Source: Rozella allomycis CSF55 (Eukaryota). From it: DNA of 48,766 nucleotides. Positions within the stretch are counted from its first letter, which is position 1; each line of letters begins with the position of its first letter. Below the pieces are notes generated by a model. The model did no database searches and had not been told where the DNA came from. It saw only the letters and a program-made list of their open reading frames with translations. The position numbers and the translations under genes were made by a program. This document shows positions 1 to 48,766 of the stretch, in pieces. The stretch covers positions 1 through 48,766 of the forward strand of contig KE560785.1 in the NCBI GenBank assembly GCA_000442015.1. The letters run 5' to 3'.

Positions 1-45
1 TAAGAAACAAAAAATAAAAGACATTAAATTAGATTATAGATTTAT

Positions 46-3000
46 TTATTCAGTTTCAGAGTCTGACAAAATTTCAATCAATTCAACTGGACTTTTTACC
101 GCCTGAACAGCTTTTGGAGATATTAAATGAAGCAAATTCGCATTCTTTGGTTTCTTCAAAGATTTGGTATCTTTTTCTATCGTATTAATGGGATCTTTGG
201 AGTCAAATATTGGTGAAGCAAACATTGAACTAAATAAAGGAGTAGATTTTCTTGGAGCGGATTTTTTGCTTGGTTTCTTTCTTTTTACAGCTTTAGGATT
301 AGCAGTGGATTTAATTGGAGTTGAATTAGCATTGAATTGAATAGTTGATAAATCTGATTTAGAATCAATAGTTGATAAATTAGATTTAGATACATTAGAG
401 AGAGATGCTTTAGAATCAATAGATTTAGAATTAATAACAACAGCTGCATTTGAATTAGAAACATTATTTGTGACAGTATTTGAAATAGGTGGAATAGTAG
501 TATTGGAAATTGATGGGATAGTTGGTTTGATTTCATTCGTTTTAGAAACATTCTTTATATCCGCGTTAGAAGGTTTTGGAAGAATTGGCTTAATATTCAT
601 TTGATTTTGATTATATATTTGATAAAGATTATGATATTGAGAATTAGAAAGAGTTATATTTGGATTTGTTGGAAATGAATTCTGTATTGAACGAATAGTG
701 TTATAAACAAGAGTATTTTGTGGAACATTAATTCGCTTTTGTTGCACTGCATTAACCTCTTTTAGTTTCTTGGAATCTTTTACGTTTGCAGATACATTTG
801 AAGGGAATTTTGAACCTTTTGGAGGTATTAAATCACATGGGTTATGAATTAATTGTGGATGAGACACATGAGATATTTCACTAATAGAATTTGATTTAGA
901 AGATGTTTTGTTAGTAAAAGTATTTGATTTAGAATATGCACTGATGTTTTTAGCTATAATGGTCTTCATAGATAAGTTGTTGTTAGATGAATCATTTTTA
1001 ATTGAATTAGAAGGATTGATTTTAATAGTGTTAATTTCTTTTATACCTTGACTATTTGATACAGCTTGTAGAATATTTGAAAGAGAAGGATTTTTTGTTG
1101 ATTCAATTTTGTTATTTTGATTATTTTGATTATTTAATTTGCTATTTGAACTAATATTGCTATTTAATCCCAATTGACTATTTAACCCTAATTGACTATT
1201 TAATCCCAATTTGCTGTTTAAACCATTTTTGCTTGTTTGTTCATTGTTTTGATGTTTCATGTTTGGATTGTTTGTTGACGAAAAAGATAAATTTGAAATT
1301 TTAATTGAAGGTTTGAAATATTCTTTAAAAGTGTTTTCTAAATCAAAAGGTACTCCTGTGACTTTTGGAATAGAATTCATTAAATAGAATTGATTATCAT
1401 TTGTTTCATCTAGACTTTCTAAGCGATTAAGATTGTTGTTAAACTTTTTTATTCTATCAATCGCAACTGTATCATTTATTTGATTAAATTTGTAATTTGA
1501 TGGAACTGCAGGGTTTGATAGATTTAATTGAGATTGATATAACTGAGATTGATACAATTGGGATTGAATTGATTGAAATTGATTCATTTTCGATTGATGT
1601 AACTTTGCATTAATCTTTGAATTTAATTTAGAATTTAATTTAGAAGGGTTTGGATTTAATTGCATTAGGGCATTTAATGCATCCACTTCTAATTCTAAAT
1701 TTTCTGTTTCATCAGGATCAGATTCTATATCAATTGAAGAAGATAAAACAAAATCATCATCTTTATTCTTTTCAATTTCCAAATCATAATCTTTAATTTT
1801 ATCCAATTCATCATTTTTAAAATTCTTTTTATTTCTATTTCTCTTTCCTTTCCCATAATCTTGTAACGCATTTTCATTATTCTCTAATAAATACTTTTCA
1901 AGATGAATTTTCCAAAAATCATCATTTGAATTATTTTCATTATTTTCTTTTTCCCAAACTTGTGCAAAAGAAAATGAATTTTTATTTTCATCTTTCAATT
2001 CTTCTTCATTCACAATCTTTGATCTATCCAACAATGCATCTATTTCATCCGCAGTATAACGATGTTCAACATACTCCTTTTCATTAAATATTTCTTCTAC
2101 TCCACACTTTAAAATATCACTCAAATCTTTCTCATCAATTTCCTTTTCTTCATCCATCATTTCTACCACAAGATGATCCAAAAACAACTTTTTTTTCCCA
2201 ACTTTGATTATCTTGTCTTCAATTGAATTCTTTGTCATCAATTTCAAAACTAAAACTGGCTTGGTTTGTCCTATTCTATACGCTCTACAATACGCTTGCA
2301 AATCTTGATGGGGATTCCAATGTGGATCATATATAATTACTGTATCTGCTGCTGTTAAGTTAATACCAACACCACCAGCGGTAGTTGACAACAAGAAACA
2401 AAACACATCAGACTCTTTGGAATTGAATATATCAATGTAATCTTGTCTCTTTTGTCTCTCTGTTGATCCATCAAATCTCAAATACTTTAAATTCTCATAT
2501 CTCATATAATCCTCTATAATATCCAAAACATGCGTCATAGTGCTAAACAACAACACCTTGTTTCCTTCTCTATTCAATTTCTTTAATATTTGATCCAACA
2601 ATATCATCTTTCCAGATGCATTAATCAATTGCTTATGTTCCATTTCTTTATCTTCAACTATCGGCTCATTATCTGGAAACAGAAATGGATGGTTAACCGT
2701 CTTTCTCAATTGAACAAGAATAGAATGCAATGCTCTTCTCTTTTCACTTTTATCATTCAATGATTTATAATTCTTTGTTAAAATGGCTTTATACATTGCT
2801 ATTTGTATTAAAGTCATGCTCACAGGTATAACAATCTCCTTCTTTGGTGGCAACTTCAACGCTTCTTGTTTCGTTCTCCTTAGAATAAATGGCTTCAACA
2901 TTTCATGCAATTCTTCCACTCTTTCTTTTGTCAATTCCAAGTATTTATTTTCCAATTCTTCTCTTTCTTTCATCTTTTCTGGTTCTAGAAAATACAAAAC

Positions 3001-5003
3001 ATTAAACAACTCTCTCAAATTATTTTGCAACGGAGTTCCAGATAAAATCACTCTATGGTTACTTTTAATTCCAATAATCTTTTTAAATAATTTCCCTTGA
3101 TCATTCTTCAGCTTATGTCCTTCATCAATNATCAATTACTAACGCTTCCCATCTAATCTTTTCAAAATATGAAATATCAGAAAATATCGATTCAAATGTT
3201 GTAATCATCACATGAAATTTTATAGTCTTCTTCTTTTCATCTTTCCATAGTTCATATTCTCTAATTATCTTTCTAGCTTCACCTGAACCATAATAACTAA
3301 CAACAAATATATCTGGACAAAACTTGGAAAACTCATTCATCCAATTTCCCAACGTTGAATTAGGAACGATAATCAAAAATGGAAACAACTTGTATTTTTT
3401 CAATACCATCCCAATAAACCCAATTGTTTGAAGCGTCTTTCCTAGTCCCATATCATCACACAACGCTGCTCCTTGTCTCTTCAAATATTTATACATCAAC
3501 CAACTATTTTATTTCATTCATTCATCAGTCTTACTTTATCCCCTCCTCTTGATGCTCCATTAACGTACAATTCTTTATAAACCCTGGCGTTCCTTTAAAC
3601 GGCTTAAATATTTTAGCTTCAAGGTCAAAATCAATCTTTCTTCTCAAAGTTGAATCTATTTTCTCTTTTTCTTTATATCTCTTCAAACACTCTTCAAACG
3701 ATCTTTTATATTCATCATCAATATCAAACGGCTCATATTCCCATGTTGATTCATCATAGTTCAAATCCTTCCATTTAATCAAATACGTTTTATCAAACTT
3801 GTGATCTTTATATGTCGGCCCTTTAAATACTTTATCACTGTAATCAAACTTTATCAAATCTTCAACGCCTTCCAATGGATCATCCCTCTCATTCGATATA
3901 TACAAGATTCTATCAATAACCTTCCACGCAGAATTATCAATCCCATGCGACTCTATCCTTCGCTTTCTCAAAAATTCATCTTCTTCGTTCCTTCTCTCCT
4001 TGAAATTCTTCAATTTCCTCGGCGACTTTTTCATCAAAAACGACTCTGGTATCCATTCATTATGTCGATGACTCAATTTCACAAACTTACAAAAATACTC
4101 CTTTTCTCTACCCTTCTCTCCATCCCCGCAAATATAAACACTTCCCAAGTCTTCATCATCGCTAAATCCCTCTCTGTCCCTCACATCCAAAATATTCTCC
4201 ACATCCTCACTCCATCGCACACATTTCGCACACGTAAAATCATTCCTCACATAATACTCACTATTATACTTGAACGCCTTTCTTTGATAACTCTCGATAA
4301 CAATCCTCTCACTCAAACACTCAAAATGGTATGTCATGAAACACTTTCTACATCGGAACATCACTGCCTCATCCCTTTTATCATCTCCACAATGGTAACA
4401 ACTTAACCATTCTTCTCTCACACAATACTTACATTCACCATCAACCCCGCGTCTATCACACGACTCGTGAAACGTAAAACTACACGATTCACAACACTTC
4501 ACATTCCTCTTGTCCTGGCATCTATAACACTCGCCTCTATGTCTATCATCACCTTCTAATCTCTCCTGTCCATCGCCAAACTCTTTAAATTCATCCTCCT
4601 CACTCTCCTCACTCTTATTTGTATCGCTCATCTCATCACCCCCACTCTCATCGCTCAAAACCTCATCATCNNNNNNNNNNNNNNNNNNNTCAAAACTTGC
4701 ATCACTCGTCCTTTTCTTATAAACTCTCTTCACTCTCGGCTTCTCACTATACTCGGACCCACTCTCCTCCTTTTCACTCAACATCTGCTCATCTTGCTCC
4801 CCGTCACTTAATAGATTCTCAGATACCGCACTCTCATACACCTCCTCGTTTAGCGGCTCCCCTCCTGACATGTCGCAACCAATATTCTCTTCGCCAGGTC
4901 CAGACATGTTTTCATCATACAAAATAGATCTAGATGATTTGGCAACCTCGCTTAAAGTCTGAGTTGGAATGTCAGACTGCTTGTCGATGCTCGGTGATTC
5001 CAT
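46..5003 (-). CDS. CHD3/Mi-2/Mit1-like chromatin remodeller (PHD fingers, chromodomains, SNF2 ATPase, low-complexity N/S-rich tail)
   Basis: PHD-like CYRC..CESC..FHESC and CYHC..CRKC..YHFECL; chromodomain YLIKWKDLNYDESTWE; SNF2 motifs DDMGLGKT, IDEGH, LSGTPLQNN, GGVGINL, QAYCRAYRIGQ. One 31-nt GT-AG intron at 3504-3534. The apparent frameshift at n3130 is a duplicated ATTGAT contig overlap. N-gap near 4671-4689. Start codon approximate. Confidence 0.9.
1160..1225 (-). repeat. 18-bp tandem repeat (about 3.5 copies) encoding (L)GLNSQ in the CHD tail
   Basis: ctatttaatcccaattga / ctatttaaccctaattga / ctatttaatcccaatttg / ctgtttaaacca. Confidence 0.8.
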
Positions 5004-5163
5004 ACAAGCCACTGCGTTCTACCGCATTGTAACATCGAGTTTAAATAAATCAATGAAGATGAGAGATTATAATTATAAATATATCTTTATATTTGCTTTA
5101 TTTCAATGTTCAACAATAAAAGAAGCGAAATTGGTGTCTATTAGAAATTCTGTTTATTATATT

Positions 5164-6674
5164 TTATGCACGTTTCTGTTTCTTCGACTTTGACCTAACA
5201 ACTACAACAAGGGATATCAAAGCAGGAACACTGATGACCCAGAGATACGAAGAATACTGAGAACAATATTTGCAAGCAACGTCAAAAGCTGAGACATTCG
5301 CCTTTGCATTCTCTTCTTCATCCATCTGTTTGAAAACATGAATAGCATGAATAGATTCTGACAATCTTCCAAAGCCATTAATCAGCGAAACAACTTCAGT
5401 TCTACTTAGTCCATAATCAATCCTAAAAACAATAACACTTCACAATTACTTGAATGGCGTATCTTGATATGAAAACAGAACCTTTAAAGCAGTTCCAAGT
5501 CCAGTGATCTGTAGCTTTCCCCACAATCGGCACTTTTCACATCCCACGCAGTCCATAATCCTAGATATATTTAAAAACACATCCCGAAATTGCTGTCTCA
5601 GTACAAGAGATTCAGGACCTTGAAACAATACTTTTTCATTAAACGAAGTGGGGCAGGACTTCATGCTATTGATCAAGGTAGATAATTCTAGCTGCGTCGC
5701 TTCATCATTTTCTTTGTCGCCTGTGCAAATATTAAAGTTTTTCAAGTATGGTGCTAGTTTCTCCAAAGCCCTTTGTGCAACCATGTATGCGAAATAAATG
5801 TTCTCAATTCGCTCTGGGAAAGGTTTGAGGCGAAAATCGTATATTTCCTTGTTGATTCCCTGGTATTGGTGAACAATATTTCTTTACCCAAGTTTTTGTG
5901 GTGGAATTATAGTATTCGTACGCTATATGTGTTGAAATGGATGCGTGAAGACCTATCAAGTATGAAAACTATTATTTACCTGATATTAACCTATAAAAGA
6001 CTTTCTTTTCCAGGCATATTGAATTAAATTCTTGAGACATTAGTTCGGGCACATATCGAAAGCAATTTTCATCGTATATCGACTTCCAAACCTTTGCCGC
6101 AGAAGCACCTTGATAACCAGTAAAGCGTTCTGGATTTTCCAACAAGTCTACATACATAACATCATCTATTGTGAATCATCGTATTGAATAACTACCGGAA
6201 TCATCGAATGGATTATCCAACACACAAAAATCCTTGTTGGTGACTTCGCAAGTCTTTTTGAACAATGGGTTCTATCTTTACCCTGATAAATAATTTACAA
6301 TGGGTGTGTTAAAAGTAACAGAGCCAAGATCTGCATCAACCAACTCGCTTGGTATATTTTCCTTCTTCTTTACAGCACAGCCTTGCATTGAACATAACTT
6401 TTCCTCTTCCCAGAATGGACACGGGCGCCCTAAATTCACTTTGTAGTATCTGAAATATGGCTCTTTTAAAATTTGTTTGAGTTTCGGATATATTTGCTCA
6501 TTGTACATTTCGATATTGTTGCATTGTTCGTGACATAGCGAGGTTTCGTCCAGGAATTCGTGTTCGCTCTGTTTAGAGCTTTAAAAGATTTTTTACGTTA
6601 TGACAATTGAAAATATCTTCGCAATAACCTGCCAAGAGAAGAGTAGAAATGGTTGTCAAGAATTCTACTTTCAT
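5164..6674 (-). CDS. ERO1: Endoplasmic reticulum oxidoreductin 1
   Basis: Signal peptide [16 protein letters not shown]; motifs [46 protein letters not shown]; six GT-AG introns of 27-30 nt restore the frame. Confidence 0.95.
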
Positions 6675-6809
6675 GGGTGACGTGGCATTCGATCGTATTC
6701 AAAACTATCAAATGAGACAGTAATTATAATCAATCAAAATTAAAATTTAAATTATGGTAATATAGAAGAATAATTTATTGCATTTAGGAATTATTATCAA
6801 TCGCTTGAA

Positions 6810-7436
6810 TTAATTTAATGCACCCAACGCTGGTAATTCAACTTGCATTTTCTTTAAAGTTGTATCTTTTAAATATTCGTTTATGCTTTCAATCGATTTG
6901 GAAGCATCAATTATAGTCCACCATTCTTCTTTCATCCTTAAGAATTGCTCCATCACTCTCTTTTGCATTTCTAGTGTTTCATATCTTTCTTGTCCAAAAT
7001 CACCTCTTTTTGATGCTTGTTCTAATTCTAACTGAAAAAAGTACAAGACGTCAGGCTTTGGGAGCCCCTTATCGCATGCTCTGCACCACTCCAAGTCTAG
7101 TCCTTTAGCTGCTGAAAATGCAATTCCCGAATACACGTATCTATCTAAAATAACTGAAGTTCCAGAGTTCAATAACTGTACAATCTTTTCCTTCAATTCC
7201 CATCTGTTAGCTGAAAACAAAAGATGAATGCATTGATCGTTTAGATTATTGGATGAGGTTAAATACTGATTAATGACTTTTCCGATATCCGTTGTTCTAT
7301 CTGGAAATCGCAAGAGTTCTACACTTGTTCTTTCTTTAAGGAATTCATATAACAATTTTGATTGTGTAGATTTTCCAGACCTATCGCATCCTTCAAAGAC
7401 TATAAGAATCCCCCTTTTTCTTTCTTCCTGGCTCAT
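6810..7436 (-). CDS. CDC8: Thymidylate kinase (intronless)
   Basis: RGILIVFEGCDRSGKSTQ P-loop, RFPDRTT, LLFSANRWE, DRYVYSGIAFS; first ATG at 7436. Confidence 0.95.
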   Translation of the reverse strand: MSQEERKRGILIVFEGCDRSGKSTQSKLLYEFLKERTSVELLRFPDRTTDIGKVINQYLTSSNNLNDQCIHLLFSANRWELKEKIVQLLNSGTSVILDRYVYSGIAFSAAKGLDLEWCRACDKGLPKPDVLYFFQLELEQASKRGDFGQERYETLEMQKRVMEQFLRMKEEWWTIIDASKSIESINEYLKDTTLKKMQVELPALGALN

Positions 7437-7474
7437 CAACCGCTGTTTTTGGATTAGCAACCAGAATTTCGTAA

Positions 7475-9684
7475 ATGGATGCGGCTTCCCGCACTGCTAG
7501 ATTTGACGTACAGCTCACAGAAAATAGATTCGAAGAGGTAAGAATAATTTAAACTAAAAATTTGCTATCCAAGTTACGAGCTGTAAAGAGAAAAGACTTT
7601 GAAGAAAAAAGCTTACGAGATCCTACGTATACACTAGTTGGAACATGCTTAGACAAGTGTCCAGAATATGAAAGACATGAAAGAGAAATACATTTAGATT
7701 TAAGCTCATTTGAAATGGTATTGAGAAGTATGCTTTTTTAGAAAAGATTCCGGGAACTGAAACCCATAATCAGAGTGGAGATTATCCAAGAATAGATCAT
7801 TTTAAAGCTGTCAAAAAATATCACAGACCTGCTGCGGGGAATGAACAGCCGTTACCAGAAGATGTGCGACCGTCAAAAGTCTTGCTTGTACCTGGCATCT
7901 ACTCATTTAATAATTAGGAAACTATGGATTATCTTGTTAAAGATGTATTAGATCGAAAAGATATATCGTTTAGTGCTGTTCACAATTTTATTCGGGACCG
8001 GACACGATCGATTCGACAAGATTTTACTCTTCAGAATATACGGGATGATTGTTGTGTTAGAATACATGAAAGGATTGCAAGATTTCATATTGTGTCAGGT
8101 TATTTACTTTGTGAAGAAGATCCAGCAGAATTTGATGCATTTCAGAATACAGAGCAGCTTCGGAAAGTTCTTCAATCTTTGCATGAGTTTTATACAGATG
8201 CAGCGAAAACTGCGGGTAGGGATAACTTGACTTTTGAAAATGAACCTGAATTTCGGTGTTATTATATTCTAACGCACTTGAAAGATACAGAAGTTTTCAG
8301 AAAAAGTCTTTCTTTTCATCCACTAGTATTTAAACACCCGTTAGTCCAGTTTGCATTAAGATGCTGCCTAGCGTTTCATTGTTCAAATTACGTTGAATTT
8401 TTCAGGTTGTTTCAAACAGCCCCGTTTTTAGCCTCTTGTCTTTTGCATTCTCATTTAAAAGATATTCGTTTATCAGCTTATAATATTATGAGCAGGGCTT
8501 ACCTTGGAAGTGAAGCTATTCCTGAAAAGTTTATAATGGAAACGCTCTGTTTTGAGGATAGGTTAGATCTAGAAATGTTTTGTGAGTTTGTTGGAGCTAA
8601 ATTGGAAAATGGAGTTTTGTTTTTTAATAGAGATGGGGAAATAGAGAATGATAAATATAAAAATCGTCGCTCATTTCTCATTGACTCTAAAAATTCGTTA
8701 CCTTTATCTGATGTTGTTAATGGAAACAGCAACAATGAATTGGTGGATTACGTTCCTCTCGTCAAAGAAACAAAAGTAGTCGAAATGAAAGATATTGATA
8801 TGGTTGACTTTTCGGAGGACTCACAACCGAATCAGGTAATGCCACTGAAACCCTTAAGACAAATCCAACCAAAAGATGAATTTGATATTGATGGATTTTC
8901 CACTCATATTCTTCATGAATTAGTTGACGATTTCTTCAATAATTTTTATATTAATTTAGTTTCCAAAGTTTATAATGACGAAATTTCTAAATTTAAAAAG
9001 GCCGCATTAGATTATACTTGTGTAGATTTATATAAACAAATAGAAAATGAAACAGTGTGTCAGTCATTGAAATCTATTATTCAAAATCAAATTAATGTTA
9101 GCAAGAAAAAAGAATTCGTTGATGCCTTCAGTATTGAAAGCGCAAGAAACTTTTTAAATCAAGAAATCACAAGTTATACGGCTTCATGTATTTTGGTCAT
9201 GTTGGCTGAAGAATTTATGGCTAAGACATATAAAGGCAAGTTTTTAACAAATTGGATATCTTTGTATAAAACAAAAAGGAAACAAAGAATCGAACGTGAA
9301 AAACGCCAGCAGCGAGAAACTCATATAAAAGATCAAGTTCGCGTAATTTCTCAATCCTCGCTTCCCCGACATTTTGTTGCAAATGATAATAGATTTTTTA
9401 CCCCAAAGAAAGCATCAAAAATTGAAACTGAACCACTACCAGAAGTTAACCGCAATACCCAAGTTAATCAAAAATCAGAACCTAATTTTGAATCATTTGT
9501 ATCACCTACGAAAAGTTCAAAGAGAAGGAAAAAAGAAGATGAAGCGACAAAAAATCATATTTCAATAAATGCAACGAATGGCGATGAAAGACCTGTTTCA
9601 GATAACGATACACTGTTTGACGCCATTAAGAAGGAAAGAGAAGAAAATGAGCAATTCGAGAAAATGCTTTTGTCTCTACAATAA
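7475..9684 (+). CDS. SAC3: SAC3/GANP family TREX-2 mRNA export scaffold
   Basis: LVGTCLDKCPEYER, AVKKYHRPAAG, FIRDRTRSIRQDFTLQ, ENEPEFRCYYIL; introns 7538-7564 (or 7573), 7718-7746 and 7888-7917. Confidence 0.9.
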
Positions 9685-9872
9685 AATATTTTTTATTTAT
9701 TAATGAAGTCTGATTCTTTCATATTATGACAACATCAACTACGTCTTTGTTTCAAACGAGGTGATTTCTTTTTTGAATCGGTACCTAAAATGAATAGAAC
9801 GATGAAGCGAAAACAATGAAGTTCTGGCTTTATAATAATCCAAATTAATGTAAAATGCTACAAGTTCTTTAT

Positions 9873-10433
9873 TTACGTTTGTTTCGACTTGAGATCCTTT
9901 ATGAAATCACAATCAGTAAGCTCTAATTTCTGGGCATTACCAACCTCTTGATACTTGCATTTTTCCTCGTCGATTATTTTAAAGCAAACTGGAAACGTAT
10001 CCGCAAGTTTATGAGTCCAAATGGGAATACAATCAAATGTCATTGGAAGACATTCGGTTATCTTTTGCTCGGGATAGAGCTGTTTCTGACATGGTATCGA
10101 ATAAAATTTGTCTTTATCGATATTTTGGTAAGCGTCCACACATTCAGAAACATTGAGCAGGTTTTCTTTAGACAAAAACGATGCGATCGTCGAATTGTCA
10201 GGGACTTTGAAGACTTCACGAATGGCCTTTTCAGGTGTATATCTTTTATCTTGGCTTGTGTCTTTACACTTTTGCACAGCGTCGACGAGGTCTACCATTG
10301 CTCGACCTGGTCTCTGGCTAGTCCCAGTACTCAATCTTGAATATCTTAACAATGCGAGTAGAGTATCTCTGTTATCATATTCTCTACCATACGCAAAAGA
10401 CAAAATAGCCAACAAAAGGAGTTTCACAAACAT
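9873..10433 (-). CDS. Hypothetical small secreted Cys-containing protein
   Basis: Intronless ORF of about 186 aa; signal-peptide-like MFVKLLLLAILSFAYG; 8 Cys in the mature region; no recognised family. Confidence 0.6.
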   Translation of the reverse strand: MFVKLLLLAILSFAYGREYDNRDTLLALLRYSRLSTGTSQRPGRAMVDLVDAVQKCKDTSQDKRYTPEKAIREVFKVPDNSTIASFLSKENLLNVSECVDAYQNIDKDKFYSIPCQKQLYPEQKITECLPMTFDCIPIWTHKLADTFPVCFKIIDEEKCKYQEVGNAQKLELTDCDFIKDLKSKQT

Positions 10434-10593
10434 CGTGCAGATGAGACAGGAGTACAACGTAACATATTAGGTAGCCCATTAGTTAAAATTAGAAAACGGT
10501 TCTATAAATAACTATTTTTTTTGCAAAGTCAACCGAATCAGTAAATTATTTATAATTATTTGAAAGGAACTTGATCAATTTAAAACTAAATAT

Positions 10594-10760
10594 ATGACAC
10601 AAAAGCTTAGCATTGAACAGAAGATAAGCGAAGCCGAAAAACGAGTTCGAGAAGAAGAGGTAGACAAAAGAAGAGATACTGAAAATCAATACCAGTCACT
10701 TAAGCGGCAACGAGATTCCCTTCAACAAGAATTTGAGAATCTTCATTCCAGATATTTGTA
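10594..10760 (+). CDS. Short coiled-coil ORF, possibly a 5' exon spliced onto NF-YB
   Basis: MTQKLSIEQKISEAEKRVREEEVDKRRDTENQYQSLKRQRDSLQQEFENLHSRY; frame open back to 10567 after a 26-nt GT-AG intron-like segment at 10541-10566. Confidence 0.4.
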
Positions 10761-10808
10761 AAAAGGGTAACATGAGCTCCATTTTGTAATGCCCAAAATG
10801 CAAGCCAC

Positions 10809-11171
10809 ATGGACAACCAACAGCATAACACAGCAGAATCATTTGAAGGCTTCAAAGAAAATGATAGATTACTACCTATAGCAAATGTTGGACGCATAAT
10901 GAAATCTATTTTACCGGCGAACGCCAAGATAGCTAAAGATGCCAAGGAATCGATGCAAGAATGTGTTTCTGAATTTATTTGTTTTATTACTAGCGAGGCT
11001 TCTGACCGTTGTTTGGCAGAAAAGAGGAAAACGATGAATGCGGAGGATATTCTGGTTGCAATGGAAGCGCTAGGTTTTGATAACTATGTAGAGATTTTGA
11101 GAAAGTATATGCAAAAATATAAAATTGCTTCGACAGCGATTACTAATAATACAACGCCAACAGATGAATGA
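10809..11171 (+). CDS. HAP3: CCAAT-binding factor subunit NF-YB/HAP3 (histone fold)
   Basis: [56 protein letters not shown]. Confidence 0.93.
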
Positions 11172-11211
11172 AAAATAAACAGTGTTTAAATTGGTTTACT
11201 TAAAGAATTTA

Positions 11212-13714
<2,503 letters not shown>

Positions 13715-13781
13715 TATTGCAGGGGTCACATTCCAGAATATTCAATTAAATATACCCAAAAATTTGAATTTAAGTGTGGCT

Positions 13782-15766
13782 ATGGATTTCTTATTGGCTC
13801 TTGAAGAAAGAGATCGAATTCAATCAGAACCGTTTGAATTGATTATTGAGTCATGTAATGCCCGTATAAAATTATCGTCTAGTTCAAAAACAATTCGCCA
13901 GGGGAAATGAATTGGAAAATAGAATCAATCTTTTGGAATGTATTTTGGAAGAGAGAGATGATGAAATTAGTAAATTGAAGCAAGATCTTAGTTCCGCATT
14001 CAAAAATGGGTAACAATCAGATTAATTGTAAAGTTTAGGGGAATTCAGTTGAGAAAAGAATTAAATGAGCTACAAGAAAAATATTCGATTTTGAATGAAG
14101 AAAGGCTGGAATTGTTCCAGCAACAACACCAAAGTACCCAACGTCTTTTATCCATGAATGATGAAATAAAGACTAAAGATTTGTTTGTCAAAGAGAAGGT
14201 TCAAGAGTAATCAAGTTAATGATTTTTTAAAAGAAATGATAGGCTTAAAAAGCAAATCGATGATTTAAACTATGATCATCGAATCTTAATACAAAGAAAT
14301 ACAGACAATGAGAAAACCATATTGCAATTGCGTGATGAACTAGTAATCATTAAAAATTACATTTAATTGACTACACTACAACTGGAGTTAATTAAGAGTG
14401 ATGAACGAATTCGATCCCTGTCGCAAGAGAATCAGTTACTTATTGATCGATGGCTAAATAAAATGAATGAAGAAGTGCAAACGATAAATCTTGCAAATGA
14501 AATTGCTGAAGAGTGAGTTTGCAATGGTTGTATAATTGTTAGGGTTAAAAGGAGGGCTCTAAAAATTGAAAACTCGGACAAGGATTTTGTACAGCTTAAA
14601 CGGGAAGATACTATTGATATGTAATAATCATAACGTTTTTATAAGAGTCCTATAAATTGTTCTGTGCCTACTACTCAATCACATGAATTCAGCCCTTTCG
14701 ACCATGAAATATCTTGCATTGCTCTTTCTAACGATAGTCAATACTTAGCGGCAGCGTCCTTCGAAAAGCAGTTAATTGTTTATAATCTCAATACAAGTAT
14801 TAACTTAGGAATTAAACTACTAGATGAACAATATATTAAGTTCAAAGGAGCGATCCAATCAATAACCGATGTGGAATTTTCACCCTTCGATGATTGTATT
14901 TTGGCTGCTTCAGAAGATCAAATGGCGAGAATATGGTCTTTAAAAGATGGTAGGTTAAAGGTATAAATATCTAAATGCCAAAATTAGTTGACGTTAACTG
15001 GACACTCGTCACGGGTTGGCGCTGCAAGGTTTATTGAAGGCGGAAATCGGATTGTAAGTTAGAATATAGCTTCAGCAAAGATAACTGGTAGTAATGATTG
15101 CACGATAAAACTCTGGGATTTGAAAAGAGGATATTGCTCCAGAACTTTTTATACACAATCATCATGCAACGACTTATGCCCCATATTCGGTTACGGGTAT
15201 CTAATATTCAACTTGATGATAGATTATCTTTTGCATCAGGTCATACTGACAATAATCTGAAATTTTGGGACTCAAGATCTTCGGAATGTGTAAAATCCAT
15301 GGACGATGTTCATTCTATGCCAATCGCTGGCGCTTTTGCATCCATCGGTATAAAAAATGACAATTATTAATAGACGGCAAGTATTTGCTAACAACCTCTA
15401 AAGATAACACGATCAAGCTTGTTGACCCACGAAAGTTTCAAGTCATTCACTCATTTTCACACGAAAGATATAATGTTAGCTTTAATCACGTGAAACCCGC
15501 TCTAAGGCAACTGTTTCATTTATGATTTACATGTAGCCCCGACAACTTGATTGCAGTTGCTGGTTCAAACAATGGAGCGATATTCTTTTGGGATGTATTA
15601 ACGGCGAAATCAATTGACTCTTTATCTTCACATACGTAAAGATATTTATTAAATGGAATTGAAAAGAAGTAGTTGCATTGGGGTACTATGGCCTAAGGAT
15701 TCCCAGTCAAGGCTGATTTCAGCAGAAAGACACCAAATCATAAAAATCTGGTCATCGACACATTAG
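13782..15766 (+). CDS. ATG16: ATG16L1-type autophagy protein (coiled coil plus WD40)
   Basis: Coiled coil LRDELTTLQLEL..ENQLLIDRWLNKMNEE; WD40 repeats (LTGHSSRV, GSNDCTIKLWDL, SGHTDNNLKFWD, SPDNLIAVAGS); 13 introns of 26-31 nt including one GC-AG and one probable GT-TG. Confidence 0.88.
14343..14369 (+). other. Probable GT-TG intron (27 nt) in ATG16
   Basis: cta|gtaatcattaaaaattacatttaattg|act aca cta caa ctg gag; contains an in-frame TAA; the first AG would give a 45-nt intron deleting TTLQLE. Confidence 0.6.
15507..15536 (+). other. GC-AG intron (30 nt) in ATG16
   Basis: ag|gcaactgtttcatttatgatttacatgtag|c ccc gac restores the WD40 SPD motif. Confidence 0.65.
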
Positions 15767-15834
15767 TCTTGCATGAAAATAAAGCTGGGATTCAATGGTT
15801 GCATCTCATTTCTGATTTTTCGTATTTATTCTAA

Positions 15835-16556
15835 ATGAACTTTCTAGGCTTGAACAAGAACAAAACATTTAAACCCAAGAAGAACATCCCGGAAGGCACC
15901 AAGCAATATCAATTGAAAAAATACGCTGAAGCTACACTAGGATCAGGCAATTTAAGACTTGCTGTTACACTGCCTGAAGGAGAGGATTTGAATGAATGGC
16001 TTGCTGTAAACACCGTAGACTTTTTTAATCAAATTAACATGCTTTACGGAACTATTACGGAGTTTTGCACTCCTTCAGAATGTCCTGTAATGAGCGCTGG
16101 CCCAAAGTAACGTTAATGCCAAATTTTTATTGAGATATGAATATCATTGGTGCGATGGTGTTACCTATAAGAAGCCAGTAAAGCTGAGCGCACCTGAATA
16201 TATTGATTGCTTGATGACATGGACCCAACAACAATTAGACAATGAAGCTATTTTTCCCTCAAAAATAGGTACAACATAACCATAGTTTTTATTAGGTAAC
16301 CAAATGCTGGAATTATCATACAGGTGTCCCATTTCCTAAGAATTTTGAGTCAGCGATAAAGAACATATTCAAAAGATTATTCAGAGTGTACGCCCATATT
16401 TATCATTCTCATTTTCCTAAAATAGTTAGTTTAGGAGAAGAAGCACACTTGAACACGAGTTTCAAGCACTTTATCTTTTTTGTTCAAGAATTTGATTTGA
16501 TTGACAAGAAAGAATTAGCACCGCTAACAGAGCTCATTAATACATTGGCCAATTAA
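15835..16556 (+). CDS. MOB1: MOB kinase activator 1
   Basis: [88 protein letters not shown]; introns of 28 nt and 55 nt (27+28). Confidence 0.97.
16269..16323 (+). other. Tandem twin intron (27 nt + 28 nt) with zero-length exon, candidate recursive splice site
   Basis: gtacaacataaccatagtttttattAG|GTaaccaaatgctggaattatcatacag; removing all 55 nt gives the conserved SKIGVPF. Confidence 0.65.
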
Positions 16557-16602
16557 AAATCTAACAAAACAATAAAATCTGTTGATATATTTCTAAATCG
16601 TG

Positions 16603-16734
16603 CAATGTTGCAGAGCTACTATCAAACTCAAGTCGATGGACGCGACTAGTGTTAGCGATTCTCTTCATCTGTCTTTGCTGATGAGTGACTCTGGTAAGGG
16701 TTAATCCTAACCAAAGCTAAAGAAAGTACCAGCA
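16603..16734 (-). ncRNA. Box H/ACA snoRNA, snR82-like guide for LSU rRNA pseudouridylation
   Basis: Minus strand reads hairpin 1 (tgctggt..atcagca; gctttggt..accagagt), H box AGATGA, hairpin 2 (agag..ctct; agtcg..cgact), then ACA+3 nt; about 131 nt. Hairpin-2 pocket strands tcgcta and gatagtag pair with the LSU sequence CUACUAUCUAGCGA (yeast 25S Psi2349/Psi2351 region, recalled). Confidence 0.8.
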
Positions 16735-16929
16735 TGAGAAAAATGTGCCAATCTAAAAAGGACCCTGCCAAAATATATTTTTGCTTCTTGTGGGAAAACA
16801 AATCAAAGATAGTCCCGTCTTAAGAAAATCTTAAAGAAATCAGTAATCGTAATAATTATTAAAAATAGTATCAATTACAGTCGCACTTGGATATGCTCTT
16901 TGGTGGGTGGCTAAGTTTGAAAAAATTCA

Positions 16930-17991
16930 ATGGAGTTAGACGCCGGGAACATCCCAAAAGAATTTGAAAATGATTGTGATTCAATCCCATCTACCTCAAG
17001 CGAAAGTGAAGGTGAACAAGTGATATTGACACATGCTATGATAGATGAGATGGAGGAAGACACTTTGGCAGACTTGCATGTTCCAATGACGAAAAATGAG
17101 TTATCGGTAATGCTTATTAAAATCTATAAAAGGCTTTAAATCCCCTAGAGCCTTTTGAAAATCCGTATTTGGACAAGGAAAATGAGATTTGTTTGCTTGG
17201 CACAATCTTTAGCGCTTTGGATGATAATATTGTTATACAAACAACAGTTGAATGCGAGCCTTTGAATCTTGATTCATTAATAGTATTGGAGGATCGACAG
17301 ATACTAGGAAATGTGTTTGATACCTTTGGCCCCATCGTTTGCCCATTTTACACTGTCCGAATTCCATTAGCTACATTTCCTAACGCTTCTAGCCTAATCG
17401 GTAAGAATGTGTACTACGTAAAGAACCAAACCGAATTTATTAATACACGAGAAATCATGAAGTTCAAAGGAACGGACGCCTCCAATCAATATGACGAAGA
17501 AATAGACGCTGATGTAATGCCATTTTTAAACTTTAATGCAGGAGATAGAATTTTCAGATGACGAGAAAGAAATGGAATACAAAAAGTCTCTGAAATTGAA
17601 AAGACGCGGTCAAAAAAGAAATCATGAAAATACTTCAATCCCAGATGATTTGGCGTTTATAGCACAGTGTGTTGGAAGCTTTAACAATTCAAGTGAAATT
17701 CAGAAAAACTTTAACCAGTCAAATGAAATTCAGAATTCCGTAAACACGGTCGAAGATGAAGTAATGATTGAAGACGGCGAAATAGCTCTAATGGAACATC
17801 AAAATAGATCAAATGAAGAAGCAACAGTAGACAATAGTTTGGCCCCAAATGAAAAATCACCCATAAATGCTCATTTTACTTCTTCTACAAATGAAACTTC
17901 CAATTTTATAGAGAGCATTATCGCTGAATCAAAGGTACCAACGAAAATCGCCGATCCATGCGAATCAAACCTTCCCAAAAAGCAATTATAA
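16930..17991 (+). CDS. NAF1: H/ACA RNP assembly factor (Gar1-like domain)
   Basis: MTKNEL, LGNVFDTFGPIVCPFYTVR, KGTDASNQYDEE..EIEFSDDEKE; introns of 26 and 28 nt. Confidence 0.9.
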
Positions 17992-18087
17992 ATTCATTTT
18001 TATCATTTTTATATCTTATCATTAGTATTCTGGTGAAATGGAGAGTCCACATAAAACCTAATAATAGATCATTAAAATTGTGATAAA

Positions 18088-21452
<3,365 letters not shown>

Positions 21453-21468
21453 TCATCGATTTTAAAAA

Positions 21469-22706
21469 CTATTTATTAATACTGTTAAAGAAAATCTCTA
21501 TAATTCTATCGGCTGCTTGGGATGCTGTCAATTCATCATTTTCCAACAGTTTATCGAGAATAGGCTTGATACTTTTGACTTCACTATTTTCCTGTAACCT
21601 TTTGAAACCAGAATTTATATTTACATCCCAATCAATTGATTCTTGGCCATCCAGCAAGTCCATTTTTTCTTTTGCCTCACTCTTTTTTCTAATAGTTCCC
21701 CCGATTTCGTTTAAAATGAATTAAAACGATTACCACAGTTAAGAAATAATACTCATTTATTCCCTCCCATACTTCATTGATACCTTTTCCAGTTATAGAC
21801 GAAGCCATGTAAACCTATTACAAAAAAACACATTCTATTTACCTTTGGCGACCATACCTTTGAATTCCGTTTCATATATTTTAAGGCACTCAAATATTCG
21901 ATCTGTGCTCTTCTAGCAGTATTAATTAGTTCACCATCCGCCTTATTTACAACAACCAGATCACTTAATTCCATGATACCTTTCTTCATTCCCTAATAAT
22001 AACCTTCAAAATATTTGTACTTGCAATTCGTCGCCTCCTGCGGGAGGCACTAACAAGGCAAAAATATCGACCATATCAGCTACAAGAGTTTCAGACTGAC
22101 CAACACCGACTGTTTCTACTAGGATGATATCGTATCCCGCTGCTTCACACATGACTATTGATTCATGTGTATTTCTCGCCACCCCGCCTAATGTTCCTCT
22201 GCTTGGTGTAGGCCGTACATATGCTCTGTCTTGTCTTGAAAGATTGTACATTCTTGTCTTATCACCCAATATTGAGCCACCAGATTTTGATGAACTTGGA
22301 TCAACTGCCATAACAACTAAAAGATTAACACTATTACCAGAACAGCAACCTTATATCCTTCATTCACAAGAGACATTGCAAAACTCTCGATGAATGTGGA
22401 TTTGCCGACTCCAGGGGCTCCAGATAGTCCAATTCTAAGTGTTTTGGGTTGTTTATATGTTTCGACATCTAAGGCGAATCTCTTGCTTTTTAAAAACAAA
22501 GGCGGTCTCGTTTTTAAATTTTTGAGACATTCGGTTAATAAGAACTGAGAATATTTTCTGTGTTCCGCATTATTTGATTCCACTATAGTCAGTAATGTAC
22601 ACGATCAATTACCTAATGTAATAGATTTCGCCAATGCATTTCTGCTTCCATTAATTAAGTCATGGAGCAATTTTATAATATTTGCAGGCATGGTACCTTT
22701 GGTCAT
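21469..22706 (-). CDS. MMAA: MeaB/MMAA cobalamin-chaperone GTPase for methylmalonyl-CoA mutase
   Basis: [95 protein letters not shown]; six introns of 26-30 nt, two with non-AG acceptors. Confidence 0.93.
21708..21733 (-). other. Non-canonical GT-CG intron (26 nt) in MMAA
   Basis: gtg|gtaatcgttttaattcattttaaacg|aaa tcg ggg gaa cta gives [13 protein letters not shown]; no nearby in-frame AG. Confidence 0.6.
22309..22337 (-). other. Non-canonical GT-TG intron (29 nt) in MMAA
   Basis: ctg|gtaatagtgttaatcttttagttgttatg|gca gtt gat cca gives KVAVL-AVDPSS; the AGs at 21 and 33 nt are out of frame. Confidence 0.7.
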
Positions 22707-22762
22707 GTTATTGAATTTATTCATTTTCCTAAATAAAAAAATTCAAAACAAAAAGGCTGGTA

Positions 22763-23647
22763 ATGAGATCTCAATTAAGGCATCAGCCAACTAGACTTTC
22801 TGTTTATCCAAAAACCACAGTTATTGCATTTAATGGAGACGTAAATCAAGACATCGAACCAAAATCAAATGTCATTATCAGATCAATTAAGAAGACTTTT
22901 AAAAGTTGCTTGCCACGAAAAGATTTGAAAACAAAGAAAGTTGAATATGGTGTGATATCTGTCCACATTCAGCATCTATCGCAATTCTTTAATTCTTTTG
23001 ATCCCTCGCCTTTTCATGAAAGAGACATGGACTCTAACGCAGAAGAATTCATTTTAACATACGCAGATGAAATCGCATTAGATAAAAAGATAGAAAAATA
23101 TAAAGTTGAAATTGTTCTTGGAGAACTTCCGGATAGAAATGAATATGATTTTATTGTCTTGGGCGCCGAACTAGCACGAAAAAGCAAGAGACCAGTTAGT
23201 CCTTATGCCAGATACGAAATAACCAGCCCAGGAGCAGGAGAAATCGACAAAATGAAGGCAATACTCTCTGACGATCTTCAATTAGCCATTAACAATCATT
23301 TTGATTTCCAATCTCAGAAAGCCGATAACGAATTGAAAAAACTGTTCCGCACTGGAAGAACATCTTTGATAGCAGGTGTAATTATTTTGGTTGTTTGCTT
23401 GCTTGGTTCTGAATTCCTAACTTCGACATATTCTGAGGCCGACGGAAACATTACATTGTCATCAGCGAAAACATGGGCACAGATGGGACAAAATGCATTA
23501 CAGATTCTGGCATGGGTAAGTCTCTGGAGGCCGTTGGAGATCTTTCTGTTTAACTGGTTTCCTCTTTTGCAACATCGTAAACTTCTGAGAAAACTGAGTC
23601 AGTGTGATGCTGTAGTTAAACTAGCTAGTGAAACTAAAAGAGATTAA
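22763..23647 (+). CDS. Two-TM membrane protein resembling an uncharacterised prokaryotic family
   Basis: Intronless 294-aa ORF; motifs SQFFNSFDPSPFHERDMD..AEEFI and ILAWVSLWRPLEIFLFNWFP, which I recall from bacterial/archaeal hypothetical proteins; two hydrophobic helices. Confidence 0.7.
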   Translation: MRSQLRHQPTRLSVYPKTTVIAFNGDVNQDIEPKSNVIIRSIKKTFKSCLPRKDLKTKKVEYGVISVHIQHLSQFFNSFDPSPFHERDMDSNAEEFILTYADEIALDKKIEKYKVEIVLGELPDRNEYDFIVLGAELARKSKRPVSPYARYEITSPGAGEIDKMKAILSDDLQLAINNHFDFQSQKADNELKKLFRTGRTSLIAGVIILVVCLLGSEFLTSTYSEADGNITLSSAKTWAQMGQNALQILAWVSLWRPLEIFLFNWFPLLQHRKLLRKLSQCDAVVKLASETKRD

Positions 23648-23713
23648 ATTTCACATCCTGCACACTTTAATGCACTAAATAAAACTACTATTAACAAACT
23701 TTGAAATTTCAGA

Positions 23714-25316
23714 ATGACCAAGGACTTTAAAGAAAAACCACTTGAATATTTTTCTAGCATAATTGACAAGATAGATAAAAATTGCTATGAAAAGATAAAG
23801 AATAGCGTATCTAGCTTGTTGGGCGAAAACAAGTCGATTTTAGACCAAGTAGATTTTTAAAGGAAACGAAAATAGATTCCATTTCTAGAAAAGTCAACAA
23901 ATTCCAAGGAACTCTTTCGATTTAGAGCTCTAGTAGTCCATGACTCTTATGATAATGAAGTTTTCCCACTGCCAGAGATGGTGGAGTCTTTGTTTGCTAA
24001 TGCTGCTGTACAGTCGGACAAGGCTGAGTGGATGGAGAGAAAAGTTGTTCAATGTATTTCTATTCCCAACGTGTCTGCTTGGAACCATGTTCAACAATAT
24101 GATGGAAGTGTTCTAGTCAAGTTATATACCGACGAGGCTGTGGCCGTGTGTAATGCTTATGAGTTTTTGGGATTTCCATGCGAAGATGAACAGGGATTTA
24201 CTTTTCACGTGATAACCCTGCAGAAGCTTGAAAACGACTGTAACCATTTAATTGAAGCAAGTGGATCATTGAATCCAGAAATGGGTACTTTATATTTACA
24301 TTCAATATAGATAATTATTTGTGTAACAATCTCAAGACTGTTAGAAATACTCTGCTTTCAACTATTTCATCATATTTGAGAGGAGATGCTCTACTCTCAG
24401 AGTTGATTCTTTATCACTTGTTTTCCAAATTGTATGAAATTCAAAAAAAATTAATAAAGAAAGTTGAAAAAGGAAGGTTATATTGATTCTCTTAAATTGG
24501 GTCAATTGAATTTCAATTTGATAGTTGGAAACGAAGTCGACTTTGCTGAAAGAACCTTGTTTCCTTTATTGCAATTGCTGTTGCCAAAAGTTAAATATCT
24601 TTCATTGGATTTAAATGTTTTAAATAATAAAGCATTTGAATCTGTTATGGATTACGACAACGGAATTCTTAAAATTGGTGAATTATTACTTACCAAAGGA
24701 ACACATCTTATTGTCGATGAAACAAAACTCAATCAAGGTGAATTAAATGAGCAAGGTAACAATTTACTTAGTTTTGGATGAATAGGCATTAGAAACCTTG
24801 CACTGTTGAAGGATTTAATTCAACATCAAACTGTGATGTTCAATTTTACATTTCCAATTACGATTTCAACAGACATTCCAATTATTGTTGTGTCTGAAGC
24901 GAAATCAATGTTTTCTGTAATGATTATTCAAGTTTTTAGTAGATGGAACAATCGATTCAATGGAAACCAACTTTGGAGTGTATTGAAAAGGTTGAAGTAC
25001 CCCAGGATATGATAAATACTATAAGAGTATTTATTTCATTCTGGAAACATAAAAATATTGAATGGGATCATGATGTTAAAAAGGTAATTACGCCTATTAA
25101 TTGACAATAGAAAATGGAAGACTTTTTTGTAGAGAAAAGGCGTGAAACATCTAAATACAGCGCACAAGATTTTAGTAAACAATTAGAACTGTTTAGGTAA
25201 CACATGATTTGATTTTTAATAGATTAATGTCAATGTCGTATGGTCAAAGTGAATTTGTTGATGAAATATGGCAAGAATGTGATTTATTTTATAGAAAATG
25301 GCAACAATTAAAATAA
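23714..25316 (+). CDS. MCMBP: MCM complex-binding protein
   Basis: FRFRALV, SIPNVSAW, VLVKLY..YEFLG, LRGDALLSELILYHL, DYDNGILKIGELLLTKGTHLIVDETKLNQGELNEQGIRN; seven introns of 26-30 nt. Confidence 0.85.
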
Positions 25317-25325
25317 TAAATGCAT

Positions 25326-27126
25326 TTAAAGATTGTATAATTCGGCCTTTATAAGATATTCGAGGACAATGCTTGCGTTGTACGATTCTTTCAAGTCAAA
25401 AGAAGAAGATCTAAAAATCTTTAAGCAAAGACATTACTTTTCTTCGATTGTTATTTGAAAATCTTTATTGTTAAAACATTGAGGGGTTGTTATATTCGCT
25501 CCATGGTTTGACACAAAATTGGCGTAAACTTCAAGGACTCTATTGTCATTAATATCTAAATTATATTTAAGTCTACAAATTACGCTCATAAAATATTCTG
25601 AAGCCTTGATTTAGAATATTTTCAGGGGGTTGCCATTGATTTTGAAAATAAAAAGTAAATGATTTGCAAAAATGATTCAAAATAATTCCCTCGTCTTTTA
25701 TAGTTGACAAAATTGAAAAATAATTCTCCATGGATTTTGTATCATTAATGAAATAATCACAATATTCAGCGATATAAAGTTCTAATCCAGAAGTCCTTTT
25801 AAGAATGTCAATCATATCTTTAGATTTAAGAATTTTAAATGTCGATGAATAAAAATGATTCAACCATTTTTTACTTGCTGTCATATTCAATTCATTTTTG
25901 ATTATCGCCAAAATTTCCAGTGTAATTTGATCCATTTCAGGATTCAAATATTCAATTATCAAACTTTGCATCAAATTAAAAGTTATTTTTCTTTTGCGAA
26001 AATCAGTTATTTCTTCATTATGTAGCAATTTCAATGCTAAATCTCTTGGCTTGAATTCATCAACCAACAACTTTAAAAACTACTTTAAAAGTAACAGGAC
26101 TATTACTTTTAATGTTATTTTGCTGTTTAAATTCTCAAATATAACTCTGCACCGCGTAATGTCAGTGAATTTGTTCTCCATAAACTGGGGTGACAATTTT
26201 GTTATGTCATACAAGAATTCAACAACTTCTTCACAAAAATCAACGGATTTCAAAATTCTATTTTCATATCGAAATATAAATGCAACAAATTCTTGGCATA
26301 TCTCTTCAGTTATTTTCTGTACGTCAATAAATGTACGTAGCATCAATGCTATGAATTCCCATAGTTTTATCAACAAAATTCCTTGAAACTTTGAAATATT
26401 CTTAATTGTATAACACAAGCAATCTGAAACTTCAATTTGATTCTGATCAATCAGTTTTCTAAGTAATCGTCGTCTAGATTGGTTATTGAACATTTCTCTT
26501 AAAGAAAAATAATCAACTTTTACTTTGAGACTTTTCATAAATACAATAAATTGAAAATAGAGCTTTGTAAATATCAAACACAAGTTCCTTTTGAAATCCA
26601 GGCCTGGTACAGACTTTACTAAGCTCCAGAATTAGATCAATAAGTGAGCCATAATACGCACTTGCATTTTGTAAGTTCTGTAACACTAAACTTGATAAAT
26701 CTTTCGTTATTTGACTAGCAATGTCATTGCATCTTTCAATCTTTAACACTTTCAAGACCTGATTTTTCAAAAACAATCTTTGTACATTCTTTGTAATTTG
26801 ATAATAATCATATAATATTTCATTCCTAATCAACCCCTTAATTCCAAAGTTCCAAAAATTTAACAATACGACTGCTTGATTTTCATGTTCCATTATTAAT
26901 CTAAAGAAAAACTTTTCAAGTTTATTTGGCGGTAGTTTTCTTTTTTCTCTCAGAGTAAAACAACTTACGAATAGATAACCTTCATGCTCTCGAACCGGAT
27001 AGTGCTTTGCTGCAAAAGAAATTTTTTCAAGTTTTCTAATAATGTTTCCAACTTATTAATATTTTCATCTTCCAATGATAAAATGTCATTTATCAACGAC
27101 CAAAAGTCCTGAATTTCATTCTCCAT
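25326..27126 (-). CDS. Hypothetical alpha-helical protein of about 550 aa
   Basis: Six exons joined by five GT-AG introns of 27-29 nt into one frame from MENEIQDFWSL to KAELYNL*; no family recognised. Confidence 0.65.
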
Positions 27127-27290
27127 TAACTTTGTAAATTTCACAAGAATTGACAGAAACTTGTTTCTATAAATCGAGAATAAGTGTTAATTTGATATAT
27201 AATTGCTCTTCAAAGTAGATTTAGAAGAAAAAAGGTCTGTTATTATTTAAACAGTTTATTTAAGCACCTCTTTTTTCAAACAAGCTGTAA

Positions 27291-28775
27291 TTAGTTAAAT
27301 ATTTTGCGGGGAATAATTGAAGGAACGCTGCTCCACTTGGAAACGGAAGACAGTCTCTTCTTTTGTATTTCTAGAATTCTTTCATTTACATCTGTTGCAG
27401 CAAGCGTATTTACAGAATCCATTTTAGCGTCCAAGTTATTTTCAATAGAAGTCAGCGGTATGTCCTCTTCTTCATCTTCTACATGGAAGCCAAGGATACT
27501 GAGATCAAGATCTTCAGCGTTCATTTTCGTGTCTGCCATAAAGTTATATTTCCCATACCCTCTATTTGGTTTACTAATACCTTTGAGCGCTTTTGAAATC
27601 ACATTTTCTTTCAAATCCTCCTCTTTCGCTATCCAAAGAGCGTTGAGGTCTTTTTCAGTCTCATGCACCGACTTTTCATGTGGGCGAATATCAATGGCTT
27701 CCTCAAATGCCAATTTCCTCAATTCATACCCTTTTCTGCTTAATGAAGCATCACAAATATGCGTGCGATCAATCCATTTTGACGAATACAAATCATCAAG
27801 CCGTTTTTCATATTCCAAGTTGTTTGCTTTTTGAACAGGAGATATTGAACGAGGCACTTCATCGACAGGTTCTTGTATTTCAACTTGTTTGCTAAAATTT
27901 ACAGGCTCGGATTTTAGCTCAGAGCTATGGATAGAGTAATTGGACTGAATATCTTCCTCATCCATTATCCTATTGATCATGTTATTAACTAGCACTAGAG
28001 TTTTCAACTTGGTCTTCTTTGGGTCACATATCTTTTTAAATGAAAGCTTCAACAATCTTTTAGTGTCCAGGTCCACGATGCAAGAAAATTCTGATGAGTT
28101 ATCCTCAGCATTTACGGCTATCGATTGTCTGTGGTTTCTTTTCAAGTACTTCCAGCTTGCTTTATCTTCCTTATAAGGAATGGAAATTCGGCGAAGAGTT
28201 ATTAACTTTGGAAGTTCTTCATCGAATTCTGGTTCTGGAGAAGAAAGCCCATCTGAGGATATGCAATAATCCTCACAACGATTCTCGTCATCTGATTGCA
28301 CATCTACTCCTTTAAATTCCATTCTCAATGAAGAATTTCTACGTATTAACTTGCTGTTATCCTTTTTGAAGTCTTGCCGCGGAAAACATTCGTTTGGATT
28401 GTCATCAAAGGAGAAGAGGAAGACTTTAATTGTTTTGTCCCTGGAATCCAAAGATAGTGTTCTTTTAGGGAAGTATTTATGTCGGGAACTCTTTTCAGTG
28501 TATGATTGAGACCTTATCAATTTCGGGCGTGACATGTGAAGAAAAGATAGTGTTCTTTTTACAATTTCTTTTGGTTTTTCATTCAAATCAGCCTGAAAGT
28601 TTATTGGTTGCTTCGTGTCAGCATTATTAGTCGTCTCAAATGATTCCTCTGTGGAAGTTACAATTTCAGGGAGATTGATTTGTGGGTGAGCTTGAAGCCA
28701 TTCTTTGAACGCCTTTGGATTGGTTTTTGGGTGCACAGAATATGGAAGCCATAGTGTTTCAAATGCGGAAGTCAT
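27291..28775 (-). CDS. Zds1-like protein (PP2A-Cdc55 regulator family)
   Basis: N-terminal LWLPYSVHPKTNPKAFKEWL resembles the Zds WVPAxxHPxxxPxxF motif; LLKLSFKKICDPKKTKLKTLVLVNNM resembles the Zds_C motif; intronless. Confidence 0.6.
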   Translation of the reverse strand: MTSAFETLWLPYSVHPKTNPKAFKEWLQAHPQINLPEIVTSTEESFETTNNADTKQPINFQADLNEKPKEIVKRTLSFLHMSRPKLIRSQSYTEKSSRHKYFPKRTLSLDSRDKTIKVFLFSFDDNPNECFPRQDFKKDNSKLIRRNSSLRMEFKGVDVQSDDENRCEDYCISSDGLSSPEPEFDEELPKLITLRRISIPYKEDKASWKYLKRNHRQSIAVNAEDNSSEFSCIVDLDTKRLLKLSFKKICDPKKTKLKTLVLVNNMINRIMDEEDIQSNYSIHSSELKSEPVNFSKQVEIQEPVDEVPRSISPVQKANNLEYEKRLDDLYSSKWIDRTHICDASLSRKGYELRKLAFEEAIDIRPHEKSVHETEKDLNALWIAKEEDLKENVISKALKGISKPNRGYGKYNFMADTKMNAEDLDLSILGFHVEDEEEDIPLTSIENNLDAKMDSVNTLAATDVNERILEIQKKRLSSVSKWSSVPSIIPRKIFN

Positions 28776-29064
28776 GAAACAGGGGACATTGTTTACAAAT
28801 TTAAATTGCTATTACAGGAGCAACTCCGTAACAAAATATGTTTTCTGCTTTTTAGTTATATTACTTTCACGGCTTTCCCTCTTAAATTATCAAATAGTAA
28901 TGTATCTTTTTCAATTTCAACGCTATTTGGCAATGTGTCGTGTAAAAAAGTATAAATACGGAAATGTTGATATCTAATGACTAACCTTTAAAGAAAGCTT
29001 TAAAAAATTAAATAACCCGTAATGTAATTTTTGAGTTTGCTTTGTTTTCAAAAATAATAACAAA

Positions 29065-31506
29065 ATGTCACAGACTGAGACGATAAAAATTTATGGACGA
29101 ATACGTCCATTTAAAGTGAACAGAAATATTGCCCATGATCCAAACAATAATCAATCTAAATATCTCCTCGAGAAAGAAAATGAGGGAGATTATAAGAAAG
29201 ACAAACTGACAATTCAAGTGACCAAGGCTAATGCATTTGATATAATTAATAATCAAAAAGAAAAATATGAATATTTATTCAATGGGGTGTTCGATATGGA
29301 TGCGAAACAGGACGATGTGTTCCAAGTTGTTGCACAGGATGTCGTGGTAAGCAAACTAGAATCTTTTTCAGAAAGAATAGTGCTCTTGACGGATTTAACG
29401 GCACAATATTTGCTTATGGACAAACAGGTTCCGGAAAAACATTTACAATTACTGGCGGTGCTGAAAGATATTCTGATCGAGGTTTGATTCCGCGTACCCT
29501 TCAATACATTTTTAAAGAAATATCACGAGTAATTTGCAGTTTTGATTGTGAAAGAGAAAAGACTATTCTTATACTGTACAAATATCCTATTTAGAAATTT
29601 ACAACGAGAATGGGTACGATTTATTGGATGATACACGTGATGCTAAAAAATTGGAGGATTTACAAAAAGTATCTTTAATGGAAGATGACGATCAAGTAAT
29701 TCATATCAAGAATCTGTCATGCCATACAGCCAATAATGAGGAAGAAGCACTTAATTGGCTTTTTGTCGGTGATACTAATAGAATGATAGCTGAAACTCCT
29801 AGTAATCCCTCCTCATCCAGATCTCATTGCATTTTCATAATATCGCTTATTGCTCGCAAAATAGGTAGCGACGTAGTTTTGAAGTCTAAATTGCATTTGG
29901 TTGATTTAGCTGGGTCTGAAAGAGTCAGCAAAACGCAAATAGATGGAACTTTATTGAAAGAAGCGAAACATATAAATCTTTCCTTGCATTTCCTTGAGCA
30001 AGTGATTGTGTCGCTTCATGAGAAAAGTATGGGGAAGAGAGCACATGTGCCTTACCGCAATTCGATGATGACATCTGTTTTAAGAGATAGCTTAGGAGGG
30101 AACTGCAAAACAACTATGATCGCGACAATAGCCATGGAAAATAACTTAATAGAAGTACAACCTATAAACTTGGTACAATTTAGGAATCTCTTTCGACTTG
30201 TAGGTTCGCACAACGCGTGGCCCTTATTCGAAATGATGCGAAAAAGAACGAGGAAATCGATCCATATTTGATTATTGAAAAACTGAAGATCGAAATATCG
30301 CAATTGAAAGAGGAGATATCCTTACTTAGGGGTGGTGAATCATCTGAAGAATTGACAGAAAATGAAAAAGAAGAGTGCAGAGAAGCAGTAAATACGTATC
30401 TGAAAACAGGATTCGACATACAATATAGAGATTTTAGAAAAATTAGATACTGTTATTCAATTATTAAAGTACGGAAGATATAAATTGTTTATAGAATTTT
30501 ATTAACACATCTGGATCTACAGAAACCAATGCCAAAGGTTTTGGTGAGGTTGATAGTGTTCAAATAAAGAAACTTGAGCAGCAGGTTCAGCATAGGGACC
30601 AAGAGATAAGTACAAATCGATACACAACTATCATAGGCGTTTTGATAGAAATGCTCAAGAAATACAAAGCCAAAGACTCTAGTGTTGAAGGCAAAAAATA
30701 TAATGTAGAAAAAACTGTTAACGATATTTGGGCTCAAAAAGTAATTTTTTCATTCAATTATAAAAGACTAATGAACGTTCTGATGATGCACTTTTGGATT
30801 CAACTGCTAACAAAGCCAGAATATTGACTTCAAGCACGACAGATACCCTTCCTACCCCACAAATAACAAGTAATATTAAATAAATATTATCAATAGATAA
30901 ATTTTTGGACTTTGATGCATATCTTCAAGCGAGGCCTGACGAATCAGCAAAGCTTCAGAACGCTCAAAAACAAATGATGCAAAAAGTAGCATATGCTCGA
31001 TCATTAGGCGAACAATTAACATCTTTAAAGGATGAAATATGTATTTAATTAATGATATTTCATTACAGTGAAGACTAAAACAACATTGGAAAAATACCGA
31101 GCTAGTGTAGCTGTCAATCAGCTAAAAGACGGAAGTGCTTCCTTAGACCAACAGTCAGAAGAGGAGAAAATCTTAAGAATGAGGCTAAATGAAAGCAAAT
31201 CAGCGTAAATTTTTCTGACTATGTGCATTTAGTTACCAAAGAATTGTTGAACCGTTAAGAGAGGTAAAAACCGAAATTGGGCATTTAAAACATTCCATAG
31301 ACACGATTAGAATTCAATTGCAGCAAGGATACGAGAAATGGAAAGTGGAGAATGAACTTGCCGACAAAATTCAAAGCACGCAAAGAATGGAAATATTCCC
31401 AGGCGATTCAAACAAAAGTATCTTATCCAGACCCACGTCTTCATGGTCTGGTACGAGGAATAATTCAATCGTTATGAGACCGGGCTCATCTAAAATGTTT
31501 AAATAG
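29065..31506 (+). CDS. KIF6: Kinesin-9 family ciliary motor
   Basis: [98 protein letters not shown]; nine introns of 26-29 nt. Confidence 0.9.
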
Positions 31507-31653
31507 CAGAATAAATAATTTTATGGGTTCATTTAATTTTACACTGTAAATTTTCAATTCAATGTAATGATTAATATGTGCATTATGTCAATCTGTAGAT
31601 CAATTAAATCGGATTTTGTAATTTTCTGTTTGTTTCCAGGGTTTTCGGGGTAA

Positions 31654-32684
31654 ATGATGCGCGAGGCAATTACGACATATTTTATTCTATTTTTACTTTT
31701 TTCTACATCATCTGCCAATTTAACACAAAAAACTCTATATTCTTATGACGAAAACACAGCAATGGACAATTCTTTTGAATCCCTTTCAGCCAGAGTCAGG
31801 CGCTATTTCTTTTCATTATACATAAAAATACTTGAGCATTCTTATCTGATTTTTGAAGATTCTAAAGACCCGCAAAGAGATGTCACTGATGAGAAGGTGA
31901 AGGAAACGTTGGCACGCTACGCAAGACTATCCGCGGCATCATACTGCCGAGCAAACGCACTAAAAAATTGGTCATGTGGAAAAAGATGCATTCCAGGCCT
32001 TGAACCAATACATGTTATTAAAGGCCCAATACGTGCATATGTGGCAACAGATCCGAATGAAAAAGAAATCATTGTTTCAATCCGAGGTAACATATTCATT
32101 AACATATTTTAAAAGGATCGCAAACATTAGCAGACATGATTACAGATTTTAACGCGAAAATGGTCGATTTGTTGTTTGATGACATCAATGTGGGCAAGGT
32201 ACACCGCGGATTTTTGGCTGCATCGATTCCTATCATAAACGAGTTGAAACCAATACTTTTGGAATTTAAGTTACTAAATCCCGAATACAAGGTGACGATA
32301 ACAGGTCATTCCCTAGGCGCTGCGCTAGCAACCTTAATAGGCGTGGATTTGCATTTCACATCATTTCCCAATGAAAAAATATCTGTGTATTCTTTCGGCG
32401 AACCAAGGGTAGGTGATATGACGTTTGCGAAGAATCTGACGGATCTTTCTGAAAAGCTGAATATCTATCGAATAACACATGAATCAGATCCAGTTCCACA
32501 TCTTCCACCAGTCCGTCTTGGATTCATCCACCACAATGACCAGCATTTTGTAACCAAATCGAACGATCGAATATTTCTTTGTCCATTTGACCTAGAAAAC
32601 GACATTTGCGATGTGAAAAGAAGGATAGTTTCAATTATCCCGCATTTGAACATTCTAGGAGTAAATTTCGGGCCGTATTGCTAG
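31654..32684 (+). CDS. Secreted class 3 lipase
   Basis: Signal peptide; SAASYC, IVSIRGS, VHRGF, TGHSLGAALA, FGEPRVG, DPVPHLPP; one 29-nt intron. Confidence 0.92.
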
Positions 32685-32774
32685 GTCTATGCATTGCTAT
32701 AATCAATAAAGGGGCTTGTGTGCTTGTGATTTTGCAATTTATGAAATTTCGAGAGTTTGTTGATCCTAACAACC

Positions 32775-34390
32775 ATGAGTTTGGCGAATATTGGAGGCTA
32801 CAAGGTACGATTGTAAGTTGAGTTATATAGAAAAACCAGTACCGACCCGATGTGCTTGTTGCGCAGCGGCAGAAAGAGGAGATGGAGCGACAGAGGATGA
32901 TTGATACCACAAATTATTATGCAGAATCTGCTAGAAGAGTATATTAATGATTTTAGATTAATCAGAGTGAATTTGAAAAGAGTACAACGCTGGCGATTGA
33001 ACGAAACAATATCCGCAAGCGGTATAATGAATTGAAGCAAGAGGCTGAATCCAAGTTGGAAGAGAGGCGAGAAAAGTAATTTATTTATGGGTGTGATATT
33101 AGGTTGCGAGAGTTGATTAGACAAGACATGGCGCGATGGCAGCACGAACTAGAGAAGCAGGAGATGACTCCAGAGCAGAAAAGAGAAGAAATGCGTGAGC
33201 GTGTGAGACTAGCCAAAGAAAGAAGAGAATCAGAGCGCCAAAAGATTGTTGAAGAAAAGCTGGCGCAGAGATGGAGGTAACTGTAGGTTTGTTTTGAAAA
33301 TAGGAATGCGAACCAAGAGCTTCGACAATTGAATTCCAAGACGATAGAAAAGGAGGTGTTTTATGGAAGAAAGGAGCAGGTAGAGGAAAAGAAGAAGGTT
33401 GAGTTGCTGATGGCAAAGGAAAAGAAGTATTATGAAGATTTGTGGGAAAAGGAGCGGGAGAAGAAGGAGGAGAGAGAAAAGAGGGATTTGCGAGAGCGAT
33501 ATGAAAGAGACATGCGAACGATGAAGGAACTCAATGAGCAGATTGAGCAGTTGAGGAAGGCTAGGGAGGAGAGTAAGAAGATGCAAGAGGAGGAATGCAA
33601 GTTGAGGTTGCAGCAGGCGAAACTGATGGAGATGGAGGCGGAGCAGGAAGTTGAGAGGAAGCAAAGGGAGATGAGAAAACGAAAGGCTGAATTGGATCGG
33701 TATAATACGTATTACCAAGAGATGAAGCAAAAGGAGATGGAGCAAGAGTTGGAATTTGAAAAGAAGATTGTAAAGGAGATTATGGCGCAACATGAATCAG
33801 AGAAGAAGGATGTTCGTTTGGAGAAGCAAATGTTGATGAAGGAGACGCTGGAGTATTTGGCGTATTTGAAGGAGCATCAACAAAGGGAAAGGGAGAGAGA
33901 GATTGAGATTGAAAAGTTGAGAAAGGAAGAGGATATAAAAGTAAGGTGATGGTGGAAAGATGATAGATGTGGAGAAAGAGATTAGAGGTTATGGAAAGAG
34001 ACAAGAAGGCAAGACAGAAACTATTAAAGGAGGTAGTAGAAAGTCGACAAGCGCAAATTAAAGAGAAATGTAAGAGATGATGGATGAAATAATAAAGTGA
34101 AAGAAATAGAAGAGAAGAGGATGATTGTTAAAATAGAGCAAGAGAATTTGTTGAAAGAGATTGAGGATATTCAAAGGGAACAAAATGAGAAGCATTTGAT
34201 GAAAGAAGAAAATCAAAGAAATTATCATACAGTTTTGCAAGAGCAAATTAAGTATCAAAAGAGTTTGAAAGATAGAGAAAAGGAAACAGAAGATTTAGAA
34301 ATTGAATTATCAAAAGAAGCTGAAATGGAGTATCAAGAATTATTAGCAAAAGAAATGCAAAAGATTAACGATAGACTAAAAGTTCTTTGA
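32775..34390 (+). CDS. CFAP53: Cilia- and flagella-associated protein 53 (CCDC11, TPH-type coiled coil)
   Basis: LEERREKLRELI..TPEQKREEMRERV..RESERQKIVEEKLAQRWR..ELR matches the CFAP53 pattern; six introns of 26-28 nt. Confidence 0.8.
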
Positions 34391-34483
34391 ATAAACTTTG
34401 AAATTTAGATTTAGAATTTTAAGATTTAAAACTAGTTAATTAATTTATTTACTTGACTTTAAACTTTTTTCTCTTCAAACCCC

Positions 34484-37400
34484 TTAATTTTCAATTTCAT
34501 TCTTTGGAAGAGATTTTGATTTTTCATAAACAAAAGATCCAAGAGATTCCAAATTCACAACAAAATCGCCTTCAGTTTGAGAAACAAGACGATTAGTTTC
34601 AAAAGTAGTTTCATTTTTGTTTAAAACAAGATTTGTAGGACGAGAGAATAATTGATCATTTAAGATTGAAAATGGTTTCCATTGTTGAAAGATTGATTGT
34701 CTACCAAAAATGTATAAACCAAGTCTAGCTCTAGAAAGAGCAACAGTTAATCTCTTCAAATCTTTCAAATGCCCAACAGATTTAGTTTTAACAAGAGAAA
34801 GCAAAATATCTAAATGAAATTGAATAGATTGAATTACAGTCGTTTTGTTTACCTTGGAATTTATCAATTGTAGAAACATGGGGAATACCAAAATAGTTTG
34901 TCCAACCGCATCGTTGTTTTAAAACATCTTTGATTAATTCTTTCTGACCCAAATAGCTTGTGAGAATAGTAATTTTATCTTTTGGATAGCCAATCAGTCT
35001 CATGTATTGATAAACAGCAACAATGTATTCAGCTTCACCCAAATTCTGTATAAAGTGTGGAATTGGCTCAGTTTCACCTTTCCCTTGATAATCTTCAACA
35101 TTAATAAATTGATATTCAAATGCAAATCTTTATTAAATGAAATATAATGGAAATACCCTGGATTAGCTAGTGTAAATAACCCTTGATTAACATGATTCAA
35201 ATTTAAGAGATTATTGTATCTCCAATTGAATAGATTGGCTATTGAAGGACGACATCTTCCTTGTGAGTTTAATTGAATAAATGGAACACCAAGACGAATC
35301 AAACGATAAAAGAGAGACAATTCCATGTTAGAAAATGATTGTAATCCTCTGTGACGGATAATTGGAGGTAATTGATTATGATCTCCAATCAGAATTATTC
35401 TCTTTAAATGATTTCTATTCATATCATCTTTATCTTGTAATACTAGGGGAATGAATGATTCAATCTCTGAAACTTGTCCTGCTTCTTCTATTATCACTGA
35501 ATCATATTTAAATCCATATTTTATCAATTCTTGTCTCTTCAAACTAGCAAATGTACATGTCATGGCTATAATTCTTGCCTCTTTCATCAACAGATAATTG
35601 TTTCTATCATATTTAGTCTTTAATGTTTCAAATGGCATCAAATGTTCCAAATCATTAAACTTTCTTTCAATATAATTTATGCAACTATTCAAGGTGTGAA
35701 TAGAATGAGTAAAAGTAGTAGTAGAAGTAGAAGTAATTGCTTCTTCGCTTGCTTCCCTTGAAGTATTGAAATAATTCTTGAATGGAAAGATTGCTTCAAC
35801 ATCTTCATTTCCATCTTTAATCTTTTCATTAAACTTAATAATCAAAGGTTTAATATAATAAAGATAGAAATAAACAGCAGTCTCACAAGTAAACCCATGA
35901 TCACCTGGAATAGAAAGGGATTTAGCCAATTCATCAACAAACTTTAACAATTCATTCTTTTTATTCATAAAATAATCAACTCTTCCCAACTGTGAATATT
36001 TCTCTTCTATTTTCAATTCATCTTGTCCAGATCCCAATCTCAACAAATGTCTCTCCAAAACATCCTTTTCCGATATCTTTTTAAACAATGAATCCAACGC
36101 TTGATTTGAATGCGTTAATACTACAATCTTTTGGTTTGGATAATTCTTGTACAAATTATAAATCATTTGAACACAAACATCTGTCTTTCCTGTTCCTGGT
36201 GGCCCAACTATCAACGTCATCCCCTTGTTCATTCCTGACCTTATCGCCTCCACTTGATTCTCTGTAAATCTAATTTCATTTCTCGGTTTAAAATCTTCTC
36301 TAATCAACCTTTCTTCATTATACGCAATCGCTTCAATCTCTTTCTCTTTAAAATTCAAAATATATCCCTTCTTTCCTTCACACTCTTCTTCCTTTGAATG
36401 GATTGATACTTTTTCATTCTTAAAACTTTCAATCAAATGAGATTCATCAACAAATGTATCACAAAAGTTCAATAACCCTTCTTCTTTTATCTTTACTGAA
36501 TTTGGATCCCCATAACCCAAAATAATATCTCTGCTCCATTCTGGTAACTCAATATCTTTCTTCATCAACTCTCTTATACTACTCAACGCTCCCTTATAGT
36601 TATTATTCCTGGGCTTTCTTCTCATCACCAAATTAAACATTGAATACTCTCCATCTCTTCCATTCTTCAAATCATTCTACATCATTTTAATAAAACCCTC
36701 TTACGTCGTACTGATTAACATCCAAATAAACCTTCACAGTCTTGTAGCCTTCAATCTTTTCTTCACTCTCATCTTCAGCCTTTTCATACACTTCACATCC
36801 TCTAATCATCGTTATCCCATAATGATCCTTGAATGACTTATCTTTACTATACGCCGTATTAGTCTCGGGAGTTGCTTGAATAGAAAGCAACAACAACACC
36901 TCGTTCTGTCTAATACTCTCCCACTCTCTTCTTAATGTATCATTCAACATCGACACTGAATAAGAAACCTCGGCACACACAAAGCCTGGCTTACTCTCAC
37001 CCACTCTTGCCTTGCCTACATCCATAATCTTAAACGAATGAATAGGCAATGCCATTCTGCTCCATCCAGTAAACTCTGTATATGCACTAGTTGTACAAGT
37101 TGGTCTCATCCTCGACACAACATCCTCAACATCCATTCTCACATCATACAACGAATGCATTCTAAACAAATGAAAATTTCTCATCAAATAGTCATGAAAA
37201 CTCAAATACTGCAACGTCAATTTAGGCACAGGAAGTATCTCATCTCCAGTATCAATAGTCACTTGATCATTAAACAATATCTCTTCATCTGGATACAAAG
37301 ACAAATCATTAATATTCTCCATCTGCGACAATTTCCTTTCGTATCTTTGAACAATCACCTCAACTAGTATCTCTCTCTCAACTTTCACATCTCCAAATTC

Positions 37401-38290
37401 AGTTCTTATCCCCACANNNNNNNNNNNNNNNNNNNNNNNNNNNNNNNNNNNNNNNNNNNNNNNNNNNNNNNTCTTCAAAATAAAACTGCAAATTATCTCT
37501 CTCCCTCACCTCGCCAATATTGCTCAATGCCAAATCTTCCAACTCTTCCTTAAACTTTGAAAACGCCAACTTTTGAAGCTCAACAACCTTTCTCGTTTCC
37601 CTCTCATTCTGCTCCTCCTCACTATACCCCTCCCCACTATACTCATCAACAGGAAACCAAACATAAAAACACAGCGTCGCATGCAACTGTCTCAACAACC
37701 TATATCCCCACCAATAACCACTTACATCGCTTCAGGCACCCCAAACACTGGCGACATCTTGACCCGCACACAAAACTGCAAATCATCCACCAACGCTCTC
37801 ACATACTTGCGAGTAGGCAGCTGACTCAACAAATCATTGAACAACACAATCACATGCTCAACAAACGGCAGCCACTCTATCCCCTCAATCTCACTTCCAA
37901 TCACCCCATACACCCGCTCACAAAGCACCTTCAACACATCACACCGCTCATCCGCCTCCTTGACACTTTTATTATACCGCTTCCTAGCACCACTAGCCTC
38001 AAGCTCAAGCTCCAACCTTCTGCCACTCAAATGTCGCCAAATGCCAACAGAACACATCTTCAAAAGATCAGGCCGGATCTCCTCATTGTCAATTTTGCCA
38101 AAACAATGGGCTAGAAACTTTACTAGCATCACACTCTGCCCCAAATCAGTCGGTGATATCAACTGCTTCATAGTGCTCTTCAAAAGAATCGGCAAAAGTG
38201 TGTCGTCTTGGTACAAGTAGTAATCTTCTATTTGTTTATGCTATTTTAGTGGAGAAAAGGCGTTACTAGACTGACACTCTTCGTTTTCAT
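34484..38290 (-). CDS. AQR: Aquarius/IBP160/Cwf11 intron-binding spliceosomal helicase
   Basis: [108 protein letters not shown]; at least five introns of 26-29 nt; N-gap 37416-37471. Confidence 0.93.
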
Positions 38291-38584
38291 TTCCCTTGAC
38301 TTAGCCACTGGCTAGTTTGGTTAAAGGTTAAAAGAATGTTGTTTGTGTAGATTTTAAAGGTTGAAAAGGTACACTGTTTTGGGTTGCCGACTTAGGTTTC
38401 CTGCTTCTAGGCGGAGTGTGTTATCTGATCAATCTTTTATCATATAAGATGTTTTGAAACTTTGAATCAGACACTACACGCGAAATATTGATTGTTTATG
38501 CACCCAAAAAATCTTGACAGTAGATTAAAAACAGCTTTATTTTATACTATTGCTTGAAGTCTTGAAACATATGTTGATATGGGT

Positions 38585-38855
38585 AATAAAACAGCTCTAT
38601 TAATTTAACGCACATACCTTATTTTTTAATATTCCTATTGGGGATTTTGTTTATTAATGATTGTTAATTCGTTATATATCTTGCATGTTTTAGTGTGATA
38701 TGTACATACANTATATGTAAATTTGTAATAAAACAGCTTTATTGATTTTACGCAAAAATTATATCTATTTTTCACATTCCTATCAACGATTGTGTTCATC
38801 AACAGTTGTTAATTCGTTATATATCTTGCATGTTTTAGTGTGATATGTACATACA
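38585..38855. repeat. About 130-bp imperfect direct duplication around n38711
   Basis: taataaaacagct...ttgttaattcgttatatatcttgcatgttttagtgtgatatgtacataca occurs twice; the last ~50 nt are identical and the 5' halves have diverged. Confidence 0.65.
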
Positions 38856-39183
38856 TCGTAGTTATACAGCACGTGATGAGACGATGTGTATGTACGTAAA
38901 GCTATGTAGTTAACTATTATCTCTTGGTCAGAGATTAAAATAGAAATTTCTATTATTAGGTCTAGAAGGAGATCTACCAAAATTTGGGTCAGGTTCGGGT
39001 CATTACTTTTAACCCACTGTATCGGAACCTCGCATAAGATCAAGTAATTCATTCGAACAAGTCCACACAGGTGAGCATTCCATCTACAAAAAGAATCTAT
39101 TTTAGATCTATGGCGGAGTTATTTTTAGATGAAGCCACAAATAATTGGGAGTATTCACTGCGCCACACGTAAAAACGTTAGAG

Positions 39184-40053
39184 ATGAACGTCCATCCGAT
39201 GGGCGACCTTCAATACTATGCTAATATGCCAACAAGTCCGAAAATCGAAAAGAAGCCAAGACGACCGCGAACCAAATTTACAAAAAGACAAATTGAGGTT
39301 CTAGAACGGGTCTATGAGAAAATTACCTTGCCTAAACTTCATTTAAGAAATCAACTAGCTGCCAGATTAGGTCTTGAAGAGCCTGCTATCAAGGTTTGGT
39401 TTCAAAATCGTCGCTCTCGAAGAGCATCAACCGTTGCCACTAGTCCCACGTCCCTTCAAATATGTTGCATGAAAATTATGCTCAATGGTCTATACGAGAG
39501 TGACAAGCACGTGAAGCTTTTCTTGAATCCGTCGGGGAACGAGTTAATCATTGAAGTCTATGTGTCCAATCTCGGTCTGGTCAAAATCCAAACTGCTTTA
39601 ACGCAGCTCTTAGCTTTTATCTGGGATATCAGCGCCGCGGAGTCTGCCTATCGCTGTTTAGATTTGACCCTCCGGGATAAACCATCCTTTTACAAAAGGA
39701 TAACCACTGGTTGGGAGAGATGCGACGACCCTTTTAATGTTCTTCAACTATCATCAGAATTTAGAATTAAACTATTTTCTGAAATCGCTGAATTCGAAGT
39801 ATTTTGGTCAACTCTAGATGTCGTTTGCCCTGCTTTAAAGGAAAAGAATGGAAACATGTGTGCACTTTCTCCATTGCCTGAAGGTGCACCCAACGAAGAG
39901 ACATTGGACTGGCTTGATGGAATTTTATCGGAAGAAACATTTAAATCGTCGCCTGAATCGTCCCCAATTCAACATCATCATAGTCATCGTCCTCATTTTT
40001 ACGAACACAATGGTAACGACTGGTCCCAATTCTTGAATTTTGACAAGGAATAA
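39184..40053 (+). CDS. Homeodomain transcription factor with a possible HOY1/TRF2-type PH-like domain
   Basis: KPRRPRTKFTKRQIEVLE..LAARLGL..IKVWFQNRRSR; downstream LTLRDKPSFY..GWERCDD; start codon uncertain. Confidence 0.85.
   Translation: MNVHPMGDLQYYANMPTSPKIEKKPRRPRTKFTKRQIEVLERVYEKITLPKLHLRNQLAARLGLEEPAIKVWFQNRRSRRASTVATSPTSLQICCMKIMLNGLYESDKHVKLFLNPSGNELIIEVYVSNLGLVKIQTALTQLLAFIWDISAAESAYRCLDLTLRDKPSFYKRITTGWERCDDPFNVLQLSSEFRIKLFSEIAEFEVFWSTLDVVCPALKEKNGNMCALSPLPEGAPNEETLDWLDGILSEETFKSSPESSPIQHHHSHRPHFYEHNGNDWSQFLNFDKE

Positions 40054-48766: not shown

Follow-up and report, generated by a model that had tools for sequence, protein, structure and literature searches.

A probable 27-nt GT-TG intron in the ATG16 gene of Rozella allomycis

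Described TG acceptors and ultra-short introns

TG acceptors have been described in human U2-type introns as TG-AG tandem 3' splice sites (Szafranski et al. 2007, PMC2374985). According to the available part of that study, the human TG acceptors are alternative sites: each requires an AG close by, together they account for 0.02% of sites, and no constitutive TG acceptor was found. Compared with what is described there, the fourth intron of ATG16 in Rozella allomycis resembles the human tandems in its GT-TG ends, in its probable removal by the major spliceosome, and in a TG that would be chosen at step 2. It differs in that the Rozella TG looks needed and appears to be the main site, and such sites would account for a rough 1-3% of introns, which are 26-31 nt long. 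The Rozella TG introns also often have no AG for 18 nt or more. Since an in-frame AG does lie 18 nt downstream of the ATG16 site, a human-type TG-AG tandem is possible for this particular intron. If confirmed, GT-TG splicing in Rozella would be a natural constitutive case, a kind not found in the human study, with a frequency ~50-100x that in humans.

A second parallel comes from S. cerevisiae. Spliceosomes that lack Prp18 or its conserved loop use BG 3' splice sites (i.e. UG, CG and GG acceptors are activated), with UUG among the most efficient (Roy et al. 2023, PMC10711555). On the evidence of the accessible text, the Rozella sites share this spectrum of UG, CG and GG, in which the last G is kept and the A is lost. 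The yeast sites, however, are errors in a mutant, while the Rozella sites would be used in the wild type, and in genes that need them. Unlike the yeast mutants lacking Prp18, Rozella has Prp18, although with a divergent loop. If the Rozella sites are confirmed, it becomes testable whether the Prp18 loop sets acceptor stringency, and how far the A at acceptor position -2 is needed once distance fixes the branch point.

Ultra-short introns with a near-fixed branch A are known from myxobolid myxozoans and Dicyema (PMC13644364) and from Stentor (PMC9505925), and in the former report the longer introns have A's further from the AG. The Rozella introns are similar, as far as the available portions of these papers go, in their very narrow lengths, weak internal signals and positional branch A. 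The position of this A differs, being 23 in Rozella and 10-11 in Stentor (PMC9505925). No TG-acceptor class is described in the available text of either report; Stentor introns end GU-AG, and the words non-canonical and noncanonical are absent from PMC13644364. Rozella is named neither in PMC13644364 nor in PMC7072748. For Rozella itself, the accessible text of PMC6349667 mentions introns of ~30 nt and says nothing more on them, and that of PMC8476143 gives intron density only. Unusual splice sites are not mentioned in the one supplementary file of PMC13393502 that was searched. Non-AG acceptors in Rozella were not found in the open-access literature searched. The TG-acceptor class thus appears to be unpublished, with intron 4 of ATG16 a well-supported member.

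The ATG16 gene and its fourth intron

We analysed a window of 48,766 nt (contig KE560785.1 of Rozella allomycis CSF55). The gene at 13782-15766 of its forward strand belongs to the ATG16 family, having a Pfam ATG16 domain of 46.1 bits (cut-off 33.7) followed by WD40 repeats, and an atlas search likewise returned ATG16 clusters. A profile search of the 11.86-Mb Rozella allomycis assembly gave eight matches, only one of them above the cut-off, indicating a single-copy gene. The protein has the same domain order (PF08614 and WD40) and coiled-coil register as ATG16/ATG16L1, and the oddity lies in the intron alone. The exon chain was built by hand and gave a stop-free translation of 549 residues. 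Intron 4 is the only GT-TG intron of this model; the eleven others (ten GT-AG, one GC-AG) are all 26-31 nt long and AG-ended. The features are listed in Table 1.

Table 1. Coordinates of the ATG16 gene, of the elements of its intron 4 and of related introns in the window.
Feature	Position	Strand	Remarks
ATG16 gene	13782..15766	+	N-terminal coiled coil and WD40; 549 aa from 13 exons; all 12 introns 26-31 nt long
Exon 4	14234..14342	+	terminates in conserved D-E-L
Intron 4	14343..14369	+	27 nt, phase 0, GT...TG; +9 residues vs profile if read through
5' splice site GTAAT	14343..14347	+	second commonest start, 183/783 canonical short introns
T21-T22-A23-A24, likely branch region	14363..14366	+	inferred branch A at 14365; A23 in 595/783 canonical short introns
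Non-canonical TG acceptor	14368..14369	+	last five bases one base off commonest ending AATAG (140/783)
Exon 5	14370..14512	+	C-terminal part of ATG16 coiled coil; Pfam ATG16 positions 162-200; matches ATG16L1 and Atg16 chains
First downstream AG	14386..14387	+	45-nt rival, in frame, deletes 6 residues
Second AG	14395..14396	+	54-nt cut of P0004, in frame, deletes 9 residues
ATG16 GC-AG intron	15507-15536	+	30 nt; skips TG at position 27
ATG16 GT-AG intron	15636-15666	+	31 nt; skips TG at position 26
GT-TG candidate, SAC3/GANP-like gene	7538..7564	+	27 nt, A23; homology did not decide
GT-TG call	22309-22337	-	29 nt, without A23/A24; doubtful

Intron 4 starts with GTAA, ends with TTG and carries an in-frame TAA at 14364-14366, and its removal gives LRDEL-TTLQLEL. 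This is what the preliminary description had claimed, and it was confirmed in the window at 14343-14369. On the DNA, the in-frame stop means that 14343-14369 must be removed. The likely branch region overlaps this TAA. The donor is of the type usual in this organism, while the terminal AG of U2-type introns is absent, and the intron is therefore filed as a non-canonical variant and not as a canonical GT-AG intron. The only G at intron positions 26-33 is the terminal G (14369), and the next AG after the presumed branch A is 22 nt away. A gene finder trained on the Rozella allomycis genome, with no preference among non-AG dinucleotides, chose exactly this intron. We conclude that intron 4 is probably a real 27-nt intron of the major (U2) spliceosome with TG as its main 3' splice site. 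The use of the TG, as proposed earlier, is supported at the sequence level by the protein register, the intron lengths, the A at position 23, a DNA contig reading TG and the Rab5 case.

Other interpretations of this segment were considered. A box C/D snoRNA across intron 4 (GTGATGA lies just upstream) was rejected, its best Rfam match being E 2.4, far below threshold. For the alternative donors, a GC at 14330 and a GT at 14332, no AG follows at 24-32 nt, and when the 54-nt option is read as a double intron, its second half lacks a GT start. U12-type introns have a long conserved donor and branch consensus. The donor here is of the common type, and a U12-type branch motif is absent from the 27 nt. 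The genome does contain a U12 snRNA-like match (L130, G000:C861:364863-364995), which covers the full model length at 36.4 bits, below the gathering score of 53.

It had also been predicted that the exon would be mis-called by annotators. A mis-call was indeed found in the public model P0004, although not at the 45-nt AG: the second AG (14396) is taken, i.e. a 54-nt cut in which nine residues are lost. Since P0004 also mis-trims the canonical ATG16 introns 3 and 5, its error at intron 4 is not specific to TG and carries little weight as evidence. The second public model, P0005, begins downstream of the TG site. The public gene models of Rozella allomycis, whose genome serves as reference at the base of the fungal tree, would be wrong at such sites, including ATG16.

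In introns 11 and 12 of ATG16, an AG at 30 and 31, respectively, is preferred to an earlier TG, which lies at 27 and 26. As the AG lies 3-5 nt further on in these introns, TG appears to be a second choice. For the last ATG16 intron, the hand-built gene model favours AG over a TG end. In the other haplotype, one base is listed as missing at 15661, the place of the G of the TG skipped by the 31-nt intron 15636-15666.

Protein register, rival cuts and alleles at the site

We evaluated which cut fits the ATG16 protein, using Pfam positions and printed PDB alignments with two solved chains. When intron 4 was kept in the translation, its stop written as X, 82 residues fell on 73 Pfam ATG16 positions, which is an excess of exactly nine. 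In 5npv_B and 6rgo_C the spacing between the conserved D and the W of RW, as counted on the printed alignments, is 30. Among the seven options computed, only the 27-nt TG cut gave this spacing; with no cut, or with cuts of 24, 30, 33, 45 and 54 nt, it was 39, 31, 29, 28, 24 and 21, respectively. Of the TG and 45-nt products (30 and 24), whose alignment had been proposed as a check, the former matched these two chains. Since removal of 27 nt restores the ATG16 register, the TG cut is favoured. The stretch DELxxLQLE had earlier been called conserved, and this held in part. In the solved chains there are matches at the D, joined in the fungal chain by the E, and at the L five positions further on; the residues after this L differ, and the motif is not literally conserved. 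A word-index search for ATG16 orthologues returned only Rozella allomycis records and unrelated WD40 proteins. The corresponding HMMER search was dominated by WD40 proteins, and a metagenome scan yielded one WD40-only locus.

Among the alternatives, scanning on to the first AG (45 nt) or to the second (54 nt) fares best, yet we consider it improbable. The main ATG16 product would then lack 6 or 9 residues of the coiled coil. Both cuts are canonical and in frame, the 54-nt cut is the one used by P0004, the nearer TG loses to AG in the two ATG16 introns mentioned above, and U2AF35 is present. The 54-nt product also still aligns locally, with 21.6 bits against ATG16L1 (22.2 for exon 5 alone), because LQL is repeated nine residues apart. 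Given this recurrence, the register case rests on the upstream D-E pair and on the length of the whole profile. On the Pfam ATG16 profile (cut-off 33.7) the 54-nt product scored 27.5 bits, below the cut-off, and the read-through 34.9. The length of such introns speaks against this route as well. The preliminary description had placed the in-frame 45-nt intron, with its loss of six residues, outside the usual size range, and this was borne out: 768 of the 864 canonical introns were 26-31 nt long, with one at 45, one at 54 and none at 24. Canonical calls at 33-50 nt were scarce (8/867), and in 9 of the 11 calls at 32-50 nt there was an AG before the one called, a G in frame at 26-31, or an N. 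The 45- or 54-nt deletion would also fall directly after the D-E pair. In Atg16 the residues D101/E102 bind Atg21, according to the available text of PMC10688262, and by our mapping the Rozella pair probably corresponds to them. Finally, the same AG route in Rab5b would shift the frame.

It is somewhat less probable still that the TG reflects an error in sequencing, or a heterozygous position at which the working allele has AG. Four of the 15 listed runs were examined at the ATG16 site, all of them as DNA contigs (X1, X2, X5 and X6). An X5 contig (14272-14674) bridges the site and reads TG, at a depth of ~4; along its 403 nt it shows 0 differences from the window. Two X1 contigs include 14368 and read T, with all their differences elsewhere, and neither of them bridges the site with 31 letters on both sides. 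X2 spans the site with 11 differences from the window, of which 5 are displayed and 6 are not, and X6 has no ATG16 contig across the site. The T is therefore shared by the window, X5 and both X1 contigs, although at other, polymorphic places the runs do disagree with the window. The overlap of the X1 contig ends across the site would fit a repeat of 40 nt that is shared, and not a single-base bubble, and errors would not enrich TG and CG across the genome sample. In favour of a second allele, the genome is polymorphic nearby, contigs drop alleles, and alternative contigs occur at a third to under half of the depth. With polymorphism and dropped alleles, a hidden AG allele at 14368-14369 is unlikely, yet possible.

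Divergent blocks with two alleles were seen at 15525-15843, 16669-16759 and 17111-17210, e.g. with 24 differences and 5 gaps in 320 nt. The depth of the minor allele in these blocks was about a third in X1 and ~0.43 in X2, which raises a question of ploidy. We also observed, in X1 and X6, a second copy of the 59-nt piece 14320-14378 (the end of exon 4, the TG intron and the start of exon 5), with a 2-base insertion. The flanks of the X6 copy correspond to an intergenic position, with a gene resembling an RNA polymerase subunit downstream of it (G000:C674 ~73100, L011), where in the assembly they are directly adjacent, without the copy. This looks like a polymorphic templated insertion copied from ATG16. 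The X1 contig ends would imply that the copy is identical over 14339-14378, including the TG.

A fixed damaging mutation, with the intron mostly retained, the transcript stopping at the TAA and ATG16 decaying, is very improbable. A retained intron would indeed give an in-frame stop; however, the remaining ATG16 is intact (549 codons, 11 well-formed introns), it is the only copy, and similar introns occur in conserved genes, e.g. Rab5b. As little can be said for another in-frame non-AG cut (24 nt ending in AA, 30 nt ending in CT) or for a TAA read as an amino acid with no intron: some early-branching relatives of fungi reassign TAA, and the 24- and 30-nt cuts put the register off by one residue only, but a 24-nt cut is below the observed minimum (0/864) and its last base would be the branch A, positions 26-33 have no G other than 14369, and read-through adds nine residues compared with Pfam ATG16. 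Moreover, TAA is used as a stop more often than any other codon (at 105 of 132 gene ends) and closes Rab and Rho genes past their cysteine motifs (3 of the 7 checked).

Intron survey, proposed mechanism and other candidates

The introns of Rozella were surveyed with the gene finder after training on the window and 60 separate 10-kb stretches (648,766 bases, ~5% of the assembly), and the counts were limited to gene models scoring 40 or more. In the 864 canonical introns the donor was GTA in 95%, and the acceptor had no visible pyrimidine tract. An A at position 23 from the donor was seen in 595 of the 783 short introns (76%), whatever their length. For lengths of 26, 27, 28, 29, 30 and 31 nt this A was present in 90, 75, 63, 77, 80 and 48%, respectively, against about a third elsewhere, and in introns of at least 28 nt in 255/371 (background 32%, p 1e-46). 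The finder has no donor-anchored term at position 23. AG was skipped in 1.5-8.5% per position at 10-25, and in 4/585, 1/372 and 1/185 at positions 26, 27 and 28, a pattern shaped in part by the length prior of the finder. TG was only mildly depleted in the acceptor zone (11/125 vs 15.5%, p 0.02). An in-frame stop was present in 222 of the 258 short introns of length 3n (86%) and in 60% and 68% of the others; this excess may come partly from the finder missing stop-free introns.

These observations point to a splicing machine that would pick the end point largely by distance. In step 1, the donor and a fixed donor-to-branch distance would set the branch A, giving a lariat loop of ~23 nt. In step 2, the exon would be joined to the first AG that lies 3-8 nt beyond the branch A. 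When this zone contains no AG, a TG at the right distance would be accepted as a fallback. The last G of an intron pairs with its first G. The TG would be accepted because this terminal G, the partner of the first intron G, is retained. The TG site of intron 4 was most likely once an ordinary AATAG ending, in which one A became T, a change that would then have been tolerated. Splicing at the TG is possibly less efficient than at AG introns, and retained transcripts would meet the TAA.

We also looked at the splicing machinery. The U2 snRNA has the usual branch-pairing sequence, and the AG-reading factor U2AF35 looks intact; loss of these two components thus does not explain the use of TG. Prp18 is present (L013 1660-1745, G000:C1022), and in comparison with yeast, the sole comparison made, its conserved loop has a one-residue insertion and substitutions. 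On a speculative note, this divergent loop may lie behind the tolerance of TG. In its widest form, the scheme is tentative, possible rather than probable: the wild-type Rozella spliceosome would set its branch point by distance from the donor and would use TG, CG and GG acceptors constitutively and independently of AG at a few percent of all introns, the Prp18 loop having lost its fidelity role, and the ATG16 intron would be a member of this class.

We further estimated the size of such a class, allowing any non-AG acceptor at equal penalty in the gene-finder run. Among 896 introns 29 were non-AG calls (9 TG, 3 CG and 17 others over eight dinucleotides). A TG or CG end was thus seen in 12 of the 29, where 9-13% G-ended calls would be expected (p 1e-4 to 5e-6), and in 11 of 21 after dropping calls with a weak donor, a nearby N or a stretch end. 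As 17 of the 29 calls do not end in TG, CG or GG, the finder does make false calls. In a simulation it recovered exactly 19 of 45 planted TG acceptors. As a rough estimate, ~10 of the G-ended calls would be real, i.e. ~1% of introns as seen and ~3% after correction. The A at position 23 does not separate the groups, being present in 8/12 TG or CG calls and in 14/17 of the other non-AG calls. A control run with non-GT donors allowed gave 7 scattered calls, with no dinucleotide favoured. Counting from position 26, the first AG ends at 45 or beyond, or does not occur within 80 nt, in 9 of 14 candidates.

The Rab5b case came from 30 loci fetched around Ras-family matches. In this gene (L103, G000:C720) a 27-nt GT...TG segment with an in-frame stop (L103 1543-1569) interrupts an invariant motif between KFE and IWDTAG. 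The solved Rab5 chains show an exact nine-residue gap at this segment, and a cut at the AG that follows, at 49, would not keep the frame. A hand-curated Rab5b has the KFE-IWDTAG junction, in a row marked as a corrected model and not transcript-based, as given in the available part of PMC13393502 (Table S2). Homology tests of four other candidates confirmed one (Rab5b), and one more fits a WD40 repeat by eye only. Homology did not decide for the candidate L025, as for the SAC3/GANP-like gene of Table 1. The predicted product of the calmodulin-like gene that follows Rab5b at the same locus has VMLSLG, where calmodulins presumably have an R; this may stem from a wrong base or from a splice that the model puts in the wrong place. 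We also observed a 26-nt GT...GG call with T21 and A23 at locus L104 (G000:C211; minus strand, 277-302 of the reversed locus), in a gene that we take to resemble an axonemal dynein light chain.

A different arrangement was seen in MOB1, where the 55-nt gap 16269-16323 (+) of the window consists of two back-to-back introns (27 and 28 nt), AG then GT, with zero exon between them. Both introns have T21 and A23, and MOB1 is intact once the exons on either side are joined. Of 17 sampled introns of 50-64 nt, 9 likewise contain an AG-GT junction at 26-31. These observations suggest that such double introns are spliced stepwise via a zero-length exon.

Follow-up and report, generated by a model that had tools for sequence, protein, structure and literature searches.

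The MOB1 gene of Rozella allomycis CSF55 is interrupted within its conserved domain by 55 nucleotides (nt) that begin with GTACAA and end with ACAG, and the question raised by this locus is whether these nucleotides leave the transcript as a single long intron or as two introns of ordinary size that meet without any exon base between them. The window in which we addressed this question is the whole of contig KE560785.1 of assembly GCA_000442015.1, i.e., 48,766 nt, which has a G+C content of ~35% and uses the standard stop codons (judged from its long open frames, table 11). An initial annotation of the same DNA had described the twin arrangement and had proposed that it was forced by a maximum spliceable length. 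Here we describe the gene and its interruption, compare the interruption with the other introns of the contig and with relatives of MOB1 elsewhere, and weigh the ways in which the 55 nt may be removed.

Structure and Identity of the MOB1 Gene

The annotated MOB1 protein (P0242) matched the Mob1/phocein profile (PF03637) over positions 1–170 of 170 with an E-value of 5.7e-84 and 280.7 bits (cut-off 27), and threading it on the window gave a single solution, with introns of 28 and 55 nt (Table 1). The translations of the three exons jointly span the profile with no part of the domain missing; thus, the 55 nt interrupt the domain and replace none of it. The spliced translation is identical to EPZ35666.1, a protein of 212 amino acids deposited as "MOB kinase activator-like protein [Rozella allomycis CSF55]" and a member of the 90%-identity cluster to which the best MOB1 hit belongs. 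A second gene of the contig, that for Aquarius, has an exon of 558 codons whose translation shares 99% identity with an R. allomycis CSF55 protein, the next match being at 42–48%. The threading result also means that the public annotation already excises the 55 nt, and what is new relative to the EPZ35666.1 record is the reading of these 55 nt as two introns.

Table 1. Positions, in window coordinates, of the features discussed in the text.
Feature	Positions	Strand	Length (nt)	Remarks
MOB1 gene	15835–16556	+		Three exons; ATG at 15835, TAA stop at 16554–16556
MOB1 exon 1	15835–16106	+		From ATG to the split Lys91 codon; translation, Pfam Mob1_phocein profile positions 1–60, threading of P0242
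MOB1 intron 1	16107–16134	+	28	GTAACG..TTGAG; sole GT..AG solution on threading of P0242
MOB1 exon 2	16135–16268	+		Ends in ...AAAATAG, i.e., with the first base of the Gly136 codon; Pfam profile positions 61–102
MOB1 interruption	16269–16323	+	55	GTACAA...ACAG
First unit of the interruption	16269–16295	+	27	GTACAA..ATTAG; its AG at +27 is the first AG at least 24 nt past the donor
Second unit of the interruption	16296–16323	+	28	GTAACC..ATACAG; no inner AG before its end
MOB1 exon 3	16324–16556	+		Includes the TAA stop; Pfam profile positions 105–170; matches the end of P0242 exactly
False intron modelled in MOB1 exon 3	16326–16353	+	28	Product of a parser tuned to 24–31-nt introns
SAC3 gene, putative long intron	7538–7588	+	36 or 51	Gene model
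ATG16/WD40 gene	13782–15640	+		Models P0250 and P0251 disagree
ATG16 gene, long intron	14343–14387 or 14343–14396	+	45 or 54	Within one ATG16 domain match; the 54-nt version is the annotated one
Direct repeat in the helicase gene	18212–18306		46	Copies 98% identical, spacing 49; single N at 18260
MeaB-type GTPase gene, long intron	21733–21682	-	52	Threading of annotated P0253 and homologue alignment
MeaB-type GTPase gene, conserved segment	22374–22258	-		Region of the 80-nt stretch skipped by P0253
Aquarius gene	34484–38290	-		Modelled introns of 25–29 nt only
Run of N in the Aquarius gene	37417–37471		55	

Anatomy of the 55-nt Interruption

The interruption splits the codon for Gly136 after its first base. 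It divides exactly as the initial annotation had it, i.e., into units of 27 and 28 nt that adjoin as ...TTAG/GTAACC... at 16295/16296 (the slash marks the junction) with zero exon bases between them, and both units start with GTA and end with YAG. The description of both units as standard in size also held, given that 84 introns of the contig measure 24–31 nt (see below). When position-weight scores of the two units were ranked against the leave-one-out scores of the contig's introns, the first unit fell at the 36th percentile and the second at the 65th, on a score that was built from the 84 introns and discriminates modestly (95th percentile of decoys 2.0, median of true introns 1.6).

Excision in silico of all 55 nt together with the 28-nt intron 1 gave an open frame of 212 codons. 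Excision of the first unit alone caused a frameshift and excision of the second unit alone left two in-frame stops, in agreement with the earlier statement that loss of one half leaves a stop codon or a frameshift. Once the first unit had been taken out, the junction read ATAG/GTAACC, which bears out in silico the claim that a good donor is regenerated, GTAA being the donor consensus of the contig. The interruption thus has in silico the marks of a zero-nucleotide exon or ratchet point, i.e., an acceptor and a donor juxtaposed as AG/GT inside an intervening sequence and a 5' splice site that is regenerated. Each unit is a complete GT..AG intron and is still complete after the other has been removed. 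Set against an ordinary single U2-type intron of this genome, the 55 nt have fitting GT..AG ends, and their length lies outside the 24–31-nt bulk but near the 52-nt and 45/54-nt introns without internal sites that are described below. A search of one metatranscriptome run at 85% likeness returned four short fragments, which were <90% alike and came from MOB1 of other organisms; none of the four spans the 55-nt site.

Intron Lengths and Signals on the Contig

Gene models were produced with a dynamic-programming exon/intron parser and then curated, with models antisense to Pfam-supported genes being dropped, and GT..AG introns of 24–31 nt were collected from the multi-intron models. The curated set comprised 84 introns of 24 nt (n = 2), 26 nt (n = 21), 27 nt (n = 18), 28 nt (n = 21), 29 nt (n = 13), 30 nt (n = 6) and 31 nt (n = 3), so that the mode for this one contig is 26–28 nt; it should be noted that these introns are predicted and that the models favour 24–31 nt by construction. 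An unbiased count of the GTA..AG candidates that join open reading frames (ORFs) had an equally sharp peak at 26–29 nt above a flat background. A second modelling round with a stronger penalty on long introns yielded 96 introns in supported models, 89 of which were 25–31 nt long; its model of MOB1 was wrong, conserved residues having been deleted.

The signals common to the 84 introns are minimal. They consist of GTA at the start (80/84), A at position 4 (54/84), A at -4 (51/84) and T at -3 (52/84), followed by AG. A search of the same introns for a branch-site motif found TrAy in 39 of the 84 vs. 38 expected from shuffles and mild enrichment of TGAT and ATGAT, and gave nothing usable.

Two further observations concern gene modelling on this contig. 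The parser tuned to 24–31-nt introns mis-models MOB1 by taking out the 27-nt first unit together with a false 28-nt intron in exon 3 (Table 1), and this locus warns that gene finders set up for tiny introns get such cases wrong. The contig also carries the gene for Aquarius, the spliceosomal intron-binding helicase, which has a run of 55 N inside it.

Longer Introns on the Same Contig

Outside MOB1, the longer introns of the contig are one of 52 nt in a MeaB-type GTPase gene, one of 45 or 54 nt in the ATG16 gene and a putative one of 36 or 51 nt in the SAC3 gene (Table 1). Together with the 55-nt interruption, they possibly form a second intron length class near twice the mode.

The MeaB intron is placed by the alignment of its junction, ...YYFLTV/SEAKEK..., which in a MAFFT alignment with 15 homologues was gap-free in 12, had a 2-residue gap in 1 and was unaligned at this point in 2. 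The exon downstream codes for the region of the conserved C-terminal motif L-[ST]-P-x-x-A-A. A 64-nt reading of this intron was rejected, as it loses four residues relative to the homologues while the 52-nt version aligns without a gap. For ATG16, residues 4–190 of the annotated protein (P0250) match profile positions 3–200 as one contiguous hit, with the intron junction at residues 159/160. In the stretch that starts at 14343, read-through meets a stop, a second GT is absent and the first AG comes no earlier than nt 45; the intron must therefore be at least 45 nt long. Pfam searches with single small exons did not confirm those that follow the long introns of MeaB and ATG16, and the full annotated proteins and the alignment were used instead.

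Neither the MeaB nor the ATG16 long intron contains an AG/GT or any AG before nt 45, and the SAC3 candidate is also without AG/GT. Lacking AG/GT, the MeaB and ATG16 introns must each leave in one piece, which makes the removal of 55 nt in one step feasible. The proposal that a maximum spliceable length forces recursive splicing at MOB1 is therefore contradicted by these two introns, both of which are without an internal AG/GT.

Several long introns of the first-round models were discarded. The one of 178 nt conceals an exon between two 27-nt introns, that of 43 nt at 15197 is a 26-nt intron read in another frame (that of P0250), and those of 110–197 nt have non-GTA donors or bridge separate genes. 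The one of 60 nt at 18313 falls in a duplicated stretch of 46 nt beside an N. This stretch belongs to a direct repeat in the last-exon region of a helicase gene, which we take from its motifs to be of the HELQ/POLQ type; the two copies flank a single N (Table 1), and the repeat looks like an artefact of an assembly join; it gave rise to the false 60-nt intron.

The public gene models of this region were used only where homology backs them. The public MeaB model (P0253) skips an 80-nt stretch that codes for the conserved residues ...AVDPSS..GG.ILGDK (Pfam MeaB profile from position 65 onward), and no GT..AG intron was found that joins the upstream KVAVL codons in frame to the AVDPSS segment; the gene may be decaying, an intron here may be non-canonical, or the anomaly may stem from a frameshift or an error of assembly. 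For the ATG16/WD40 gene, P0250, which derives from this contig, and P0251, which derives from another assembly, disagree, and the 51- and 102-nt introns of P0250 are coding in P0251. Both stretches are in frame and free of stops. Judged from the conserved or in-frame coding sequence that would be lost, the annotated introns of 19, 36, 39, 51 and 102 nt in P0250 and of 80, 37 and 43 nt in P0253 are doubtful, and the annotated intron lengths for R. allomycis are not to be taken at face value.

Choice of the 3' Splice Site

When AGs that end less than 24 nt from the donor are disregarded, 77 of the 84 short introns use the first AG available as the 3' splice site, and the other seven pass over an AG at +24 or +25. 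None of the 84 has an AG within it that ends at nt 26 or beyond. In the three other long introns, i.e., those of MeaB, ATG16 and SAC3, no AG ends anywhere from nt 6 to nt 35, and these introns look long for want of an early AG; by a rough estimate, such a lack is fairly frequent by chance (~0.66 for each intron). In the MeaB intron the in-frame 3' site at +52 is not the first AG, which lies at +45. Given this skipped AG and those skipped in 7 of the 84 short introns, the first-AG rule is not absolute.

Unlike the other long introns, the MOB1 interruption has an AG at the modal distance of +27, with T at -3. If the first-AG rule applies, the first unit is cut at +27, and the second unit would then be an obligatory intron, as the transcript is otherwise out of frame.

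Expectation for the Twin Structure by Chance

We simulated 200,000 GTA..AG introns of 55 nt under a first-order model of the contig's introns. An AG/GT giving two parts of 24–31 nt was present in 1.4% of them, an AG/GTA split in 0.42%, and an AG/GTA split with both parts of 26–29 nt in 0.21%; all three figures are post hoc and refer to a single locus that was picked by a reader scanning many windows.

Among the ORF-joining GT..AG candidates of 48–62 nt in the window, eight split at AG/GT into two parts of 24–31 nt. MOB1 alone of the eight has GTA at the start of both parts and a stop within three codons on read-through, the other seven being coding sequence or lacking a nearby stop on read-through. 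As a rough guess, about one chance case would be expected per genome if a genome has 100–200 introns of 48–62 nt, a number that is itself guessed. Pure coincidence is an unlikely source of the twin structure, yet the locus is a single one and was chosen after the fact.

Age and Origin of the Intron Position

Scanning metagenome contigs with MOB1 exon 1 returned 80 MOB1 loci. Most of them are uninterrupted and transcript-like, including the closest, which is ~86% identical over the protein. Four relatives that are interrupted near Gly136 were inspected, and in each of them a GT..AG intron (~37, 41, 73 and 87 nt long) splits the same Gly codon behind its first base. The sharing of this position by all four interrupted relatives indicates that the position of the intron is old.

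The simplest history is that an ancestral longer intron gained internal sites in Rozella, as opposed to the insertion of a second intron beside the first, the data being compatible with either. A recent duplication or an introner-like origin was rejected, as the two units aligned to each other with a score of 13 and to other introns with best scores of 18 and 17, at a background median of 18.

Removal of the 55 nt in One Reaction or Two

On the evidence of its anatomy, we put at an even chance that the interruption is a composite of two standard-size units, joined at AG/GT around a zero-nucleotide exon, that would be excised in two separate reactions. The main grounds for this preference are the first-AG rule and the finding that the 28 nt remaining after a cut at +27 open with GTAA at the junction and have no AG before their end. 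Most likely, each unit would be recognised separately by intron definition, with the donor GTACAA pairing with the first suitably spaced AG, at +27, and the adjoining donor GTAACC pairing with the sole AG downstream, at +55. The order of the two excisions would be free on paper, because the removal of either unit leaves the other complete. The structure would probably have come from new internal splice sites in an older, longer intron at an ancient position, with no hard length ceiling being involved.

A single, unusually long intron of 55 nt that is spliced in one reaction from 16269 to 16323, with the central AG/GTA being coincidental or a rarely used cryptic site, is a serious possibility, although we would not call it probable. 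The contig provides one-piece introns of similar length (52 nt in MeaB, 45 or 54 nt in ATG16), the protein of the public annotation is the product of excising all 55 nt, and the skipping of AGs in the MeaB intron and in 7 of the 84 short introns is consistent with one-step removal. A branch site could also be supplied by the TAAC at the second unit's start, 23 nt before the final AG with no AG between, and the post hoc selection of the locus weighs in the same direction, one chance case per genome being plausible on our rough guess of intron numbers. For removal in one step, however, the spliceosome would have to pass over the AG at +27, which lies at the modal distance and has the customary T at -3, whereas no short intron of the contig encloses an AG that ends at nt 26 or beyond and none of the other three long introns has an AG ending at nt 6–35. 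The exact 27 + 28 nt structure with GTA at both starts also has a probability of 0.2–0.4% by the post hoc simulation. If both pathways are used, partial splicing would lead to a premature stop and, through RNA decay, to a regulated or leaky switch on MOB1 output. Either partial product is frameshifted or has in-frame stops, as such a switch would require, and a composite intervening sequence of Lipomyces starkeyi leaves in one reaction or two (PMC7138796); we nevertheless regard a switch as improbable, as the sequence has no regulatory hint, MOB1 is a conserved housekeeping-type gene and the case is a single one. Least of all would we expect some of the 55 nt to be absent from the real genome. 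The contig does have N runs, one N being flanked by the 46-nt direct repeat, but the interruption itself is without a nearby N or repeat, the frame is restored exactly across its boundaries, which lie at an intron position that other organisms share, and both of its units have proper intron ends.

A broader idea, which we consider unlikely, is that the Rozella spliceosome has a length ruler of ~26–29 nt, and that introns that could not shrink persist either by lacking an early AG or by evolving an internal AG/GT that turns them into two units of ruler length. Under this idea, the introns of 52, 45 or 54, and 36 or 51 nt suggest a second length class of about twice the modal length. If it were true, no recursively spliced pair of introns smaller than that of MOB1 (27 + 28 nt, at an ancient position) would be known.

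If the two units are indeed spliced separately, the locus would offer recursive splicing a minimal substrate of natural origin, in which two modal-size introns adjoin without an exon. Such a substrate could help to address how length is measured by a spliceosome adapted to introns of ~27 nt and how this spliceosome reuses a junction at once; it would also indicate that composite introns can form through new sites in an old intron, in a genome under strong intron-shrinking pressure. As one ordinary 55-nt intron, the interruption would be of little interest.

Comparison with Known Systems

Ultra-short introns with GTA..AG signals are known from ciliates (Paramecium, Stentor), Dicyema and myxobolid myxozoans (PMC13644364, PMC6543705), which resemble Rozella in having a narrow length peak below 30 nt and minimal GTA ... 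AG signals. Rozella represents another lineage, that of an early-diverging fungal parasite, and abutting intron pairs were not found in the available text of these two reports. For Rozella itself, an intron density of 2.5 per kb has been given (PMC8476143), and two introns of ~30 nt in S23 are mentioned in passing (PMC6349667). A literature search, which covered few subscription papers and did not include the R. allomycis genome paper, found no report of abutting, tandem or recursive introns in Rozella, Cryptomycota, ciliates or organisms with tiny introns.

Recursive splicing at juxtaposed acceptor and donor sites is established in very long animal introns (PMC8605326). The ratchet points of Drosophila and the recursive exons of vertebrates share with MOB1 the AG/GT and a 5' splice site that is regenerated after step one. 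In these animals, however, recursive splicing subdivides very long introns, while the whole MOB1 interruption is 55 nt long, so length cannot be the cause here.

In a stwintron, which is a fungal intron of composite make-up, a splice element of the external intron is interrupted by an internal one, and the two are excised through consecutive standard U2 reactions (PMC5639578). In this strict sense the MOB1 pair is not a stwintron: each unit has splice signals that the other leaves uninterrupted, and either might be the first to leave. Its likeness to the stwintrons of filamentous fungi and Lipomyces lies in being a composite fungal intervening sequence, for which one proposed origin is new sites inside an existing intron (PMC5639578, PMC7138796). 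In Lipomyces, an intron already present acquired new splice sites, and the smallest intron possible is the one that the spliceosome selects first (PMC7138796).

A close likeness in arrangement is found in BOT1 of Cryptococcus neoformans, in which spliceosome profiling resolved the annotated 375-nt intron into two, of 210 and 165 nt, that enclose a zero-nucleotide exon (bioRxiv 10.1101/224170). As in MOB1, an interruption annotated as single lies in an essential-type gene of a fungus, with acceptor and donor juxtaposed and no exon base between them. The BOT1 units, of 210 and 165 nt, were proven by junctions, branches and intermediates, in contrast to the MOB1 units, which are of modal size at 27 and 28 nt and are known from sequence alone. 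If real, the MOB1 pair would thus be, at best, a miniature version of a phenomenon that has already been shown in fungi.

What the first reader, a model, noticed from the sequence alone, without database searches (positions are those of the whole stretch)
22309..22337. Obligatory GT-TG intron inside the conserved KVAVL|AVDPSS motif of MMAA
Seen: exon ..gtt ctg, then gtaatagtgttaatcttttagttgttaTG (29 nt, with an in-frame TAG), then gca gtt gat cca. The AG options at 21 nt (tttag) and 33 nt (ggcag) both frameshift, and I found no alternative GT donor that keeps the motif. Established: TG acceptors are very rare and are mostly described as alternatives next to an AG. Inference: a constitutive non-AG acceptor in an otherwise intact gene.
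Basis: partly seen in the sequence, partly recalled or inferred. Interest (0 to 1): 0.85.

Follow-up and report, generated by a model that had tools for sequence, protein, structure and literature searches.

The report
GT-TG mini-intron in Rozella MMAA gene
A conserved B12-chaperone gene of the fungal parasite Rozella allomycis can only give its normal protein if a 29-base intron ending in TG instead of the usual AG is cut out; the DNA reading is solid, but no RNA data were available to show that the cell does this.

Summary
The window is a whole 48,766-nt contig of Rozella allomycis CSF55. On the minus strand lies a MeaB/MMAA GTPase gene. Exon 2 ends at Pfam MeaB column 67 (KVAVL) and exon 3 starts at column 68 (AVDPSS). 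They are separated by 29 nt (22337-22309), GTAATA...TTATG, with an in-frame TAG.

Contigs from two read sets, from different samples and studies (depth 68 and 226), show the same letters, so TG is not a miscall.

None of 75 frame-joining GT-AG, GC-AG or AT-AC pairs keeps the motif. The database model avoids the TG with an 80-nt intron that deletes 17 conserved residues, and it scores 104 bits lower.

At 29 nt the intron sits in this genome's narrow size range (61 introns of 25-32 nt). The AG options, at 21 and 33 nt, fall outside it.

Splicing itself is untested, because no RNA run holds the gene. "Constitutive" is unsupported: an AG lies 4 nt downstream, and published human TG acceptors work only beside an AG.

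Best reading (about 0.5): TG is the productive acceptor and competes with that AG. Main rival (about 0.35): a young null allele. GT-TG introns are a known rare class.

The parts
22309..22337 (-). The 29-nt intron in question. It starts GTAATA and ends TTATG (GT..TG), with an in-frame TAG at 22319-22317. A TTAAT branch-like motif lies at intron positions 10-14. There is an internal AG at intron position 21, and the next AG is 4 nt into exon 3 (22306-22305).
22613..22724 (-). Exon 1, from the first ATG at 22724. The database model starts at the ATG 33 nt further in.
22583..22612 (-). Intron 1, 30 nt, GT..AG.
22338..22582 (-). Exon 2. It encodes the P-loop GAPGVGKST and ends in KVAVL, at Pfam MeaB column 67.
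22021..22308 (-). Exon 3. It starts [20 protein letters not shown] at Pfam MeaB column 68, contains ETVGVGQSE, and aligns to human MMAA residues 109-204.
21993..22020 (-). Intron 3, 28 nt, GT..AG.
21843..21992 (-). Exon 4, with the GMKKGIMEL and VNKADG (NKxD) motifs.
21815..21842 (-). Intron 4, 28 nt, GT..AG.
21734..21814 (-). Exon 5.
21682..21733 (-). Intron 5, most likely 52 nt, GT..AG, as in the database model. Non-canonical 22-, 25- and 28-nt versions score 3-4 bits lower.
21469..21681 (-). Exon 6 with the stop codon TAG at 21471-21469.

Best explanation
This is a real U2-type mini-intron of the Rozella allomycis MeaB/MMAA gene whose 3' end reads TG instead of AG.

Shown: the DNA sequence, the exon borders at protein-profile level, and the fit of the 29-nt length to this genome's intron size.

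Inferred: the 5' site GUAAUA is recognised as in the other introns. The branch point probably lies in UGUUAAUC, about 16 nt from the TG. The AG at 21 nt is too close to it and would give an intron shorter than any of the 61 seen here. In the second catalytic step, the G of UUAUG|G is taken as the last intron base, with U tolerated at position -2.

This junction (GTTCTG|GCAGTT) is the only one that gives a full MMAA protein. It probably competes with the AG 4 nt downstream, whose use shifts the frame. It also competes with intron retention, which exposes the in-frame TAG. Only part of the transcripts would then be productive.
For: The TG is present in contigs of two read sets from different samples and studies, with no variant.

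Pfam MeaB columns 67 and 68 abut exactly across the 29 nt.

0 of 75 canonical pairs keeps the motif, while 118 of 120 homologues have it.

Against a profile of 96 homologues, the TG model scores 471.8 bits. The best canonical alternatives score 448.2, 446.0 and 404.5 bits, and the database model 368.0.

Once the 29 nt are removed, the gene has no other lesion: 362 codons, no stop, and the P-loop, ETVGVGQSE and NKAD motifs are intact.

In the window, 61 ORF-bridging GTA..AG introns measure 25-32 nt, with 52 of them at 26-29 nt. Shorter solutions occur only at background level. 42 of 61 contain internal AGs that are passed over, two of them at position 21.

The TG has T at -3 and G at +1, as described for human TG acceptors, and it has AGs within 8 nt (PMC2374985).

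Of 4 exonic variants seen in the read contigs, 3 are synonymous.

A paper reports B12-dependent enzymes in R. allomycis (PMC8085122, passages).

RNA-supported GT-TG introns are listed in another fungus: 22 in the splice-site table for Ganoderma (PMC11590231, passages).
Against: There is no RNA evidence of any kind.

In the human screen, TG was never the sole acceptor, and AG>TG mutations activated neighbouring AGs rather than the TG (PMC2374985).

The AG 4 nt downstream would give a 33-nt intron, only 1 nt beyond the largest seen here, so it may well be preferred.

Position weight scores of the intron ends carry almost no information in this genome and do not separate the three options.

No second non-AG intron was found in the window, so there is no sign of a generally relaxed 3' rule. 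That scan was crude, however, and its thresholds would have missed this very case.

The two read sets carry the same organism label, so they say nothing about conservation among isolates.
Confidence: 0.5

Rival explanations
1. Young null allele or nascent pseudogene. An A-to-T change destroyed the acceptor, either in this strain or recently in the lineage. Transcripts are then spliced at the AG 4 nt downstream or 8 nt upstream, or stay unspliced. All of these hit a premature stop, and no functional MMAA is made.
For: Human AG>TG acceptor mutations activate neighbouring AGs and not the TG (PMC2374985). A usable AG lies 4 nt downstream. Rozella is a reduced obligate parasite in which losing a cofactor chaperone is conceivable (my own knowledge). 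All read sets that cover the site carry one organism label.
Against: No second lesion exists anywhere in the 362 codons, and all GTPase motifs are intact, so any inactivation would have to be very recent. 3 of 4 exonic variants are synonymous. No AG allele is seen at depth 68 or 226, although another part of the gene shows two forms in X3. B12-dependent enzymes are reported for this species (PMC8085122).
Confidence: 0.35
2. The database gene model is right. An 80-nt GT..AG intron (22337-22258) is removed, giving a protein that lacks [17 protein letters not shown].
For: It is the shortest in-frame join from the GTAATA donor at 22337 that obeys GT-AG. It is the model deposited for this contig (P0010).
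Against: It deletes 17 residues, and 118 of 120 homologues carry the motif at their start. It costs 67 bits against the homologue profile. The deleted stretch is still a perfect match to the family, 75-86% identical over exon 3. The same model also drops GMK and VWSPK, which homologues have, so it looks like an ab initio prediction. An 80-nt intron is far outside the 25-32 nt class.
Confidence: 0.05
3. Split gene. The first part ends at the TAG inside the '29 nt', and the second part is translated separately from the ATG formed by the last three bases (22311-22309, MAVDPSS...), for instance by re-initiation 5 nt after the stop.
For: The last three intron bases are ATG, in frame with exon 3. 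The ORF listing reports an ATG-started ORF at 22311-22006. The upstream frame stops 5 nt before it.
Against: The break would fall inside the GTPase core, between the strand after the P-loop and switch I. No homologue among the 120 is split there. The stretch looks like a standard local intron in its GTAATA start, 29-nt length and 76% A+T. Re-initiation after a 128-codon ORF is not a usual eukaryotic mechanism (my own knowledge). Given TG, an A before it is a 1-in-4 coincidence.
Confidence: 0.03
4. Sequencing or assembly error, with the true genome having AG.
For: The assembly has single-N positions and differs from both read sets at 21894.
Against: Contigs from two runs of different samples and studies, at depth 68 and 226, agree with the window over 22309-22337, with no substitution, indel or bubble.
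Confidence: 0.02

Closest known systems
TG 3' splice sites in TG-AG tandems of U2-type introns (human; Szafranski et al. 2007, PMC2374985)
   Same: GT donor and TG as the last two intron bases. Pyrimidine at -3 and purine at +1. An AG within a few nucleotides, here +4 and -8, against the published limit of 28 nt.
   Different: In the human cases the TG form is an alternative isoform and the AG form is also viable. Here only the TG junction keeps the frame and the conserved motif, so the AG forms would be waste products. The intron is 29 nt long in a genome whose introns are 25-32 nt. Usage is not shown here.
Rare GT-TG introns in RNA-supported fungal annotations (Ganoderma lingzhi, 22 listed in its splice-site table, 0.024%; PMC11590231)
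   Same: Fungal nuclear gene, GT-TG borders, rare exception among GT-AG introns.
   Different: Those are backed by transcript data. This one rests on DNA and protein homology only, and the deposited annotation of this genome does not contain it.
Ultra-short intron systems (microsporidian 23-30 nt introns; Paramecium about 25 nt; R. allomycis S23 introns about 30 nt, as noted in PMC6349667 and in the abstract of PMC5014332)
   Same: Very narrow intron length window, weak branch-point signal, and stop codons inside introns so that retention is non-productive.
   Different: Those descriptions concern GT-AG introns. A non-AG end in such a system has not been described in the papers I saw.
MeaB/MMAA G3E GTPase, chaperone of methylmalonyl-CoA mutase (PF03308; PDB 2www, 2qm7)
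   Same: The host gene is a clear member. Exon 3 matches human MMAA at E 7e-43 and MeaB at 1e-36.
   Different: Nothing unusual in the protein itself. The N- and C-terminal parts are more diverged than the core.

Membership tests
MeaB/MMAA GTPase (Pfam PF03308) | Profile match above the curated cut-off | tested here: met
   Exon 3: 146.8 bits. Exon 2: 42.2 bits. Database model: 208 bits. The cut-off is 23.1. Human MMAA 2www matches at E 7.2e-43.
MeaB/MMAA GTPase (Pfam PF03308) | P-loop GxxGxGKS/T, the AVDPSS...[11 protein letters not shown] segment, the ETVGVGQSE (DxxG-type) motif and NKxD. These motif names are recalled from my knowledge of G3E GTPases. | tested here: met
   [38 protein letters not shown] and VNKADG are all present in the exon translations. 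118 of 120 homologues share [AS][VI]DPSS.
MeaB/MMAA GTPase (Pfam PF03308) | Partner enzyme methylmalonyl-CoA mutase present in the same genome | not testable with these tools
   No whole genome is held. A paper states that R. allomycis has B12-dependent enzymes, but the passages seen do not name the mutase (PMC8085122). Its supplements were not seen.
Canonical U2-type GT-AG intron | GT at the 5' end with the local consensus GTA[AT] | tested here: met
   The intron starts GTAATA. 46 of 61 local introns have A at position 4.
Canonical U2-type GT-AG intron | AG at the 3' end | tested here: not met
   The end is TG, confirmed in two read sets.
Canonical U2-type GT-AG intron | Length within the range used by this genome | tested here: met
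   29 nt. The local set is 25-32 nt, with 11 of 61 at exactly 29.
TG-AG tandem acceptor (Szafranski 2007) | An AG acceptor within 28 nt of the TG | tested here: met
   AG 4 nt downstream (22306-22305) and 8 nt upstream (22318-22317). The criterion comes from PMC2374985.
TG-AG tandem acceptor (Szafranski 2007) | Both junctions observed in transcripts | not testable with these tools
   No RNA run holds the gene. The one RNA run laid had no contig on it.
U12-type (minor) intron | 5' site [AG]TATCCTT and a TCCTTAAC-like branch site (recalled consensus) | tested here: not met
   The intron starts GTAATAGT and has no TCCTTAAC-like motif.
Pseudogene | Further disabling lesions (frameshifts, stops, lost motifs) besides the acceptor | tested here: not met
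   With the 29 nt removed, the gene reads 362 codons without a stop and scores 471.8 bits against 96 homologues. This does not exclude a very young null allele.

The most novel reading that the evidence does not exclude
In Rozella's ultra-short-intron splicing system, the 3' end is set mainly by distance from the 5' site and branch point. A TG at the right distance then serves as the sole productive, routinely used acceptor of an essential-pathway gene. That would be an effectively AG-independent second-step choice maintained by selection, in contrast to the human rule that TG never stands alone.
Probability: 0.2. Interest if true: 0.6.

Novelty: new member of a known kind. Interest (0 to 1): 0.38.

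Why it matters
If the TG junction is used, this is a natural case where the only productive acceptor of a conserved gene is non-AG, in a genome whose introns are 25-32 nt long. It would be a compact test bed for how the second splicing step picks its 3' site, by geometry or by the AG dinucleotide.

On the practical side, the deposited gene model for this Rozella protein is wrong. It lacks 17 conserved residues of the GTPase core, plus two smaller pieces. Gene callers that insist on GT-AG silently damage such genes, and surveys of B12 metabolism in early fungi use these models.

If instead the site is dead, it marks the chaperone of methylmalonyl-CoA mutase as a gene caught at the moment of loss in a reductive parasite.

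Tried and rejected
RNA evidence: the look-up of sequencing runs listed no RNA holder for the gene. The one RNA run laid (X8, a metatranscriptome) had no contig on the stretch. This says nothing either way about expression.

Run X6 covered only 21400-21881 at depth 2-5 and did not reach the intron.

Relatives: one metagenome scan with the database protein returned 79 loci, all 35-47% identical (bacterial-type MeaB) and none a close relative. The orthologous intron therefore could not be compared (the first try did not complete).

A second possible non-canonical intron, between LTV and NEIGG near 21733, was rejected. The canonical 52-nt GT..AG intron gives the better profile score, 471.8 against 467.7-468.8 bits.

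Scans for other non-AG introns in the window gave only false leads. The donor at 12647 is explained by a canonical intron at 12700-12675. The donor at 17107 contains a canonical 26-nt solution. The 29-nt GT..TG candidate at 10758-10786 is the spacer between a stop codon and the start of an NF-YB-like gene. The scan's coding-score threshold would have missed the MMAA case itself, so the blank is weak.

Position weight matrices of the intron ends do not discriminate between the 21-, 29- and 33-nt options.

My early guesses at the organism (ciliate, Blastocystis, dicyemid) were dropped when the database hit named Rozella allomycis.

Paper searches for splice-site oddities in Rozella found nothing on non-canonical sites. 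Supplements were closed and not seen.

Full report
**What is there.**
The finding lies on the minus strand. Read that way, a gene starts at the ATG at 22724 and is interrupted by very short GT..AG introns of 30, 28 and 28 nt.

Between exon 2 (ends ...AAG GTT GCT GTT CTG, KVAVL, at 22338) and exon 3 (starts GCA GTT GAT CCA, AVDP, at 22308) lie 29 nt, 22337-22309. They begin GTAATA and end TTATG, with an in-frame TAG at 22319-22317.

**Identity of gene and organism.**
The exon 3 translation (96 aa) hits the Pfam family MeaB (PF03308) at 146.8 bits, and exon 2 hits it at 42.2 bits. Exon 3 aligns end to end with human MMAA (PDB 2www, E 7e-43) and with bacterial MeaB (2qm7, E 1e-36).

In the large protein database, one hit is 100% identical, comes from a contig of exactly 48,766 nt, and is named 'ArgK protein domain-containing protein [Rozella allomycis CSF55]' (P0010). 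The window is therefore a whole contig of that cryptomycotan parasite of the water mould Allomyces.

**Is the junction really forced?**
Three results say yes.

- Profile position: exon 2 ends at MeaB column 67 and exon 3 begins at column 68, so no residue is missing or added.
- Homologues: of the 120 listed, 118 contain [AS][VI]DPSS, and 112 of them have it directly after [AS]VL. The two without it are P0010 itself and a 214-aa fragment.
- Enumeration: I listed all GT-AG, GC-AG and AT-AC pairs around the site. That gave 75 stop-free combinations that join the two frames, and none keeps the motif.

The nearest canonical options replace AVDP(S) with VIV or VIVLIFY (35-nt and 23-nt introns) or delete 17 residues (80 nt).

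I scored the options against a profile built from the 96 homologues of 300-480 aa, out of the 120; P0010 and the shorter or longer ones were left out. The GT..TG model gets 471.8 bits. The canonical alternatives get 448.2, 446.0 and 404.5 bits. The deposited model P0010 gets 368.0.

P0010 uses the 80-nt solution (KVAVL|TRMYN). It also drops GMK and VWSPK, which homologues possess. It looks like an ab initio model constrained to GT-AG.

**Is the TG a sequencing error?**
No RNA run holds the gene. Five DNA-type runs hold half or more of its sampled words, and a sixth holds a smaller part. I laid contigs of four runs.

- X1 (depth 68) covers the whole stretch in one contig, with two substitutions elsewhere.
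- X3 (another sample and study, depth 226) has a contig over 22021-22566 with no difference.
- Neither run shows a variant or bubble at the intron, although X3 keeps a two-arm bubble at 22537-22689.

Both runs differ from the window at 21894, so they do not merely echo its consensus. One of them may still be the source of the assembly. Both carry the same organism label, so this confirms the base call but not conservation among isolates.

**Context: this genome's introns.**
I made a mechanical survey of the window for GTA..AG segments that bridge two open frames of at least 30 codons. It shows a sharp peak at 26-29 nt (53 solutions) over a background of 1-4 per length at 15-25 nt.

The 61 cases with a unique acceptor measure 25 (1), 26 (11), 27 (16), 28 (14), 29 (11), 30 (3), 31 (3) and 32 nt (2). 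Some of them may be false.

Of these, 42 contain internal AGs that are passed over, including two with an AG ending at position 21. The branch signal is weak. A TTAAT-like motif 12-18 nt from the 3' end occurs in a minority.

A published note that R. allomycis S23 introns are about 30 nt and lack conserved branch motifs agrees with this (PMC6349667, passages).

The candidate is 29 nt, starts GTAATA, has 76% A+T and has TTAAT at positions 10-14. It is an ordinary local intron in everything but its penultimate base. The two AG options would give introns of 21 and 33 nt, both outside the observed 25-32 range. Weight matrices of the ends are nearly uninformative here and do not separate the options.

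**Is the rest of the gene healthy?**
With the 29 nt removed and a canonical 52-nt fifth intron, the gene reads 362 codons to the TAG at 21471-21469 without a stop.

I briefly suspected a second non-canonical intron near 21733. The canonical 52-nt version scores better, 471.8 against 467.7-468.8 bits.

The variants seen in the read contigs are three synonymous changes, one A43E in the poorly conserved N-terminus, and five non-coding changes, three of them within the 30-nt intron 1. These numbers are small, but they point towards purifying selection.

A survey of cobalamin use in early fungi states that R. allomycis has B12-dependent enzymes (PMC8085122, passages). I could not check the mutase gene because no genome is held.

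**What is known about TG acceptors.**
The human genome-wide screen found TG acceptors in 36 genes. They always occurred as alternatives in TG-AG tandems no more than 28 nt apart, never as the sole acceptor. The paper also cites human AG>TG mutations that activated neighbouring AGs instead of the TG (PMC2374985, abstract and one Results section).

GT-TG is also listed among rare classes in a transcript-supported fungal annotation, with 22 GT-TG entries in a splice-site table headed by 89,855 GT-AG introns (PMC11590231, passages). A functional GT-TG site in human GNAS is mentioned in PMC4176328 (passages).

From memory, not from a call: yeast reporters with UAG changed to UUG still complete the second step at reduced efficiency. 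Spliceosome structures show the last G pairing with the first G of the intron and the -2 A contacting the branch adenosine.

**Reading.**
The DNA-level claim is sound, and the protein-level argument that only the TG junction gives MMAA is strong. What is missing is any proof of use.

The site is a TG-AG tandem (AG at +4 and at -8), so 'constitutive' is not warranted. I think it most likely (about 0.5) that the TG is the productive acceptor, favoured by the tight length window, and that it competes with the +4 AG, whose product and the unspliced form both end prematurely.

The main rival (about 0.35) is a very recent null allele. The human mutation data favour it. The complete absence of other damage counts against it.

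The deposited 80-nt model, a split gene restarting at the ATG formed by the intron's last three bases (ORF 22311-22006), and a base-calling error are minor rivals.

**Novelty.**
GT-TG introns are a known rare class, so this would be a new member. Its added interest is that the TG would be the only productive site, in an ultra-short-intron genome.

I found no paper on non-canonical splice sites in Rozella. Supplements were closed.

Noticed in passing
whole window, both strands: Introns are ultra-short and tightly sized. 61 ORF-bridging GTA..AG candidates all measure 25-32 nt, 52 of them 26-29 nt. The branch-point signal is weak, and internal AGs are often skipped (42 of 61).
   Followed up: partly
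window 21469-22724, minus strand (database protein P0010): The deposited protein model of this gene differs from the homology-supported model at three further places. It starts 11 codons later, drops GMK after GDELQ (a later AG is chosen), and drops VWSPK (an earlier donor is chosen). Together with the 17-residue deletion, it scores 104 bits below the corrected model.
   Followed up: yes
window 21682-21733, minus strand: The fifth intron of the gene seems to be 52 nt, well outside the 25-32 nt class. An open frame ([13 protein letters not shown]) runs through its 3' half and first suggested a second non-canonical intron. Profile scores favour the canonical 52-nt version by 3-4 bits only.
   Followed up: partly
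window 21452-21469 and 22725-22762: Genes are packed extremely tightly. The next minus-strand ORF (the start of a helicase-like gene with a DExH-type motif further on) begins at an ATG 16 nt after the MMAA stop codon. A divergent plus-strand ORF of 294 aa starts 38 nt from the MMAA ATG.
   Followed up: no
window 10595-11170, plus strand: A short coiled-coil ORF ends at 10758-10760. About 50 nt later an NF-YB/HAP3-like histone-fold gene starts (ATG near 10809). This is another example of a very short same-strand spacer, and it mimicked a 29-nt GT..TG intron in my scan.
   Followed up: partly
window 22537-22689: Run X3 holds two forms of this stretch (depths 118 and 217) that differ at 6 sites in 93 nt. 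Three of the sites are in the 30-nt intron 1. The rest of the gene shows one form, and run X1 shows only the window's form. The arm depths do not add up to the depth of the flanks (205-226).
   Followed up: no
window 3130, 18260, 18940, 38711; 4671-4689; 37417-37471: There are four single-N positions and two short N runs in the contig. Both read sets differ from the window at 21894 (A>G, synonymous), so the deposited consensus has small uncertainties.
   Followed up: no

What the first reader, a model, noticed from the sequence alone, without database searches (positions are those of the whole stretch)
21708..21733. GT-CG intron in the same MMAA gene
Seen: ..tta act gtg|gtaatcgttttaattcattttaaaCG|aaa tcg ggg gaa cta tta gaa aaa aga. 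Removing 26 nt restores [20 protein letters not shown], matching the MMAA C-terminal SGEL..KR..Q..W pattern. The CG supplies the only G 26-31 nt from the donor, and the next AG is out of frame. Inference: the acceptor tolerance is NG rather than only TG. Two such introns in one intact gene make independent sequencing errors less likely.
Basis: partly seen in the sequence, partly recalled or inferred. Interest (0 to 1): 0.8.

Follow-up and report, generated by a model that had tools for sequence, protein, structure and literature searches.

The report
Tiny intron ending CG, not AG
A 26-base interruption in a Rozella vitamin-B12 helper gene looks like one of this fungus's tiny introns except that it ends in CG instead of AG, which hints that its splicing machinery tolerates odd intron ends, though no RNA evidence was available.

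Summary
The window is a 48,766-bp contig of Rozella allomycis CSF55. It carries a minus-strand MeaB/MMAA GTPase gene with six tiny interruptions of 26-30 nt.

The one at 21733..21708 starts GTAATC, is 26 nt long and ends CG. Removing it, plus an unannotated 26-nt GT-AG intron at 21624..21599, gives a C-terminus that scores 495.4 bits against an HMM of 98 homologues. The best GT..AG alternative among 2265 stop-free excisions scores 475.8, and the public model's 52-nt GT-AG intron scores 473.5.

A DNA contig from another study (depth 152) matches the window at both odd acceptors in this gene, so a read error is unlikely.

In a codon-usage census of the window I counted 61 GT-AG tiny introns (24-31 nt; two more) and three non-AG ones. 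These are this CG, a 29-nt GT..TG in the same gene, and a 27-nt GT..TG in an ATG16-like gene.

No RNA run covered the gene, so splicing itself is inferred.

My best reading, at 0.6, is a real spliceosomal intron with a non-AG 3' end. Rivals are a recently disabled gene, the annotated GT-AG model, and other cut points. It would be a new variant of a known kind, of moderate interest.

The parts
21708..21733 (-). Intron 5 of the MeaB/MMAA gene: 26 nt, GTAATC...AAACG, with a non-AG (CG) 3' end. This is the finding.
   Evidence: Sequence. HMM scan: the 26-nt excision scores 495.4 bits and the best GT..AG variant 475.8. DNA confirmed by the X2 contig.
22309..22337 (-). Intron 2: 29 nt, GTAATAG...TTATG, with a non-AG (TG) 3' end. 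An internal TTTAG at +21 is out of frame.
   Evidence: Pfam MeaB profile positions 67|68 are contiguous across the junction. The HMM scan gives 495.4 bits against 471.7 for the best GT..AG variant, n=2418. The X2 contig agrees.
21599..21624 (-). Intron 6: 26 nt, GTAAAT...AAAAG, canonical GT-AG. The public model does not annotate it.
   Evidence: every top-scoring variant needs it.
21625..21707 (-). Exon 6, 83 nt, which encodes [16 protein letters not shown]... It is readable only if intron 5 is removed at or near the CG.
   Evidence: Open frame 21621..21710. It aligns without gaps to the homologue HMM consensus.
21469..21598 (-). Exon 7, the last exon, with stop codon TAG at 21469-21471.
21734..21814 (-). 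Exon 5 (...[19 protein letters not shown]).
21815..21842 (-). Intron 4: 28 nt, GT-AG. Run X6 has a 2-nt deletion in it at 21822.
21843..21992 (-). Exon 4.
   Evidence: Pfam MeaB profile positions 164-211.
21993..22020 (-). Intron 3: 28 nt, GT-AG.
   Evidence: The profile is contiguous at position 164.
22021..22308 (-). Exon 3, the G-domain core (AVDPSS...GDELQ).
   Evidence: Pfam MeaB, 148.4 bits, profile positions 68-164.
22338..22582 (-). Exon 2, which includes the P-loop GAPGVGKST.
   Evidence: Pfam MeaB profile positions 30-67.
22583..22612 (-). Intron 1: 30 nt, GT-AG.
22613..22724 (-). Exon 1. The start codon is uncertain; the public model starts at a later ATG.

Best explanation
The 26 bases at 21733..21708 are a genuine spliceosomal intron of the tiny-intron class that fills this Rozella allomycis contig. 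Its last two bases are CG instead of AG. I think it is still cut out of the MeaB/MMAA pre-mRNA at or within a base or two of the CG. That joins ...YYFLTV to KSGELLEKR... and, together with the next 26-nt GT-AG intron, gives the conserved C-terminal arm of the GTPase.

The inferred mechanism is that in these 24-31-nt introns the 3' cut is placed mainly by distance from the 5' end or branch site, plus the terminal G. The base at position -2 would then be only weakly read and could drift from A to C or T.

Shown here: the sequence, the frames, the homology gain, the DNA confirmation, and the intron statistics of the window. Inferred: removal from RNA, the exact cut point, and the distance rule.
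For: 1. The gene is MeaB/MMAA (Pfam PF03308: 148.4, 49.4 and 41.9 bits on three exons).

2. The homology-guided model scores 495.4 bits against an HMM of 98 homologues (98 of the 120 listed; I excluded P0010 and proteins outside 300-520 aa). The same model with the 52-nt GT-AG intron scores 473.5, and the public model P0010 scores 369.6.

3. Of 2265 stop-free excision variants, the seven best are 26-nt excisions at these coordinates. The best GT..AG variant scores 475.8.

4. The element has the usual intron features of this contig. The donor is GTAAT: in the 44-intron set, 10 of 44 start GTAAT; in the 61-intron set, 58 of 61 have A at +3 and 41 of 61 have A at +4. Its length of 26 nt is the commonest: 17 of 61 are 26 nt, and 54 of 61 are 26-29 nt. 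A 52-nt intron would lie outside the 24-31 nt range seen.

5. The DNA is right. The X2 contig (20228-22566, depth 152.5, 0 gaps) has 3 differences from the window, all elsewhere: 20480, 21894 and 22017.

6. Two more interruptions have the same anatomy and differ from canonical only at -2. One is the 29-nt GT..TG in this gene. The other is a 27-nt GT..TG with an in-frame TAA in an ATG16-like gene (14343..14369). For that one:
- Pfam ATG16 scores 35.5 bits with the six residues after the TG and 28.0 without them.
- The read-through spans 82 residues for 73 profile positions.
- The alignment to ATG16L1 chains starts right after the TG.
- The GT-AG alternatives are 45-96 nt.
In all three cases the donor and the final G are intact.

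7. The first AG is not the rule here. 17 of 61 AG introns carry an unused AG within 10 nt upstream of the one used.

8. The few variants seen in the gene fit a gene under selection: 21894 is a synonymous third-position change (my reading), and 22017 and the 2-nt deletion at 21822 lie in introns.

9. Rozella allomycis is reported to keep B12-dependent enzymes (passage in PMC8085122).
Against: - No RNA evidence exists. No listed holder of the stretch was RNA, and the one RNA run laid (X9) did not cover the gene.
- Non-AG ends are rare in the window: 3 against 61 in the census, plus two further AG introns. Two of the three sit in this one gene, which also fits a gene that is going out of use.
- An all-GT-AG open reading frame exists and is the public annotation.
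- Homology cannot fix the cut points. 26-nt slides from 21738..21713 to 21732..21707 score 495.4-496.3 bits, and 23- or 29-nt variants score about 492.5.
- No branch-site consensus was found in the 61 introns, so the geometry argument is loose.
- The 61 AG introns come from a codon-usage parse that penalised non-AG ends and lengths over 31 nt. They were not checked one by one by homology.
- X2 may come from the same culture as the assembly.
- X6, about 1.8% different over 21456-23728, could not be read at this site because the difference list was cut.
Confidence: 0.6

Rival explanations
1. The gene is recently disabled or crippled. The CG and TG ends are splice-killing mutations of former AG acceptors, the introns are retained or mis-spliced, and MMAA is on its way to loss in a reduced parasite.
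For: Two of the three non-AG ends in the window lie in this one gene, against 61 canonical introns elsewhere. The third is in ATG16-like, also a gene a parasite might lose. No RNA shows splicing.
Against: The 1089 nt of exons carry no stop or frameshift. They score 495.4 bits, and exon 3 is up to 86% identical to other fungi.

All three odd introns are changed at -2 only, with donor and final G intact. Random disabling hits would be spread over donors, the final G, stops and indels (my inference).

In X2 the region appears as one contig at the full depth of about 152. Nearby stretches that split into two alleles show about 66 + 76, so both alleles seem to carry the odd ends (inference).

Rozella is reported to keep B12 enzymes (PMC8085122 passage).
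Confidence: 0.2
2. The public annotation is right. The cell uses the 52-nt GT-AG intron 21733..21682 and reads the rest in the third frame, giving a diverged C-terminal stretch ([10 protein letters not shown]...).
For: The frame is open from the AG at 21682 to the natural stop, and the splice sites are canonical.
Against: It costs 21.9 bits against the homologue HMM, which puts it near the median of all stop-free variants: 473.5 against a median of 470.2.

A 52-nt intron lies outside the 24-31 nt range of the 61 AG introns; the parse penalised longer ones.

The same public model also drops the 17 conserved G-domain residues encoded just after the TG end and scores 369.6 bits, so its GT-AG-only logic fails elsewhere in this gene.
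Confidence: 0.1
3. A 26-nt (or 23- or 29-nt) piece is removed, but at other cut points. Examples are GT..AA at 21736..21711, or 21733..21711 or 21733..21705. The 3' end would then not be CG.
For: 21736..21711 (GTGGTA...TTAA) scores 496.3 bits, marginally above 495.4. The 23- and 29-nt variants score about 492.5.
Against: 58 of 61 introns have A at +3 and 41 of 61 have A at +4, which fits GTAATC better than GTGGTA. All 61 end in G, as do the two TG cases, whereas these alternatives end in A. The census allowed only ends in G, so this argument is partly circular.
Confidence: 0.07
4. The C at 21709 is a sequencing or assembly error and the true genome has AG.
For: The window holds Ns and differs at scattered bases from other runs.
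Against: The X2 contig, at depth 152.5, agrees with the window at 21708/21709 and at 22309/22310. Its 3 differences over 2339 nt are all elsewhere.
Confidence: 0.03

Closest known systems
Rare U2-type introns with a non-AG 3' end in humans (GT-TG in GNAS and TSPYL2, GT-GG in BANP)
   Same: They have a GT donor, a U2-like context, a terminal G that is kept and a changed base at -2. They are reported as functional and sometimes conserved (passages of PMC4176328 read).
   Different: In humans these are 184 sites in a whole transcriptome and sit in long introns. Here there are 3 of about 66 tiny introns in one 48.8-kb contig, including a CG end. That paper's text does not contain the term GT-CG (0 occurrences). 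Nothing here is shown at the RNA level.
Short (~30 nt) putative introns of Rozella allomycis noted in the S23 gene
   Same: They come from the same organism and size class, and they introduce premature stops. [quoted passage not shown]
   Different: The passages I read say nothing about non-AG ends. I did not read the whole paper or its supplements, which are closed.
Ordinary GT-AG tiny introns of this contig
   Same: This element shares their GTAAT donor and falls at the mode of their length distribution (26 nt). It is AT-rich, it interrupts the frame, and its removal restores a conserved protein.
   Different: Its last two bases are CG. All 61 introns in the census end AG.

Membership tests
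U2-type spliceosomal intron (tiny-intron class of this genome) | 5' end GT, usually GTA(A) | tested here: met
   The element starts GTAATC at 21733. 58 of 61 census introns have A at +3 and 41 of 61 have A at +4.
U2-type spliceosomal intron (tiny-intron class of this genome) | Length within the class range | tested here: met
   The element is 26 nt. The census range is 24-31 nt, and 17 of 61 are 26 nt.
U2-type spliceosomal intron (tiny-intron class of this genome) | 3' end AG | tested here: not met
   The element ends CG at 21709-21708. A DNA contig from run X2 confirms this.
U2-type spliceosomal intron (tiny-intron class of this genome) | Removal restores a continuous conserved protein | tested here: met
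   The alignment to the homologue HMM is ungapped and scores 495.4 bits, against at most 475.8 for any GT..AG variant.
U2-type spliceosomal intron (tiny-intron class of this genome) | Recognisable branch site at a fixed distance from the 3' end | tested here: inconclusive
   A YTRAY scan of the 61 introns gave no consistent motif or distance.
U2-type spliceosomal intron (tiny-intron class of this genome) | Absent from mature mRNA | not testable with these tools
   No RNA holder was listed, and the RNA run X9 gave no cover of the gene.
U12-type intron | Extended 5' consensus (RTATCCTT; motif recalled, from no call) | tested here: not met
   The donor is GTAATCGT.
MeaB/MMAA (ArgK) GTPase (host gene) | Match to Pfam PF03308 above the curated cut-off | tested here: met
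   Exons 3, 2 and 4 score 148.4, 49.4 and 41.9 bits against a cut-off of 23.1. The profile pieces run contiguously: 30-67, 68-164, 164-211.
MeaB/MMAA (ArgK) GTPase (host gene) | C-terminal arm conserved among homologues | tested here: met
   It is present only in the model that removes the CG intron. The alignment reaches HMM position 354 of 363.

The most novel reading that the evidence does not exclude
The Rozella allomycis spliceosome places the 3' cut of its 24-31-nt introns by a ruler (distance plus a terminal G) and barely reads position -2. A few per cent of its introns would then end in TG, CG or perhaps GG and still be spliced. GT-AG-only gene models for this genome, and for uncultured rozellids, would be systematically wrong at such sites.
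Probability: 0.35. Interest if true: 0.7.

Novelty: new variant of a known kind. Interest (0 to 1): 0.55.

Why it matters
If these ends are really used, a fungus-related parasite on the branch leading to microsporidia would splice a visible share of its introns without the near-universal AG. That would offer a natural system for asking how the second step of splicing picks its site in very short introns.

There is also a practical consequence that holds even if splicing turns out to be inefficient. The public protein model for this gene (P0010) lacks 17 invariant G-domain residues and carries a wrong C-terminal stretch, because only GT-AG introns were allowed. Proteomes built that way feed phylogenomic and metabolic comparisons of early fungi.

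Tried and rejected
- Whole genome of the window: none is held, so no genome-wide count of junction types and no search for splicing factors was possible.
- RNA evidence: no RNA holder was listed. Only X9, X2, X5 and X6 of the 15 listed runs were laid. The RNA run X9 gave only short stray matches and no cover of the gene.
- Run X6: it covers the gene with a version about 1.8% different, but the list of differences was cut (199 rows not shown). Its bases at the odd acceptors are unknown.
- Run X5: no listed piece spans the site.
- Relatives with DNA: scans of genome contigs and metagenome contigs with exon 3 returned only hits of 66-76% identity.
- Protein fragments of 55-175 aa: the best hit was 80% identical (P0230) and there was no Rozella fragment. 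The cluster of P0010 has one member.
- Rfam and tRNA scans of the window: nothing.
- A candidate 29-nt GT..TG upstream of the NF-YB gene (10758..10786): dropped, because the gene can simply start at the ATG downstream of the candidate's 3' end, within its own open frame.
- A candidate 32-nt GT..TG in the CDC48 gene (12974..12943): dropped in favour of a 29-nt GTT..AG intron that keeps the residues before the Walker A motif (my reading).
- Non-AG 'introns' at 31546, 31618, 32675 and 41583: artefacts of my parser joining neighbouring genes.
- Ciliate origin and TA-bounded eliminated sequences: considered at first because of the intron size, then dropped once named the organism.
- Literature: searches for Rozella with intron, splice site or RNA-seq found no paper on non-AG splice sites in Rozella. 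The genome paper (doi 10.1016/j.cub.2013.06.057) is not held, and PMC5701793 has no occurrence of 'intron' or 'splic'. Supplements are closed and may hold intron statistics that I could not see.

Full report
**What the window is.** A protein search with the largest exon returned a 100%-identical public protein, P0010, named 'ArgK protein domain-containing protein [Rozella allomycis CSF55]'. Its longest contig is 48,766 bp, the length of the window. The window is therefore a contig of this cryptomycotan parasite of Allomyces. It is 26-41% G+C and holds a few Ns. No rRNA, tRNA or other Rfam family was found.

**The observation.** On the minus strand, exon 5 of a MeaB/MMAA gene ends ...TTA ACT GTG at 21734. 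The next 26 bases (21733..21708) read GTAATCGTTTTAATTCATTTTAAACG. AAA TCG GGG GAA CTA TTA GAA... follows. The coordinates, the letters and the 'only G at 26-31 nt' statement are correct.

The first AG downstream gives a 45-nt excision that meets a stop after three codons. The second AG (52 nt, 21733..21682) gives an open frame to the natural stop, and the public model uses it.

**The gene.** Pfam PF03308 (MeaB) matches exon 2 (profile 30-67), exon 3 (68-164, 148.4 bits) and exon 4 (164-211).

Guided by homologues, I read seven exons:
- 22724-22613
- 22582-22338
- 22308-22021
- 21992-21843
- 21814-21734
- 21707-21625
- 21598-21469

The six interruptions between them are 30, 29, 28, 28, 26 and 26 nt. 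Four are GT-AG. The second is GT..TG (22337..22309) and the fifth is GT..CG. The sixth (21624..21599, GT-AG) is not in the public model.

**Homology test.** I built an HMM from 98 of the 120 homologues listed, leaving out P0010 and proteins outside 300-520 aa.
- My model scores 495.4 bits.
- The same model with the 52-nt GT-AG intron scores 473.5.
- P0010 scores 369.6.

I then scored every stop-free way of cutting one piece of 12-69 nt out of the exon 5/6 region, with or without intron 6. This gave 2265 variants.
- The seven best (495.4-496.3 bits) are 26-nt cuts that slide within 5 nt of 21733..21708.
- The best GT..AG variant scores 475.8, and the median is 470.2.

The same scan for intron 2 covered 2418 variants. 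It gave 495.4 bits for the 29-nt cut and 471.7 for the best GT..AG variant. There the junction is exact: VAVL|AVDPSS, Pfam positions 67|68.

The acceptor has to lie between the in-frame TAA at 21713-21711 and the SGEL codons from 21704. No AG lies in that interval. Homology therefore fixes the length at 26 nt, but the cut points only to a few bases. A GT..AA slide (21736..21711) scores 496.3 bits. The GTAATC donor and the final G favour 21733..21708.

**Is the DNA right?** Four of the 15 listed runs were laid on 19101-39100.
- X2, a DNA run from a different study than the best holder, has one contig over 20228-22566 at depth 152.5. It has no gaps and 3 differences, all listed, at 20480, 21894 and 22017. 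It therefore agrees with the window at both odd acceptors.
- Nearby stretches of X2 split into two forms of about 66 and 76 depth. I read the 152-depth contig as both alleles collapsed (inference).
- X6 covers the gene with 41 differences and a 2-nt deletion at 21822, inside intron 4. Its list was cut, so its bases at the acceptors are unknown.
- X5 has no listed piece over the site.
- The RNA run X9 does not cover the gene.

By my reading, 21894 is a synonymous third-position change and 22017 lies in intron 3.

**How unusual is it in this contig?** I ran a codon-usage Viterbi parse of both strands. It allowed GT...G introns of 18-70 nt, with a 4-bit penalty for non-AG ends and a penalty above 31 nt. 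It gave 61 GT-AG introns of 24-31 nt, of which 54 are 26-29 nt. A regional run added two more. These were not verified one by one.

The only robust non-AG cases are the two in MMAA and one in an ATG16-like gene (14343..14369, 27 nt, GTAATC...AATTG, with an in-frame TAA). For the ATG16-like case:
- Pfam ATG16 scores 35.5 bits with the six residues after the TG and 28.0 without them.
- The read-through aligns 82 residues to 73 profile positions, an excess of 9 residues or 27 nt.
- The alignment to ATG16L1 chains begins right after the TG.
- The GT-AG alternatives are 45-96 nt.

Other non-AG picks of the parser joined neighbouring genes or were 3-nt slides of AG introns. Candidates in NF-YB and CDC48 were dismissed.

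Of the 61 AG introns, 17 carry an unused AG within the 10 nt before the used one. No branch-site consensus emerged.

**Reading.** The element has every feature of a local intron but the A at -2. So do the two TG cases, and in all three the donor and the last G are intact. I think it most likely (0.6) that it is spliced, and that the 3' cut in these very short introns is set largely by distance and the final G.

The main rival (0.2) is a gene recently disabled by acceptor mutations. In its favour, two of the three odd ends sit in one gene. Against it, the exons are intact and highly conserved, only position -2 is ever hit, and Rozella is reported to keep B12-dependent enzymes (passage of PMC8085122).

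The annotated GT-AG model (0.1) costs about 22 bits and needs a 52-nt intron. Other cut points (0.07) and a base error (0.03) remain.

**Compared with what is known.** Functional GT-TG (GNAS, TSPYL2) and conserved GT-GG (BANP) U2-type introns are described in humans as rare exceptions (passages of PMC4176328). Putative ~30-nt introns of R. allomycis that lack conserved motifs were noted in the S23 gene (passage of PMC6349667).

My searches for Rozella with intron, splice site or RNA-seq found no report of non-AG ends in Rozella. The genome paper is not held, and supplements are closed.

**Verdict.** It would be a new variant of a known kind, of moderate interest (0.55). The decisive test is a cDNA junction read.

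Noticed in passing
window 22309-22337 (minus): A second non-AG intron in the same gene: 29 nt, GT..TG. An out-of-frame TTTAG lies 8 nt before the end. The public model skips the 17 conserved residues encoded just after it.
   Followed up: yes
window 14343-14369 (plus): A 27-nt GT..TG interruption with an in-frame TAA in an ATG16-like gene (coiled coil plus WD40). The GT-AG alternatives are 45-96 nt and delete residues that align to ATG16L1.
   Followed up: yes
window 21599-21624 (minus): An unannotated 26-nt GT-AG intron. The conserved C-terminus needs it, but the public model reads through it in another frame.
   Followed up: yes
window 21815-22020 (minus): For introns 3 and 4 the public model P0010 uses 37- and 43-nt GT-AG introns where 28-nt ones fit the homologues. 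This drops GMK and WSPK.
   Followed up: partly
whole window: 17 of 61 tiny GT-AG introns carry an unused AG within 10 nt upstream of the used one. 54 of the 61 lengths fall between 26 and 29 nt.
   Followed up: partly
window 19884-19965, 22840-23230, 27544-28951: Other DNA runs show clusters of differences, and in places two forms at about half depth each. This suggests two haplotypes of about 1-2% divergence in the sequenced material.
   Followed up: partly
window 18829-19051 (N at 18940); also N at 18260: A 112-bp tandem duplication (2 copies, 96% alike) with an N inside it, within a POLQ-like helicase gene. It may be an assembly artefact.
   Followed up: no
window 34487-38240 (minus); N run 37417-37471: A gene for the intron-binding spliceosome helicase Aquarius. 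It contains an N run, and two runs place a 19-nt deletion at different positions there (37417 in X5, 37453 in X2).
   Followed up: no
window 31654-32681 (plus), 45808-46596 and 47992-48747 (minus): Three class-3 lipase (PF01764) genes lie within one 48.8-kb contig.
   Followed up: no
window 10564-10758 (plus): A 65-codon coiled-coil-like open frame lies just upstream of the NF-YB gene. It is joinable to it only by a 29-nt GT..TG or a 47-nt GT-AG piece, and is probably a separate small gene or an upstream ORF.
   Followed up: partly
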